Shown: piece by piece, positions 1 to 64,000 of the stretch
Numbering within the stretch: the first letter of the stretch is position 1
How the letters are laid out: each line of letters opens with the position of its first letter
Assembly (NCBI RefSeq): GCF_002087085.1
Contig: NZ_MWQY01000002.1
Coordinates: 124,001 to 188,000, forward strand
Length of the DNA: 64,000 nt
Direction of reading: 5' to 3'
The notes under the pieces: model-generated
What the model was told of the DNA's origin: nothing
Seen by the model: the letters and a program-made list of their open reading frames with translations, nothing else
Database searches by the model: none
Made by a program: the position numbers and the translations under genes

Positions 1-674
1 AAGAGATTATCGGGCGAGCCCATGCAGAGGGGATCCCTGTGCTGGTGGACGCCGCCCAGAGCATTCCCCGACTCCCCGTGGATGTTCAGGCGCTGGGGGC
101 GGATTTTCTTGTATTCTCGGCGCACAAGGTTTACGGCCCCACGGGAATCGGGGTGCTCTACGGCAGAGAGGAGTGGCTGGAGCGGCTGCCCCCCTGGCGG
201 GGCGGAGGAGATATGATCGATACAGTGGAGCTGGATGGATCCACCTGGAATACCCTGCCCTACAAGTTTGAAGCAGGAACCCCCAACATTGCCGGGGCTG
301 CCGGAACAGGTGCTGCCCTGGAGTGGCTGGAGCGGCGGGATATACGGCTCATCTCGGACAAGGAAGAGTATCTTACCGAATACCTGCGATCCCGCCTTGC
401 CGAGCTGTCGTGGATAAAAATGCTCCCCGCCCCGGAAGGAACACGAACCGGACTCGTCTCATTTACCATGGACGGGATTCACCCCTACGACGCGGCCCAG
501 ATCCTGGACAGGAAAGGCTTTGCCCTGCGCTCGGGACACCACTGTGCACAGCCCCTGCATCGCCGTTTCGGCCTGGAGGGTTCCTTACGGGCGAGCTTCG
601 GGGTCTACAACCGGGAATCGGAACTGGACAGGCTGGTGGAAGCTCTGCAGGAGACCCGCCGCTTTCTGGCCTGA
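1..674 (+). CDS. sufS: SufS-type cysteine desulfurase, 5'-truncated by the window edge
   Basis: VDAAQS, PLP-lysine motif FSAHKVYGPTG, FEAGTPNIAG, group II catalytic loop RSGHHCAQP. Confidence 0.92.
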   Translation, partial: EIIGRAHAEGIPVLVDAAQSIPRLPVDVQALGADFLVFSAHKVYGPTGIGVLYGREEWLERLPPWRGGGDMIDTVELDGSTWNTLPYKFEAGTPNIAGAAGTGAALEWLERRDIRLISDKEEYLTEYLRSRLAELSWIKMLPAPEGTRTGLVSFTMDGIHPYDAAQILDRKGFALRSGHHCAQPLHRRFGLEGSLRASFGVYNRESELDRLVEALQETRRFLA

Positions 675-688
675 GTCCAGCGTCCGAT

Positions 689-1504
689 TCAGATACGCTG
701 CAGTAACAGCTTTGCAAAGGACATTATGGCCAGCCGATCGGACAGCTCCGCCTGCCGGGCCTCCTCCCCGTTGAGAAGAGGAATAACATGCTGAAACAGA
801 GGATAGGACTCAACCCCGCGAACCGCTTTTGAAAGGGTGTATAGTTCATCCGCGCTTTCAATGGACCACTTCATGACAGAATCCGAAGAGTTTTTCAGAA
901 CCAGACGGTTACCCATCTCGAGTCCCCTGGCGGAACAGTATTCCAGAATCATTGCAGCCTGACCGATGCGACGGGCAATGATCTCCAGTAGCTGTGCAAC
1001 TTCATCAGCATTGAAATAGTAGAGGAGCCCGACAGCCAGGACCACAGGCCTGCCCTGGATTTCAATCCTCCGATAGGTGCTTTCCTCGAGGACAGAACCC
1101 GGAATAAGCCTGTAGCGGTCGGATTCCGGAAAAAGCCGTTTTTTCAACGCTATTACCCCTGGAAAATCTATATCATACCAGCGAACGGAATCCGATACGA
1201 AGCCATGGAAGGCCGTATCCAGTCCGCAGCCAAGATTGAGTATCGTTAAATCACCACCCTTTTCGCTTATACTCCTCAGTTCACGCAGCACATTGAGGGC
1301 CCTGGCCACCCAGGCCAGGCGGCTCATACTGAGCTGCTCCGAAGAAATAACCGAGAAGTCGATTCCCAGAGATTCAACCAATCGAACACATTCACTGTCA
1401 TGCAGCAGACCATGTTCCCTGATACTCTCTGAATACCGCCCCCAGAGCGGAAGCAGCATGGTTTTTTCCACTCCTCTCAATGCAGAAGCTGCATCCTCTG
1501 TCAT
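689..1504 (-). CDS. Class I SAM-dependent methyltransferase (LCM/TcmP-like O-methyltransferase)
   Basis: TMLLPLWGR, ILNLGCGLDT, WYDIDFP motifs; ATG at 1504 overlaps the tetR stop (ATGA). Confidence 0.85.
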   Translation of the reverse strand: MTEDAASALRGVEKTMLLPLWGRYSESIREHGLLHDSECVRLVESLGIDFSVISSEQLSMSRLAWVARALNVLRELRSISEKGGDLTILNLGCGLDTAFHGFVSDSVRWYDIDFPGVIALKKRLFPESDRYRLIPGSVLEESTYRRIEIQGRPVVLAVGLLYYFNADEVAQLLEIIARRIGQAAMILEYCSARGLEMGNRLVLKNSSDSVMKWSIESADELYTLSKAVRGVESYPLFQHVIPLLNGEEARQAELSDRLAIMSFAKLLLQRI

Positions 1505-2136
1505 GGTTCCTCCCCGACACTCTCCATCGAAGCGGCACGCCAGATAAAGCACACATGATGTCTGAGGGCATCGCGAATCCGCCCGGAATCGAAATGTCTG
1601 TTCTCTTTCTGAAGACTTCGTTCATAAAAGTTCGCCGCCACGGGGGCCAGCAATTCGGCGGTGAGAAAATCGGTGGAGCAGTCAAAATGCCATCCAAGCA
1701 TCCTTACCCGCTCCAAAACCAGAGTTACCAGCTTCCGTGGTCGTGAAAAAAACTCATTATACAGAAAATCACGAATGCCCTCGTGAAAATACTGTCCCCT
1801 GGTTACAATCCGAACAGGAACAAAAAACTTCTCATTCTGAAGCAGATCAACAGGTGCAAGCATCAGGTCCGATAGCACCGCTTCAGGACCGTTCCTGATC
1901 AGCAAGTCATCAAGATTTTCAGGAACATCATTCATGCCCAGGGCTCTGAGATCCTGACTGAACCGCAGTACTACTTCATCCAGAATAGCGGCTTTTTCCG
2001 GGAAATGGTTATAGATCGAACTGGCCCTGATGTGTATCTTCGATGCAATATCCCGTATAGAGACATTTTTATAGCCGTATTCGGAGAATAGTGAACAGGC
2101 TGTCTGATAAATCTTTTCTCGATTGGATTTTCCCAT
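1501..2136 (-). CDS. TetR/AcrR family transcriptional regulator
   Basis: N-terminal HTH: LFSEYGYKNVSIRDIASKIHIRASSIYNHFPEK. Confidence 0.92.
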   Translation of the reverse strand: MGKSNREKIYQTACSLFSEYGYKNVSIRDIASKIHIRASSIYNHFPEKAAILDEVVLRFSQDLRALGMNDVPENLDDLLIRNGPEAVLSDLMLAPVDLLQNEKFFVPVRIVTRGQYFHEGIRDFLYNEFFSRPRKLVTLVLERVRMLGWHFDCSTDFLTAELLAPVAANFYERSLQKENRHFDSGRIRDALRHHVCFIWRAASMESVGEEP

Positions 2137-2159
2137 TCCAGGTATTCTCCCCCGATGAG

Positions 2160-2209
2160 ATAGACTAGCATTGCTAGTCTATTATAATCCTGGAACCGGT
2201 AACAGTCAA
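2160..2209 (-). promoter_or_regulatory. sigma70-type promoter of tetR with adjacent palindromic operator
   Basis: Minus strand TTGACT(2209-2204)-17 nt-TATAAT(2186-2181); perfect 11-1-11 palindrome ATAGACTAGCA-T-TGCTAGTCTAT at 2160-2182. Confidence 0.85.
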
Positions 2210-2337
2210 AGTATTTATTCTTGAAATATACAGCCGGGTAGAAGTGCTGTGCTCCATGAAGAGAGAAGACTTTTCTTGCATGACCTGCAGCAATGCCGTA
2301 CACTCATCATAAACCCTGAGATTCCAGGAGGATACCC

Positions 2338-3342
2338 ATGAAGGTTCTTTTTATCGGCGGCACCGGCAACATATCCACTCCCTGCTCGCGGGAACTCCTG
2401 CGTCGCGGAGTCGAGCTTGTCCATCTCAACCGGGGAAGCAGCACACCGGATTTTCCCGAGGGCAAGGTCCGGAGCATACACTGCGATGTAAACGACGAGG
2501 CAGCCCTGACTCAGGCTCTGGAAAAGGAAAGCTTCGATGTTGTGGTGGACTGGATTGCCTTTCGACCCGAACAGGTCCTGCGGGATATTCGCCTCTTTAC
2601 CGGAAAAACCGGACAGTATATCTATATAAGTTCCGCGTCTGCCTATCGGAAGCCCCCGTTGCAGCCGGTGATTACAGAATCGACGCCCCTTATTAATCCC
2701 TACTGGGACTACTCACAGCTCAAGATTCTCTGTGAACGGGAGCTTTTCCGGGCCTGGGAGGAAACGGGATTTCCGGCAACCGTCGTACGCCCCTCCCATA
2801 CCTACGGAGAAAGCTGGATTATCTCAAGCTTCGGTTCCAGGGATTATACTGCGGCCGCCCGCATGCTCGAAGGCAGGAAGATACCCGTTCACGGTGACGG
2901 TCAGAGTCTCTGGGTACTGACCCACGCCGAGGACTTCGCCGTCGGTTTCGCGGGACTCGTCGGAAATCCTAATAGCCTGGGAGAGGCCTATCATATAACC
3001 TCCGACGAGCTTTTGACCTGGGACAGGATTCACCAGCTGCTGGCGTCTGCCCTGGGGGTGAAGGCTGATATAATTCACCTGCCCCTGGATTTTATCGAAC
3101 AGGAGGCTCCTGAGTTCGGTCCCGGGCTCAGGGGCGACAAGAGTTACAGCGTGATCTTCGACAACAGCAAGATTAAAGCGGCCGTTCCCGATTTCCAGCC
3201 CCGGATCTCCTATGCCCGGGGAATCCGCCGTTCCGTGGTGTACCTGGAGGCACATCCGGAGAAGAAGATCATCGATACAGCGAAGGACGCCCTGATGGAC
3301 AGGATGATAAGCACCTATCTTCAAGGATTTGCAGGAGCTTAA
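2338..3342 (+). CDS. NAD-dependent epimerase/dehydratase (atypical SDR)
   Basis: Rossmann GGTGNI, ISSASAY, YxxxK (YSQLK); AGGAGG RBS. Confidence 0.88.
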   Translation: MKVLFIGGTGNISTPCSRELLRRGVELVHLNRGSSTPDFPEGKVRSIHCDVNDEAALTQALEKESFDVVVDWIAFRPEQVLRDIRLFTGKTGQYIYISSASAYRKPPLQPVITESTPLINPYWDYSQLKILCERELFRAWEETGFPATVVRPSHTYGESWIISSFGSRDYTAAARMLEGRKIPVHGDGQSLWVLTHAEDFAVGFAGLVGNPNSLGEAYHITSDELLTWDRIHQLLASALGVKADIIHLPLDFIEQEAPEFGPGLRGDKSYSVIFDNSKIKAAVPDFQPRISYARGIRRSVVYLEAHPEKKIIDTAKDALMDRMISTYLQGFAGA

Positions 3343-4403
3343 AGATCCTCAAAAGGGTGGAACTTGCGGTAGAAACTCCCGGGAACCAGAAAATTCACCG
3401 CCGAGGGAACAATGGAGCAGTGCAAGGTGTAGCGCCCTTCCACTGCGGGATTATCACAACGACGGAGTTCGCCATCCGCATGGTAGGCAAAGGGCTCCCG
3501 CTTCATCAGTTTCACCTGTCTGACCTCATAGCGTTCTATCACCGGCCGGTCTCTTTTGGCCCGCTGCCGGTTTATCCTGCGATGCCAGCCATTCCATATA
3601 TCAAAGATGTTCGACAGGATCTCCCGGCGATGGATAAAATTGAAGCTGTAGATATCCATGAAACCGCTGTTGCAGACAACATCAGGGGCTATCTTGAACA
3701 TTTTCGCGTAATACGGGCGGGTGGCAATCTCGATGAGGGGAGAACGGGTTTCTCGTGTAAAGTGCTTAAAGGGAAATTCAGCATTGCTCCTGGGGCCCTT
3801 GAAGGCGTACTTCCCATCTTCCATTTCCAGGATTTTTGTATCCTGCAGGAGAGAAAAATCCCGGTACCATGACTGCAGGGAAGCGGCAATATAATTCATC
3901 ATTCCGGGACGGCCGCGCCCGGCCCCTTCCCTGTATTCCAGCACCCTGGCATCGAGCCCGATTCCAAGCAGCTGACAGTACAGCGATGCTTTTCCGTCGT
4001 CTGCACGGATAAGGTCCACGGGCTGAATATATTCCCGTTCCATGCCTTCCAGATAGGAGCGGATTTGAGCCCGTATCGAAACCGGGACCTCATAGGAATC
4101 CTGAATACCGTTTCCGCTGCCCCCGCGCAGGAAACCAAGGGCCTTGCTTGTTGTGGATATCCTTCGGTGTGCGGACATATAGGCGTTAATGGCCAGGTTC
4201 GCCGTTCCGTCTCCGCCCCATATCAGAAGGAAGCGTTTTTCCCCGGCGGCAAAGGCTTCGACCTCCCTGCGAAAATCCTCCGGTCTTCTGCACTCCACGA
4301 TATGGGAGGCTTTATAGATCCGAAGGATTTTCTTCAGTTTCCGCGCATAGCCCGGGAATCGGTTCGGGTTTATAAGAAAAACCGCATTCTTAAACGCCTG
4401 CAT
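3339..4403 (-). CDS. Diacylglycerol/lipid kinase family protein
   Basis: INP, WGGDGT, GGSGN, GIGLDA and HADGE motifs. Confidence 0.85.
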   Translation of the reverse strand: MQAFKNAVFLINPNRFPGYARKLKKILRIYKASHIVECRRPEDFRREVEAFAAGEKRFLLIWGGDGTANLAINAYMSAHRRISTTSKALGFLRGGSGNGIQDSYEVPVSIRAQIRSYLEGMEREYIQPVDLIRADDGKASLYCQLLGIGLDARVLEYREGAGRGRPGMMNYIAASLQSWYRDFSLLQDTKILEMEDGKYAFKGPRSNAEFPFKHFTRETRSPLIEIATRPYYAKMFKIAPDVVCNSGFMDIYSFNFIHRREILSNIFDIWNGWHRRINRQRAKRDRPVIERYEVRQVKLMKREPFAYHADGELRRCDNPAVEGRYTLHCSIVPSAVNFLVPGSFYRKFHPFEDL

Positions 4404-4481
4404 ACCCGTATTCCAATATAATCAGAACAGCGGCAGCAAACCATCCGTCCGGGAACGATTTAACCGATCTTTAACAGGAGT

Positions 4482-4856
4482 TCAGGAATATTTGGACAGG
4501 ATCTCCAGGACAAAGGCCTTTAAGGGGAGTTCCAGTGAGGCTGAGGCTTCCTTGAAATCCCGGATGATCCTGCCGGAATCGAACACTCCGTCTTTCACCA
4601 GAACGGGAGCCTCCTTATAGGTGTAGCCCCGATCCTCTCCGGTATCCACCTTATCGAGACGATAGCCTTCTTCTTCGGTCCAGGTGAGGGCCTTCTCTCC
4701 CTCCTCCCTGTCGTTTTTGTCGTAGCAGAGTTGAAAACCGATAAGCGCACCGCCTTCCCGGCGGTACCAGACAATGAGGTCCATCTTCTCGTCGGAAAAC
4801 CAGCGCCGGAATCCTTCTCCGGGGATCTGGCGGGTTTCAGGTATCTCGACGAGCAT
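4482..4856 (-). CDS. Hypothetical protein
   Basis: 124-aa ORF directly downstream of plsC on the same strand; protein-like sequence (RRWFSDEKMDLIVW, GFQLCYD). Confidence 0.7.
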   Translation of the reverse strand: MLVEIPETRQIPGEGFRRWFSDEKMDLIVWYRREGGALIGFQLCYDKNDREEGEKALTWTEEEGYRLDKVDTGEDRGYTYKEAPVLVKDGVFDSGRIIRDFKEASASLELPLKAFVLEILSKYS

Positions 4857-4863
4857 TATGTGA

Positions 4864-5586
4864 CTACTCCTTCAGTCCTGAACGGATAACCGACTCCACC
4901 CGCTCATGCAAGGACGACAGTTCTTCCTTGTCCATTGCGGAAGTATCGATGGGCTCATGGAAGGTGATGGAAATGGAGGCAGGGGTCAGTCTTCCCTTCT
5001 CCTCCAGGGCATGATAGGTCCCCTGGACGGTAACCGGAAGGATGCTGGCTCTGGAGCGGGTTGCAAGCTTGAGGCTCCCTTTTTTAAAGGCATTCATTTT
5101 ATCCCCGCGGCTCCGGGTTCCTTCGGGAAAAATCAGCATGGGAAAACCGTTTTTAATATTTTGTACACCCTTTTCTATTGCCCTGATGGCGGAACGGGGA
5201 CTGCTGCGCTTGATGGGTACACAACGGATAGCCCACATCATTATCCCCACCCAGGGAAAATAAAGGAGCTCCCTCTTGGCAATGAACCCGACATAAAACG
5301 GAAGGGAATGTACAATTACCGGTATGTCCGCAATTCCCTGATGATTGCTGACCACACAGACGGCCTTATCCAGGAGTCCTGCGGTGTTTTCTCTGCCCTT
5401 GATCTCCACCTTTGCCCCGCCGGCGATAATATAGAACCAGGACAGAAAAGAAGCCATCAGATTGATATAGCGCCGCTCAAGCCTGTGCAGACGAAAGACC
5501 CTGAAAATTACCGAAAACAGGGCCACGGGGAACATGAGGGTCGTTACAACAAAATACAGCAGCAGAAAAAGAACTGATCGGACCAT
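4864..5586 (-). CDS. plsC: 1-acyl-sn-glycerol-3-phosphate acyltransferase
   Basis: NHQGIAD (HX4D), FIAKREL, FPEGTRS motifs. Confidence 0.9.
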   Translation of the reverse strand: MVRSVLFLLLYFVVTTLMFPVALFSVIFRVFRLHRLERRYINLMASFLSWFYIIAGGAKVEIKGRENTAGLLDKAVCVVSNHQGIADIPVIVHSLPFYVGFIAKRELLYFPWVGIMMWAIRCVPIKRSSPRSAIRAIEKGVQNIKNGFPMLIFPEGTRSRGDKMNAFKKGSLKLATRSRASILPVTVQGTYHALEEKGRLTPASISITFHEPIDTSAMDKEELSSLHERVESVIRSGLKE

Positions 5587-5607
5587 ACCGGCGATATTAC
5601 CCCCTTT

Positions 5608-7203
5608 TCAGGTATCTGTAAAGTTAGGGCACCTCCGGCTTCCGCCACTGTAGCGATGGGCAAGATGAACCGCGAGACGCCACCTGGGATACTCCCTGTC
5701 GAAAAGCTCCTCTTCCCGGGGATTGGAAAAAACTTCGTACTGCAGGGGGATATCCCGCAGTTCATCTTCGCTGCTCCACCAGAGGGCACCCAGGCCTGCC
5801 ATACAGGCTGCCCCGACGCTGCTGAGTTCCAGTTCAGGGGAACGCAGAACAGGAATGCCACAGGAAGCGGACAACAGCCGCATGAGAATCGTCGAACGGC
5901 TGACGCCTCCATCGACCTTCAGCTGCCTGACCTCTACCCCAAGATCCTTTTCTATACCCTGAATAATCTCACGAACCCGGAAGGCGATTCCTTCATACAT
6001 GGCCCGGGCAATCTGGGAGCGCTTTGTTCCCAGGCCCAGACCGAACACGGCGCAGCGCATTCCCGAACGGAAATAGGGGAATCGTATACCCAGGGGTGTG
6101 GGAAGAAAGATAACCCCGCCGGAATCAGCAGCCTCTTCCGCCAGGGCATCGAGCTCCTCGGGAGAATCGGCAAAACCGATTTCCGAAGAGAGCCAGTTGA
6201 TGAGTGTACCTACCGAGGCTACCTGCCCTTCCAGCATGTAGGTTACCTTTCCCTGTATGGACCATGCGATAAGAGGAAAAAGGCCCCGGGGCGAAAAGCG
6301 CGGTCTGGACCCGACATTAATCGTCACAAAGCTCCCTGATCCCTTGGAGACCTTCACCTCTCCGGGATCAAAACAGCGGTGACCGAAGAGGGCCGCCATC
6401 TGGTCGCCCACAAGAGCCTTTACAGGGGCTTGAACCCCAACAAAGACCTCGGGATCCGTGGTACCAAAATCGTCAATGCTGTCCCGTACAGGGGGAAGGA
6501 TGCTGACGGGAATGTCAAAAAGCCAGCAGAACAGGCGGTTCCACTTGAGCTTGAACGGATTGTAGAGTCCGGTGGCCGCCGCATTTGAGGTATCCGTAAC
6601 CCATTGCCGTCCTCCGCTCATACGATAGAGAAGCCAGGTATCCAGGGTTCCGAAGCGCAGGCTTCCGTCCCTGCAGGCTTCCCGGATGGCGGGGTTCCGG
6701 TCAAGAAGTGCCTTCAGCCGGCAGGAAACATGGACAGTGGTAAAACGCAACATGGAAGCGGTACGAAGAAAGGCATTTCCGGAAATCCGCCCGGCAATAC
6801 CCGCGGCCAGACGGATTATCCGCCAGACCAGAGACCGGTTCATGCCGGCAGCCGTTTCCATCGAACGCACATCCGACCAGGAGATCAGCTTTGTTACAGG
6901 TTTTCCGGTACCTTCCTCCCACAGGCAAAAGGTGGCCCGCTGCACGGTCACCGCAACCGCATCCGGCTGCCCCAGATCAGGATGCTCCCGGAAAAGACCT
7001 TCTGTTGCTTCCAGAACGATAGTCCAGACGGTTTCCGGGTCAAACTCAACCGCTCCGTCAGGGCCCGGCAGGGGAGAGAGCTTCCGGCGGAACATGGCGA
7101 AGGCCTGGCCGTCGGTATTCACTGCGGTGGCCCGAATACCGGAACCTCCTGCATCAATTGTCAGAATCCAGCGGAAATCCCGCCTGGAGTCGGTACTGTC
7201 CAT
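5608..7203 (-). CDS. FGGY-family carbohydrate kinase, glycerol kinase (GK5-like)
   Basis: IDAGGSGIR, QRAT, GTLDTWLL, TDTSNAAATG, GDQMAALFG, VDGGVS; ATG at 7203 follows a promoter-like box. Confidence 0.88.
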   Translation of the reverse strand: MDSTDSRRDFRWILTIDAGGSGIRATAVNTDGQAFAMFRRKLSPLPGPDGAVEFDPETVWTIVLEATEGLFREHPDLGQPDAVAVTVQRATFCLWEEGTGKPVTKLISWSDVRSMETAAGMNRSLVWRIIRLAAGIAGRISGNAFLRTASMLRFTTVHVSCRLKALLDRNPAIREACRDGSLRFGTLDTWLLYRMSGGRQWVTDTSNAAATGLYNPFKLKWNRLFCWLFDIPVSILPPVRDSIDDFGTTDPEVFVGVQAPVKALVGDQMAALFGHRCFDPGEVKVSKGSGSFVTINVGSRPRFSPRGLFPLIAWSIQGKVTYMLEGQVASVGTLINWLSSEIGFADSPEELDALAEEAADSGGVIFLPTPLGIRFPYFRSGMRCAVFGLGLGTKRSQIARAMYEGIAFRVREIIQGIEKDLGVEVRQLKVDGGVSRSTILMRLLSASCGIPVLRSPELELSSVGAACMAGLGALWWSSEDELRDIPLQYEVFSNPREEELFDREYPRWRLAVHLAHRYSGGSRRCPNFTDT

Positions 7204-7308
7204 TCCGCAATAATAGCAGAGCCCTGCAAGGCGGGCAATTGTCATTTTTCATACCTTTTGATTTGCCTTCGGGAATCCCAAAAGCTACAATCAGAAAAGA
7301 GGTTAAAC

Positions 7309-8265
7309 ATGAGCCACGAGAAAATCCCCCTTGGAATAAGTACCTGCCTGCTTGGATACAATGTCCGCTACAACGGCGGTCACAAGAAGGACCGTTTCAT
7401 TCTGCAGACCCTGGGAGACTATTTTGACTATGTTCCCGTATGTCCCGAGGTGGAGTGCGGAATGCCGATACCCCGGGAATCCATGCGCCTGGAGGGGGAA
7501 CCCGACGATTACCGGCTCATCACTCATAAGACGAAGGAGGACAAGACAGGGCAAATGATGAGGTGGGGCCGGAAACGGCTCAGGGAACTGGAGGAAAAAG
7601 ACCTGTGCGGTTATATATTCAAGAGCAAATCCCCGTCCTCCGGTCTTTTCAGGGTGAAGATATACGCTCCGGAGGGACATCATGTCTGGAATACCGGCAC
7701 CGGGATCTGGGCCGGAATGTTCCGGGACCATTTCCCGCTCCTTCCGCTGGAGGAGGACGGCCGTCTCCATGATCCTGCGCTGCGGGAAAACTTCATCGAA
7801 AGGGTCTTTGTTTTTAAACGCTGGAGAGACTTTGCAAAGAAAAAAACCGGCTACGGAGAGCTGGTGGATTTCCATACCCGCCATAAGCTCCTTATCATGA
7901 GCCACGATGTCGAGGCGTATCGCAGAATGGGGAAACTGGTGGCGGAAGGTAGAAACCGGAACTTCGATGAGCTTCTTGACGAGTATCTGGGAATGCTGCT
8001 GTCGGCAATGACAAAACTGGGGACCATAAGGAAACACATTAACGTTCTTCAGCACATCCTGGGATACTTTAAAAAGCAGCTCAGTTCCGACGAGAAGCAG
8101 GAGTTCCTGCAAATTCTGGACCAGTACCGGCAGAGTCATTTTCCCCTGATTGTACCGGTAACCATGCTGAATCATTTTGTACGGAAATACGGGAACGAGT
8201 ACCTGGAAAAACAGTGGTACCTGAATCCCCACCCCACGGAAATGAAGCTCAGAACCCATGTTTAG
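7309..8265 (+). CDS. DUF523 (2-thiouracil desulfurase-like)/DUF1722 YbgA-family protein
   Basis: GISTCLLG..VRYNGGHK, CPEVECG..PRE, KSKSPSSG, FHTRHKLLIMSH; start at ATG 7309 after GAGG. Confidence 0.88.
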   Translation: MSHEKIPLGISTCLLGYNVRYNGGHKKDRFILQTLGDYFDYVPVCPEVECGMPIPRESMRLEGEPDDYRLITHKTKEDKTGQMMRWGRKRLRELEEKDLCGYIFKSKSPSSGLFRVKIYAPEGHHVWNTGTGIWAGMFRDHFPLLPLEEDGRLHDPALRENFIERVFVFKRWRDFAKKKTGYGELVDFHTRHKLLIMSHDVEAYRRMGKLVAEGRNRNFDELLDEYLGMLLSAMTKLGTIRKHINVLQHILGYFKKQLSSDEKQEFLQILDQYRQSHFPLIVPVTMLNHFVRKYGNEYLEKQWYLNPHPTEMKLRTHV

Positions 8266-8277
8266 CGTGCCGTTCCC

Positions 8278-8955
8278 CTAGAGTTTCAGCTTTTCCGTGC
8301 CCTTGAGTTCGTCCCGCAGATGAAGGGCGAACTGTTTGATGAAGGCGAACTTCCTCCGCATAATCTTGCGTGCCCCCAGGGTGGAAAGGCGCTGCTCCTG
8401 TTTCTTGAAGAAACCGTACTCATTTCTTTCCAGAAGCTTCAACACCTGGGCATAATAGTCGTAGCGCTCCCGGTCTGCCTGGTGGGAAATCATGAAAATC
8501 GACATGGCCCCAAGTTCATCAAGAATGTCCGAGTCCTTGAGAATGGCATAGGGAAGCTTCTTTTCCTTACCGTCTTTTTTCTGGTGGGTCAGGATAAGAG
8601 AAAGAAGGGTTTTTACATTCAGCCTGGCTGTAATGTGGCTTTTGTTCCGACAGAAATTCTCGACAATTCCGGCACCGGTTTTGGCATGCCGTCGCCGGTC
8701 ATCCAGGGACCCGATATCGTGCATCAGGGCCGCCGCACGGATCATAAGGGCTTCGCTCTCCGACAGGCCCCCTTCCAGCTCGATCAGTTCTTTCGCGTAG
8801 GATTCCACCCGCAGGGAATGGGAAACGATATACTGCCAGGAGTCCTTCCAGGGATACCCCCGTTTCTCGGATGTAGACTTTCCCCGCAGGTAAGAGACCA
8901 GGAACTCTCTGAACTCCCTGAGTATGGCCTCGCTTTCGTCCTCTTTTACATCCAT
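8278..8955 (-). CDS. HD-domain phosphohydrolase
   Basis: HSLRV, AALMHDIG, H, DSDILD metal-binding pattern. Confidence 0.82.
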   Translation of the reverse strand: MDVKEDESEAILREFREFLVSYLRGKSTSEKRGYPWKDSWQYIVSHSLRVESYAKELIELEGGLSESEALMIRAAALMHDIGSLDDRRRHAKTGAGIVENFCRNKSHITARLNVKTLLSLILTHQKKDGKEKKLPYAILKDSDILDELGAMSIFMISHQADRERYDYYAQVLKLLERNEYGFFKKQEQRLSTLGARKIMRRKFAFIKQFALHLRDELKGTEKLKL

Positions 8956-9542
8956 AGGGCAATGGCTCCCGTAATGCCGAAACTCAGCATGATTACCAGC
9001 ACCCCAAGGGGTGTCGTTCTCCTGAACCGATCCTCCCCGTCAGGTACGTTCTCCGAAGGAAACAGATCCAGGAGGATCCCGTCTATATCCGAGAAGAAGC
9101 TGCGTCGGTGAATCTTCCGTTTATGGCTGTAGAGACTTTCAAAATAGTAGAAACTGCGCCCCAGCAGTCTTCCGAACCTGCCTGGCAGTTTGAGGTCCCG
9201 GGAAACGGAAAAGAGGGAAACAAAAACCAGTCCGCTGATGGTGATTCCCTTCGTCAGTCCGGCGATAAGGGCCCCCCGGGTAATATCGAAACCTCCCGGA
9301 GAATAGAGTACCTCGCCCCAGGGAGTAAGCAGATTAAAAAGAGCTATGGAAGAGGTCAGGATAATGAAATAAGAGAATTTTATCCTTTTTCCTGCAGCTC
9401 TCGCCATCAGGGCAAAAAGGATTACCATGGCAAACCGGGGCAGCAGGCCCTGGATAAACAGAAAGGAGAGAAGAAGCAGCAAACCCCACACAAAGCGATG
9501 GCCCGGTTTCACGATGGCGGAGATGTGATCATTCCTGGGCAT
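8946..9542 (-). CDS. Membrane protein, short EcfT/CbiQ-like ECF transmembrane component
   Basis: Several TM helices; LFNLLTPWGEVL..ITRGAL..GL segment typical of EcfT; overlaps the Gx gene. Confidence 0.6.
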   Translation of the reverse strand: MPRNDHISAIVKPGHRFVWGLLLLLSFLFIQGLLPRFAMVILFALMARAAGKRIKFSYFIILTSSIALFNLLTPWGEVLYSPGGFDITRGALIAGLTKGITISGLVFVSLFSVSRDLKLPGRFGRLLGRSFYYFESLYSHKRKIHRRSFFSDIDGILLDLFPSENVPDGEDRFRRTTPLGVLVIMLSFGITGAIALWM

Positions 9543-10074
9543 AGAGCCTCCTCAGCTTGGCGTGCCACCTGGAACGTTCAACAAAACCTTCGGCGATCAG
9601 CCCGATAAGCAGTCCGCTGACCGTACCGATGCCAAGAAAAAGGGGAGCTATCATGACGGCATTCTTTCCGAAGATAAAATAGATGGATAGCAGAACCTGC
9701 ACCGCGTTGCTGGTCAGTGAGCCGACGAGGCTGACCCCCACCAGAGAAAGGAACCTGCCGCTGATGCGGGAAACCGCATACATTACCAGTACACTCGAGT
9801 AGGACCCCGCCACGGAAAAGATGAATACGTAGGAGGCGAGGGTTCCGTTTATAAGTCCCTGCCCCGCGACCTTTACCAGGGTCAGAAGCATGAGGTAGGG
9901 GAAGGGCAGCAGATGAAGAGAAACCAGTATCGGCAGATTGGCGAGTCCCAGACGCATGAAGGGGATCGGCTTGGGGAACAGATATTCCACCGTCGACAGG
10001 AAGAGACACAGGGCCCCCAGGAAGGCGACCAGATCGATCCGTTGTTTGTGCAGATCAGAATGCAAGTCCATCAA
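9529..10074 (-). CDS. Gx transporter family protein (heptaprenyl-PP synthase component I-like / EetB-like)
   Basis: LSTVEYLFPKPIPFMRLGLAN, GVSLVGSLTSNAVQ; highly hydrophobic. Confidence 0.85.
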   Translation of the reverse strand: MMDLHSDLHKQRIDLVAFLGALCLFLSTVEYLFPKPIPFMRLGLANLPILVSLHLLPFPYLMLLTLVKVAGQGLINGTLASYVFIFSVAGSYSSVLVMYAVSRISGRFLSLVGVSLVGSLTSNAVQVLLSIYFIFGKNAVMIAPLFLGIGTVSGLLIGLIAEGFVERSRWHAKLRRLYAQE

Positions 10075-10429
10075 CCTCTCCCTCCTGTTTTCCTTCTATG
10101 CGGACCAGAACCCTGTTCGGCAGACAGGCGATAAAGGTGCCCGGGGCGGATATCTGCCCCGCAGCGATGCAGACCTTCTGGGTACACGGAGAATCACTAA
10201 CCCATACAGCACCGTCATGTATAAGGACATGGGTATGGCCGAGGGGGCCCTCGACTTCCACCTCGATATCGGCATCCAGGGGGTATACCCAGCTTTCATC
10301 TTCTCCTTCAATCCTGACAATCGGAGTCCCGCCGCGATCGCCCAGGGACTGCAGGGTTAAAAGAACAACAAGGATTATGGATACCAGCAATACGATCCAG
10401 TCGCCCGGACGCAGGGATAATCGAAACAT
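10055..10429 (-). CDS. NusG domain II (DUF1312) protein with N-terminal membrane anchor
   Basis: GD + TM helix, GPLG, SPCTQKVC, IACLPNRV. Confidence 0.88.
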   Translation of the reverse strand: MFRLSLRPGDWIVLLVSIILVVLLTLQSLGDRGGTPIVRIEGEDESWVYPLDADIEVEVEGPLGHTHVLIHDGAVWVSDSPCTQKVCIAAGQISAPGTFIACLPNRVLVRIEGKQEGEVDGLAF

Positions 10430-10461
10430 GGCTTAGACTACCCCGATGGGCGGGTAACTGG

Positions 10462-11865
10462 TCAAGAGAATACCCGGGTATCCGACAAAGGAAGGGCTAT
10501 TGAAATCCGGGCTCCCCCGTTTTTCCCCTCATCCGCCCAGATGCGTCCGCCATGAAGCTGCATGATCCTCCTGGCAATGGCAAGCCCCAGCCCGGCTCCG
10601 CCGGCTTCCCGGTTACGGCTGGAGTCAAGACGAAAGAAGCGCTGAAAAATCTGCTCCCGGTACTCCTCAGGGATACCCGCCCCTGAGTCATCGACACGCA
10701 GTACTGCTTCATTCCCGACTTTTTCAGAATATATATCGATGCGTCCACCGTCGGGAACGACCTTCAGGGCATTGGCGACAAGATTACGGATTACCTGAAT
10801 GATCTTCTGGGGATCTCCGAAGACTTCCATACCCTCAGTATCCGGGATTTGAATGCTGACCTTCCGGGGAAGAGCCTGTACCAGAAAAGGCTCAGCCGCT
10901 TCTCTTGCGAGTTCTTCAAGAGAACAGTTCTGCCGGATAAGCCTGATCTGACCACCCTCTGCAGCAGCGAGTTCCCCCAGCTCACTGATAAGCCGTGACA
11001 TGAGCTCCGTCTCACGGTAGAGGCTCTCGATCCGTTTCCGGTCGGGGGTATACACTCCTTCAAGGATCATCTCAAGTTCACCCTGCAGCACAGCAACCGG
11101 AGTCCGCAGCTCGTGAGCTGAATCACTGATAATCCGCCGCTTCCACTCTTCCGAGGATTCAAGGGAGGAAGCCATGGTGTTGAACTGATCGATAAGCTCG
11201 CCGAGTTCATCGGATCTATGGATGTTGATTCTGGCATGCAGATTACCTTGGGCAATGGACCTGGAAGCAGCCGCCAGGGCTTCCACCGGGGATGCAATTC
11301 GCCGGAACAGCACGGCTCCGAGAAAAACCGCCACAATTGCAACAGACAGGGAGGATACGAGGACCGAGCGGACCACGAGTCCAAGAAACTCGTTATCCCG
11401 GTCATCCAGGGCGGGTACAATCATGCTGCCGACAAAGACCCTTCCCACCGTCCGGCTGCCAATCATAACCGGAGTGCCGTGCTGAATCTCAAAATCCTGT
11501 ATATCCCTGGTGGTAAAAAAACCGTGGGTATCAGCGTATACCTGTCCATCCTCTCCCAGCACCAGCACCGGCGGGACCATTCGGGGCATCATCCTGGAAT
11601 GATCCATCATTCTGCGGCTTGGGGGCATCCCGTATCCGGAGGGCAGACGGAGGATCTCCGAAATTCCGATCAATGTGCCGTTCTGACGATAATAATCTTC
11701 CGCAAGCAGGGCCATCTGATCCGCCAGCAGCTTATCCTCCTGCCGCACCATGCGGGTATACGCCTTGTGGGTGGAAAAGGCGACGATGGCAATATTGACG
11801 GCGGCACCGAGAAAAATAATCAGGGCGAAGAAGGCCAGAAAGGTATAGAAGAGTCTATGCTTCAT
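10462..11865 (-). CDS. BaeS-like HAMP sensor histidine kinase
   Basis: Two TM helices, HAMP, AHELRTP, NLVANA, DSGAGIP, FFRLDSSR, GAGLGLAI. Confidence 0.93.
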   Translation of the reverse strand: MKHRLFYTFLAFFALIIFLGAAVNIAIVAFSTHKAYTRMVRQEDKLLADQMALLAEDYYRQNGTLIGISEILRLPSGYGMPPSRRMMDHSRMMPRMVPPVLVLGEDGQVYADTHGFFTTRDIQDFEIQHGTPVMIGSRTVGRVFVGSMIVPALDDRDNEFLGLVVRSVLVSSLSVAIVAVFLGAVLFRRIASPVEALAAASRSIAQGNLHARINIHRSDELGELIDQFNTMASSLESSEEWKRRIISDSAHELRTPVAVLQGELEMILEGVYTPDRKRIESLYRETELMSRLISELGELAAAEGGQIRLIRQNCSLEELAREAAEPFLVQALPRKVSIQIPDTEGMEVFGDPQKIIQVIRNLVANALKVVPDGGRIDIYSEKVGNEAVLRVDDSGAGIPEEYREQIFQRFFRLDSSRNREAGGAGLGLAIARRIMQLHGGRIWADEGKNGGARISIALPLSDTRVFS

Positions 11866-12592
11866 TGATCCCGGCCCCCGGAAGTTCGTTGGAAATTTCC
11901 AGCTTGTAGCCGACTCCCCATACTGTCTGAATATAACGTGGATGTCGTGAATCCGGCTCCAGGACCTTTCTCAAGTTTTTTATATGCACATCAATGGTCC
12001 GTTCATAGCCCTCCCAGGGATCATCCTGGATTATTCTCAGTAGATCCATTCGGGTAAACACCCGTCCAGGAGATTCAAGCATGCCTTTCAGCAGATCAAA
12101 CTGGAGAGAGGTCAAATCCACCCGTTTTCCGTCGACATCTACACGGCGAGATTCAGGATCCACCTGCAGACCATGATACATCAGGGGTGCGTTCTTCCCG
12201 TTCCCTGCACGGACCTCGGCCATTCCTACCCTGCGTAGTTGTGCCCGTACCCTTGCGGCTAGTTCCTTGAAACTGAAGGGTTTTGTAACATAATCATCAG
12301 CGCCGGTATCCAGTCCAATGAGCTTGTCCTGTTCCTCTACCCTGGCGGTCAGAATGATGATCGGGATAGAGGACAACTCCCGGATGCGTCGGGTAACGTC
12401 TATTCCGTCCATCCTGGGCATCATTACATCAAGTATGGCTATATCGGGCCCTTCCCTGTGGAAGAGTTTCATGGCTTCCACCCCGTCGAAGGCAGAAACC
12501 ACGCGATACCCCAGGGATGCAAAATAATCGAGCATCATGCGGTTGAGTTTTTTCTCGTCCTCCGCCACCAGGATACAGGCATTTTCCTCCAC
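11855..12592 (-). CDS. OmpR/BaeR-family response regulator
   Basis: AEDE, LDVMMPRMDG, GADDYVTKPF, RTIDVHIKNLR, TVWGVGYK; GTG start at 12592 after AGGAGG. Confidence 0.93.
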   Translation of the reverse strand: MEENACILVAEDEKKLNRMMLDYFASLGYRVVSAFDGVEAMKLFHREGPDIAILDVMMPRMDGIDVTRRIRELSSIPIIILTARVEEQDKLIGLDTGADDYVTKPFSFKELAARVRAQLRRVGMAEVRAGNGKNAPLMYHGLQVDPESRRVDVDGKRVDLTSLQFDLLKGMLESPGRVFTRMDLLRIIQDDPWEGYERTIDVHIKNLRKVLEPDSRHPRYIQTVWGVGYKLEISNELPGAGINEA

Positions 12593-12664
12593 ACGTGTCC
12601 TCCTGCTTTTTATTATATAACGCAGATATGAACAAAATGTGAAGGACAAACCCGGAGAAGACGA

Positions 12665-12925
12665 TCAGGCGTCGCGTACAGTATCCCAGTCAATCTCCGC
12701 GGAATAGCCAAGGCGATGAACAATTTCTTTTATCCGTTCCAGCGAACCCGCATTGCCGCCATAGCTCACGGATATTTCACCTTTACTTGCGTCAACATTG
12801 ACATCTGCAACACCCTGAACCTTTCGGCCGGCATGTTCTATGGTAAAAACACAGGAAGCGCAGGTAGCACCGCTCAGTTTGAGTTTAGCCTGCTTGGTGT
12901 TGGTTCGTTCCAGATCGTTTTTCAT
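12665..12925 (-). CDS. Heavy-metal-associated (CopZ-like) domain protein
   Basis: GATCASC metal-binding loop; C-terminal LGY; 86 aa. Confidence 0.85.
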   Translation of the reverse strand: MKNDLERTNTKQAKLKLSGATCASCVFTIEHAGRKVQGVADVNVDASKGEISVSYGGNAGSLERIKEIVHRLGYSAEIDWDTVRDA

Positions 12926-12978
12926 ATGATTAAAATACTAAGATTTATCTCCAGTGAAAACACTCTTTTTTCGAATTA

Positions 12979-13729
12979 CACCTCTGCGGATTCTGCGCAG
13001 TTATTCCTCCCACATTCACGCCCTACGCCAGGATAACCTACACATACTGAGGCACAGGTACCCGAACCACGCAGCGGGCGCTGAAAAGAGAAGGCATAGC
13101 TGTCGCAGCACAGGTGATCAGCCCGGTTTATACCTCTGCGAACTCTGCGCGGACATTCTTTCTCGTTCACACGCTATCCGAACTATCCAATGCTTCATGA
13201 GTCACAGGCACCGGAACCACGCAGAGGACGCTGAGAGGAGAAGGCATAGCTTTCGCAGCGCAGGTGATCAGCCCGGTTTATACCTCTGCGGATTCTTCGC
13301 GAACATTTCTCCTCCTTTTCACACTACACTACAATAACCAACGCTTCATGAGGCACAGGTACCCGAACCACGCAGCGGGCGCTGAGAAAAGGGGGCACAG
13401 CTGTCGCAGCGCAAGTGATCAGCCCGGTTTATACCTCTGCGAACTCTGCGCGGACATTCTTTCTCGTTCACACGCTATCCGGACTATCCAACGCTTCATG
13501 AGTCACAGGTACCGGAAAATCCACGCAGAGGACGCTGAGAAGAGGGGGCACAGCTGTCGCAGCGCAGGTGATCAGCCCGGTTTATACCTCTGCGAACTCT
13601 GCGCGGACATCCCTCCTCCTTTTCACACTACACTACAATAACCAACGCTTCATGAGGCACAGGCACCGGAACCACGCAGAGGACGCTGAGAAGAGAAGGC
13701 ATAGCTGTCGCAGCACAGGTGATCAGCCC
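12979..13729. repeat. Tandem array of ~151-bp units with internal inverted repeats (REP/BIME-like)
   Basis: CCACGCAG arm at 13067, 13217, 13368, 13521, 13672; complementary CCTCTGCG arm at 12981, 13133, 13283, 13434, 13587; GTGATCAGCCC core five times. Confidence 0.93.
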
Positions 13730-13816
13730 TACGTATACCACGATACCTTTGGCTATTTTTCCCGTTTTGTGTATATTATCCCTGCATTCACAGAAACTAC
13801 CGGGAGCAGACCTGTC

Positions 13817-14938
13817 ATGATTCATCCTAAACAAGCCGAACTTGCCCGTCTTCTTGTTACCCACTCCGTTGCACTGAAAAAAGGGGAGAAATGCCTGATC
13901 CAGAGCCATGACGTCCCGGAGGAGATGATCGAAGCCCTTATAAACGAAATCTACGAAGTCGGAGCCTATCCTGTGCTCGATTATCGCCGCGCGCGGCTGC
14001 AACGGGCACTGCTTAAAGGCGCATCCGTGGAGAGCCTTACAAATCTCGCGGAGATAGAAGCCTTCCGCATGAAAAAGATGGACGCTTTTATCGGTATCCG
14101 GGGTTACGACAATCCCAGGGAAACCGGCGATCTCCCGGAATCCCAGAGCCAGCTTGAAATGACCCACCTGATGAAACCGGTGCATCATGAAATACGGGTT
14201 CCCGGAACCAAATGGGTGGTATTGCGCTACCCGACCCCAGGGATGGCCGCCATGGCGCAAACCTCCACCAGCAGCTTTGAGGATTTCTATTTTGCCGTGA
14301 CTACGCAAGTCGATTATGCTGCAATGGCAAAGGCGATGGAACCGGCCAGGGAGTTCCTGGAGAAAACGAAAAAGGTCCATATCACCGGCCCCGGCACCGA
14401 CCTCAGGTTCTCCATCGAATCAATTCCGGTTGTTCCCTGCTTCGGGGAACGGAATATTCCCGACGGTGAAATCTATACCGCGCCGGTACGGGACACTGTC
14501 GAGGGGACAATCAGTTATAACGCGCCTTCCAGCTTTTTCGGTCACACCTACCAAAACATCCGATTCAGTTTTGAAAAGGGAAGGATTATCGAGGCCGCTT
14601 CCGACGATACCGGCAAGCTGAACGCCATACTCGATACCGATGAAGGCTCCCGGTATATCGGTGAATTCGCCCTGGGCTGTAATCCCCGGATTCTGGAACC
14701 GATGGACGAAACGCTCTTCGATGAAAAGATCGCCGGTTCCTTTCATTTTACGCCGGGAAACGCGTATACAGAAGCGGACAACGGAAACCGCAGCGCCATC
14801 CACTGGGACCTGGTCTGCATTCAGCGCCCGGAGTACGGGGGAGGAGAGATCAGCATGGACGGTCAGCTCATCCGCAAGGACGGGATTTTCGTCCACCCCG
14901 CCTTTGAAGCTTTGAATCCAAAGCACCTGACCCGCTGA
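13817..14938 (+). CDS. Aminopeptidase (peptidase M29, AmpS/aminopeptidase II family)
   Basis: KWVVLRYPT, NIPDGEIYTAP, IGEFALG, LFDEKIAGSFHFTPG, NRSAIHWDLV; start at ATG 13817. Confidence 0.92.
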   Translation: MIHPKQAELARLLVTHSVALKKGEKCLIQSHDVPEEMIEALINEIYEVGAYPVLDYRRARLQRALLKGASVESLTNLAEIEAFRMKKMDAFIGIRGYDNPRETGDLPESQSQLEMTHLMKPVHHEIRVPGTKWVVLRYPTPGMAAMAQTSTSSFEDFYFAVTTQVDYAAMAKAMEPAREFLEKTKKVHITGPGTDLRFSIESIPVVPCFGERNIPDGEIYTAPVRDTVEGTISYNAPSSFFGHTYQNIRFSFEKGRIIEAASDDTGKLNAILDTDEGSRYIGEFALGCNPRILEPMDETLFDEKIAGSFHFTPGNAYTEADNGNRSAIHWDLVCIQRPEYGGGEISMDGQLIRKDGIFVHPAFEALNPKHLTR

Positions 14939-14964
14939 GAACAGGACAATACCGGAGGTTCAGC

Positions 14965-15615
14965 ATGATTCCGGAGATACCCGCCCATTATCTCAGGATT
15001 CTCGGACTTCCGGATAATCCCGACAGTGCCGACATTAAGCGGGCTTATCATCAGGCGGCCAGATCCAACCACCCTGACCTGTTTCCGGACAGTGAGCATC
15101 AAAAACAGGAACTCGCCATGATGCGTATCAACGAAGCATACATGGCGCTTACAGCCCTGTTTTACATCAGGGGGCAGGCTGAAAGCAAACCGTCCTCCAA
15201 TTCCCCTCCGGCGGCAGCCCCTCCTTCACCGGAAGAAAAACTCCCCGGCCCCTTGAAGAATCCCGATTACGTATACTACAAACGGGGCATTGAAAACTAC
15301 AGAGCCGGACAGCGCAGATTTTTCGACCGGAAAAATGCCGCCGGAAGACCGCAGCACTTCGTCCCTGACAGTCAGCTCCTCAATCTCGCCATATCTGCAC
15401 TGCGTCATTTTCAAAAATCTTATGCCTGTTTTTACCAGGTTGTTTCAGAATATCCCGACAGCATCTGGGTACGGGACAGCAAATTCCACCTTTGGCGCCT
15501 CGAACAGTACAACCGTGTTTACACCCGGATCTGCAGACAGCTTGCTTCACGAGTTGCGGCGAAGCAGGAACAGCAGGGAGATCCGGGACTTGCAGAACCC
15601 TTCACGGAGGGATAA
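14965..15615 (+). CDS. J-domain (DnaJ-like) protein with helical C-terminal domain
   Basis: ILGL..IKRAYHQAARSNHPD..MMRINEAY; GGAGG RBS. Confidence 0.85.
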   Translation: MIPEIPAHYLRILGLPDNPDSADIKRAYHQAARSNHPDLFPDSEHQKQELAMMRINEAYMALTALFYIRGQAESKPSSNSPPAAAPPSPEEKLPGPLKNPDYVYYKRGIENYRAGQRRFFDRKNAAGRPQHFVPDSQLLNLAISALRHFQKSYACFYQVVSEYPDSIWVRDSKFHLWRLEQYNRVYTRICRQLASRVAAKQEQQGDPGLAEPFTEG

Positions 15616-15627
15616 GCTGTCCCGTAA

Positions 15628-16488
15628 ATGAACAGACAGTACCCCCAATTCATGTATCTCTCTTCGGAATTCCGGGACCCCGAAACAGCCAGATACCATA
15701 TTCTTCCGGTCCCCTTCGATGCAACCAGTACCTTCCGCAAGGGGGCGGATCTTGGTCCTTCCACCCTGCTGGAAGTCTCCAATCAACTGGAAGAATACGA
15801 CATTGAAACCGGCAGCATCCCCTGCAGAGCGGGCATTTATGTAGAAGAACCTGTCTCCGCCCAGGAGCCGGAGGAGCTCCCGGACAGGGTACAGCAACGT
15901 ACCCGCAGAATCCTGGAGGCCGGAAAAATCCCCATTATCCTTGGAGGAGAGCACAGCGTCAGTGTCGGATCGGCCTGGGCTGCGGCAGAATACTTCGACG
16001 ATCTGACGGTTGTGCAGCTTGATGCCCACAGTGATCTGCGGCAGAGCTATCACGGCTCGCCTTTCAACCACGCCTGCGTCATGGCCCGAATCCGTGAGAA
16101 GAGTCCGATTCTTCAGGCCGGAATCCGCAGCATGGACATCTCTGAGCTTGAGTTTGTCGACCCGGACCGCATATTCTACGCCCATCAGATACATGAAGAT
16201 CCGGAATGGATTTCGAGGCTCTGTTCCAGACTCAGTGCCCGTACATATCTGACCATCGACCTGGACGCCTTTGACCCGTCGATTCTTCCTTCCACCGGCA
16301 CACCTCAGCCCGGAGGTCTGGACTGGTATACCGTACTCAGGCTGATACGATGCATTGCAGAAAAAAGCCGGCTGGTCGGGTTCGATATCGTCGAACTCTG
16401 CCCCGACGGAAGCCACGCATCTCCCATGCTGGCGGCAACGCTTCTATATAAAACAATCGCCTACATCGAGACTGCAGCAGAGAAATGA
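15628..16488 (+). CDS. speB: Agmatinase (ureohydrolase family)
   Basis: GGEHSVS, LDAHSD, TIDLDAFDPS..PSTGTPQPGG, DIVELCP. Confidence 0.9.
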   Translation: MNRQYPQFMYLSSEFRDPETARYHILPVPFDATSTFRKGADLGPSTLLEVSNQLEEYDIETGSIPCRAGIYVEEPVSAQEPEELPDRVQQRTRRILEAGKIPIILGGEHSVSVGSAWAAAEYFDDLTVVQLDAHSDLRQSYHGSPFNHACVMARIREKSPILQAGIRSMDISELEFVDPDRIFYAHQIHEDPEWISRLCSRLSARTYLTIDLDAFDPSILPSTGTPQPGGLDWYTVLRLIRCIAEKSRLVGFDIVELCPDGSHASPMLAATLLYKTIAYIETAAEK

Positions 16489-19244
16489 GTATACGAATCC
16501 TCGCCTGCGGAGTCTTTCGTACAGACCTGAAAAAAATCCTGGGGACGAATCAATCCGATATTGCGATAAGCTTTCTCGAGGGGGGGCTTCACAGCGAACC
16601 GAACAAACTGAGGGAAGCCCTGCAGAGAGCCATCGATGAAGAGCATGCAGCCTCCAGGATAATCCTGCTCTACGGCCTCTGCGGTACCGGTACTTCCGGA
16701 CTGCATGCCCGCAGTATCCCGCTGATCATTCCCCGGGTACACGACTGTATCAGCCTCTTCCTGGGTTCTTCCGCCGCATATACCAGGCAGTTCCGCCACA
16801 TTCCGGGTACCTACTATATCTCCGCGGGATGGTATGAGGAACAGGTCCAGCCCAGGGGATCAAAACCCGGCGGGGACGACAGGGACCCTTCCCAGGAGGC
16901 CATCAGGCTCGATATTTCCCGGGATAAACCGGAAGACCTGGTGGAGAAATACGGTCGGGAAAATGCCGAAGCTATACTCGATGTAACTCACTCCTGGAAA
17001 AAAAACTACAAGCGGGCTGTTTTTATCGATACCGGAAGCGGAGACCGGGATAAATACCGCAAGCATGTCCAGACTATAGGTCAAAAGTTCAATTGGAAGA
17101 CCGAAACCATCGCCGGTTCCACCAGGCTCATGGAAAGAGCCCTGAAGGCAGAGACAGGCGATGATGAGATCCTTGTCGTTGAACCCGGTGAGCTTACCTA
17201 TTTCGATGTTGCCGCGGGCAGACTGAACGCCGGAAAACCTGAAGAGGCGGGCCTCGGTTACTCCCCGCAGCGTCGCAGCTGGACTATCCCGGGCAGCCGA
17301 GGAACAAGCCACCGGCAGCGACGAATCGGTCTCGGCATCGACGCCGGAGGAACGTACACAGACGCGGTACTCTTCGATCTGCAGACGGAATCGGTACTGG
17401 CAAAAACCAAGGCCCTTACGACACCCTGGGATTATACCGAGGGTATCGACAAGGCTCTGGAGCAGCTTCCTGCAGAGACCCTTATCCGAACGGAGATAGT
17501 CTCGGTATCCACGACCCTTGCCACAAACGCCATCGTGGAAAACAACCGGCAGGCTGTAGGACTGCTGTTAATGCCCCTGTCCGATTCCGTGGCCGAAGAG
17601 ATAGAACACCGCCCCCTGCAGCTGATACGCGGGAGGGTTAACATCTCCGGAGAGGTACAGGAAGAGATCGACGAGACGGAGATACGAAAAACAGCCCGGG
17701 AGATGGTGCGGAACCACGGGGTACGGGCCTTCGCGGTCTCAGGGTACGGCGGAACCGTCAACCCGGTGCATGAAAAGACTGTCGCCGGAATTCTGAGGGA
17801 TGAGACAGGACTCATGGTCTGTGCGGGACATGAATTATCGGGTCAGCTGGATTTTACCGTCCGGGCTGCGACCGCAGTGCTGAATGCCGGCATCATTCCC
17901 CACCTGGAGACCTTCTTTCATGCCGTTGAAGACCGGCTCAGGTTCCGCCATATCGACGCACCGGTCCTCTTCGTACGGGGCGATGGTTTCCTCATGAATG
18001 CCTCCTATGCCATGGAACACCCTATAGAAACGGCACTCTCCGGACCCGCCGCGAGCATAGCAGGTGCGCGATACCTTACCGGCTGCGACGAAGCCTGTAT
18101 TATCGATGTGGGGGGAACAACTTCTGACATCGCCTATGTGGAAAACGGCTCCGTGGAGACAGATCCCGACGGTGCCATGATCGGAAATCACCGCACCCAT
18201 GTGCGGGCCGTCGACATGGTTACCCTGGGTATCGGAGGAGACAGCGAGGTAGTATTCGACAGAGGTGATATCCGGGTCGGTCCCAGGCGGGTAAGCCCCC
18301 TCTGCAGGCTCGGCAGGGAGGGTGAGGATCTCCTTAAGAGACTTGCATCCAGGATCGATGATTTCAGCGCCTCCAGCAGCGCTGCCCTGATATGCCGCTT
18401 CACGGGAAAACAGCCCCCCTTCCCGCTCAACCGGATGGAGAAGGAGGCCCTGGATTCCCTGATAAACGGTCCTCTGTCCGTGCTGGAACTGGCCGAGAAA
18501 ATCCTCCTTGGGCACTGGCGCTTTCTCAAACTGGACCGCCTTCTTTCGGTACGCTCCATAGAAATCCTGGGACTCACACCTACAGACCTTCTGCATGTGG
18601 AGGAACGGCTTGTCCTGGGTTCAAAGGAATCCGCCCGTCTGGGACTGAAACTCCACGCCCGTCTCTCAGGTCTCCCGGAAGCTGAGTATGCCCGCCTGGT
18701 CTGGGGGCAGGCTGAAAGAAGCATCAGTGCCGGAGTCATGGCAAAAATGCTCGAGCTCAGCCCGGGGGATCCCGCCGTAGAGCTTCTTGTAAGCGGTGGT
18801 TCCAGGCGGGTCAGGCTTTCAGCGAAGCCGGCGGCACCGCTTGTCGGACTGGGTGCGGCGGCCCCCTTTCTGCTGGGAGGAATCCAGCGCAGCCTTGATC
18901 AGGAAGCTCTGATTCCGGAGAATGCCGATGTGGCCAACGCGATCGGGGCGGTGACTTCATCGGTGCAGGCTCTGGCAAGGGCTTCAATAGTCCCCGCCGC
19001 GCCTGAAGGCTATCGTCTTACCGGTACCGATGATACGATCTATTCGGAATTAAGCCAGGCGGAAAGCGTTCTGGAAGCACGGCTTCTGGAGCAGGTCCGC
19101 CGGAGGGCATTCGCGGCAGGGACCAGCGAAACAGAGGTCAGACTTTCGGTATGGGACAGGGTAGCCCGCAGTGCGACGGGTGAACCTATTCTGCTTGAAC
19201 GCTGCATGGAAGCGGAGATACGAGGCTTACCGGACAACTTTTAG
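16485..19244 (+). CDS. DUF1638 domain fused to hydantoinase A/oxoprolinase-type ATPase
   Basis: N-term ACGV, GLH, YGLCG, HDCI..FLGS; then GIDAGGTYTD, STTLATNA, SGPAAS, DVGGTTSD, GIGGDS, ANAIGA. Confidence 0.85.
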   Translation: MSIRILACGVFRTDLKKILGTNQSDIAISFLEGGLHSEPNKLREALQRAIDEEHAASRIILLYGLCGTGTSGLHARSIPLIIPRVHDCISLFLGSSAAYTRQFRHIPGTYYISAGWYEEQVQPRGSKPGGDDRDPSQEAIRLDISRDKPEDLVEKYGRENAEAILDVTHSWKKNYKRAVFIDTGSGDRDKYRKHVQTIGQKFNWKTETIAGSTRLMERALKAETGDDEILVVEPGELTYFDVAAGRLNAGKPEEAGLGYSPQRRSWTIPGSRGTSHRQRRIGLGIDAGGTYTDAVLFDLQTESVLAKTKALTTPWDYTEGIDKALEQLPAETLIRTEIVSVSTTLATNAIVENNRQAVGLLLMPLSDSVAEEIEHRPLQLIRGRVNISGEVQEEIDETEIRKTAREMVRNHGVRAFAVSGYGGTVNPVHEKTVAGILRDETGLMVCAGHELSGQLDFTVRAATAVLNAGIIPHLETFFHAVEDRLRFRHIDAPVLFVRGDGFLMNASYAMEHPIETALSGPAASIAGARYLTGCDEACIIDVGGTTSDIAYVENGSVETDPDGAMIGNHRTHVRAVDMVTLGIGGDSEVVFDRGDIRVGPRRVSPLCRLGREGEDLLKRLASRIDDFSASSSAALICRFTGKQPPFPLNRMEKEALDSLINGPLSVLELAEKILLGHWRFLKLDRLLSVRSIEILGLTPTDLLHVEERLVLGSKESARLGLKLHARLSGLPEAEYARLVWGQAERSISAGVMAKMLELSPGDPAVELLVSGGSRRVRLSAKPAAPLVGLGAAAPFLLGGIQRSLDQEALIPENADVANAIGAVTSSVQALARASIVPAAPEGYRLTGTDDTIYSELSQAESVLEARLLEQVRRRAFAAGTSETEVRLSVWDRVARSATGEPILLERCMEAEIRGLPDNF

Positions 19245-19284
19245 AGCTGCCGTATCCGGACATTTCTGTACAGGGAGGATAAGC

Positions 19285-20730
19285 GTGCGCAATGGATGTC
19301 AGTTAATTACCTATCCCGACTCCATGGGGGGCAGTATCGCCTCGCTGAAGCATGGAATCGAGAAGTATTTTTCCCGTGCTATAACGGGGGTCCATATTCT
19401 CCCCTTCTACCCGTCTTCCGGCGACCGGGGCTTTTCTCCCCTGGGATATGACACGGTGGATCCCTCCTTTGGATCCTGGGACGATATCCGGGGCATAAAA
19501 GAGATGGGCCTGGACCTGACTGTCGACTTCATGATCAATCACTTGTCCCGCCGGTCTGCCCAGTTTCAGGACTTTCTGCGCCGGGGTAAGGATTCTCCCT
19601 TCAGGGATTTCTTTATACGCTACAGCAGTTTCTGGCCGGGAGGGGAGCCGACGGATGAAGACCTGGCAAAAATATACACCCGCAAACCCCGTCCCCCCTA
19701 CGTGGAAGAACAGCTTTCCGACGGAACAGCGGAAAAAATCTGGTGTACCTTCGATACAGAACAGATCGATCTGAACCTCGATTCCCCGTCGACACGAAAT
19801 TTCGTGCAGGACTCCATGATGTCACTCTGCCGCCGGGGTGCCGACTGTATCCGCCTGGACGCCTTCGCCTACGGAATCAAGCGCCCGGGGACCAGCTGCT
19901 TCTTTGTCGAACCCGATGTCTGGGACCTGCTGAGCTGGTGCGACAGCATCGCCGCCGAATCCGGAGCTGTGGTGCTTCCGGAGATCCACGAGCACCACGG
20001 CATCCAGCTGAAGCTCGCACAGCACGGCTACCTGGTTTATGACTTTGCACTTCCCATGCTCATTCTCCAGGCCATCTACGACGGCAGCAGCCGTAATCTC
20101 AGGAACTGGCTGTCGATCTGTCCCCGCAGGCAGATCACGACCCTCGATACCCACGACGGTATCGGTGTTGTTGATGTCCGGGACCTTATGACCGACAAAG
20201 AGATTGAAGATACCAGGGACAACCTCTATTCCCGGGGGGCGAATGTAAAACGCATCTACAATACTCCGAAGTACAACAATCTGGATATTTACCAGATCAA
20301 CTGTACCTACTATTCAGCCCTGGGAGACGATGACGAGGCCTATCTTCTGGCCAGGGCGGTTCAGTTCTTCGCACCGGGAATCCCCCAGGTCTACTACGTG
20401 GGGCTCCTTGCGGGCAGAAACGATATAACCCTTCTGGAGAAGACAAAAAACGGAAGGGATATAAACCGCCACAGCTACAGTCTCGAAGAGATCGACTCAG
20501 AACTCGGGCGGCCGGTGGTGAAGAGGCTGCTGCGCCTCATGGAGTTCCGCAGCTCCCACCCTGCTTTTTCGGGTGTATTTACCTTGAAGGAGAGCAGTCC
20601 CTCATCGCTGCATATCGAGTGGCATCATGAAGGCCATTGTGCCTGTCTGAGGGCAGATCTGAATAACCTCTCATTCCGGATCGAAGCCACGGGGAATGCA
20701 GGGACAAATCCTTCAGCTCTGGATTTGTAA
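19285..20730 (+). CDS. gtfA: Sucrose phosphorylase (GH13_18)
   Basis: QLITYPDS, HILPFYP, RLDAFAY, LPEIHEH, TLDTHDGIG, NNLDIYQINCTYY; GTG start at 19285 after GGAGG. Confidence 0.88.
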   Translation: MRNGCQLITYPDSMGGSIASLKHGIEKYFSRAITGVHILPFYPSSGDRGFSPLGYDTVDPSFGSWDDIRGIKEMGLDLTVDFMINHLSRRSAQFQDFLRRGKDSPFRDFFIRYSSFWPGGEPTDEDLAKIYTRKPRPPYVEEQLSDGTAEKIWCTFDTEQIDLNLDSPSTRNFVQDSMMSLCRRGADCIRLDAFAYGIKRPGTSCFFVEPDVWDLLSWCDSIAAESGAVVLPEIHEHHGIQLKLAQHGYLVYDFALPMLILQAIYDGSSRNLRNWLSICPRRQITTLDTHDGIGVVDVRDLMTDKEIEDTRDNLYSRGANVKRIYNTPKYNNLDIYQINCTYYSALGDDDEAYLLARAVQFFAPGIPQVYYVGLLAGRNDITLLEKTKNGRDINRHSYSLEEIDSELGRPVVKRLLRLMEFRSSHPAFSGVFTLKESSPSSLHIEWHHEGHCACLRADLNNLSFRIEATGNAGTNPSALDL

Positions 20731-20781
20731 TATCCCCTTGAGAAGATACGGCTGTCCAGGCGTTCCGCTTTCTACTTCCCT

Positions 20782-22950
20782 TCAGGCAGACTTTGAGGCC
20801 GGATCAAGGGGAAAAACAATACGGAAAACCGCACCCGGCTCACTCCTGTACTCCAGAGATCCGTGAAGCTGCAGGACCAGCTCCCTGACCAGAACCAGAC
20901 CAAGGGAACTTCTCTTTCCTGAAGCTTCATCAGAAGGCAGACCGACACCATTGTCCCCGATGGTCAGGGCTATGGAGTTGTCGGGATTTTCCTTCATCTC
21001 TATCCATATGTTCCTCTCCTTCCGACCGCGAAAGGCATGCTTCATGGAGTTGGTAAGAAGTTCGTTGATAATAAGACCGCAGGGAACAGCGGTTTCAATA
21101 CTGAGAGCGACAGAAGCAATATCGGCGACGAAATGAATACCCGCCGTATCCTGATCGAAGGATTGAAGAAGATACTGTGACAGGGACTCGACATAACGGG
21201 AGAAATCTATCCGGGAAAAATCATCACTCATGTACAGCTGCTCATGGATCAGTCCCATGGACTGGATTCTCTGCTGCCCGGCCTGAAATACATCCTTCAT
21301 GATCCGGTCATCTATACTGTCCTCCTGGAGGCTCAGCATGCTGGAAATAATCTGCATATTGTTCTTGACCCTGTGATGGATCTCCCTGAGAAGCACCTCT
21401 TTTTCCCGCAGAGAGGATACTATCTGTTCCCGGGCCATTTTTTGTTCTGAAATATCACTGACAAGATTCATGATTCCGTATACGTCTCCTGAAGAGTCCA
21501 CCAGAGGAGCGACGGAAACATTTACCCAGATACGCGTTCCGTCCTTACGGAGGCTCTGAAATTCCCTGTTAATGACCTTGTCCTTACCCTCTACAATCTC
21601 CCGGAAAAAGATTTTATACGACCCGAGTTCCCCGGGGGGAATAACAGGCAGCTCCTTACCGAGGACCTCGCCGCTTTTCCATCCGTAGATGGATTCAGCC
21701 GCCTTGCTCCAGAGTTCAATAATCCCCTCTCTGTTCTGCAGAACAACAGCAATTGGAGAGTGATCGATAAGGACCTGCATTCTCGTATTTGCTTCACGCA
21801 GACTGACCTCGTTTCTCCGTATCTCCTGGATGCGGTTCTCAAGACGCCGGAGAACCAGATTCAACTGCTCCGTCATACTGTTGAAAGCCGCGGCAAGCAG
21901 GGAAACCTCCCGGGGGCCATGGAGATCGGCACGAAGATCTTCTTCACCCCCGGATATCCTCGTTACCATGCCGGTCAGGTGATCGAGAGGTACAGTTATC
22001 CGCCGGGACAGGAGAATACCGATGAGTACTGCAGTAAGGGCGGCAAGAATGATTATTCCCGCAGAAAAGAGAACCTGTCGGAGAATAGGAGAGAAGGAGC
22101 GGTCCCAGGGGATCTCCGTTACCACCGCCCAGTCAGTGGCTGTAACCGGATAATATTTTCCCACCACGGGTACACCGTTTATTCCGATATAGCGTTCATC
22201 CGTCCCCGTCTGATCTTCTCCGTAACGCAGAAAATCCGCGACAATCGGCAGTCCCGACACATTCTCCGCGGCCAGTGCTCGCGTAAGATCAGGATGGGCC
22301 AGGAGCCGGCCTTTGGAATCGACGATATAGGCGTAGCCCCCGTTTTCAATTAGAACCTGCCCGATAAATTCCCACATGAATCTGAGACTGAGTTCCGCTA
22401 CCAGAACGCCCTGAAAATCACCGAACACATCAAATACCGGAACGGCTGCAGCCACATGGGGTTCGTTGGTACTCCGGTCAATATGGACCTCCCCTACCAG
22501 GGACTCCCGGAGGTTCATCAGATTCTTCCCCTGGGCCTGCAGATACTCCGTCAGATGCTGTGAACCTGTACTGTCAAGGAGAGAAAATCTACCCTCCAGG
22601 TTTCCCTCCCGGTCAAGAAATGCCGCCTGCTGAAGGGCCTCCACATGGCCCAGCAGGCGAGAGAGCATTTCCACCTGATCCTGTACCGACAGGGAAGCAA
22701 TGTCAGCTATCCATGCTGTATTTTTCAGGATCTGCAAACGGGTGCTGATAAAACCATCAAATCTCAAGGCTGTTTTTTCCGCGATTATCTGAATATTCGC
22801 GGATACATATTTCAACTGGCGCCGATAGCTTGCTACCGTCAGTATGGTTCCCGGAACAACAAGGAAAAAAAGCATCAGATACAGAAAAGACCTGGAAAGG
22901 ATTCCCGAGACTGATTGATTGCTCCCTTTGCCCATTGATAATCCCGTCAT
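20782..22950 (-). CDS. Cache-HAMP-PAS sensor histidine kinase (HisKA_2 type)
   Basis: TM-dCache (GYAYIVDSKGRLLAHPD)-TM-HAMP-PAS; EIHHRVKNNMQ, NELLTNSMKHAF, DNGVG. Confidence 0.9.
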   Translation of the reverse strand: MTGLSMGKGSNQSVSGILSRSFLYLMLFFLVVPGTILTVASYRRQLKYVSANIQIIAEKTALRFDGFISTRLQILKNTAWIADIASLSVQDQVEMLSRLLGHVEALQQAAFLDREGNLEGRFSLLDSTGSQHLTEYLQAQGKNLMNLRESLVGEVHIDRSTNEPHVAAAVPVFDVFGDFQGVLVAELSLRFMWEFIGQVLIENGGYAYIVDSKGRLLAHPDLTRALAAENVSGLPIVADFLRYGEDQTGTDERYIGINGVPVVGKYYPVTATDWAVVTEIPWDRSFSPILRQVLFSAGIIILAALTAVLIGILLSRRITVPLDHLTGMVTRISGGEEDLRADLHGPREVSLLAAAFNSMTEQLNLVLRRLENRIQEIRRNEVSLREANTRMQVLIDHSPIAVVLQNREGIIELWSKAAESIYGWKSGEVLGKELPVIPPGELGSYKIFFREIVEGKDKVINREFQSLRKDGTRIWVNVSVAPLVDSSGDVYGIMNLVSDISEQKMAREQIVSSLREKEVLLREIHHRVKNNMQIISSMLSLQEDSIDDRIMKDVFQAGQQRIQSMGLIHEQLYMSDDFSRIDFSRYVESLSQYLLQSFDQDTAGIHFVADIASVALSIETAVPCGLIINELLTNSMKHAFRGRKERNIWIEMKENPDNSIALTIGDNGVGLPSDEASGKRSSLGLVLVRELVLQLHGSLEYRSEPGAVFRIVFPLDPASKSA

Positions 22951-23951
22951 CGCAGTATCTGGTCGGCAATATTCAAAAGCACCTGGGGAAGGACCAGGCC
23001 CAGCTCCTGTGCGCGGCGGTAATTAACCAGCAGGGTCATATCCGCCGTGGCCACCGGTATCGTACCGGTATCGGTACCTTTCAGTATTTTATCTGCAATG
23101 AGGGCTGCCATTGCACCTGTTTTTTGGAAATCCACGGCGTATGCCAGGACAGCTCCGGATTTCGCCTGGACTGCAGATCCGCCGCTTATGGGTATACTGT
23201 GCCGGGCGGCAAACTGGCTCAGCACTTGCCATCCCTGGACCGACTGCGTAATGGAATCAGCTGTAATCAGGATTCCGTCGATGTCGACTTCGCCCTTGTC
23301 CCTGTCCTCCAGGTCTGCCGCAAGTTCCTCGACACTGCCTGTCCGTGCCTGGACAAGCTCGATCCCCTCCCGCAGGGCGGCCTTTTCCAGTTCGGGAATA
23401 ACGGATTTGTTTGCTTCATAATCAGGGTCATAGGCGGTATAGATTCTTTCGGCATTCGGGACCAGCTGTAGAAGGTATTCGAAGCGCTTAACAACCACCT
23501 GGGCACTGGGAGCGCGTATCCCCGTGGTATTGCCCCCGGGACAATGAACTGTATCGACAAGGCCGGTACCTTCGATATTCCCGAGGCCGAATACCAGGGG
23601 GACAGATCCGTCCAAAGTACTTTTTGCGGCTACGGCGGATCCCGTGGGAAAGGCAAGCACAAGATCGGCTTTTTCGGCTGCAATCCGTTTCAGGATCTCC
23701 CGTTCCTGTTCAGATCCGCTTATGCCTTCATGCAGGAAGATGCCGATATTCTTTCCGTCCTCGTAACCCAGCTCCATCATCTTTTCCGTGAAACCCTCGG
23801 CTATACCCAGGAAAGACTTCGTGCCGCAGATAATATGAACCTGCGGAATCCGCTCCGGTTCTCTTCCTGTGCATCCTGAAAAAACGAGAACCAGCAGAAA
23901 AAGAGTTATGTGACGAGAAAAGCGTCCTTGCTTTTTCATTACCCTTTCCAT
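22947..23951 (-). CDS. ABC-type substrate-binding lipoprotein (ABC_sub_bind family)
   Basis: Lipobox FSGC; PGGNTTG; KILKG..IPV..LLVNYRRAQELGLVLP. Confidence 0.88.
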   Translation of the reverse strand: MERVMKKQGRFSRHITLFLLVLVFSGCTGREPERIPQVHIICGTKSFLGIAEGFTEKMMELGYEDGKNIGIFLHEGISGSEQEREILKRIAAEKADLVLAFPTGSAVAAKSTLDGSVPLVFGLGNIEGTGLVDTVHCPGGNTTGIRAPSAQVVVKRFEYLLQLVPNAERIYTAYDPDYEANKSVIPELEKAALREGIELVQARTGSVEELAADLEDRDKGEVDIDGILITADSITQSVQGWQVLSQFAARHSIPISGGSAVQAKSGAVLAYAVDFQKTGAMAALIADKILKGTDTGTIPVATADMTLLVNYRRAQELGLVLPQVLLNIADQILR

Positions 23952-24002
23952 CGCAGCGTCGAATATGTTTCTACTGAGAACAGGTATTATTTCTCTTTAT
24001 AA

Positions 24003-24031
24003 AGTATAGGAGAAGAGATCAGGATTGTCGA
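24003..24031 (-). promoter_or_regulatory. sigma70-type promoter for the SBP-histidine kinase operon
   Basis: Minus strand TCGACA-17 nt-TATACT about 50 nt upstream of the SBP start. Confidence 0.6.
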
Positions 24032-24152
24032 ATCGGAAAGAGCTTAAGTTACAGAAACAGCCCCTCCCCGGGGATTAAGCATCTAACGCTCAAGCGTGTA
24101 CTCAATCCGGGGGAGCAGACTATTGAATATAACTCCCGGGCAGAGGGTTTCT

Positions 24153-25868
24153 TCAGGATTTCTTACCCTTCAGAAACCGGGAAATCTTTTTAAACAGAGA
24201 GACTTTGGCGTGTTTTTTCTCCGCCTGGGCCAGTTCGGGGCTTATGGTAAAATTCTCCCCATACTTCTGGCGATAGTATTCCACCCTGTCTTCCAGTGAC
24301 TGATCACCTTTCCTGGCAAGCTCGGGTTTGATTTTTCTTCCAGGTTTTCGGGGGGGCTGATTTTTTGGCTCCCGCCGCTTCTGCTGTACCGCTTCCTTTT
24401 CCGGTCTCTTTCCCCGTCTGGTCCCGCCGGCCGGCTGGGTTCTCTGGGAATCCCGGGGAACTTCCTTTTTGCGGTTCCGCTGTTTTTCAGGTTTGTCCCG
24501 GCGCGGATCGTTCCGTTTACCGACCCCGGTCTGTCTGCCGGTTACGGATTCAATATTTTCAGATATCTCCCGGCTCCGATCCCGGTCCCTGTCGCGGCCA
24601 CGGGAATCCCTCCTTCCGGTCCGCCGTTCCGGACGTTTGTCACCCCGCTTTCGATCTCCCCGCCGGTCATTGCGACGGTCTCCCCGATCTCGCTTCAGGT
24701 AATGATCGTGCATGACGTTCATCCCTGCACTCTGGTCCTCCGCCAGCATAGAGGGGTCAAGCTCCGCCACGGGGATCTTCATACCGATAAAGCTTTCAAT
24801 GGCCGGCAGCCCGTAGACAAAGCGTTCGCAGGCCAGGGTAATGGCCTTTCCTTCCCTGCCGGCCCGGGCCGTCCTGCCTATACGGTGTACGTAGCTTTCA
24901 GGATCCTCGGGAACATCATAGTTGATCACCATGTCCAGGTCGTTTATGTGCAGACCCCGGGCGGCCACATCGGTGGCAACCAGGAAACGCAGGTCGCCCT
25001 TCTTGATGCGGTTGATGGTGGAAAGCCGCTTTTTCTGGGGCATATCTCCCATGATGTACTCACAGGGAAACCCGTTCAGAGAGAGACGCTTGGCCACCTC
25101 CACGGCGGCGAATTTGGTATTGGTAAAGATGATTGCGTTGGCGGGCTGCATGGTTTTAAAGATACCGATGACCATACGTATCTTTTCGTCCCGGGACAGA
25201 TGATAGATACTCTGGTCGATCTCCTCCACCGTGATGGACTCCGGTTCGATCTCGATATGCATCGGATCCCGCATGTATTCCCAGGCCAGGTTCTGTACCC
25301 GTACGCTCATGGTGGCGGAAAAGAGCATGGTCCTGCGTTCATCCAGGGGGGGCAGCATTTTTACAATACGCCTCAGGTCCGGCAGAAAACCCATATCAAA
25401 GAGCCGGTCCGCCTCGTCGATTACAACCGCTCCAAAGCCCTTGAAATCCATCTTTTTCTGCTTTCCAAAATCAATCAATCGCCCCGGTGTCCCGACAACG
25501 ATATCCACACCTTCCCGGAGCATCCGCTCCTGGTCCCCGTAGCCTACACCGCCGTAGAAACTGCCTACCTTGAAATCAAGATGGCTTCCCAGCAGTTTAG
25601 CTTCTTCCTCTATCTGCACCACCAGTTCCCGGGTGGGAGCGATAATCAGGGCCTTCTTTTTCTCCACCGAGTCGGTCAAAAACAGATGGTAGATGGAGAG
25701 CAGAAAGGCCGCGGTTTTTCCCGTCCCCGTCTGGGACTGGGCCGTCACATCCTTGCCGGCAAAAATCGCCTGAAAACACTGTTCCTGTACAGGCATGCAC
25801 TCTTCAAAGCCGGCTTCTTGAATACCCTTCTGGATATCCGGATGAAAATCAAAGTCTGTAAATCTCAT
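24153..25868 (-). CDS. DEAD-box RNA helicase (RhlB-like) with long basic C-terminal tail
   Basis: Q motif, QTGTGKT, PTREL, DEAD, SAT, ATDVAARGLHI, YVHRIGRTARAG. Confidence 0.95.
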   Translation of the reverse strand: MRFTDFDFHPDIQKGIQEAGFEECMPVQEQCFQAIFAGKDVTAQSQTGTGKTAAFLLSIYHLFLTDSVEKKKALIIAPTRELVVQIEEEAKLLGSHLDFKVGSFYGGVGYGDQERMLREGVDIVVGTPGRLIDFGKQKKMDFKGFGAVVIDEADRLFDMGFLPDLRRIVKMLPPLDERRTMLFSATMSVRVQNLAWEYMRDPMHIEIEPESITVEEIDQSIYHLSRDEKIRMVIGIFKTMQPANAIIFTNTKFAAVEVAKRLSLNGFPCEYIMGDMPQKKRLSTINRIKKGDLRFLVATDVAARGLHINDLDMVINYDVPEDPESYVHRIGRTARAGREGKAITLACERFVYGLPAIESFIGMKIPVAELDPSMLAEDQSAGMNVMHDHYLKRDRGDRRNDRRGDRKRGDKRPERRTGRRDSRGRDRDRDRSREISENIESVTGRQTGVGKRNDPRRDKPEKQRNRKKEVPRDSQRTQPAGGTRRGKRPEKEAVQQKRREPKNQPPRKPGRKIKPELARKGDQSLEDRVEYYRQKYGENFTISPELAQAEKKHAKVSLFKKISRFLKGKKS

Positions 25869-25910
25869 ACTGACCTCACTATAGCATTTTTACCGGCGAT
25901 ACAACAAGAT

Positions 25911-27128
25911 TCAGCCCCTCTCCCCCGGGAAGGGACGAAATGTCCGGGCCAGACCTCCCCCGGAGGTCTCCCGGTAGTCCCGTCCCAGGTCCCTGCCGGT
26001 ACGATACATGGTCTCCACAACCTGATCAAAACTGACCGAATGGCTGCCGTCGGACTGCAGGGCGTATACGGCTGATTCCACCGCCCGGGCAGCGGCCATG
26101 GCATTGCGTTCGATACAGGGAATCTGCACGAGGCCCTGGACGGGATCGCAGGTAAGTCCCAGGTGATGTTCAAGACCCATCTCCGCGGCATATTCAACCT
26201 GATTGCGGGTCCCGCCGATAAGGTGGGCTGCGGCGGCCGCCGCCATGGCGCAGGCGGTTCCCACCTCTCCCTGACAGCCGACCTCCGCTCCGGAGATGGA
26301 GGCGTTATGCCTCACCAGAATACCGATAAGTCCGGCGACGGCCAGGGCCCGATAGATACGCTCATTGGGCAGCTTGTGGGATTCGGCATAGAATGCCAGG
26401 ACCGCCGGAACCACCCCGGAGGCACCGCAGGTAGGGGCGGTCACGACGATCCCTCCCGCAGCGTTCTCCTCTGAGACCGCCAGGGCATTTGCAAACAGCC
26501 TGCCCAGGTCCCTGGTTATCCCCCTGGCATCCCGCACCCTTGCCATGTACTGGGAGGCCTTCCTGGGCAGTTTCAGGCCCCCCGGAAGGCGACCCTCCGC
26601 CAGAAGCCCCCGTTGGATGCTCTTTTTCATTACCTCCCAGACCTGCCTCAGGTGTTCCTCGAGTCCCGGTTCCCGAAGGTAGGCGTAGTTCCAGAGGGGG
26701 ATCTCCTCACGGGCGCAGTACGTGAGAACCGCCGCCAGACTCTCATGTTCATAGGGACGCGGCGCTTCAGGCAGGCCTGGATACAGGATACTTCCCCCTC
26801 CCACGCTGTAGACTTCCCGGCTCCCCAGAAGCTTCTTCCCGGCATCCCGGGCGCTCAGGCGCATTCCGTTGGGATGTTCAGGAAGCTCCTTATCCGGATA
26901 CCACTGAATCGTGCAGCGTTCCCGACCCAGGACATCCGTGATTGCCTGGTCGGTCAGATGCCCCCTCCCGGTGGCGGCAAGGCTCCCGAAAAGTTCAACG
27001 TCAAAGCTTTCCCCGCCGGGGAACTCCTCAAGGAAGCGTTCAGCCGCAGCCGCCGGTCCCAGGGTGTGACTTGAGGAGGGACCACGCCCTGGTTTATAGA
27101 GATCGATGATGCCCTTCATGAATGCCAT
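25911..27128 (-). CDS. sdaA: L-serine ammonia-lyase, Fe-S dependent, single chain
   Basis: GPSSSHT, GSLAATGRGH, APTCGASG, SGAEVGCQGEVG, GLTCDPV, QIPCIERN. Confidence 0.93.
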   Translation of the reverse strand: MAFMKGIIDLYKPGRGPSSSHTLGPAAAAERFLEEFPGGESFDVELFGSLAATGRGHLTDQAITDVLGRERCTIQWYPDKELPEHPNGMRLSARDAGKKLLGSREVYSVGGGSILYPGLPEAPRPYEHESLAAVLTYCAREEIPLWNYAYLREPGLEEHLRQVWEVMKKSIQRGLLAEGRLPGGLKLPRKASQYMARVRDARGITRDLGRLFANALAVSEENAAGGIVVTAPTCGASGVVPAVLAFYAESHKLPNERIYRALAVAGLIGILVRHNASISGAEVGCQGEVGTACAMAAAAAAHLIGGTRNQVEYAAEMGLEHHLGLTCDPVQGLVQIPCIERNAMAAARAVESAVYALQSDGSHSVSFDQVVETMYRTGRDLGRDYRETSGGGLARTFRPFPGERG

Positions 27129-27242
27129 ACAGTCCTCGCGTAATACTTACAAATACATAATATTTTATCATAAATAATTAGATTATCATCAATATTCTAT
27201 TTTTGAATTGACATTTAGCGCAATCATACTCAAAATGAGGAT

Positions 27243-27737
27243 ATGCACCTCGATGAACTCAACCGCGCGATTCTCTACCGGCTTCAGGACGGCCGCAGGT
27301 CCTTTCGCCGCATAGCCGAAGAGCTCGCGGTTACCGAGAATACGGTGCGTGCAAGGGTCAACCGTATGGTCGAATCGGGAGTCCTGGAAATCCGGGCCCT
27401 GGTGGAGCCGGAGGCGGTTCCCGGAGGCCAACTGGCGGTGGTCGGCATTAAACTCGCCACCATGGACCTGGTAAACAAGGGAGAAGAGATCAGCCGTCTC
27501 AAGGGGGTTGTCTCCGTAAAGGTCGTAACAGGACGTTTTGACCTGATTATCGAAGTCCTGCTTACCGAAGGATTCGGCCTTCTGGAGTTTTATACCCAGG
27601 AGGTATCCCGGGTCCAGGAGATCGATTCCGTCGAGACCTTTATCGTCTACAAAAGCTACAACAGCAAGGTTCCCCTTAATCACAAACCGGAAAAACTTCC
27701 CGGACCGGCAGTACTGTCCGGTAAAGAGAGGAATTAA
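27243..27737 (+). CDS. Lrp/AsnC family transcriptional regulator
   Basis: LDELNRAILYRLQDGRRSFRRIAEELAVTENTVRARV; VTGRFDL. Confidence 0.9.
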   Translation: MHLDELNRAILYRLQDGRRSFRRIAEELAVTENTVRARVNRMVESGVLEIRALVEPEAVPGGQLAVVGIKLATMDLVNKGEEISRLKGVVSVKVVTGRFDLIIEVLLTEGFGLLEFYTQEVSRVQEIDSVETFIVYKSYNSKVPLNHKPEKLPGPAVLSGKERN

Positions 27738-27738
27738 T

Positions 27739-28872
27739 ATGGCGCAGTTAAAAAGGACAGCCCTTTTCCCGGCCTATGGGGAAACCGAAGGGGTCAGGCT
27801 TATCGATTTCGGCGGATGGGAGCTTCCGGTTCAGTTTGCAGCGGGAATCCTCGCTGAACACAAAGCAGTACGGAGCAACGCCGGGCTCTTCGACGTCTCC
27901 CACATGGGAGAGATTTTCCTGGAAGGAGACGGAGCGGAGGATTACCTGGATCGCCTCGTCACCGGCAGCGTCAGCGCCATGAAGAACGGAACCTGTCTCT
28001 ACACCATACTCTGCAACACGAGAGGCGGAGCCGTGGACGACCTGCTTGTTTACCGCCTTGGAGAGAAACGCTTCATGCTGGTGGTAAACGCCGCCAATAC
28101 GGAAAAGGACTTTATCTGGATTACAACGGAAAACCCCGCGGCTTCGAAGAAAAGCTCCCACCTCCGTATAGAAAATCAAAGCGCCCAATGGGTGCAGATC
28201 GCCCTTCAGGGTCCCAGGGCCCGGGAGTACCTGCAGGAGCTTGTGGATGTTAACCTGGAGGACCTGGCCTTTTACAGTTTCTTCGATGAAGTCTCCCTCG
28301 CCGGAGTCCCCACACTGATATCCCGGACAGGTTACACCGGGGAGGACGGCTTCGAGATCTACTGCGAGGCTTCGGAAGGGCCCGGCATATGGCGGACCCT
28401 GCTGAACCACGGGGCTGACAGGGGGCTCATTCCCTGTGGACTGGGTGCCAGGGACACCCTGCGTCTGGAGGCTCGGCTCCCCCTCTATGGACATGAACTG
28501 ACCGAAGACGCCGGCCCCCTGGAGGCGGGACTCAGGGTATTCGTGGATTTTGAAAAGGGTGATTTTATCGGCCGGGCGGCCCTGAAAGAGATGCTCAGGA
28601 AGGAGAACTATCGCGTATTGAGGGGAGTCCGGATGATCGACCGGGGCGTTCCCCGTCAGGGATACCGGGTATACAAGGAGGACCACCCTGTCGGCGAGGT
28701 AACAAGCGGCGGAAAATCCCCGAGTCTGGACGAGTTTATCGCCCTGGTGCGGGTTCCGAAAGGGAGTCTCAAGACCGGAGAGCAGGTCCGGATCGAAATC
28801 AACGGAAAGCGCAAAACCGGGGAGGTAATTTCCACCCCGTTTTATAAAAAGGCCTATGGAGGGAAGCAATGA
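27739..28872 (+). CDS. gcvT: Glycine cleavage system aminomethyltransferase T
   Basis: FGGWELPVQF, FDVSHMG, SRTGYTGEDGFE, GLGARDTLRLEA. Confidence 0.96.
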   Translation: MAQLKRTALFPAYGETEGVRLIDFGGWELPVQFAAGILAEHKAVRSNAGLFDVSHMGEIFLEGDGAEDYLDRLVTGSVSAMKNGTCLYTILCNTRGGAVDDLLVYRLGEKRFMLVVNAANTEKDFIWITTENPAASKKSSHLRIENQSAQWVQIALQGPRAREYLQELVDVNLEDLAFYSFFDEVSLAGVPTLISRTGYTGEDGFEIYCEASEGPGIWRTLLNHGADRGLIPCGLGARDTLRLEARLPLYGHELTEDAGPLEAGLRVFVDFEKGDFIGRAALKEMLRKENYRVLRGVRMIDRGVPRQGYRVYKEDHPVGEVTSGGKSPSLDEFIALVRVPKGSLKTGEQVRIEINGKRKTGEVISTPFYKKAYGGKQ

Positions 28873-29261
28873 GTTCGGAAATCAAAAAAGAGCTGAAATA
28901 CGCGGAAAGCCACGAGTGGGTCCGCGTGGAAGGTACAATTGCCTACGTGGGCATCTCCGATTATGCCCAGGAGAGCCTCGGGGAGATTGTTTTTGTGGAG
29001 ATACCGGAAGTCGACGATGGGGTCAAAAAAGGAGACGAGGTAACCACCATCGAATCGGTAAAAGCCGCCTCCTCAATATATGCCCCCGTATCCGGAACCA
29101 TCAGCGAGGTCAACGAGTCCCTGGAGGATGAACCGGAACAGGTAAACCAGGACCCCTACGGGACCTTTCTTTTTGCCATCGACATGAAAGACCCCGGGGA
29201 ACTCGATTCCCTGATGGATGCAGCGGGTTACGAAAAGTTCCTGGCAGAGCACGAGGATTAG
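28869..29261 (+). CDS. gcvH: Glycine cleavage system H protein
   Basis: SHEWV, GISDYAQ, lipoyl-lysine IESVKAAS, VNQDPYG. Confidence 0.96.
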   Translation: MSSEIKKELKYAESHEWVRVEGTIAYVGISDYAQESLGEIVFVEIPEVDDGVKKGDEVTTIESVKAASSIYAPVSGTISEVNESLEDEPEQVNQDPYGTFLFAIDMKDPGELDSLMDAAGYEKFLAEHED

Positions 29262-29271
29262 GGAAAAGACC

Positions 29272-30618
29272 ATGTTTGCCTATCTTCCCCATACGGAGAC
29301 AGAGATCCGCGAAATGCTGGAGCGTACAGGCCTCAGCTCCCTGGACGAGCTCTTCCTGGATATCCCGGAAAAGATCCGGCTCAGGGACGGGATTGATCTG
29401 CCCTCCGGAATCGGGGAGTACCAGGTGTTCCGGGAGATGGAATCACTGTCGCAAAAAAATAATATACAGCCGGTTTCCTTTCTCGGCTGCGGCTGTTACG
29501 ACCATCTCATCCCGGCGGTAATAAAGCACCTGACCAGCCGCTCCGAGTTCCTCACCGCCTATACACCCTATCAGGCGGAGATGTCCCAGGGAATGCTCCA
29601 GGCCATTTTCGAATTCCAGAGTCTCATGTGCCGTCTTACAGGACTGGATGTATCCAACGCCTCCCTTTACGACGGCCATACCGCTGCCGCCGAGGCCGCC
29701 GCCATGGCGCTGAACAGCGTGAAAAACGGAGACACCATACTCGTTTCCGCCTCCGCCCACCCTTCAACTATCCGGGTTCTCAAGAGCTACTACGCCGACA
29801 TGGGAATCACCGTGGAGGCTGTCCCCGCGGAGGGAGGTGCAACTTCAATTCAGGAGCTGAAGGAAAGGCTCAGGCCCGGGGTCGCCGGGGTAATTATCCA
29901 GACCCCGAACGTCTATGGCATACTGGAAGACCTGAGCGAAGCAGCGGATGCAATAAAGGCCGCCGGCTCCATGCTGATTATCAGTGCCAACCCCCTCAGT
30001 CTTGGTATCTGCCGCTCACCGGGAGAATGGGGAGCCGACATAGCCGTGGGGGACTGTCAGCCCCTCGGGCTGCCCCCCGGTTTCGGCGGCCCCTCGGCAG
30101 GATACATTGCCGCGAGAGAGAAGCTCCTCAGGAAGCTCCCCGGTCGTATATCCGGGATGACCCTCGACCGGGAGGGGCGCCGGGGTTTTGTCCTGACTCT
30201 TCAGGCCCGGGAGCAGCACATCAAACGACAGCGCGCCACCTCAAACATCTGTTCCAACCAGGCCCTGGCTGCACTGGGAGCGACAGTCTACCTGAGCAGC
30301 CTCGGCGAAGAGGGGCTGAAGGAGGTGGCCCTGCGGAACCTGAACAATGCCGCCTATGCCTTCAAGGAGCTTACTTCCATTCCCGGTGTCGAAGCGGCGT
30401 TTGATGGAAACTTCTTCAACGAGTTCACACTGGATTTACCCCGTGACGCCGGAGTAGTTGTCACCGATCTGGCGCAGAGGGGCTACTTCGCCGGAGTACC
30501 GGAGAAGCGCCTCTATCCGGAAGCAGAGCCCAAGCGCCTGATTGTCGCGGTAACCGAGAAGCGCGACAGAGAAGAAATCGACGCTTTTGTCCGTGCCATG
30601 AAGGAGGCCCTGACATGA
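29272..30618 (+). CDS. gcvPA: Glycine dehydrogenase (decarboxylating) subunit 1
   Basis: YLPHT, TAYTPYQAEMSQG, NASLYDG, REQHIKRQRATSNICSNQ; ATG at 29272. Confidence 0.95.
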   Translation: MFAYLPHTETEIREMLERTGLSSLDELFLDIPEKIRLRDGIDLPSGIGEYQVFREMESLSQKNNIQPVSFLGCGCYDHLIPAVIKHLTSRSEFLTAYTPYQAEMSQGMLQAIFEFQSLMCRLTGLDVSNASLYDGHTAAAEAAAMALNSVKNGDTILVSASAHPSTIRVLKSYYADMGITVEAVPAEGGATSIQELKERLRPGVAGVIIQTPNVYGILEDLSEAADAIKAAGSMLIISANPLSLGICRSPGEWGADIAVGDCQPLGLPPGFGGPSAGYIAAREKLLRKLPGRISGMTLDREGRRGFVLTLQAREQHIKRQRATSNICSNQALAALGATVYLSSLGEEGLKEVALRNLNNAAYAFKELTSIPGVEAAFDGNFFNEFTLDLPRDAGVVVTDLAQRGYFAGVPEKRLYPEAEPKRLIVAVTEKRDREEIDAFVRAMKEALT

Positions 30619-32069
30619 ACAGTGAATATCCCCTTCTTTTTGAACGCTCCCGTCCCGGACGAAGGGCCTATATCCTGCCGGAAACGAAGATTCCCCAGAA
30701 GGCTTCCGGGGAACTGCTGCCCCCGGCCCTGCTCAGGGAAAAGCCCGCCGGGCTGCCGGAGCTCTCGGAGGTCGATGTGGTCCGCCACTTTACCGGTCTT
30801 TCCAGGCGCAACTTCGGCGTCGACCTGGGTTTCTACCCTCTGGGATCCTGTACCATGAAGTATAATCCGAAGATCAACGAGGATATCGCCGCCCTTCCCG
30901 GTTTCAGCGCCCTTCATCCCCTGGTTCCCGAATCAGCGGCCCAGGGAAGCCTGGAACTCATGCACCGTCTGCTGGAAAATTTGGCGGAGATAACCGGGAT
31001 GGACACCGGCACCCTGCAGCCCTTTGCCGGTGCCCAGGGTGAATATACCGGGATGAAGCTCTTTCGAGCCTTCTTCAAGCATCGGGGAGAGCACGCTCGC
31101 ACCAAGGTGCTGGTACCGGACTCCTCCCACGGAACAAACCCGGCCTCCGCGCATATCGCAGGCTTTGACGTAGTGGAAGTTCCCTCCAACAGGGCCGGAC
31201 GGATATCCCTGGAGGCTGTAAAGGAGCATCTGGACGAAAACCTTGCGGGGATCATGCTGACCAACCCCAACACCCTGGGACTCTTTGAAACTGAGATCCT
31301 CGAAATAGCTGCGGCGGTACATGATGCGGGAGGACTCCTCTACTACGACGGCGCCAACCTGAACGCCATTACCGGACAGTGCCGTCCCGGGGACATGGGC
31401 TTCGATGTGGTGCATCTGAATCTGCACAAGACCTTTTCCACTCCCCACGGCGGCGGAGGACCGGGGGCAGGCCCGGTGCTGGTGAAGAAGCGCCTGAAAG
31501 CCTTCCTTCCCGGCCCCCTGATCGTGAAAGAAGGAGACCGCTATACCTTCAGGGATCAGGGTCCCGAAAGCATGGGACCCGTGGCGGGCTTCTACGGTAA
31601 CGTGGGAATAATGATAAGGGCGGCTGCTTACATTCGAAGCATGGGCGCCGACGGGCTCTCCCTGGCGGCAAAACTGGCGGTGCTGAACGCGAATTATCTC
31701 CGGGTCTCCCTTTCTGAAAGCCTGGAAATTCCCTATGACTCCCTCTGCAAGCATGAGTTCGTACTCTCCGCCCGCAGACTCAAGGAAGAGTACGGTATTA
31801 CCGCCACAGACATAGCCAAGGGCCTAATCGACAGGGGTATTCATCCGCCGACGGTATATTTTCCCCTGATCGTGCATGAAGCCCTGATGGTGGAGCCCAC
31901 GGAAACCGAAAACAGGGAAACCCTTGACCATTTCGTGGAGGTAATTCAGGACCTGGTCAGGACCGCCGCAGAGGCGCCTGACCAGCTAAAGGGAGCGCCC
32001 CGGACCACCCCCGTGGGCCGCCTGGACGAGGTCCTGGCGGCGCGAAAACCGAAGGTCAGCTGGACCTAG
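30615..32069 (+). CDS. gcvPB: Glycine dehydrogenase (decarboxylating) subunit 2
   Basis: PLGSCTMKYNP, HGTNPAS, HLNLHKTFSTPHGGGGPG, EPTETE. Confidence 0.95.
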   Translation: MNSEYPLLFERSRPGRRAYILPETKIPQKASGELLPPALLREKPAGLPELSEVDVVRHFTGLSRRNFGVDLGFYPLGSCTMKYNPKINEDIAALPGFSALHPLVPESAAQGSLELMHRLLENLAEITGMDTGTLQPFAGAQGEYTGMKLFRAFFKHRGEHARTKVLVPDSSHGTNPASAHIAGFDVVEVPSNRAGRISLEAVKEHLDENLAGIMLTNPNTLGLFETEILEIAAAVHDAGGLLYYDGANLNAITGQCRPGDMGFDVVHLNLHKTFSTPHGGGGPGAGPVLVKKRLKAFLPGPLIVKEGDRYTFRDQGPESMGPVAGFYGNVGIMIRAAAYIRSMGADGLSLAAKLAVLNANYLRVSLSESLEIPYDSLCKHEFVLSARRLKEEYGITATDIAKGLIDRGIHPPTVYFPLIVHEALMVEPTETENRETLDHFVEVIQDLVRTAAEAPDQLKGAPRTTPVGRLDEVLAARKPKVSWT

Positions 32070-35000
32070 CCGACAGTCTCCGGGTATACGGCCAGGGTAC
32101 TGTAGCCTGTACCCCTGCGACGGACCCGGATCTGCACGGGGACCCTCTCCTTCAAGGTATCCACATGGGAGATTATACCCACCAGCTTGCCCGAAGAGCG
32201 CAGGGTCTCCAGGGCGGCCAGTACGGTCTCCAGGGTCTCCGAGTCCAGGGTCCCGAAACCTTCATCAAGAAAGAGTGAATCGATCCTGGTCTTCCGGCCC
32301 GCCAGCTCGGACAGTCCCAGGGCCAGGCTCAGACTCGCAAGAAAGGTTTCCCCCCCGGAGAGGGTCTCCACCGGCCGTACTGCGTCGGCCTGCCAGGTAT
32401 CTACAATAAAGAGAGACAGCTCCTCACCTCCGTCCCGTTGCAGCCGGTAACGTCCGGAAAAACGGTCCAGATGCCGGTTTGCCAGGGAGACGAGGTAATC
32501 CAAGGTAAGTCCCTGGGCAAAGCGGCGGAAGGCATCCCCCGAAGCGGAACCGATCAGCCCCTTGAGCCGCCACCATATCTGGTATTCTTTGCGCTGATCT
32601 TCCTGTTCTTTGAGCAGCCTTTCCCGATGCTCCCGGTTCTCCCTGTCAGCGGCAATTCTGCTCTGACAGCCAAAAAGCTCTTTCTGGGCCGCTGCATATT
32701 CTTCGTCAGCATCCGCCAGTTCCTTCTCCACCCTGGTACTGTCCCGAAGTTCCCCGGGAATCTCTTGAAGCTCCCGGGTCAGTTCCTCCCGACGCTGCTC
32801 GAGGCTCATACTGGAGGCAGCCCACTCTTCAACGGCTTCCCGGCGTGCTTGCGCATCCTCCAGATAGGATGAGCGGAAATCATCAGTATCCGAAAAACCG
32901 GCGGCAAGAGCCCGTCGGGACAGATCCCTCTGCAGATTTTCCCGCTCCTGCCGCTTCCCTTCGAAAAGACTTTCCGCTGTTTCAAGGCGACCCTGAAAAA
33001 CCGCCCGTTTTTCCTTGCCCGAATTCACCCTGTTCTGCAGGGCTTCCAGCTCATCCTCAAGGTCCCGGACCTTCTGTTCCTTCAGCTGCAGGAGGTCCTG
33101 TACGGACTGGCCGCCGGTCAGTTCCATCAGGCTTCCGCTGATCTCAGATACCTGTTTCTGAAGCTCATCCCTCCGGGCGGAAAGTTTATCCAGTTCCTGC
33201 CGGCGTTCCGCGAGATCCAGGCTGTACTGCTCAAGTTTTTCCGAACTGCTCCGCTCCTCGGAAACAATCTCCTCCAGCTTCCCGCAGGACTTGCGGTAAT
33301 CATCCAGGCTTTTTACAGCCAGCTCCCGGAGATTCTCCATATCCCCGGATAAACCGGCCTTCCGGGCGATTTGCAGAATCCAGGCTGCGGTCTCTTCCAG
33401 TCCATCTTCTTTCCGACGGAGAGACTCCAGATGGCCCCGGATCCGTTCTTCCACCACCGCTGCCCGATTCCCGGTTCGCGCCTGTTCCTCCCTGGCGGCT
33501 TCTTCCTGCTCCAGGAGCTGATCCAGACGAAGCCGAAGTTCGTCCCGCTTTTTTTCAATGCCCAGGGACCTGGCATGCCTCTCGGAGAGATCAGCCCTCC
33601 TCCGATCCAGATCCTCAAGGATGGCGGAAGAACAGTCCTGATCTGCCAGTCGTGTGGAAAGTCCGCGTATTTCAGCATCCAGGGCGGAGGCTTTTTCCCG
33701 CTGAGAATCCCTGCTGCCCCGGAGAGTTGCAAGCCGGATCAGGGTATCGCGATACCGTTCCTCAGCTGCGGAAAAGTCAATGGCCTCTTCCGGGGCTTCA
33801 CCGGAAAAGAGCTCCTTCTGCCGGACCCCGGGATGTTCCCTGGAACCGCATACAGGACAAGGGCTTCCTTTTTTCAGCCCCTCCTTCAAGCTCTGTGCCG
33901 CCTGGTGCAGATGCCATTCTTCGCCCTGATCCCGGTGAACACGGGCCGTTTCTGAATCCTGACGGGCGGTTTCAATCTCTTTTTCCAGGTTTTCAAGATG
34001 CCGGTGAACCTGAAGAAGCTCTTCCCTGAGGCTTTCCCGGCGTTCAGCCCAGGGGACGAGGGCCTTCAGTTCTCCAAGCCGGAGATCGAGTTCCGATAAT
34101 TCACTTCTCAAAGCCCCGGAGCTTCCTGTATCTGCGAGGTCCTGTTCGAGTTCCGAAAGCTCTTTTCTGAGAGCGCTGAGCTCGGGAAGAGACGCTGCCT
34201 CCGTTATACCGGTAAGTGTCCCCTGTTCCCTTCGAAGAAGTTCAATCTCGTCATTCAGCTCTTGAATATCCTGGTTAAAGGTTTTCCATTCGGACAGGCG
34301 CGTAAAGAAGAGTTCCCGATTCAGGGAGAGTTCATACAGTCCGCTGTTGTCTGCGGCTGCTTCAAGCTTCTGTTTATCCAGCTTCAGACCGGAAAGCCTG
34401 TCTTCAAGCTCTTCGATAATCTCAAGGTTTCGGGATAGCTGCTTCTGCAGGTGCTGGATGCGTTCCTCCTCATCGGCCAGGCGTGCCTTCCGTTCGGACA
34501 ACAGGGCTTCCAGCTTTTCCGCTTCTCCCTTTTTTTCCCGGATATCGGATAATTGCGCGCGGGAAATCTTCAGGGATTCCCGGAGATCCCCCATGCCGGA
34601 TTCAAGATCCAGGATTTCAGTAGTAAGCAGTTCCAGGGACGAATTGATCTCCCGGATATCCGCAGCGGCTCCGGAAAGTTCGTCCTTTAGAAGATCAAAG
34701 CGGCGTATATCGTTCCAGTGAGGTTCCACCAGCCGATGCAGTTTCAGCTGCTCCCGCATTGTGTCCACCGACTCCCTCTGCTCCTCCAGCTTTTCCATTC
34801 CGTCTGCGATTTCATCGAGTTCCGCTGAGAGTTTTCGTCCCCGCCGGGCCTTTTCCACCGCCAGCACCATTGCATCCCTGGACTCTCTGGCCCGGTCGTA
34901 ACGCTCCCCGGCCGCCTTCAGATGCTCATGTACCAGGTCCAGACTCTCCTCATCCAGGACTCTAACATCCTGAATCCGCCGGGCAATCTCCACTCCTTTC

Positions 35001-35608
35001 TGCTCCTCCTCCCTGGCACGTTCGAAGGCCAGGCGGGAGAGCTCGGAATATATAAAGCTGCCGGTCATCTTTTCGAGCAGGTCCGCCCGTTCATTCGGCT
35101 TTGCGTCCAGAAATGCCGCAAAAGCTCCCTGGGCAAGCAGCACGGACCTGGTAAAGCGGGTAAAATCGAGACCCGTAAGCAGGGCTATCCGATCCGGAAC
35201 CTCGCTCAGCTTATCTTCTATAAGCTCCTCACCGGCGGAATCGATCTTTGCCAGGCGCATACGGGGCTGCTGAAAAGCCCCGGTAACACTTCCCCTTGCC
35301 CGATGAACCTCCCAGCGGGAGCGGTAGCAGCCCTGGGGTACCTCGAATTCAACTTCCGCCCAGGCTTCCGCGGTATGCCGGGAAACGATTTCCAGAACAC
35401 CCGACCCCGCGGCTTTTCGTTTCTGAAGCCGCGGGGTTTCACCGTACAGAGCGATGCAGAGGGCATCGAAGATGGTCGATTTGCCTGCACCGGTGGGACC
35501 GATTACGGCGAACAGTCCGGCATCCACAAAGGGTTCCCGGGTAAAATCCAGATGGAACTCCCCGCGCAGGGAGTTAAGGTTCTTAAATTTTAGATTCAGG
35601 ACCTTCAT
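32066..35608 (-). CDS. sbcC: SbcC/Rad50-like SMC ATPase
   Basis: Walker A GPTGAGKST, LAQGAF, coiled coils, zinc hook CPVCGS, LSGGE, LFLDEGFG; ATG at 35608 overlaps the sbcD stop. Confidence 0.93.
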   Translation of the reverse strand: MKVLNLKFKNLNSLRGEFHLDFTREPFVDAGLFAVIGPTGAGKSTIFDALCIALYGETPRLQKRKAAGSGVLEIVSRHTAEAWAEVEFEVPQGCYRSRWEVHRARGSVTGAFQQPRMRLAKIDSAGEELIEDKLSEVPDRIALLTGLDFTRFTRSVLLAQGAFAAFLDAKPNERADLLEKMTGSFIYSELSRLAFERAREEEQKGVEIARRIQDVRVLDEESLDLVHEHLKAAGERYDRARESRDAMVLAVEKARRGRKLSAELDEIADGMEKLEEQRESVDTMREQLKLHRLVEPHWNDIRRFDLLKDELSGAAADIREINSSLELLTTEILDLESGMGDLRESLKISRAQLSDIREKKGEAEKLEALLSERKARLADEEERIQHLQKQLSRNLEIIEELEDRLSGLKLDKQKLEAAADNSGLYELSLNRELFFTRLSEWKTFNQDIQELNDEIELLRREQGTLTGITEAASLPELSALRKELSELEQDLADTGSSGALRSELSELDLRLGELKALVPWAERRESLREELLQVHRHLENLEKEIETARQDSETARVHRDQGEEWHLHQAAQSLKEGLKKGSPCPVCGSREHPGVRQKELFSGEAPEEAIDFSAAEERYRDTLIRLATLRGSRDSQREKASALDAEIRGLSTRLADQDCSSAILEDLDRRRADLSERHARSLGIEKKRDELRLRLDQLLEQEEAAREEQARTGNRAAVVEERIRGHLESLRRKEDGLEETAAWILQIARKAGLSGDMENLRELAVKSLDDYRKSCGKLEEIVSEERSSSEKLEQYSLDLAERRQELDKLSARRDELQKQVSEISGSLMELTGGQSVQDLLQLKEQKVRDLEDELEALQNRVNSGKEKRAVFQGRLETAESLFEGKRQERENLQRDLSRRALAAGFSDTDDFRSSYLEDAQARREAVEEWAASSMSLEQRREELTRELQEIPGELRDSTRVEKELADADEEYAAAQKELFGCQSRIAADRENREHRERLLKEQEDQRKEYQIWWRLKGLIGSASGDAFRRFAQGLTLDYLVSLANRHLDRFSGRYRLQRDGGEELSLFIVDTWQADAVRPVETLSGGETFLASLSLALGLSELAGRKTRIDSLFLDEGFGTLDSETLETVLAALETLRSSGKLVGIISHVDTLKERVPVQIRVRRRGTGYSTLAVYPETVG

Positions 35609-36819
35609 ACATCCTCCCCCCGGAACTCCCCGGCGATATTGCTCTCGGCAATTACAAGAAGTTCCTGATACGCCCGGATCAGTTCGTCGTCCGCTTCCTC
35701 TCCCCGGGACTCGCACCGGCGCTTGAACACCTCCAGGGGCGAAAGCTCGCTCAGGTGCGGATCCGCATCCTCCCAGGTTTCATCCCCACCGCCGTTTTTT
35801 GCATAGCGGACCCGGAGGATCTCAAGGGAAAGTGCGCCGGAGGCCTCCTCGATTCTCTCCTGGGCATCGGGTACCGGGTCGTTGACGCTGATATCGAGCC
35901 AGGGAGAAAGCTCTTCATTCCTGCCCGCAACATCCTCCAGCTGCCAGATGATTTCCGGAAGAGACCCGGAAAGAGAGACCAGGCGCCGGAAAACCGGGAC
36001 GGGAAACTCTTCAAGGGAGGCAAGCTGCTTTCCGTCAAACTCTGCCAGCACTAGACTCTTCCGTGTTTCGTCCCCGAAATCCAGGGCCAGGGGCGATCCG
36101 CTGTAACGGATATGCTCCTTTCCGTCCACCCTGCCCCGGCGATGCAGATGGCCCAGGGCGCAGTAATCCGCCGATGCCGGGAAGACGGAGGAATCGACCT
36201 GCCCCAGGGTGCCCACATAGAGATCGCGTTCCGAGGAGGACCTTCCCCCTCCGGCGGCCAGCAGGTGTCCGGTCAGAATAAACGGCAGCTCCTTATATCC
36301 TGAGGCTGCCCGGGACACTGCCTGATAGTGATCCCTCAGCCCCGCGACAAGTGCCGCATCCCGCTCCCCGATACTTTCACCCGCCCGGGGCTGCCTGAGA
36401 TCCCGCTCCCGCAGAAAGGGTACGCAGCCCACGCAGGCCAGGGGGCTATCCTCTCCATCCCGCAGAATAAAGAGCTCATCCTCCGGGGGCATAGCTCCCC
36501 CGACAACATGAACCCGGAAGCGGTTCAGGAGCTGGCGGGGAGCATTCAGGGTAGAAACGGAATCGTGATTCCCTCCCGTTACCACGGTACCGCGGCAGGA
36601 TGTGCGGGAAATCCGGTAGAGAAAATCATAGTAGAGTTCAAGTGCGGCGTTGGGGGGAGTGCCGGTATCAAAAACATCCCCGGCAAGGATCAGGAGATCC
36701 GGATTTTCAGACCGGACCAGATCGACAAGCCAGTCCAAAAAGAGACGCTGTTCCTCCAGGCGGCTCCGCTCAAGAAGACGATGCCCGAGATGCCAGTCCG
36801 AGGTATGCAGTAGCTTCAC
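35605..36819 (-). CDS. sbcD: SbcD/Mre11-like exonuclease subunit
   Basis: HTSDWHLG, AGDVFD, GNHDS, LGHLH, YSGSP; GTG start at 36819 after GGAGG. Confidence 0.93.
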   Translation of the reverse strand: MKLLHTSDWHLGHRLLERSRLEEQRLFLDWLVDLVRSENPDLLILAGDVFDTGTPPNAALELYYDFLYRISRTSCRGTVVTGGNHDSVSTLNAPRQLLNRFRVHVVGGAMPPEDELFILRDGEDSPLACVGCVPFLRERDLRQPRAGESIGERDAALVAGLRDHYQAVSRAASGYKELPFILTGHLLAAGGGRSSSERDLYVGTLGQVDSSVFPASADYCALGHLHRRGRVDGKEHIRYSGSPLALDFGDETRKSLVLAEFDGKQLASLEEFPVPVFRRLVSLSGSLPEIIWQLEDVAGRNEELSPWLDISVNDPVPDAQERIEEASGALSLEILRVRYAKNGGGDETWEDADPHLSELSPLEVFKRRCESRGEEADDELIRAYQELLVIAESNIAGEFRGEDV

Positions 36820-36873
36820 GTATCCTCCGGGTCCCATTGTAGAGGAGAGGCACATAAACAGACAAGAAGGCAG

Positions 36874-36915
36874 AAAAAAAATAACCCTCAGGGAAAGGAG
36901 GTAAAACCCTGAGGG
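36874..36915 (-). terminator. Intrinsic terminator with a 13-nt anti-SD loop
   Basis: Minus strand CCCTCAGGG-TTTTACCTCCTTT-CCCTGAGGG followed by TTATTTTTTTT. Confidence 0.8.
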
Positions 36916-36986
36916 GAAATAAAAGCGTGTGGGCCTGGTTACCGGGACTATTTCGGATCCCGTTAACACCCGGTAAAATATTTTAT
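36874..36986 (-). ncRNA. Candidate ~110-nt small RNA (two hairpins, anti-SD loop)
   Basis: Extended -10 TGtTATAGT (-10 at 36998-36993); 8-bp stem TTACCGGG/CCCGGTAA; terminator; separate sbcD promoter-like box downstream. Confidence 0.5.
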
Positions 36987-37067
36987 GCTCTAACTATAAC
37001 AATAAACAAAATAATGATCCAGAGGTTACAGATGAATTTTAATAGAATTTTGGCCCAAACACCCTTT

Positions 37068-38018
37068 TTAGAGTAATTTTGAGGAAGCTCCAAAAAGCGG
37101 TTCATCCAGGGGCAGAATACTGTGGTACTGCACGCGGGAAAACCTGTCGGCAGCATCCGGAAAGGTGTCATCCTGGGTCCGGATAAGGATATCATCCTCC
37201 CCCTGGCTGAATCGCATGATCGGCTGATTCAGGGCGCCCAGGACCTCCCCGGGGGAAAAACCCCGTTCCCGGGTCAGATACCGAAAGAAGGATGAACTCT
37301 CAGGATCTTCCGGACCGGCGTCCTCCCGGTATACGTAGCCCGACGCGTCCAGGATCTGTTCAAAGGGACTTTTTGAGTAGTGGAAAATCCGGGAAAGGGG
37401 CATATCCTTTCGAAGGAGCTGTGCATTCTGCAGTTCCCTGCCGATGGCGGAAATCAGGATGTGAATATGCCGATAATCCAGGGAGGTCCGGAATATCATG
37501 ACCGCAATGTCGGTACTGATGCTGTTTTTATGAAGAATCGCAGGAATATCGTAGTTGACGATATACAGATCCTCAAAACGCTTGATATTCTGACCGCAGA
37601 GGACAAAAAAGTCTGCCTGGGGGACCCATATTCGAAAAAGTTCTTCCGGAGAGAGGCCGAGGACATCCAGAGCCTCATAGGCGCCGATAATCTTCCCGGC
37701 CTCCTTTTCTCCGAAGCGGGAGATGAAGGAGTTCATCATCCAGGGGGTAAAGACTTTTGAGCCGTGCCGGGCAAAGAAGATCCGCACGTGATAATGACGT
37801 TCCACTATCCTACGGTCAACAAGAAAATCACCGGGAATATTGGCCAGGTAGGCCAGTTCTATGGCATCGCGATACCAGGGATTCTCGTAAACGACCCGCA
37901 TGATCCGGCTCTCCACCTGGATACCGTTGGTCTCGGGACGCAGGTACAGAAAAACATCCTGGCAGAGACTTCCCGTGCAGGCCGGCTTAAAGGGGATCAG
38001 GACTGTAGGCTTCTCCAT
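37068..38018 (-). CDS. Hypothetical protein, possible divergent NDK-like fold
   Basis: 316-aa ORF after pfk; FLYLRP near the N-terminus, FHYSKSPFEQ near the C-terminus. Confidence 0.7.
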   Translation of the reverse strand: MEKPTVLIPFKPACTGSLCQDVFLYLRPETNGIQVESRIMRVVYENPWYRDAIELAYLANIPGDFLVDRRIVERHYHVRIFFARHGSKVFTPWMMNSFISRFGEKEAGKIIGAYEALDVLGLSPEELFRIWVPQADFFVLCGQNIKRFEDLYIVNYDIPAILHKNSISTDIAVMIFRTSLDYRHIHILISAIGRELQNAQLLRKDMPLSRIFHYSKSPFEQILDASGYVYREDAGPEDPESSSFFRYLTRERGFSPGEVLGALNQPIMRFSQGEDDILIRTQDDTFPDAADRFSRVQYHSILPLDEPLFGASSKLL

Positions 38019-38072
38019 ACAGATATACTACTACCCCTGTTCAGGCGGGGCAATGTTAACCGTATTTACGGA

Positions 38073-39392
38073 TCAGTCGTTTCTGAAAAGCATAGGCTGA
38101 TGGGTGGCCCCGATAACATCCCTCCACAGGGGTCCCTCAGGGTCTACCGTGTTGCGCTTGTTTATGGCGATTTCGATGGGCAGATGCACAAAGGTGTTGT
38201 TTACCATGCTGATCAGCGTCTTGGTCCGTCCGGACATGGCGGCATGAACTGCATGAGTTCCCAGCCGGGCGCAGTAGATTGAATCGTTGGGATTGGCGGG
38301 AGCGGAGCGGATCATGTAACTGGGATCAATATACTTGATGCTGGTTTCCATTCCCTGTTTTTCGAAGTAGTCCCGTATGGCTTTCTTGAGGAAAAACCCG
38401 ATATCCCCGAGGATCCTGTTTCCCGAAAGATCCCGCTGCTGTTCCGATTCCATGTAGCGCTGCCCGGCCCCTTCGGCGACAAGGATAACCGCATGGTGTC
38501 TCAGTTCCAGTCGCCGCTTGAGGGCTGCAAAGAGTCCCTTTTCCCCTTCCAGATCAAAATCGATCTCCGGGATCAGAACGAAGTTTACATCGTTGATCGC
38601 CAGAGCTGTATGGGCGGCGATGAAACCGGACTCCCGTCCCATCACCTTTACAAGACCGATTCCGTTTATGGCGTCGTGAGCCTCCGTATGAGCGCTGGAA
38701 ACGGCAGCCACGGCCTCGGATACGGCGGTTTCAAAACCGAAGGATTTCTGAATGAAGGACAGGTCGTTGTCGATGGTTTTCGGGATGCCGATAATGGAGA
38801 TCTTCTGGTTACGCCGCTCCAGTTCCTCGGCGATGCGGAAGGCCCCGTGCTGGGTGCCGTCTCCGCCGATGGTGAACAGCATATTCAGGTTCATCCGCTC
38901 GATGGAGTCGCAGATGGCTTCCACATCGGCCCCGCCCCGGGAGGAGCCAAGAATAGTCCCCCCCTTGGTATGAATGTCGTCGACAATATCGGGGTCCAGG
39001 GGCATCACCGGAATTCCGTACTGGGGCAGAAAACCGCGATATCCGTTGCGTATTCCGGATATCCGATGAATCCCGTAGCTGTACCAGAGGGTGCGCACCA
39101 GGGCCCGGATCACGTTATTCAAACCTGGGCAGAGACCGCCGCAGGTCACGATACCGGCATGAACGTGGCCGGGAGAAAAAAAGATCTTCTCCCTGGGACC
39201 GGCCTTTTCCAGGAGGTCTTGAGAGGTATACTCAATGGTATAACTCCCCGGCCTGGCATCGATGTTATAAAGGATAAACTCGTCATCCCTGACGTAGTTT
39301 GCCATATTGTCCCCGGTTTTTGTAGACATCTTGATGGGAGAAGTGATCTTGGCCTCTCCAAGTCTGGGAACGGTAAAATTAAGGGAGTTCAC
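38073..39392 (-). CDS. pfkA: ATP-dependent 6-phosphofructokinase (group X / plant-like)
   Basis: AGPRE, TCGGLCPGLN, GGTILGSSRG, GGDGT (Gly = ATP type), PKTIDND, MGRESG, YIDPSY; GTG at 39392 after GGAGG. Confidence 0.92.
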   Translation of the reverse strand: MNSLNFTVPRLGEAKITSPIKMSTKTGDNMANYVRDDEFILYNIDARPGSYTIEYTSQDLLEKAGPREKIFFSPGHVHAGIVTCGGLCPGLNNVIRALVRTLWYSYGIHRISGIRNGYRGFLPQYGIPVMPLDPDIVDDIHTKGGTILGSSRGGADVEAICDSIERMNLNMLFTIGGDGTQHGAFRIAEELERRNQKISIIGIPKTIDNDLSFIQKSFGFETAVSEAVAAVSSAHTEAHDAINGIGLVKVMGRESGFIAAHTALAINDVNFVLIPEIDFDLEGEKGLFAALKRRLELRHHAVILVAEGAGQRYMESEQQRDLSGNRILGDIGFFLKKAIRDYFEKQGMETSIKYIDPSYMIRSAPANPNDSIYCARLGTHAVHAAMSGRTKTLISMVNNTFVHLPIEIAINKRNTVDPEGPLWRDVIGATHQPMLFRND

Positions 39393-39423
39393 ACAAGCCT
39401 CCTGATTCAGCATGGGTCGGTGT

Positions 39424-39452
39424 ATTGTAGAAAACAAAGAAACAAGTATCAA
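39424..39452 (-). promoter_or_regulatory. sigma70-type promoter of pfk
   Basis: Minus strand TTGATA-17 nt-TACAAT. Confidence 0.6.
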
Positions 39453-39684
39453 GCATACAGGGTACCTCTAAAAACGTGGTATTTTTACCATAGTCAAGGA
39501 GGAAAGATTTTGTAGCGCCCGCAAACTCTTGTGGTAACAAGAGTTGAGGACCGCGGGAAATCTTGACGACGCAGGATATGGGGAAAAGAGTAGTTTTTTC
39601 AAGGTGCCCCATAGGAATGCTTGTATCGGGCGGAAGGAACAGAACAGGGTACGAAAAGACGGAAATAAATTTACCGGGATTTTA

Positions 39685-39713
39685 TTTCAAACTGCATCGC
39701 TTGCTGCTATACT
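39685..39713 (+). promoter_or_regulatory. sigma70-type promoter of the crt operon
   Basis: TTTCAA-17 nt-TATACT with TGn extension. Confidence 0.55.
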
Positions 39714-39750
39714 TTAGTTTAAGACCGGTATAGAGAAAGGCAGAAACACA

Positions 39751-41238
39751 ATGGCAGAGAAAACAGTAGTTATCGGTGCAGGCTTCTCCGGACTCGCGAC
39801 ATCTGCGCTTCTGGCCCATAAGGGGCACCAGGTTACCCTCCTTGAAAAGAATGACTCCACCGGAGGCCGTGCCAGGGAGTGGAAGAGCGGGGGTTTCACC
39901 TTTGACATGGGCCCCTCCTGGTATCTGATGCCGGAAGTCTTCGATGCTTTCTTCGAATATCTGGGAAAGAGACGGGAGGACTATTTCAGTCTTCACCAGC
40001 TCAGCACCTACTACAAGGTGTTTTTTGAGAAGGCTGATGCAGTTACCATTACCGGCGATCTGGATGAGACTAAGAAGCTCTTCGACAGCTTCGAACCCAT
40101 GGCGGGCCTGCGGCTGCAGAAATACCTGGACCAGGCAGAGTATAAATACGATGTCGCCATGAAGGAGTTTCTTTACAGGGAATACCGGTCGATATTTCAG
40201 TTTTTCAACAGAAGGATAATCCGGGAAGGGCTCAAGCTGAACATCTTCACCAATATGGATTCCTTCGTGAAAAACTATTTCCAGGACCTGCGGGCACGGC
40301 AGATTCTTGAGTACGCCATGGTCTTTCTCGGGACTGGTCCTAAAGATGCTCCAGCCCTCTACTCAATCATGTCCCACGTGGACCTGAACCTGGGGGTCTA
40401 TTACCCCGAAGGAGGCATGGCAGGGGCTGCCGCGGGATTTCGCCGTCTTGCCGAGGACTGCGGTGTGCGCATCCTTACCGCCAGGAGTGTAACAGGATAT
40501 GAATACGAGAAGAACAGGATCGCGGCGGTAGTATGCGGGGATGAACGGTATCCCGCAGACCTGGTGGTAAACAGTGCCGACTACCATCACGCCGAAACGG
40601 ACCTGCTTACCAGGGAATACCGGCGCTACAGTCCGGCGTACTGGAAGACCCGGGTCGTTGCTCCCTCAATGTTCATCATCTATATGGGAATCAACAGGCG
40701 GCTTGAGAATATGGAGCACCATAATCTCTATTTTGCAGAGGACTGGGACCGACATTTCGACCAGATTTTCAAGAAGCCCGAATGGCCGTCCAACCCCTGT
40801 TTTTACCTGAGCTGCAACTCAAAGACCGATACCACCTCCGCACCTCCGGGAGGAGAGAATGTTTTTATCCTCGTTCCCGTGGCCCCCGGCCTGGATGACA
40901 ACGATTCCCAACGGGAAGTCTACGCCGAAGAGGTACTCAGGCATATAGAGAAGGTCACCGGAGAAGATCTTCACAGTGATGTCGCGGTACGCCGTATTTA
41001 CAGTCATCGGGATTTTACGGCGGATTACAACGCCTACAAGGGGACCGCGCTGGGGCTGTCCCACACCCTTTTTCAGACCGCGGTTTTCCGTCCCGCCCAT
41101 CAGTCGGCAAAACTCAGGAACCTCTTTTATACCGGCCAGTTCACCCACCCCGGGGTCGGAGTTCCCATGACCCTGATATCCGGACAGGTAGTTGCGGAAG
41201 AGATAGAAAAAATGCTCGGAAAACCCCTTGGAGTATAG
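39751..41238 (+). CDS. crtI: Phytoene desaturase
   Basis: IGAGFSGL, FTFDMGPSWYLMP, YPEGGM, GTALGLSHTLFQT, TGQFTHPGVGVP. Confidence 0.92.
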   Translation: MAEKTVVIGAGFSGLATSALLAHKGHQVTLLEKNDSTGGRAREWKSGGFTFDMGPSWYLMPEVFDAFFEYLGKRREDYFSLHQLSTYYKVFFEKADAVTITGDLDETKKLFDSFEPMAGLRLQKYLDQAEYKYDVAMKEFLYREYRSIFQFFNRRIIREGLKLNIFTNMDSFVKNYFQDLRARQILEYAMVFLGTGPKDAPALYSIMSHVDLNLGVYYPEGGMAGAAAGFRRLAEDCGVRILTARSVTGYEYEKNRIAAVVCGDERYPADLVVNSADYHHAETDLLTREYRRYSPAYWKTRVVAPSMFIIYMGINRRLENMEHHNLYFAEDWDRHFDQIFKKPEWPSNPCFYLSCNSKTDTTSAPPGGENVFILVPVAPGLDDNDSQREVYAEEVLRHIEKVTGEDLHSDVAVRRIYSHRDFTADYNAYKGTALGLSHTLFQTAVFRPAHQSAKLRNLFYTGQFTHPGVGVPMTLISGQVVAEEIEKMLGKPLGV

Positions 41239-41247
41239 CACAACAGT

Positions 41248-42078
41248 ATGGAACAGCATCTGCAGGCCCAGAAACTTCACAGAGACATCTTTAAAGCAGG
41301 AAGCAAAACCTATTTCAATTCAAGTCTGTTTTTTCCGAAGAAGGTGAGGGAGGAGGTCTTCATCCTCTACGCCTTTGTCCGGGTGGCGGACAATTACGTC
41401 GATGCGATACCCCAGGACAGGGAAGGGTTCAACCGCTTCCGGGAGAACTACAGGCGGGCGGTAAAGGGCGAAATCACCGGAGATCCTGTAACGGACAGTT
41501 TTGTGAAACTTGCCTCTCTCCGGGACTTTGATCCCCTTTGGACCGAGGCCTTTTTCAAATCCATGGAGATGGACCTTCATAAAAAGAATTACGACAGTCT
41601 TGAGGAGACCCTGGAATATATCTACGGCTCCGCTGAAGTCATCGGCCTTTTCATGGCCCGCATCATGGGACTGCCCGATGAGGCACATCACCCGGCATGC
41701 CGCCTGGGGCGGTCCATGCAGTATATAAATTTCATCAGGGATATTGCGGAGGACAACAGCTTCGGGCGGCGCTACCTTCCCCTGGAGGAGAGCGGGCTGG
41801 TCTCCCTGAAGGAAGAAGAGACAAGGAAGAAGCCGGAGCAGTTTCGCCGCTTTATGCAGCTGCAGACAGAACGCTACAAAGAGTGGCAGCGCGAGGCGGA
41901 GGAAGGCTATGCCCTTATTCCCCGGCGATACCGGATCCCCATCAGGACAGCGGGAGATATGTACACATGGAGCGCCGGAATCATCGAACAGGACCCCTTC
42001 ATTGTATATCGACGGAAGGTAAAACCATCCAGGGCCCGTATTATTGCCTCCATTGCCGCAAATCTGTTCAGGGCCTGA
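41248..42078 (+). CDS. crtB: Phytoene synthase
   Basis: GSKTYF, LYAFVRVADNYVD, YIYGSAEVIG, NFIRDIAED, RRYLP. Confidence 0.92.
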   Translation: MEQHLQAQKLHRDIFKAGSKTYFNSSLFFPKKVREEVFILYAFVRVADNYVDAIPQDREGFNRFRENYRRAVKGEITGDPVTDSFVKLASLRDFDPLWTEAFFKSMEMDLHKKNYDSLEETLEYIYGSAEVIGLFMARIMGLPDEAHHPACRLGRSMQYINFIRDIAEDNSFGRRYLPLEESGLVSLKEEETRKKPEQFRRFMQLQTERYKEWQREAEEGYALIPRRYRIPIRTAGDMYTWSAGIIEQDPFIVYRRKVKPSRARIIASIAANLFRA

Positions 42079-42088
42079 GGAAGAACCG

Positions 42089-42859
42089 GTGAATCTATAC
42101 CTGCTGATCAATCTGCTGGTGGTTCTTTTCCCACTGCTCCATTCATTTGATCGGCGGGTCGTATTCTACCGTCAATGGGCGGCGGCCTTCAAAGCGATTT
42201 TGCCAGTTGCGGCAGTCTTTATCGCCCAGGACATATACGCCACTGCCGCAGGGCACTGGAGTTTTTCTCCCCGCTACGCAGGGACGCTGAAGATTCTGGG
42301 ACTGCCCCCCGGGGAATGGCTCTTTTTTCTATCCGTTCCCTTCGCTTCCATTTTCGTGTATGCCTGCGTACGGGGCTATCAGAGGGAAAAGACCCTGCCG
42401 GTACCCCGGGGCAGCGCACTGGTCCTGGCGGGTATTGCCCTTATCGGGGCCGGCCTGTTTCATGGAAGGGGCTACACGTTCTGGGTAATGCTCCTTACTT
42501 CCCTGGCCTTTCTGGTACTTCGGCTTCTTCAGCCGCGCCTTCTGAGGAGTCTCAATTTCTGGACAGCCATCGTCATCAGCTATCTTGCCTTCGCCCTGGT
42601 AAACGGAGTGCTCACAGCGGTGCCTGTGGTCAGCTACGGTCCGGAAGCGAACTGGGGACTTCGCATCGGGTCCATTCCCCTGGAGGACTTCTTCTACAGC
42701 TTTGCTCTCCTGAGCCTCAATTTTTCCCTCTTCCGTCTTTTCCTCGACGGGAATCAGGGACCATCCCCGCAGGACGGCTCGTACACTGGTCCGGAAGGAC
42801 AGGGTTCCACCGACAGGCCCCTTGCACCCTACCGTTTTATGGAGAGAAAGGACCGATAG
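42089..42859 (+). CDS. Membrane lycopene cyclase (fused CrtYc/Yd-type)
   Basis: Two repeats with PxE motifs (LPPGEWLFF, IPLEDFFY); multi-TM; GTG at 42089. Confidence 0.82.
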   Translation: MNLYLLINLLVVLFPLLHSFDRRVVFYRQWAAAFKAILPVAAVFIAQDIYATAAGHWSFSPRYAGTLKILGLPPGEWLFFLSVPFASIFVYACVRGYQREKTLPVPRGSALVLAGIALIGAGLFHGRGYTFWVMLLTSLAFLVLRLLQPRLLRSLNFWTAIVISYLAFALVNGVLTAVPVVSYGPEANWGLRIGSIPLEDFFYSFALLSLNFSLFRLFLDGNQGPSPQDGSYTGPEGQGSTDRPLAPYRFMERKDR

Positions 42860-42860
42860 G

Positions 42861-44345
42861 ATGGGTACGCGGGCACTCGTAATCGGCGCGGGTCTTGGGG
42901 GCATAGCGGCGGCGGGGTATCTTGCCGCCGCCGGTTTCGACGTGGAGGTATTCGAACAGGCGGAAGGTCCCGGGGGCAAAGCGGGAAGCGAAATGATCGG
43001 CCCCTACCGCTTTGATACCGGTCCCAGCCTTCTTACCATGCCCTTTGTATTCGACGAGTGGTTTGAGTCCCTGGGAATGCGGCGTTCAGAACATCTGGGT
43101 TTTGTTCCCCTTGCACCCATTACCCGTTACTTTTTCAGCGATGGAAGCGCTCTGCAGAGCTACAGCCAGAGAGAGCTGTTTCTCGACGAGATCCGCTCTC
43201 ATACCCGGGAGAACCCCGAGCATGTGCACGACTACCTCGAGGCCTGCAGGAAAATATATGCCACCGCGGGCAGCATCTTTCTCCGGAACAGTCTTCACGA
43301 AAAGGAGACCTGGCTGTCGAGGGAGTTTCTCCGCGCCCTGCCAGGGCTTCCCTTTATCGGCGCTATGACCAAAATGGACAGCATCAACCGTCGCTATTTT
43401 ACCGACCCCAGACTCATCCAGCTTTTCAATCGTTACGCAACCTACAACGGATCAAGCCCCTATAAAACCCCCGGAACCATGACCCTGATTCCCCACGTGG
43501 AATACAACCTGGGGGCCTTCGGTGTCGAAGGCGGCATCCGCGCCATCCCCGACAGCATGTATGCCGCAGCCCGGGTGAAGGGAGCGCTTTTTCACTTCTC
43601 CAGTCCCGTGGAGAAGATCCTCACGGAAGGGCACCGTGTAAGGGGTATCCGGGTCGGAGGAGAAAGGATTGAATCGTCCGTTGTCGTCAGCAATGCCGAT
43701 GTTCTGAGCACCTACGAAAAGCTGCTCACCGCACCGGATTCGCCGGAAGCCAGGCGTTATCGCACACTGGAACCTTCATCCTCCGGGATAATATTCTACT
43801 GGGGGGTAAAAAAGAGCTTTCCCGGGCTCGGTCTGCACAATATCTTCTTCTCCTCCGACTACCCGGGGGAATTCAGATGGATATTTGAAAAGGGTGATCT
43901 GCCGGAAGACCTGACTATATACATCAACATTACCTCCAAGCTCAGCACCGCGGATGCCCCCGGGGAAAGGGAGAACTGGTTCGTGCTGATTAACGCTCCC
44001 GCGGATTGCGGGCAGGACTGGCAGACGATTACCCGCAAGGTCCGACGCAGGGTGCTGGAAAAACTCTCTTCCCGGCTGGGGATCGAGATTCCACCCCTCC
44101 TGGAAGCAGAAGGGATCCTGACGCCTCCGGAAATTGAGTCCCGAACATCCAGCACCCACGGCTCCCTCTACGGTATCGCCTCGAACAGCATTTCCGCTTC
44201 CTTCCGCAGGCACCGGAACAGGTGCCGATACCCTGAAGGTCTTTACTTCTGCGGAGGCAGCGCCCATCCCGGAGGCGGAATGCCCCTGGTCGTGCTGTCG
44301 GGCATAATCGCGGCAAAACTCGCCATAAAGAACAGGAGGCCCTGA
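42861..44345 (+). CDS. crtD: Carotenoid desaturase, probable 1-hydroxycarotenoid 3,4-desaturase
   Basis: FDTGPSLLTMP, QLFNRYATYNGSSPY, GSLYGIASN, GGSAHPGGGMPL; next to a cruF-like gene. Confidence 0.75.
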   Translation: MGTRALVIGAGLGGIAAAGYLAAAGFDVEVFEQAEGPGGKAGSEMIGPYRFDTGPSLLTMPFVFDEWFESLGMRRSEHLGFVPLAPITRYFFSDGSALQSYSQRELFLDEIRSHTRENPEHVHDYLEACRKIYATAGSIFLRNSLHEKETWLSREFLRALPGLPFIGAMTKMDSINRRYFTDPRLIQLFNRYATYNGSSPYKTPGTMTLIPHVEYNLGAFGVEGGIRAIPDSMYAAARVKGALFHFSSPVEKILTEGHRVRGIRVGGERIESSVVVSNADVLSTYEKLLTAPDSPEARRYRTLEPSSSGIIFYWGVKKSFPGLGLHNIFFSSDYPGEFRWIFEKGDLPEDLTIYINITSKLSTADAPGERENWFVLINAPADCGQDWQTITRKVRRRVLEKLSSRLGIEIPPLLEAEGILTPPEIESRTSSTHGSLYGIASNSISASFRRHRNRCRYPEGLYFCGGSAHPGGGMPLVVLSGIIAAKLAIKNRRP

Positions 44346-45004
44346 TGAATCTCTCCCGGGCTTACAAGGATTACCGAATCGCAGCCATTGTAACAGCCCT
44401 GTTCTACGCCGTCGGAATCGCAGGGCACATCTATCAGCCTGCACTGCCCCTGATGATCGCTCTGACTCCCTGGGTGCTGCTTATCTTCGGAGCTCTGGTC
44501 ATCCTTCAGGTCAATCCTCAGCCGCAGCGAAGGGCACTGCTCTGGATCGGCGGAACCTATCTTTTTACCTTTGTCATGGAAGCCCTGGGTGTCGCCACGG
44601 GCCTCATCTTCGGAGGCTATGTATACGGTGACAGCCTGGGGATCCAGCTGTTCCAGGTTCCCGTGGTCATCGGCTTCAACTGGACAATCATAGTGCTGGC
44701 CCTCTCGGGAGAAATCTTTCGCCTGGTCAGAAACCCGATTACGGGGGGACTGCTTGCCGGTCTGGGAGCAGTACTGTTCGACTGGATTATGGAACCCGCA
44801 GCCATCTCTCTGGATTACTGGCACTGGGACCAGGGCGGCATTCCTCTGCAGAACTATCTTGCCTGGTTCGGCATAGCCGCTCTCTGTTCCTGGGTGTACG
44901 GCAGACTCCGCATCCAGACCGAATCGCGTCTTGGGATCCTCTATGTGCTGATTCAGCTGATCTTTTTTGTCGCCCTGCGGGCTGCGGCAGTTCAATTTCC
45001 CTGA
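44345..45004 (+). CDS. cruF: Carotenoid 1,2-hydratase (CruF/DUF422 family)
   Basis: EALGVATGLIFGGYVYG, VPVVIGFNW, DWIMEP, YWHW..IPLQNYLAWF. Confidence 0.8.
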   Translation: MNLSRAYKDYRIAAIVTALFYAVGIAGHIYQPALPLMIALTPWVLLIFGALVILQVNPQPQRRALLWIGGTYLFTFVMEALGVATGLIFGGYVYGDSLGIQLFQVPVVIGFNWTIIVLALSGEIFRLVRNPITGGLLAGLGAVLFDWIMEPAAISLDYWHWDQGGIPLQNYLAWFGIAALCSWVYGRLRIQTESRLGILYVLIQLIFFVALRAAAVQFP

Positions 45005-45045
45005 CTTGACTGGATTCCCCGGGCAGGAGATTGTACAATAGAGAC

Positions 45046-46740
45046 GTGGGATGGTTCGTTAACAGAAAAAAACCTAAACATATCGGCAAGCTGGGACGCT
45101 ACCGGGCCATTATCAGCAAACTGATTGCCTACGGTTTCGAAGACTTCCTTATGCACCTTGGTCTCGTCAAGGGACCGAATATCGTACGAAAACTCCAGCA
45201 CCGCCGGGGTGCCGCGGTCTCCCATAAAGACCCCATGGCTATCCGTCTGCGCTACATGCTGGAAGATCTGGGACCAACCTTTATTAAACTTGGCCAGATT
45301 ATGAGTCTGAGGACGGACATTCTGCCGGAAGACTATACTGCGGAACTGAGTCAGCTGCAGACCGATGCGCTTCCTCTTCCAGTGGATGATATACGGGCAG
45401 AGATCGAAGGGAGTTTCAACCGCAGCATCGAGCAGATTTTCCGTGATTTCCAGGAAGAACCCATCGCCTCCGCGTCGATTGCCCAGGTACACCGCGGTAT
45501 TACCATCGAGGGAGACGAAGTCGCCATAAAGGTACGGCGGCCGGGGATCACCAACCTGGTGGAAAAGGATCTTAGCATTCTGCGGGACCTGGCCCAGCTG
45601 GCGGAGCGCTATATCCCGTCCCTGAAGATCTACGGTCCGGTTAAAATAGTCGACGAGTTCTCCCGCAGTATTAAAATGGAACTGGATTTCTTTCATGAGG
45701 GACGGGCCTTCGACCTCTTCCGCAAGAGCTTCTCAGAAGAAGAAGGCATTATCATCCCCAGGGTCTACTGGGACTATTCCAACTCCCGTGTACTTACCAT
45801 GGAATATATACCCGGTATTACCGTTGGAGAGTTTATCGAAGAGAAACACAGCGCGGAGGAACGCCGCCGTTACGCGGACCTTGGGGTCAGGTACATCCTT
45901 ACCCAGATATTCAAGTTCGGTTTTTTTAATGCTGATCCTCATCCCGGTAATTTTATCATCACCCCGGAGGGAAAACTCTCCCCCCTGGATTTCGGCATGG
46001 TGGGTTTTATTGACCGCCATATGAAGGAGGCCCTCTTTGCAATCTTTGAAGCCTTCGTCAGAAAAGACCCGAACAAGATTGTCCAGACCTTTCTGCGCAT
46101 GGATTTCATCGAGGAGGAGACCTCCATTCATGATCTCCGCCATGATCTGAATAATCTGATCAACTATTATTACAGCATTCCCGTTGCACACATACGGGCG
46201 GGAAAGATCATCGAGGACCTCTCCAGGATTATCCGGACCTTCCACATATCCCTTCCCGCCGATCTGGCTCTTACCTTCAAGGTGATTCTTACCGCGGAGG
46301 GACTGGGCCGTGAACTCGATCCGGAGTACAACATCATAGAGGCGGCGGAACCCTTTTTGCGGGATTATATGTTCGAGAGGTTCAGGCCCAAAGAACGCTT
46401 TACCGATACCCTGGATTTCCTGACAGAGGCGGGGACCTTCGTACGGGGCCTGCCGAACGACGCCAGCATGATTATGAAAAAGCTCAGGGCCGGAAAGCTG
46501 AAACTGGAGGTGGAGATAAAAGGACTGGATACCACCACCAGAGAACTGGACAAATCCTTCAACCGCCTGGCCTTCAGCATTATTATCGCCGGGCTTTTGA
46601 TCGGATCATCCTTTATGAACCAGTTCGAAGGGGGCCTCAAGGTATTCGGGTTTTCCATAATCGCCCTGGCCGGATACTTTGTAGCCGGCATCCTCGGGCT
46701 CTGGCTGATCATCGGGATCATCCGGTCCGGAAGAATATAA
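45046..46740 (+). CDS. ABC1/UbiB/AarF-family atypical kinase
   Basis: LGPTFIKLGQ, ASASIAQVH, VAIKVRRP, NADPHPGN, LDFGMVG; two C-terminal TM helices; likely GTG start at 45046. Confidence 0.9.
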   Translation: MGWFVNRKKPKHIGKLGRYRAIISKLIAYGFEDFLMHLGLVKGPNIVRKLQHRRGAAVSHKDPMAIRLRYMLEDLGPTFIKLGQIMSLRTDILPEDYTAELSQLQTDALPLPVDDIRAEIEGSFNRSIEQIFRDFQEEPIASASIAQVHRGITIEGDEVAIKVRRPGITNLVEKDLSILRDLAQLAERYIPSLKIYGPVKIVDEFSRSIKMELDFFHEGRAFDLFRKSFSEEEGIIIPRVYWDYSNSRVLTMEYIPGITVGEFIEEKHSAEERRRYADLGVRYILTQIFKFGFFNADPHPGNFIITPEGKLSPLDFGMVGFIDRHMKEALFAIFEAFVRKDPNKIVQTFLRMDFIEEETSIHDLRHDLNNLINYYYSIPVAHIRAGKIIEDLSRIIRTFHISLPADLALTFKVILTAEGLGRELDPEYNIIEAAEPFLRDYMFERFRPKERFTDTLDFLTEAGTFVRGLPNDASMIMKKLRAGKLKLEVEIKGLDTTTRELDKSFNRLAFSIIIAGLLIGSSFMNQFEGGLKVFGFSIIALAGYFVAGILGLWLIIGIIRSGRI

Positions 46741-46767
46741 AGAGTCGTTTTTTGCAGGTACCCGGTT

Positions 46768-47838
46768 TCAAATCTTCCTGTTGAAATTATACTCTGCAAA
46801 AGAGGAAAGGATCTCCCTGAACTCCCCGTATGCGGAATCCAGGCCGCCGATTTCATCCTCGATTCTGCTCTGGTATTCCTGGCAGAGGGATTCAACCTCC
46901 TCCAGAACACCCGTCCGGTCCAGCTTCTCCTGTACAAAACGAATATCCTCAGGGCTCACCTCCGAGGCGCCTGCAAGACGGGTTATTCTCTCCTTCTCCG
47001 GTCCTGCCAGCCGACTCAGCAGTTTAACATAGAAGATGGTCTGCTTGCCCTCGTTCAGATCGGTCCCCACGGGTTTGCCTATCTCCTGCTGCTTTCCGAA
47101 AAGACCGAGCTCATCATCCCGAACCTGGAATATAACCCCCAGAAGCTCCCCAAGACGGCTCAAGGTTTCGAGAGATCTTTCATCCGCCCCTCCTACAAGG
47201 GCCCCCGCCATCAGGGGCAAGGAGAAGGTGTAGCGTCCGGTTTTGTGAACATAGAGGGAGAGAACCTCCTTCTCCGAAGGCGGCTGTGGCAGAACCCCGG
47301 CCCGTATATCCTGCATCTGTCCCAGTCCGACACCGGTCATCTCCCGGGAACAGAGACGCATCAGCTTTCCAAGGACTTCCGGAGAAACCCGGATGGACGA
47401 AAGAATCTCGTAGCCCAGGAAAAAGGCGATATCGCCGACACAGATGCCCAGGGATTCCCCTGTCCGTTCCGCATCCACAGCTCTTTCCTTCCTGAGATCC
47501 CCGGCAAACTGAACATGCATGGCCGGCTTTCCCCGTCTCAAAAGGTCCCGGTCCATTATGTCGTCATGAATAAGCAGAGCGGACTGGAACAGCTCCATAA
47601 CAGCCCCCAGTTTGTCAGCCTCCGCATCCACATTACCCGAAAAAAGACCCTGCCCCAGTCCGGCAAGGCCGCCCCGGATCATTTTCCCTTCCCGGGAATA
47701 CTCAAGAAGCCTCTCCGCGGCAGCCGATCCCATGGGGTTGATTCCTGCAAGTTCACCGGCCCGGTGATGGAGAAAACCCTCGAGATATTCGTATATTGCA
47801 TTCCTGCGCAGGGCAAAAAACTCTTTCATACCTGTCAT
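46768..47838 (-). CDS. Polyprenyl (probably geranylgeranyl) diphosphate synthase
   Basis: GKMIRG, LIHDDIMDRDLLRRG, GQMQD, KTGRYT, FQVRDD; convergent on the crt operon. Confidence 0.88.
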   Translation of the reverse strand: MTGMKEFFALRRNAIYEYLEGFLHHRAGELAGINPMGSAAAERLLEYSREGKMIRGGLAGLGQGLFSGNVDAEADKLGAVMELFQSALLIHDDIMDRDLLRRGKPAMHVQFAGDLRKERAVDAERTGESLGICVGDIAFFLGYEILSSIRVSPEVLGKLMRLCSREMTGVGLGQMQDIRAGVLPQPPSEKEVLSLYVHKTGRYTFSLPLMAGALVGGADERSLETLSRLGELLGVIFQVRDDELGLFGKQQEIGKPVGTDLNEGKQTIFYVKLLSRLAGPEKERITRLAGASEVSPEDIRFVQEKLDRTGVLEEVESLCQEYQSRIEDEIGGLDSAYGEFREILSSFAEYNFNRKI

Positions 47839-47934
47839 GCCTCTTCATTTCTTCTAACTTACAGCGTACATTCCCAGCTTCCTAAATGAAGAGGGCAATG
47901 TCAAGCTTTTCTGCTTTTCAGAACCAATGCCGGT

Positions 47935-48879
47935 TCAGGGAACCGCCGTTATTACAAAGGTTTCTTCCCTGACGGATTCAGCCCTGTCCAGATACGTAAC
48001 AGACCTCGCTCCCGGAGGACCGTCAGCACTGACAACACTGGACGGGCCCTCCCATCTCAAATCCAGAAAACCGCCGTTCAGACAGACCGTCATTCCCAGG
48101 GTATCGGTCAGATTCTGCAGGCGCTCAGGAAGGGCCCTGCGAAAGACCTCCCGCTGACGGGCGTCGAAGACCTCGCCGTTCGCCTTTATATCTATCCATA
48201 AATCCACGTCAAAAAATTTCTTCTCCCAGGGGGAGAAAAAAGTGTCTCTGCAGATACTGATTCCGACCTTTCGCCCCCGGATACTTACGGTCCGGGCCGC
48301 CTGTAAAGAACCCGGATCGATACCGATAATATCCGTCTCGAAAGACGTCAGGTAAACCTTGTCCTGCCGGTAGAGGACCTCTCCGTCCCCGTCATACAGG
48401 ACGGCACGGTTTCTCAATTCCCTGCCGGATCTCCCGTCCGCAGCGGCAAAACAGGTACCCCCGAGAATAGCGACTCCGAAGCTCCTGGCCAGGTTTCCCC
48501 ATACACGGTTCATCGTTTCTTCCGCTGGATAGAGCAGAAAATACTCCTTCAGGCCTGCTGTCTCAGTGTGCCTTAGCAGATACCGTATACCCTCCGCCAG
48601 GGTCTTTCCCTCCAGCCGCTCAATCCCCAGATTAAAAAAGGCGAAGAATACCCCGGTATATTCGGGAAAGACAACGAGATCCACCTCGCCTTCGGCCAGC
48701 ACCTCTTCAATCAGGTCCGCCGCATGGGCCGAGAAGGTTTCCTCGTCTGCGTAGAGCCCGGGGCTGATCTCCAGTTGAATCCCCGCCGCGTAAAAGGATT
48801 CGTCCGCAAGGACGATGCCTCCGAATATCCCGTAGAAAAGCAGTACACACATGAAAACAGTCAATCCAGGTCTGGGCAT
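47935..48879 (-). CDS. Carbon-nitrogen hydrolase family protein with signal peptide
   Basis: Triad FPEY / QDKVYL / ICRD; hydrophobic N-terminus. Confidence 0.8.
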   Translation of the reverse strand: MPRPGLTVFMCVLLFYGIFGGIVLADESFYAAGIQLEISPGLYADEETFSAHAADLIEEVLAEGEVDLVVFPEYTGVFFAFFNLGIERLEGKTLAEGIRYLLRHTETAGLKEYFLLYPAEETMNRVWGNLARSFGVAILGGTCFAAADGRSGRELRNRAVLYDGDGEVLYRQDKVYLTSFETDIIGIDPGSLQAARTVSIRGRKVGISICRDTFFSPWEKKFFDVDLWIDIKANGEVFDARQREVFRRALPERLQNLTDTLGMTVCLNGGFLDLRWEGPSSVVSADGPPGARSVTYLDRAESVREETFVITAVP

Positions 48880-48971
48880 ATTTCTTTACAATCCTCATTA
48901 TTCTCCCGGTACGGACCATCGCAGGGTTCAAGCCCTTGCCCCGGGCATTAGTTTCAGGTAGCTTACACTAC

Positions 48972-49628
48972 ATGATACGCTACATCCTATTCGATCTGGA
49001 CAATACCCTCTACCCGGAATCGAGCATTCTTGGAGAGCGCTTCGAGAAGGGCATCAACAGCTTTGTCGCCGGGTATCTCGGAATCAGCGAGGAGGAAGCA
49101 CGCCGTCAACGCCGGGCACGCCGCGGGGAGTATGGTACCACCCTGCAGTGGTTGATTCAGGTCCATAACTTCACCGAAATCGACGATTACATGGACGCGG
49201 TACACCCCAAGAGAATGGAAGGCTATCTGAAAAAGAATCCCGAGCTTACAAGGATTATACGCTCCCTGCCGGTCCAAAGATCGATCCTGACCAATTCACC
49301 CCTTGAACATGCGGAGCGTGTTCTGGCCTACCTGGAAATCAGGGACCAGTTCGAGTATGTATTCGACCTCAGATACAACAACTTTGTGGGAAAACCCGAT
49401 CCCGCCGTCTACAGCCGCATACTGGAGGTTATCCGGCAGAAACCGGAGGAGACCCTTTTCATTGATGATATCCCGGGCTATCTGGAGCCTTTTCGCCGCA
49501 TGGGCGGACATGCCCTGCTGATCGACGAGCTGGGACGGCATCCCCGGGGGGATTATCCGGTGATCCGGCAAATCGAGGAACTTCCCGCCTTTCTGGAAAA
49601 GGAATACGGCCTGGTTCTATCGCCCTGA
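48972..49628 (+). CDS. HAD hydrolase (pyrimidine 5'-nucleotidase-like)
   Basis: FDLDNTLY, YGTTL, LTNS, KPDP, FIDD. Confidence 0.85.
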   Translation: MIRYILFDLDNTLYPESSILGERFEKGINSFVAGYLGISEEEARRQRRARRGEYGTTLQWLIQVHNFTEIDDYMDAVHPKRMEGYLKKNPELTRIIRSLPVQRSILTNSPLEHAERVLAYLEIRDQFEYVFDLRYNNFVGKPDPAVYSRILEVIRQKPEETLFIDDIPGYLEPFRRMGGHALLIDELGRHPRGDYPVIRQIEELPAFLEKEYGLVLSP

Positions 49629-49632
49629 AGGA

Positions 49633-51195
49633 TCAGCGCGGACGTATGGCGGAAAAGGGGTGGAGGTCCATGCTGTTCGGATACCACCCGTCCCACTTTT
49701 CCGTATCAATCAGATTTGCCGAGGTCCGGAAAAGGACGGGAATAGCTCCCATATCCTCACCGACAAGAATCGACTCGGCCCGGTACAGCTGTTCAAACCT
49801 CTCCTTTCCATAGGAAAGGTTCTCGGCATTCAGGACTGCCTCATCGAAGGCAAGATTTCTGTACAGCCCGTCATTGTTCTCATGGATTGAAATAAAAGGG
49901 CTGAGGAAGGCAAGGGGATCAGGAAAATCCCCCTTCCAGCCGGCCCGGGCAAGGCTGAAATCGTGCAGACGCCGGGTAATCAGGTAACTGCCCCACTCTT
50001 CGTTCACAGGTTCACAGCGCAGATTCAGGTTTTCCCTCCAGGAAGCTGAGATGAACCGTATGACCTTCCGGTTGAAATCGGAACGATTGTACAGAATGGA
50101 AAAGGACGGAAAGCCTTTTCCTTCAGGAAAGCCGGCCTCCGCCAGCAGGGCCCGGGCCTTTGCGGCGTCATCTTCAAAGAAGGGATCCCCCGGGTATCCC
50201 GGCAGATTCGGCGGAACAATCGAGAAGGCGGCAATATGCCGCCCCCCGCCCAGGCTGTCGCAAAGTTCCCTGCGGTTGAATCCCAGGGACAGAGCCCGGC
50301 GGACCCGGGGATCGTCGAAGGGTTTTCGTTCGTTATTGACCAGGAGATAGTAGTTTTCCAGCGCCGGAGCCATATGAAACGCAGCATTCCCATACAGTTC
50401 GGGAGGAAACTCTTCCGGCAGGTCCCAGACCCAGTCCGCCTTTCCCTCCTTGTATATGCTGACGGCGATATCGGCTTCCGGCACCACCCGGTAGACAAGC
50501 CTCTTCAGCACCGTTTTTCCGGTCTCCCGGTACTGCTTATTCCTGACCAGGGAAATTCCTCCGTTCTCGCCCTTCTCCAGGGGCAGAAAAGCTCCGTTTC
50601 CCGCAAAATTTCCGGGTTCAGTCCAGGAAGACCCGAATTTATCAACCCGATGCATCGGTACAAGGAGAAAAGCGGGGTGTACAAGGGCCTGAATAAAATG
50701 AGGCATCGGCCGGATCAGTTCAACCTGAAGAAGATAATCGTCGATGGCTCTTATGCCCACAAGCTCAGGTCCGGAAGCACCTGAGAGGTACTCCCGGGCT
50801 CCCCTGATGAACATTCCCGGATACCAGGAGAAAGGGGAGGCCGTCTTCGGATCCATTCCCCGGAGCCAGGAATCCGCCACCGTCTGGGCGTTTATTCGTA
50901 TTCCGTCGCTCCACACCGTTTTTCGAAGGGTAAAACTGTATGTAATACCGTCATCACTTACTGTCCAGTTCTCCGCCAGACCCGGAACAGCGGCTCCGGT
51001 CCTGGGATCAGCGTTTACAAGACCCTCGAAAAGTGCATGAACAATACGTTTTTCTTCGGGACTTCGTACATGGTGGGGATCGATGCTTTCTATTCCCCGG
51101 GTGCCGAGAACGACAAACTCCTCCACGGAGGGACCGAGAAAACAGCCTGCCGGGAGGAGCAGCATAAGCAACAGCAGGGGGGTGAGAGATCTCAT
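49633..51195 (-). CDS. oppA: Oligopeptide ABC transporter substrate-binding lipoprotein
   Basis: Lipobox PAGC; LFEGLV, PGLAENW, WSDG, DPRVRRALS, ARAGWKGDFPDP. Confidence 0.88.
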   Translation of the reverse strand: MRSLTPLLLLMLLLPAGCFLGPSVEEFVVLGTRGIESIDPHHVRSPEEKRIVHALFEGLVNADPRTGAAVPGLAENWTVSDDGITYSFTLRKTVWSDGIRINAQTVADSWLRGMDPKTASPFSWYPGMFIRGAREYLSGASGPELVGIRAIDDYLLQVELIRPMPHFIQALVHPAFLLVPMHRVDKFGSSWTEPGNFAGNGAFLPLEKGENGGISLVRNKQYRETGKTVLKRLVYRVVPEADIAVSIYKEGKADWVWDLPEEFPPELYGNAAFHMAPALENYYLLVNNERKPFDDPRVRRALSLGFNRRELCDSLGGGRHIAAFSIVPPNLPGYPGDPFFEDDAAKARALLAEAGFPEGKGFPSFSILYNRSDFNRKVIRFISASWRENLNLRCEPVNEEWGSYLITRRLHDFSLARAGWKGDFPDPLAFLSPFISIHENNDGLYRNLAFDEAVLNAENLSYGKERFEQLYRAESILVGEDMGAIPVLFRTSANLIDTEKWDGWYPNSMDLHPFSAIRPR

Positions 51196-52139
51196 CCGTT
51201 TTTCCCCCAGGCATCAAGATCAAGGTAGAAGGAACTCCGGTACCGACTGAATCCATGCTCATCCAGAACCCGGCCCATGCTCTGGGCGTTTCCCCAGAGA
51301 TCCAGAATGACCCGTTTCATCTCCCGCCCGAAGGCCTCCCGGATATAGGTATCCAGGAGGAGCCTGGCGAGTCCGAGGCCCCGGTATTCCGGTTCAACGT
51401 AAAACTGCAGCAGAAAGGAAACTCCCGGGTCTTCATCAAAGAATTTCGCCGCCTGAGGACTGAGCCAGGCATCGGTTCCCCAGACAATACCCGCTGTTTC
51501 TCCTTCCGGAGTCGAGGCCTGAAAAACCACCAGCTTGTCCGGATCCTTCGGGACAAGAGCGCGCCGGGCCAGAAACAGCAGGTGGGTCAGGTCCCGGGGA
51601 TTCTCTCCGCAGGCCTCCCGGAAAGCCTTCAGGTCATATTCCTCCAGCCGATCCTTCAGCTCCGGATTTCCTGGGGCTATGACAAAGTCCGTAAGGACAA
51701 GATCTTCCGTCTCTTCCCGTTCGGGCCCCAGCTTCTGGAACCCCAGGGCCTCACAGACCTGCTCATACCATTCCAGCACCCTGGTCCGCATTTCCCGTTC
51801 CTTGAACTGGAACCAGAGACGCTGAATATCTTCCCGTTCCTTCAGGATATTCTTGAAATTCCGGAATACTCCCTTCCGGGACGCAAGGGCTTCCCGCAGA
51901 CGCTCCCGGAAAACAGGATTACGCAGGGAGTCGACAAAACGCTCCATAAGCTGGAAACCGTCGGCAGAGCTCCAGCGGGGAATCAGTATATACCGCGACT
52001 CGTCGGTCCGCTGTTCTTCTTCGAGCTGGCTCTCTTCTTCAACCTTCCCCTGCTCCAGATCCAGATAGTAATAGGATATCTGGTTCTCCATGCCGAAGAT
52101 TATCTGGTCGATTAATTCCGGGGTCAACTCCATACTCAT
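51192..52139 (-). CDS. UPF0158 domain + GNAT acetyltransferase fusion
   Basis: YYLDLEQG, GFQLMERFV, KGVFRNFKNIL (UPF0158); YVEPEYRGLGLARLLL (GNAT motif A). Confidence 0.8.
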   Translation of the reverse strand: MSMELTPELIDQIIFGMENQISYYYLDLEQGKVEEESQLEEEQRTDESRYILIPRWSSADGFQLMERFVDSLRNPVFRERLREALASRKGVFRNFKNILKEREDIQRLWFQFKEREMRTRVLEWYEQVCEALGFQKLGPEREETEDLVLTDFVIAPGNPELKDRLEEYDLKAFREACGENPRDLTHLLFLARRALVPKDPDKLVVFQASTPEGETAGIVWGTDAWLSPQAAKFFDEDPGVSFLLQFYVEPEYRGLGLARLLLDTYIREAFGREMKRVILDLWGNAQSMGRVLDEHGFSRYRSSFYLDLDAWGKNG

Positions 52140-52166
52140 ATCCTGCACTGTAGCATAAAACCTGCC

Positions 52167-53846
52167 TCAATAGGCAAGAATCTGGGAGACAACTTCCCTG
52201 AGAGGCACCTGCCAGATTCTTCCGCTGGCGCGTTCGTACACTTCAACCTCATCATTCAGCAAAAGCCCTGAGGTCACTACTATCCGGTAGGGAATACCGA
52301 TAAGCTCGGCATCGAAGAATTTTACCCCGGGAGACTCAATCCTGTCGTCCAGCAGGGCAACCTCCGGTCCCAGCTCCTCATACAGATCGAAAACAACCCT
52401 CCGGACCTTGTGACTTTTTCCAATTCCCATCAGATAGACCTTGAAGGGAGCTATCTCAACCGGCCACCCGATGCCTTTTTCATCCCGATGTGCGGCGGCT
52501 GTCGCATTGAGCAGTCGTCCCATGCCGATGCCGTAGGAGCCCATATGGGGGTAGTAGCGCCTGCGCTTGTCATCCTGAAACTCCAGATTCATGGCCCGGG
52601 AATAGACATCCCCCAGTTTGAATATGTTCCCCAGTTCAATGGCACGCACCTCTTTCAAGGGCTGTCCGCACTGAAAGCAGCTGTCCCTGCCCCGGCTCCT
52701 GACAATATCCCCTACAAGGGGTGTTTCAAAATCCCGGCCGAAATTTACATTGACATAGTGAAGCCCCGACTCGTTTCCTCCCATCACCAGGTTATTGCTG
52801 TTCGCTACGGTATCGTCAACCACGACCATGACATCGTCAGAAATTCCCAGGGGAGACATGTACCCGGGAGCGATTCCCAGCTCCTTTACCCGTTCAATCC
52901 GGGCAAGATCCGATATGTTTCGTCCGCTCACCTTGCTGAGCTTGTCAATGCTGACCTCGTAATCCCCCCGCACCACAGCCATCACCAGCCCCTGGGAGGA
53001 CTGATACATCATTGACTTGGCCAGTTTTGACTTCGGGAGTTTCAGATAGCGGGAGAGGCGATTCATGGAGGAACATTCGGGGGTCAGAATCTTTTCCACA
53101 GGAAGCGGCCTCTCCGATCCGTACTCCTTGTGGGCTATGGCGATATCACGGTTGGCCTTGTAACCGCAATGCTCGCAGATAACTATGACATCTTCTCCTT
53201 CCCTGGAGGGCATCAGGAACTCATAGGCCTTGTGCCCGCCCATAAAACCGACCCCTGATTCTGCGGCAATGACATCAAGATCCAGGCGTTGAAATATACG
53301 CTGATATGCACGAAATATTCGGGGAAAGAAATTGTTCAGATCCGAGTAGGAACGATGAAAGGAGTAGGCGTCCTTCATTATAAATTCCCTTGCCCTGAGG
53401 AGCCCGCCCTTGAGATGTTCCTCATCCCTGAACTTTGTCTGAAACTGATAGAGCAGTATGGGCAGATCGCGATAGGAGTTCAAACCGATTCGCAGAAGCT
53501 CCACCATGGCCTCTTCGTGGGTTGGAGAGAGCACAAGATCCCGGTCCTGCCGGTCAGGAAACCGTACAAGAGACCTGCCGACCAGTTCCGCCCGTCCCCC
53601 TTTTTCCCAGATCTCATAGGGGTTCACCAGGGGCACAAGGACCTCCTGGCCGCCCAGGGCTTCCATTTCTTCCCGGATAATCGACTTGATACGCCGAAGG
53701 ACCCGGATACCCAGGGGCAGATACGAGAAGAGACCCGGGCCAAGGGAACGGATATACCCGGCCTGCTGCAGGATCCGGTAGCTTTTGGAGGAACCTCCCT
53801 GGGGCCGTTCTCTAAGGGTTTTTCCGAAAAGTCGGGAATAATGCAT
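52167..53846 (-). CDS. proS: Proline--tRNA ligase, bacterial type with editing (INS) domain
   Basis: YLPLG, PTHEE, KFRDE..LLRAREFIMKDAYSFH, GNIFKLG, MGSYGIG, PGVKF. Confidence 0.92.
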   Translation of the reverse strand: MHYSRLFGKTLRERPQGGSSKSYRILQQAGYIRSLGPGLFSYLPLGIRVLRRIKSIIREEMEALGGQEVLVPLVNPYEIWEKGGRAELVGRSLVRFPDRQDRDLVLSPTHEEAMVELLRIGLNSYRDLPILLYQFQTKFRDEEHLKGGLLRAREFIMKDAYSFHRSYSDLNNFFPRIFRAYQRIFQRLDLDVIAAESGVGFMGGHKAYEFLMPSREGEDVIVICEHCGYKANRDIAIAHKEYGSERPLPVEKILTPECSSMNRLSRYLKLPKSKLAKSMMYQSSQGLVMAVVRGDYEVSIDKLSKVSGRNISDLARIERVKELGIAPGYMSPLGISDDVMVVVDDTVANSNNLVMGGNESGLHYVNVNFGRDFETPLVGDIVRSRGRDSCFQCGQPLKEVRAIELGNIFKLGDVYSRAMNLEFQDDKRRRYYPHMGSYGIGMGRLLNATAAAHRDEKGIGWPVEIAPFKVYLMGIGKSHKVRRVVFDLYEELGPEVALLDDRIESPGVKFFDAELIGIPYRIVVTSGLLLNDEVEVYERASGRIWQVPLREVVSQILAY

Positions 53847-53852
53847 GGGATC

Positions 53853-53881
53853 ATTTTATGCCATGCCGTGAGGGGGGTCAA
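53853..53881 (-). promoter_or_regulatory. sigma70-type promoter 6 nt before the proS start codon
   Basis: Minus strand TTGACC-17 nt-TAAAAT-6 nt-ATG; no SD. Confidence 0.65.
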
Positions 53882-53953
53882 GAAAAGCATTTACAATGGC
53901 CTCAGGCCTCTTACCTTGACTTTCAGGGTATATTTGGATAATTCTAAACATGA

Positions 53954-55285
<1,332 letters not shown>

Positions 55286-55298
55286 CAAGCCTTGAATC

Positions 55299-55333
55299 AA
55301 AAAAAGCCGCCCCTTACAAGGGGCGGTTTTTTT
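55299..55333. terminator. Bidirectional intrinsic terminator between eno and the acylphosphatase gene
   Basis: A7-GCCGCCCCTT-AC-AAGGGGCGG-T7. Confidence 0.88.
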
Positions 55334-55371
55334 ATGGGAATCTTTAAAATCGCGGTATTTTTGTTCCGGAT

Positions 55372-55659
55372 TCAATACGTTACGGAAAATCCCCGGTACC
55401 TGCCGGAGGGGGCAAAATGATCCCTGTCCACCCGGTCAACTCTGGCCATCGATGGTCCCCGATGCAGCCAGGCATACAGGGAATCGAGGGCGCCGGCCGT
55501 TCCTTCCGCCCAGACCTCGACGCTGCCGTCCGCCCTGTTTCGTACATAGCCTGCAAGCCTCAGCGTCTGAGCCCTCCGTACAGTGGAATAACGGAAACCC
55601 ACCCCCTGCACACGGCCATGGACTGTAAATCTGCAGGCACTGTCTTCAGCCGTCCCCAT
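55372..55659 (-). CDS. acyP: Acylphosphatase
   Basis: VHGRVQGVGFRY, GYVRNRADGSVE. Confidence 0.92.
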   Translation of the reverse strand: MGTAEDSACRFTVHGRVQGVGFRYSTVRRAQTLRLAGYVRNRADGSVEVWAEGTAGALDSLYAWLHRGPSMARVDRVDRDHFAPSGRYRGFSVTY

Positions 55660-56014
55660 TCTTCTCCGTATCGAGGGTTGCGGCTATCATCTCCGCCAGT
55701 TTTCCGTAATCGAAGGGTTTGTACAATACGGGAAAGGGGATGGAGAAATCGGGACGCAGAAAACCGGAGGTGATAAAAACCTTCTTGTCGGCGCAGAAGG
55801 TATGAAGAAACTTTATCCAGTAATCGCCGCCCAGTACGTTCATACGGTAATCCGACACAATCAGATCGACCCGATTGTCCAAAAGGTGCTTGATGGCCCC
55901 TACCCCGTCGGAAGCCACAAGCACCTCGTAGCCCTTTTTTTTCAGGTAATCCCGCAGAGTCAGACGGATGGCGTCTTCATCTTCGACAATAAGAATTACT
56001 CCCTGCGCTCCCAT
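55646..56014 (-). CDS. Single-domain response regulator
   Basis: LIVEDE, IVSDYRM, TSG, KPF. Confidence 0.85.
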   Translation of the reverse strand: MGAQGVILIVEDEDAIRLTLRDYLKKKGYEVLVASDGVGAIKHLLDNRVDLIVSDYRMNVLGGDYWIKFLHTFCADKKVFITSGFLRPDFSIPFPVLYKPFDYGKLAEMIAATLDTEKNGDG

Positions 56015-56024
56015 TCAATACCTC

Positions 56025-56621
56025 TTAGTGCAGCTTGTCGGTAATTGCTTCAACCAGGGCATCAAAGTCAAGCGGCTTGGGAAAAAAGGCATCCGCCCCC
56101 TCTTCAACAATCTGCTTGCCGTCCTTCTCAGGATCAAGTCCGCTTATGGAGATTACAAGGGGATTATGAAGTTTCGGATCTTCCTTTATCTTTGCACAGA
56201 GTTTGTGTCCGTCGATGCCCGGAAGATCAATGTCCAGAACCACGCAGACAGGATTATTCTCAGCGAGCAGCCTGCCGGCCTCAAAACCGTCAAAGGCCTG
56301 TACGACCTCGTATTCGGGAAGCTTGCGTACCAGGATTTCCCTGAGCATACTGTTCAGATCCCGATCATCATCGACAATCAGAATTGTCCGTCTTTCGCTG
56401 TCCCGTGTTAATTCGATGAGCTCATCGGGAATCCTCATACCCCGGGACTCTAGAAACTCGAGGAGATCCTCGGCATATATACGATACTGGCCGCCGGGGG
56501 TTGTGAAAGCCTTAAGATGCTGATTCTTGATCCAGTTAATGGCAGTCTGGTTGACTACCCCGCAGATGTTTGCGACCTCCAGGGCCGAAAAGATTCTGAT
56601 TTTTTTTCCATTCTTTGACAC
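56025..56621 (-). CDS. Excisionase-like HTH (HTH_17) + receiver-domain regulator
   Basis: FSALEVANICGV..TAINWI..TPGGQYRI; IVDDD, LDIDLPG, KP. Confidence 0.85.
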   Translation of the reverse strand: MSKNGKKIRIFSALEVANICGVVNQTAINWIKNQHLKAFTTPGGQYRIYAEDLLEFLESRGMRIPDELIELTRDSERRTILIVDDDRDLNSMLREILVRKLPEYEVVQAFDGFEAGRLLAENNPVCVVLDIDLPGIDGHKLCAKIKEDPKLHNPLVISISGLDPEKDGKQIVEEGADAFFPKPLDFDALVEAITDKLH

Positions 56622-56738
56622 GAACTTACCCTCACTGTATGCACAGATAGTCTCAAGGATGCTAGTAATAACTATATTAGTGTACCAAATACATCCAAAA
56701 TGTCAACGAAAAACTGGTCACTATGGAGAGATTTGAAC

Positions 56739-57395
56739 TCAAAAATCGTGTTTTTCAAAGAAAAAAGCAATATCCCGGTAGTGGAAGCCCATTTTTTCAA
56801 GTTTTTTCATGTATTCTTCCCTGGAAAGGTCAGTTTTCTTGCGCTTAAGCTTTTCCAGACAGCTTTCCAATGCCTCGTCCAGGACTTCGGGTGTGTAGGT
56901 TTCTTCAAGAACAGCTGCGATGAGTTCCCGGGGGATACCTTTCTGCCGCAGTCGCCGTTCCATTACCCGCGGACCTTCGGGTTTTCTCCGCAGACGCGAG
57001 CTTGCATAGGTGCGGGCAAAGCGCCCGTCGCTGAGAAGCCCCTGTTCCTCAAGATTCGAGCAGGTCTTTTCCGCCAGTTCCCGGCCAAAGCCCCTCTGAC
57101 AGAGCTTCTGCATCAACTCCTGGGACGAGTGTTCCCTTCGGGATAAAAGATCCAGGGCTTTTCTGCGGACAAGGAAGGACTCCTCCGCCGTCCGAAGCTC
57201 TTCCATATCATCCCGGGCCAGGGGAGCTCCCTCATAATGCCGGGAAGCATCGTAGGTTTCAAAGGGAATAAAAAAAGAGGAACCGTCGGACAGTCCGAGC
57301 CGAAAGGCGGACTCTGCGGTTCCCCATTGGAGTGAAACTATAACGATATCAGCGTTTGGAGAACTGGAACTTGCGCCGTGCTCCCGGCTGTCCAT
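56739..57395 (-). CDS. recX: RecX regulatory protein (start codon uncertain)
   Basis: ALDLLSRREHS..EL.QKL, LLSDGRFA, GPR..LRQKGI, GF. Confidence 0.85.
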   Translation of the reverse strand: MDSREHGASSSSPNADIVIVSLQWGTAESAFRLGLSDGSSFFIPFETYDASRHYEGAPLARDDMEELRTAEESFLVRRKALDLLSRREHSSQELMQKLCQRGFGRELAEKTCSNLEEQGLLSDGRFARTYASSRLRRKPEGPRVMERRLRQKGIPRELIAAVLEETYTPEVLDEALESCLEKLKRKKTDLSREEYMKKLEKMGFHYRDIAFFFEKHDF

Positions 57396-57741
57396 ACTTC
57401 TTCCGCTCCACCATTCTCGGGTCCCGGGTAAGGAAGCCGTTGGCCCTCAAGGGGCGAATATTCGTCTCGTCGTAGGCAACCAGGGCCCGGGAGAGACCAT
57501 GCCGACAGGCACCGGCCTGTCCGGTTATGCCGCCACCCTTGACGTTGATCACTAAATCAAATTTGGTCAGGTTGTCGGTAACATCCAGGGGCTGTTTTAC
57601 GATGTACACCATGCTGGGATTGGAGAAATAGGTCTCCACATCCTTACCGTTGATGGTTATCTTACCGCTGCCCTCGCGTAAATAAACCCGTGCCACGGAG
57701 GTCTTCCGCCGGCCGGTACCTAATGCTAAATTCTTAACCAC
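57349..57741 (-). CDS. rpsI: 30S ribosomal protein S9
   Basis: GTGRRKTSVARV, GGGITGQAGA, LTRDPRMVERKKYG, QFSKR. Confidence 0.98.
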   Translation of the reverse strand: MVKNLALGTGRRKTSVARVYLREGSGKITINGKDVETYFSNPSMVYIVKQPLDVTDNLTKFDLVINVKGGGITGQAGACRHGLSRALVAYDETNIRPLRANGFLTRDPRMVERKKYGQPGARRKFQFSKR

Positions 57742-57771
57742 TCTGCTACTCCTTCAATCGGTTACACCGAA

Positions 57772-58197
57772 TTATTCAAGAACTTCCGGCTGCTGAGCGC
57801 TGTGGGGATGATTCGGTCCAGCATATACCTTTACATTCCGAAACAGCTGACGTCCCAGAGGTCCCTTGGGAAGCATGCCCTTTATGGCTTTTTCCAGGGG
57901 AGCTGTGGGTTTACGGGAGATCAGATCACTGAAGGTTTCTGACTTAATCCCGCCGGGGTACCCTGAATGTCGGTAATACATTTTCCGCTGAGCCTTATTG
58001 CCGGTTACTTCAATCTTGTCGGCGTTGACAATAACTACATAATCCCCGATTTCCTGGTGGGGGGTATAGTAGGGTCTATTTTTTCCCCGCAGAAGGCGTA
58101 CAACTTCGGTAGCCACCCTGCCGAGGCGCTTGTCGGCGGCATCGATCAGGAACCATTTCCGCTCTACTTTGCTCGGTTTTACGAATATCGTCTTCAT
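57772..58197 (-). CDS. rplM: 50S ribosomal protein L13
   Basis: [40 protein letters not shown]. Confidence 0.98.
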
Positions 58198-58315
58198 TCA
58201 AATCGCCTCAATACTAGTGAGAATTGGAACACATATTTCCATACATCCCGATGCTTGTCAAGCCGTCGGAACGGTATCGTTTGCCCTTTTATAGTGTCCT
58301 TAGTAAATTCCGACC

Positions 58316-58522
58316 ATGCGGGTTACCATTAATAAACAACAATGCGTCGGCTGCGGGTTATGTGAGGAACTGTTACCCGAGGTATTCATTATGCAGAACC
58401 AGAAGTCCCGGGTCAAGCAGGAGGGCCTGAAAAAAGCCGATAAATATGAGGTTCTGACCATTGCTGAGGACTGTCCCGCGGAAGCCATCATCGTCAGCGA
58501 AAATGCTGACGACGAATCATGA
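58316..58522 (+). CDS. Small single-cluster ferredoxin
   Basis: CVGCGLC...DCPAEAI; 68 aa. Confidence 0.85.
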   Translation: MRVTINKQQCVGCGLCEELLPEVFIMQNQKSRVKQEGLKKADKYEVLTIAEDCPAEAIIVSENADDES

Positions 58523-58793
58523 TAATCAGAGCGGCGGAAAAAAACAGATACGGCAGAATATCAAGAACCAGAGCAGCGAGGGGAATGTTTCCAAACAGCA
58601 ACAGGGAGTCGTCGATGATCCCGAAAAAGCTGAGGGTCGAAAAAGTAATCTCCAGGTAGCGCAGGACGATACCCATAATAACCAGCATCCACGCGGTATC
58701 TCTGGTCTGGGACCAGAAGTAAATGGCCAGAAAGGCCGTCACTCCTCCCAGGGCAAGCTGTGCGATATGGGGGATCATCGTACTTACTTCCAT
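58494..58793 (-). CDS. Small hypothetical membrane protein
   Basis: About three TM helices; AIYFWSQTRDTAWM. Confidence 0.7.
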   Translation of the reverse strand: MEVSTMIPHIAQLALGGVTAFLAIYFWSQTRDTAWMLVIMGIVLRYLEITFSTLSFFGIIDDSLLLFGNIPLAALVLDILPYLFFSAALIIMIRRQHFR

Positions 58794-59599
58794 TTTCCCT
58801 CCGAATTCCTGAGTAATTTTATGTCTCCTTCCTCATAGCTCCCGGGAATTATTGAAGGAAGGTGATAATCCGGGGACGGGTAGATCCCGCAGGAGATCAG
58901 TTCCTGAACCAGATCCGGATAGTCCTCCTTCGCGCACCCGGGAAAGAGATAGGGACCCCTCCGCTCCCAGGGTCCCCTGGGGAAACTCTTATAATAATCG
59001 AGGTCGGCTTGACTGATCCAGCGAAAAAAGAGTCCGGCGGCGTAAACCTGGGGTGCAAGCAGAAAAGGCGGAACCGGTGCCGGCATCAGGTCCAGGGATT
59101 TCCGGCTCAGGACAAAAACCCCGCCCCAGGTACCCGTTCCGGGAAGTACCGGCAGCAGCACATCCGCCGGCGGCACAGGCAGAAAGGGTCTCCAGATACA
59201 GGGCTCATCGATTTCAGATAGTTCATCCGTCCCGTAGCCCGCATCCAGGGGATCCCGGAACGGGGCTGAATCCGCTCCGAGACGTGCCTCCAGAGCCTTC
59301 ATGGCTTCCGGATACGAAGGAAAAACGCTGACCTGGGGATAGTCCGGAAAAAAGCTGTTCAGCAGCCTTGCCGCCCTGTGCTCCCAGATTGAAGGCATTG
59401 CAGCGGGGCCAAGTTTATCCAGGCTGTTTTTGAATCGCAAAGCGAGCCCCTTCGGGCGGCTTCCGAGCATTCCTCTGCCCGCATCCTGATACAGGTCAAG
59501 AAAGCGTCTTCCCTCCGGAGTGTAGAGGCGAAAACCGCGGCTGCGACGTATGGATGGAAAACCCGCAAAGGAAGCGGCGGAGGGCAGTTCAAAACTCAT
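58784..59599 (-). CDS. Shortened class-III aminotransferase-like protein
   Basis: RRSRGFRLYTPEGRRFLDLY..G..LG resembles the class-III N-terminus; much shorter than typical members. Confidence 0.6.
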   Translation of the reverse strand: MSFELPSAASFAGFPSIRRSRGFRLYTPEGRRFLDLYQDAGRGMLGSRPKGLALRFKNSLDKLGPAAMPSIWEHRAARLLNSFFPDYPQVSVFPSYPEAMKALEARLGADSAPFRDPLDAGYGTDELSEIDEPCIWRPFLPVPPADVLLPVLPGTGTWGGVFVLSRKSLDLMPAPVPPFLLAPQVYAAGLFFRWISQADLDYYKSFPRGPWERRGPYLFPGCAKEDYPDLVQELISCGIYPSPDYHLPSIIPGSYEEGDIKLLRNSEGKWK

Positions 59600-61670
59600 C
59601 GATATAGACCCTCTCCAGGTGGTTCTCAAACTCGGGATAAAAGGTTGCGCTGCGTCCGGTCTCAAAGCGGACGATAATCAGTTCCCGCTCCCCGTTGAGC
59701 CAGGATTTGACCACAACACCGGTACCGTAGGCGTCATGATAAACCCCGTCGCCGGGGGAATAGGTCAGAGCTGCGGATGCCGCGGGCTTTTCGTCCCCTT
59801 CGACTTCGACCCGCTCCTGTGGAATCTCCCGTAAAAAGCAGGAAGGACTCTGCAGGTTCCGCCTCCCCCAGATAAAACGGCTGCGGCAGCTGGTCAGAAT
59901 AAGCTCTTCCCTGGCCCTGGTCAGACTGACATAGAAAATACGCCGTTCCTCTTCGTAGTCCACCTCCCGGAATCCGTTATTCCCCGGAAAGAGTTCCTCC
60001 TCCATTCCGGTGATGATGACCCGGGGGAACTCCAGCCCCTTGGTATTGTGCATGGTAATCAGGGTAACATACTCCCCGCTCTCCTCTTCGGCGGTCATAC
60101 GGGACCGGTCAAGCTCAATATCCTCGAGGAAGGAGACAAGGGCCTCCGGACCTCGACCGTAATCGGCGGCGGCATTGACCATCTCTTCCAGGTTTGAGGT
60201 CTTCTGGGTAGCGGCAACCTCATCCTGCTTCTGGTGATATTCATAGAGGCCGGAATCCCGGATTAAAAGCTCGATGACCTCCGCCAGGGGAGCCGATTCC
60301 AGCATCTGCTGAAGCCGCCTGAACAGATCAACAAAGCCGGCCAGGCCTGCAGCGGACCTGCCGCCCAGGGAGGGAAGAATTGCCTCGCAGGCGGACAGAA
60401 GGTCATCTCCCTCCGCCTGGTCCAGGATACGCTGCAGCGTGGTGTTGCCGATGCCCCGGGCAGGTTTATTGACAATCCGCCTGAAGGCGACCTCATCCAG
60501 GGAGTTGGAAATAAAGGCAAGAAAGGCCAGGACATCCTTGACCTCCTCACGCTCATAAAAACGAAGAGACCCGACAATCCGGTAGGGGATACCCCGGCGC
60601 AGAAAAACCGATTCAAAGGCGAGGGACTGGGCATTGGTGCGGTAGAGAATGGCAGTATCGCTGTAGCGCCGGTCCCCGAGAAGCCGGGCACAGTACTCGG
60701 CTTCCTCATCGTGGTCCCGCAGATAAACGATCCGGGCCCTGACCCCCTCGGGATTCCGGGTCCAGAGGGTTTTTCCAAGGCGTTCCTGGTTGTTGGCAAT
60801 CACGGATGACGCAACAGCAAGAATGGTACCGGTGGAGCGGTAGTTCTCCTCCAGACGGATAACCCGGGTACCCTTGAACTCCCTGGAAAAGTTCAGAATG
60901 TTCTGAACCTCCGCACCGCGGAAACGGTAGATCGACTGATCTTCGTCGCCCACAACGCAGATGTCCGTATCCGGCCCGGACAGGGCCTTAAGCAGCTTGA
61001 ACTGCGCCACATTCGAGTCCTGGTATTCATCGACCATAACCGCCTTGAAGCGCTGATGAAAACGACGCCTGAGCTCTTCCACCTCCCCAAGCAGCCTGAC
61101 CGGTTTCATTATAAGATCGCCGAAATCCACGTTCCCCATCCTGTCAAGCCGCTCCTGGTAGAGTCTGTACAGGCGGGGAAGCTCCGGATCTGAAGAAATC
61201 GTCGTAAGATCGTCCTCCGGTCCCAGGGCGTAATCCTTGGCCCGGCTGATCATGCGGACATAGCGCTTCAGGTCCTGCTTTTTTCGGGAATCCTGGGTGG
61301 AGTGAAGCAGGGTCAGGGAATCATCGTCGTCGTAGATGGTAAAACCCGATTTCAGCCCCGCCAGGTGGGCATTGCGGCGCAGCAGCCAGGCCCCGAAGGA
61401 GTGAAAGGTCCGGATCATGACTCCCCTGGTTCCGGGACTCAAGGATGCAGCCCGTTCGGCCATCTCCCGGGAAGCCTTATTGGTGAAGGTAACCGCCAGG
61501 ATCGACCGTGGATCGAATCCGGCGACATCGCAGAGATAGGCAATTCTGGTGGTTATTACCCGGGTTTTTCCTGACCCGGCTCCTGCAAGGATCAGCAGAG
61601 GGGTTCCGTAGTGGGTTACAGCCTCAAGCTGTTGGGGATTGAGACTCTCCAGATAGTCGGGACTTCTCAT
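59589..61670 (-). CDS. uvrD: UvrD/PcrA/Rep ATP-dependent DNA helicase
   Basis: LNPQQ, AGAGSGKT, VDEYQD, VGDEDQSIY, ENYRST, KGLEF, EERRIFYVSLTRA. Confidence 0.93.
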   Translation of the reverse strand: MRSPDYLESLNPQQLEAVTHYGTPLLILAGAGSGKTRVITTRIAYLCDVAGFDPRSILAVTFTNKASREMAERAASLSPGTRGVMIRTFHSFGAWLLRRNAHLAGLKSGFTIYDDDDSLTLLHSTQDSRKKQDLKRYVRMISRAKDYALGPEDDLTTISSDPELPRLYRLYQERLDRMGNVDFGDLIMKPVRLLGEVEELRRRFHQRFKAVMVDEYQDSNVAQFKLLKALSGPDTDICVVGDEDQSIYRFRGAEVQNILNFSREFKGTRVIRLEENYRSTGTILAVASSVIANNQERLGKTLWTRNPEGVRARIVYLRDHDEEAEYCARLLGDRRYSDTAILYRTNAQSLAFESVFLRRGIPYRIVGSLRFYEREEVKDVLAFLAFISNSLDEVAFRRIVNKPARGIGNTTLQRILDQAEGDDLLSACEAILPSLGGRSAAGLAGFVDLFRRLQQMLESAPLAEVIELLIRDSGLYEYHQKQDEVAATQKTSNLEEMVNAAADYGRGPEALVSFLEDIELDRSRMTAEEESGEYVTLITMHNTKGLEFPRVIITGMEEELFPGNNGFREVDYEEERRIFYVSLTRAREELILTSCRSRFIWGRRNLQSPSCFLREIPQERVEVEGDEKPAASAALTYSPGDGVYHDAYGTGVVVKSWLNGERELIIVRFETGRSATFYPEFENHLERVYIDEF

Positions 61671-61684
61671 ATATGTGTAGGACT

Positions 61685-63028
61685 TTACCGTAAAAGCGGT
61701 AACGCCTCAAGGTCGATTCCGTTACAGGCGATAATTTGCGCTTCCGTCAGATCCCCGGCGGTAAGTCCTTCGCCGTGGAGGACTACCGAACCGTCCACCT
61801 CCGGGGCGTGTATATACCCCCTGGCAAGGGCAAGTTCCTCTCCCTGAACGGGTTCGTCCACCAGGAGCCTCATGGGTTTCTTGACGAATCCGGACAGGAT
61901 CGCCCGGCTGATCTCCATCTGCAGGGCTTCCAGGCGTGGTTTCCGGGCGGCAGCGCGGAAACGGCTCCAGCGGGCCCGGGGAGTCCCGGCGTAGCCGGCC
62001 GCAGGGGTGTCTTCCTCGGGGGAATAGATAAAGAAACCGGCCCACAGAAAGCGGCCTGCTTTCAGGAAATCCTCCACCTCCCGGCGGTGACGACGGGTCT
62101 CCCCGGGAAAACCGAGAAGAATGGTGGTGCGAAAAACCGCTTCAGGAAGGAGTTTTCGGATCCGCGCAATAAGTTCAAGATAGGTGTCTGCAGTACCCCG
62201 ACGTCCCATGCGCCGGAGAATATCCTCTGAGGCATGCTGGAAGGGAATGTCAAAGTAGGGCAGAATCCTTGAATCCGCCTTCATGACGGGCAGGATCTCC
62301 TCAGGGAAGCGATCGGGGTGGATATAGAGAAGGCGCACCCAGAAATCCCCGGAAAGGGAGCTGATCCTCCGGAGCAGCTCAGGAAGCTCCTGAGCTCCCC
62401 TGTCCCGGCCGAAGGAAGCCAGGTCCTGGGCGACGAGGTTTATTTCGAATATTCCTCTGGACAGAAGTTCCTCAATCTCCTCCAGGATGTCCTCAATCCG
62501 CCGGCTGACAACCGGTCCCCGGATAAGGGGAATGGCGCAGTAACTGCAGCGGTTGTCACAGCCCTCGGCGATCTTTACGTAGGCCGTCCCCTTCGAGGAG
62601 AGAAGAAGGTTCCGTCGGAGCTCTCTGGGGGCATCAGGGAGGACCAGTACCGGCCGGCCGTCCTCTTCCAGTTCCCCCAGCACTCTTATAACCGCCTGAA
62701 GGTCCCGGTTGCCCGCGACGGCATCCGCTTCGGGAAGGGCCATGGTATGGGCATAACGCTGAGCGAGGCAGCCGGCAAGAACGATCTTCTTCTCGGGATA
62801 CCGGGCCTTGAGCTCCATGGTAACGGAGATCGATTCCTCCTTTGCCGGCTGAATAAAGCCGCAGGAGTTGACAATAATGGCGTCCGCAGCGGACTGGTCC
62901 TCCGTATACGCATACCCCTCATCTTCGAGGAGCCGGATAAGGTATTCCGCATCTACCTGGTTTTTTGCACAGCCCAGATTGACTATGGATACGGCATGTA
63001 TGGAGAAGGAGTTGTTATCGTGTGTCAT
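61685..63028 (-). CDS. rimO: Ribosomal protein S12 methylthiotransferase
   Basis: LGCAKNQVDAE, NSCGFIQPAKEES, radical SAM CDNRCSYC, APEVDG. Confidence 0.92.
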   Translation of the reverse strand: MTHDNNSFSIHAVSIVNLGCAKNQVDAEYLIRLLEDEGYAYTEDQSAADAIIVNSCGFIQPAKEESISVTMELKARYPEKKIVLAGCLAQRYAHTMALPEADAVAGNRDLQAVIRVLGELEEDGRPVLVLPDAPRELRRNLLLSSKGTAYVKIAEGCDNRCSYCAIPLIRGPVVSRRIEDILEEIEELLSRGIFEINLVAQDLASFGRDRGAQELPELLRRISSLSGDFWVRLLYIHPDRFPEEILPVMKADSRILPYFDIPFQHASEDILRRMGRRGTADTYLELIARIRKLLPEAVFRTTILLGFPGETRRHRREVEDFLKAGRFLWAGFFIYSPEEDTPAAGYAGTPRARWSRFRAAARKPRLEALQMEISRAILSGFVKKPMRLLVDEPVQGEELALARGYIHAPEVDGSVVLHGEGLTAGDLTEAQIIACNGIDLEALPLLR

Positions 63029-63044
63029 TAAGCCGGATTATCCC

Positions 63045-64000
63045 TCAGTACAGGGGGTAGAGAACCAGTTCGTACTCTCCGTCGGTGATCCGCCACTTCA
63101 GCAGCCGGGCTGTCACCTGTCCGGAGCGACCAAAGGAGACCTCTTCACCTTTTATTCGTCCCTGGACCGCCCCCCCGTTGGAAGCCCAGATCTTCAGGCT
63201 GTTGCTGAAATTGAGGCGCAGGACCTCATCCCGCTGAAAAAAGCGTTCCTGCCTGGGTTCGCCGTCGTATTCATAGCGGAACAGGCAGTTTCCCCGGAAG
63301 GATGCCGTCAGGGTTATTACCTCCGGAGAAGGCGCCCGGTACAGAACCTGGGGAGGAACCTCCCGGGAAGCCAGCTGAGTGGTCCCGACGGGAATATCCT
63401 CGGTTATTACTGCCGGCTGCTCAGGGCCTGTAACCGCCTTGTCCAGACGAAGAACCGTCGTGCCGGCAGCGGAATCTATGTCCCGCACCAGGAGATTCAG
63501 ATCATCCCGCCCGTCGCCGTTCAGATCGAGTCTCCGCTCTTCCCCGAGATTCAGGGAAGTCTCTTCTCCCGCCAGGGAAAGGCTCACCTGATCACCGGCT
63601 TCAAGCAGAGAAATGCTGTACTCCGGTCCAAGATCGGGGATTTCAATCCTGGTTCCCGTTTCAAAACGCTGTTCCACGATTTCATCTGTGAAAAGAAAAA
63701 GCGATTCATCCGCAGAAGCGGGAACTTCCCTGACCTGTTCCTGGGCTGCAGCTTCCCCGGCAGAGGAAGATACCGGCTTGTTCAGACGCGGAAAAAACAG
63801 AAACCCCGCGCCCACCGCAGCGAGAACAGTGAGCCCGATAAGGATTAGCAGGACCGGCGAGGGGCCCCGCTTTACCAGCAGCTCATCCATGGGGACCGGC
63901 TGTTCCTGAATCTTGAAATTCTTATACAGAGAGATCATCTCGTTAACATCGAGGCCCAGATAATCGCTGTAATTTCTCAGAAATCCGATCAAATACGGTT
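63045..64000 (-). CDS. RodZ-like HTH/TM membrane protein, 5'-truncated by the window edge
   Basis: GFLRNYSDYLGLD (end of HTH_25), single TM helix, DUF4115-like C-terminus; upstream of rimO. Confidence 0.75.
   Translation of the reverse strand, partial: PYLIGFLRNYSDYLGLDVNEMISLYKNFKIQEQPVPMDELLVKRGPSPVLLILIGLTVLAAVGAGFLFFPRLNKPVSSSAGEAAAQEQVREVPASADESLFLFTDEIVEQRFETGTRIEIPDLGPEYSISLLEAGDQVSLSLAGEETSLNLGEERRLDLNGDGRDDLNLLVRDIDSAAGTTVLRLDKAVTGPEQPAVITEDIPVGTTQLASREVPPQVLYRAPSPEVITLTASFRGNCLFRYEYDGEPRQERFFQRDEVLRLNFSNSLKIWASNGGAVQGRIKGEEVSFGRSGQVTARLLKWRITDGEYELVLYPLY

Follow-up and report, generated by a model that had tools for sequence, protein, structure and literature searches.

The intergenic region between orf316 and sbcD

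In the window, which is the whole 64-kb stretch of DNA that was analysed, a gap of 250 nt lies between orf316 and sbcD. The former is a 316-codon open reading frame on the minus strand (positions 37071-38018, with its stop codon at 37068) that gave no match in Pfam or NCBIfam, and pfk lies upstream of it. The gene on the other side of the gap was identified as sbcD by its Metallophos and SbcD_C domains (Pfam); it begins with a GTG codon at 36819, has GGAGGA in front of this codon, and is followed downstream by sbcC. The gap holds a gene on the minus strand for a predicted small RNA (sRNA) of about 125 nt (36998-36874), the start of which was set by the promoter register and the end by the U tract. 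A first-pass annotation had described a possible sRNA here, and the features it described are all present on the minus strand, confirming the observation as such. All elements given below are on this strand.

The predicted promoter begins with an ECF-type −35 element, TGTAAC (37030-37025), a hexamer seen both in this sequence and in its relatives. Spaced 15 nt from it is an ECF-type −10 element with a GTT core, TTGTTTA (37009-37003), and the extended −10 of the first-pass annotation, TGTTATAGT, occupies 37001-36993. Near the 5' end of the predicted RNA is the motif AGAGCAU (36991-36985), which is common to the type-A relatives described below. Stem-loop 1, GGGUGUUA-CGGGAU/GUCCCG-UAAC..GCCC (36971-36931), was delineated by folding together with covariation: four of its pairs are doubly compensated in a consensus fold of seven sequences, the MFE folds contain this helix as well, and its loop, CYGAAAUA (36956-36949), is nearly invariant. 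The annotation had closed this first hairpin differently, by UUACCGGG/CCCGGUAA. Both arms are indeed present (TTACCGGG at 36976-36969 and CCCGGTAA at 36946-36939), but this closure is not kept in two congeners (L010 and L011). A linker, UUAUUU (36922-36917), which is invariant in seven of seven sequences, stands 5' of the terminator.

The terminator hairpin (36915-36885) consists of a perfect 9-bp stem, in which CCCTCAGGG (36915-36907) pairs with CCCTGAGGG (36893-36885), and a 13-nt loop, UUUUACCUCCUUU (36906-36894); a U-rich tail, UUAUUUUUUUU, follows at 36884-36874. Stem, loop and U-tract were all found where they had been reported. With seven GC pairs among its nine and UUAUUUUUUUU directly behind it, the hairpin has the makeup of a Rho-independent terminator, and a simple terminator scan missed it because loops were limited to 3-8 nt in that scan. 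The 3' end of this organism's own 16S rRNA reads GGATCACCTCCTTTCTA, so that ACCUCCUUUC (36902-36893), made up of loop bases and the first stem base, is a 10-nt copy of the anti-Shine-Dalgarno (anti-SD) sequence. The reported match of the loop to the 16S rRNA tail is therefore an identity over 10 nt with the 16S rRNA of the same genome. The 125-nt RNA is predicted to fold into two hairpins with the terminator loop free (MFE −36 kcal/mol, z −2.6 relative to shuffles), UUUUACCUCCUUU being unpaired in the MFE as well as in the centroid fold. Outside the sRNA, at 36865-36836, the sigma-70-like box TTGTCT-18-TACAAT, which had been proposed as sbcD's own promoter after the terminator, is present and is kept throughout the genus.

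Conservation and genomic context of the terminator module

When the gap was compared by BLAST with 41 relatives, the whole element was found in all five congeners, most of it in one other genome of the same family, and the hairpin alone in at least 12 genomes from further families. An exact pattern that covers the hairpin and its loop matched 116 stretches in a species-representative genome collection. Among the 80 pattern matches listed (of 116), 79 had spirochaetal titles, counting as such Spirochaetia, Spirochaetales, Sediminispirochaeta, Sphaerochaeta, Marispirochaeta and Spirochaeta; the one remaining match, titled "Clostridia", resembles coding sequence and has no U tract.

We also built a covariance model, R1, comprising the hairpin, the loop CCUCCUUU and the U tract. 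Matches to R1 occur in 103 of the 151 class genomes sampled (62/87 genera; 80/120 high-quality genomes), with up to four copies in a single genome. In a sample of the phylum, 25 of 121 genomes had a match, 17 of them outside the class and mainly in one family (9/10), and three other well-sampled families of the phylum had none (0/11, 0/11 and 0/7). The copy in the window scores 64.1 bits (E 3e-16), a match that holds by construction since the window sequence sits in the R1 seed. As stem core and loop are both prescribed by the exact pattern, diverse lower-scoring R1 matches were used for the covariation test: 40 of these were aligned with five loci already in the set, yielding 51 copies. In this alignment each of the ten stem pairs varies at both of its positions, and the compensatory cells number 121 compared with 25.7 in shuffles, none of 500 shuffles reaching the observed value. 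Paired cells amount to 98.6%, falling to 70% or less once the partners are slid against each other. These values indicate that the hairpin is conserved across the class to a degree greater than chance.

The loop reads CCUCCUU in about 40 of the 51 diverse copies and CUCCUU in the remainder. This conservation is partly a matter of ascertainment, because the pattern and the model used to collect the copies both contain the loop. The sequence (A)CCUCCUUU is nevertheless carried on stems as unlike as GGCCCCUGGGG, CCAGGAAGG and GCACGCAGG, and the bases flanking the loop core vary among relatives. The two features that the first-pass annotation had asked to be checked in relatives, loop conservation and stem covariation, are both seen in the 51 copies.

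The same data bear on the simplest explanation of the hairpin, that it is a plain intrinsic terminator of the upstream transcript with a fortuitous loop. A GC-rich stem with a U tract straight after a gene is what such a terminator would look like, and one low-scoring R1 match (L220), with a deviating loop, resembles one. However, the loop motif recurs on unrelated stems in the 51 copies, promoters are conserved 80-180 nt upstream, and where pfk lacks the element (L279 and L284) it ends in ordinary terminators with unrelated loops. Judging from these alignments, a mere terminator does not easily account for one loop on unrelated stems. The comparative data already contradict this reading, which we consider very improbable, in agreement with the first-pass annotation, which had held the hairpin to be more than the terminator of the upstream gene.

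Copies of the family share the 3' module and differ in their 5' bodies and promoters. In the commonest type, type A, AGAGCAU is followed by CUUUUUUCAUCGACCUCCUUUUGAUG, a second anti-SD, and then by the terminator. The Sphaerochaeta type combines a second anti-SD with a sigma-70-like promoter, and further types carry two or three anti-SD hairpins or consist of tandem genes. In the window type, stem-loop 1 replaces the first anti-SD, and this arrangement was found only in Marispirochaeta-like genomes. The genome of the window also has a type-A paralogue, on contig C20 (R1 31.8 bits), which is kept in two congeners. By these sequence comparisons, the sRNA family is widespread in free-living Spirochaetia, and its hallmark is a Rho-independent terminator with an 11-16-nt loop showing (A)CCUCCUUU.

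The reverse complement of the anti-SD reads as an SD, and in relatives it is followed by ATG AAA AAA (the reverse complement of their first motif is AAAGGAGGTCGATGAAAAAAG), which might mark a gene for a small protein on the other strand. The frames are, however, unlike in length and sequence, with 10-11 codons in L014 and L021 and more in L025; L013 has CTG in place of the ATG, which the Sphaerochaeta type lacks; the window has no ATG, GTG or TTG 5-10 nt past the SD-like complement; and the U tract suits the minus strand only. With frames that are not conserved, an opposite-strand small open reading frame was rejected as a candidate, and we regard it as the least credible of the explanations considered.

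Among the best 30 R1 matches, 17 have a pfk homologue in the same orientation 132-360 nt upstream of the module, and in two more it lies about 1.2 kb upstream, as in the window. By cross-tabulation, of the 39 relatives in which a pfk ortholog was found, 19 have the module no more than 2.1 kb downstream of the gene. Gene order thus indicates that the sRNA gene ancestrally adjoins pfk and that one gene has been inserted between them in the window. The same linkage, together with the finding that there is no other terminator between the orf316 stop codon (37068) and the hairpin, would suit an element acting in cis: the end of the pfk/orf316 mRNA might fold back on its own SD (pfk has an AGGAGG), or might be processed. 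Pairing between the 3'-UTR and the 5'-UTR of icaR is a model for such an arrangement. Against this stand the conserved promoter motif that intervenes between the RNA and the gene upstream of it, the paralogues at other loci, including the second copy on contig C20 of the same genome, and the presence of orf316, which separates the module from pfk, lacks an SD and has its own promoter-like box. We therefore consider a purely cis-acting 3'-UTR element unlikely, although cis and independent modes could coexist, as they do in 3'-UTR sRNAs with internal promoters.

The downstream side raises the possibility of an sbcDC leader, in which the hairpin would govern, by termination, how much transcription reaches sbcD. 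The hairpin has the orientation of sbcD and lies 55 nt upstream of its start, and one metatranscriptome contig runs through the terminator into the gene. This contig, of 207 nt, corresponds to 36756-36962 and is without the predicted 5' 36 nt. Three metatranscriptome runs contain parts of the stretch, as contigs only; these are without ends, strand or level, parts they leave uncovered are uninformative, and the libraries can contain DNA, so that the bridging contig may itself be DNA. Another metatranscriptome contig covers only a relative's module, at 36876-36922. On the other side, sbcD follows the module only in the Marispirochaeta-like group, a distribution that speaks against a leader of this gene; a separate conserved promoter for sbcD lies past the terminator; and no conserved anti-terminator pairing was found. 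Synteny and the separate promoter led us to reject the attenuator, which is hardly plausible. With the module and its own promoter occurring in many unrelated contexts, the sRNA gene is, by this comparison, independent of sbcD, and the preference of the first-pass annotation for an independent sRNA gene over an sbcD attenuator is borne out. We infer a discrete sRNA transcript from these sequence features. TSS and sRNA data for S. aurantia have been reported (PMC4987935), and these may already show a homologue.

A promoter motif shared with an ECF sigma factor gene

The first-pass annotation had assigned the sRNA a sigma-70 promoter with the extended −10 TGTTATAGT. This box is present, and its TATAGT is kept in the genus, but the TG varies even within the genus, and beyond it only tATgaAaGAGCAU-like sequence is left. 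The elements that are conserved class-wide are TGTAAC and TTGTTTA instead. The comparison suggests that the sRNA promoter is likely of the ECF type, TGTAAC-N15-TTGTTTA, rather than a sigma-70 extended −10. Probably, TGTTATAGT overlaps the transcript start, and its TATAGT may still be used by sigma-70.

In 79 of 121 non-redundant family loci, GTAAC-N14-17-[TG]GTT was found no more than 290 nt upstream of the module; the same search gave 0/121 downstream and 1/121 on the reverse complement. The motif shared by family members is TGTAAC followed by GTT(T) 17 nt past the C. ECF sigma factors typically use AAC...GTT motifs, 16-17 nt apart, which also precede their own genes. In the genome of the window, the strict motif TGTAAC-N15-TTGTT occurs at three places, namely in front of the sRNA, in front of an ECF sigma factor gene, and at one intragenic site. 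This count is in itself uninformative, since shuffled versions of the genome give 0-5 matches, and the weight rests on position and on the phylogenetic footprint. Five other genomes have 1-4 strict matches, compared with 0-2 in controls, and the strict motif misses the sRNAs of two congeners (G001 and G005), in which the −10 is ATGTT.

The sigma factor, encoded on contig C11, has 175 residues with Sigma70_r2 and r4_2 domains and a TIGR02937 score of 103.8 bits; it had no equivalog match. The next gene encodes a protein of 180 residues that scores 20.4 bits for zf-HC2 (cut-off 22.2) and 23.6 bits as RsrA-like, which makes it an anti-sigma candidate with a weak zf-HC2 signature. Beyond it are genes for a 179-residue protein without a family match and for a protein with TIG and transglutaminase domains. 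One clear ortholog of the sigma factor is present in 38 of the 41 relatives. The motif stands ahead of the ortholog in 27 of the 30 loci that were fetched, and the other three have near variants.

When 81 sRNA promoters and 27 sigma promoters were aligned on TGTAAC, the GTT core fell into one identical column, and the elements and spacing at the sRNA are identical to those of the motif upstream of the sigma gene. In the genome of the window, the strict motif ends 5 nt ahead of the ATG of the sigma gene, and in the 27 aligned upstream regions the start codon is 6 nt past the −10 element, so that neither a leader nor an SD would fit; the mRNA thus appears, from the sequence, to be leaderless. 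The ATG lies 7 nt past the GTT at the sigma gene, and an equal offset at the sRNA puts the transcript start at about 36998. As its motif and register agree with those of the sigma gene, we take the sRNA to belong to the small regulon of this sigma factor. Most likely, it is transcribed by RNA polymerase carrying the conserved ECF sigma factor. This promoter link to a conserved ECF sigma factor is the main new result of the study.

ECF control is not family-wide, as the ECF motif is absent in 42 of the 121 family members; those of the 42 that were inspected have sigma-70-like promoters. One such promoter precedes locus L246 in a genome (G008) with no match to the sigma factor at E≤1e-20, which is consistent with a dependence on this factor elsewhere.

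Predicted mode of action

On balance, we favor a stand-alone sRNA gene of about 125 nt, driven by the ECF sigma factor, the loop of which masks SD sites without Hfq. In such a scheme: RNA polymerase with the ECF sigma factor would transcribe the sRNA from TGTAAC-N15-TTGTTTA; the exposed terminator loop would pair with AAAGGAGGU-like Shine-Dalgarno regions of mRNAs; and this pairing, most likely under stress, would block binding of the 30S subunit without the help of Hfq. The loop is read as an SD mask on the precedents of LhrC, CcsR/Cuckoo, RsaE and 6C, and repression of translation through SD pairing is what these analogies best suggest. Hfq was not found in the genome of the window, which is 97% complete, whereas CsrA is present. 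The result for Hfq fits chaperone-independent sRNAs with C-rich loops, and the sRNA is probably Hfq-independent.

Target searches revealed generic SD complementarity only, with no gene standing out. The complement of the loop (13 nt, up to 2 mismatches) was found at the start codons of 16 unremarkable genes of the same genome, and a 21-nt complement of the first motif in the relatives (up to 3 mismatches) recovered only the sRNA gene itself in each of five genomes. Ranking 5352 crude start regions by RNAduplex against the type-A paralogue of the same genome gave no outlier (mean −15.7, sd 3.8, best −30.4 kcal/mol). Non-self matches to complements numbered 15 for the stem-loop-1 loop, 12 for the linker and two for the 5' end. 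Two of these matches, located ahead of short frames (19 and 49 codons), were dropped. A bare anti-SD by itself gives little specificity.

The lack of a specific mRNA in these searches would also be expected of a decoy, with a loop that mimics the 16S rRNA tail and titrates a nuclease, a modification or maturation factor or a ribosomal protein. The identity to 16S rRNA over 10 nt exceeds in length the UCCC-type seeds known from other sRNAs, and the loop is conserved past its CCUCC core. Yet the flanking loop bases vary in relatives, no candidate protein partner is linked to the locus, and the characterised RNAs with such loops, as described in PMC4132741 and PMC8034643, all pair with SD regions. 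We regard a decoy as quite improbable.

A variant of SD masking, to which we give little credence, would make the sRNA a general mask within a very small ECF regulon, shifting translation toward leaderless mRNAs. Upon release of the sigma factor, an abundant mimic of the 16S rRNA tail would cover strong SD sites, and the leaderless sigma mRNA and neighbours such as orf316 would be spared; the first-pass annotation had suggested such a preference for SD-led mRNAs, and the ECF sigma gene is one concrete example of an apparently leaderless mRNA that would be spared. If true, this would amount to a stress reprogramming of translation initiation that is run by an RNA, and to a portable 3' module that has been joined to many sRNA bodies and promoters in spirochaetes. 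An anti-SD sRNA that shares its promoter motif with an apparently leaderless sigma gene makes a stress switch between SD-led and leaderless mRNAs testable in a culturable, harmless group.

To our knowledge, described riboregulators are almost absent for free-living spirochaetes. The present analysis gives these organisms an sRNA family that spans the class, with a covariance model ready for use, as well as a predicted regulator (the conserved pair of ECF sigma factor and anti-sigma candidate), its promoter motif, and a testable mechanism for SD masking by a stand-alone sRNA.

Comparison with known small RNAs

The sRNA family of type-A and related copies has no Rfam family, and no description of such an sRNA for spirochaetes was found in the literature searched, which agrees with the expectation that the RNA was undescribed. 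In gathering mode, Rfam 15 gave nothing in the 64-kb window or in 10 family loci. A sensitive Rfam search of 36700-37200 gave six matches at E≤10, none of them at its gathering score. These include none to RsaE/RoxS or 6C, and none is listed for Cuckoo/CcsR (ar14), so the window RNA is not placed in any of these families.

In control logic, the sRNA resembles MicA, RybB and MicL, sRNAs of the sigma-E regulon through which an ECF sigma factor shuts off the translation of other mRNAs. MicA, RybB and MicL are Hfq-dependent and use 5' seeds for omp or lpp mRNAs, whereas the window RNA, which shows no homology to them, has an anti-SD loop, and Hfq was not found in its genome. Like RsaE/RoxS of Firmicutes and 6C, the family is conserved at the level of a class or phylum and has C-rich loops that match G-rich SD regions, but the promoters and regulators are different. 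RsaE uses UCCC (as cited in PMC4132741), and 6C, from Actinobacteria, is described as acting without RNA chaperones (PMC6486639).

CcsR/Cuckoo of Alphaproteobacteria has anti-SD loops with CCUCCUCCC and an RpoHI/HII promoter (PMC8034643). As portrayed there, it is driven by a stress sigma factor, as is predicted for the window RNA, and like the latter it lies downstream of a protein gene and has multiple sibling copies (PMC8034643). However, CcsR (ar14) carries CCUCCUCCC in two hairpin loops, whereas the window RNA carries ACCUCCUUU in one, that of the terminator; and the DUF1127 neighbour of CcsR is absent here, the conserved neighbour being pfk.

The best sub-threshold Rfam match was to LhrC (RF00616), by way of the terminator loop, at 26.4 bits and E 0.074 where the gathering score is 110. 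By this score the window RNA does not belong to LhrC, and the likeness is one in the way of working, without homology. LhrC of Listeria monocytogenes is an RNA of about 110 nt that is induced by envelope stress via a dedicated regulator, and it binds the SD region of lapB through its terminator loop and two further CU-rich sites (PMC4132741). The window RNA exposes a comparable CU-rich motif, predicted to bind SDs, in its own terminator loop. LhrC1-5 use a UCCC motif under LisRK control, whereas the window RNA carries the full ACCUCCUUUC, is predicted to be under ECF control, and comes from another phylum. The sRNA described here is a new family of an already known kind of regulator, and it provides an independent lineage for C/U-rich, Hfq-independent loops that mimic the anti-SD, in this case with the complete 10-nt copy in the loop of the terminator.

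Copies of the sRNA module and RNA-binding regulators in the source genome

The source genome carries a second copy of the sRNA module on the plus strand of contig C20 (positions 39606 to 39660; approximately 1447 to 1560 of locus L143). This paralogue is of type A, the commonest family form, in which AGAGCAU and a first motif (a second anti-SD sequence) precede the terminator. Its promoter motif reads TGTAAC-N15-GGGTTAG, its first motif is CUUUUUCAUUGACCUCCUUU and its terminator loop is UUUUACUCCUUUUA. A match to the covariance model with a score equal to that of this paralogue is present in two congeners (G002 and G004). The weak model match (23.5 bits) on the minus strand of contig C56 (positions 54285 to 54330; locus L144) is an ordinary gene terminator; UUACCUCCUUUUUCC precedes the hairpin rather than lying in its loop. 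When the whole genome was searched for Hfq (Pfam PF17209), none was found; CsrA is encoded by one gene (C6, positions 20341 to 20496).

Candidate leaderless genes

The conserved ECF sigma gene lies outside the window, on the minus strand of contig C11 (positions 4896 to 5420, corresponding to 2944 to 3468 of locus L178). It has its own TGTAAC-N15-TTGTTTA motif, followed by just 6 nt to the start codon, a spacing common to all 27 of the aligned motif-bearing upstream regions. Judged from this spacing, the gene is therefore apparently leaderless. The genes that follow it encode an anti-sigma candidate with a weak zf-HC2 match, a protein of 179 residues matching no known family, and a TIG and transglutaminase protein.

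Pfam and NCBIfam gave no match for the 316-codon ORF that separates pfk from the sRNA. This ORF is preceded by a promoter-like box, TTGCCC-17-TAGTAT, that ends 6 nt before the ATG, and no SD is present ahead of this ATG (window 38018 to 38060, minus strand). Since the box is this close and an SD is missing, the ORF may be a second leaderless gene in addition to the ECF sigma gene.

Variant architectures and neighboring genes in relatives

Downstream of pfk, five loci (L266, L270, L276, L283 and L286) carry an additional hairpin and a sigma-70-like promoter (CTTGAT-N17-TATATT-like) about 100 to 150 nt upstream of the ECF-type motif; the sRNA may have a longer isoform here, or another small RNA may be transcribed. 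In L017, L024, L227, L238 and L243 the anti-SD loop is present in each of several tandem copies or in both hairpins of one RNA, and up to three anti-SD loop motifs are present in each of L219, L223 and L237.

Lineages differ in which gene has been inserted between the sRNA and pfk. Homologues of the 316-codon ORF adjoin the sRNA in some relatives (L012 and L015). At L268, L269, L278, L280 and L281, the gene after pfk encodes a protein that begins with a GD(L/I)H(G/A) motif, and in two of the genomes with this gene (G007 and G009), the sRNA module is found about 2 kb beyond. This N-terminal motif presumably resembles that of metallophosphoesterases.
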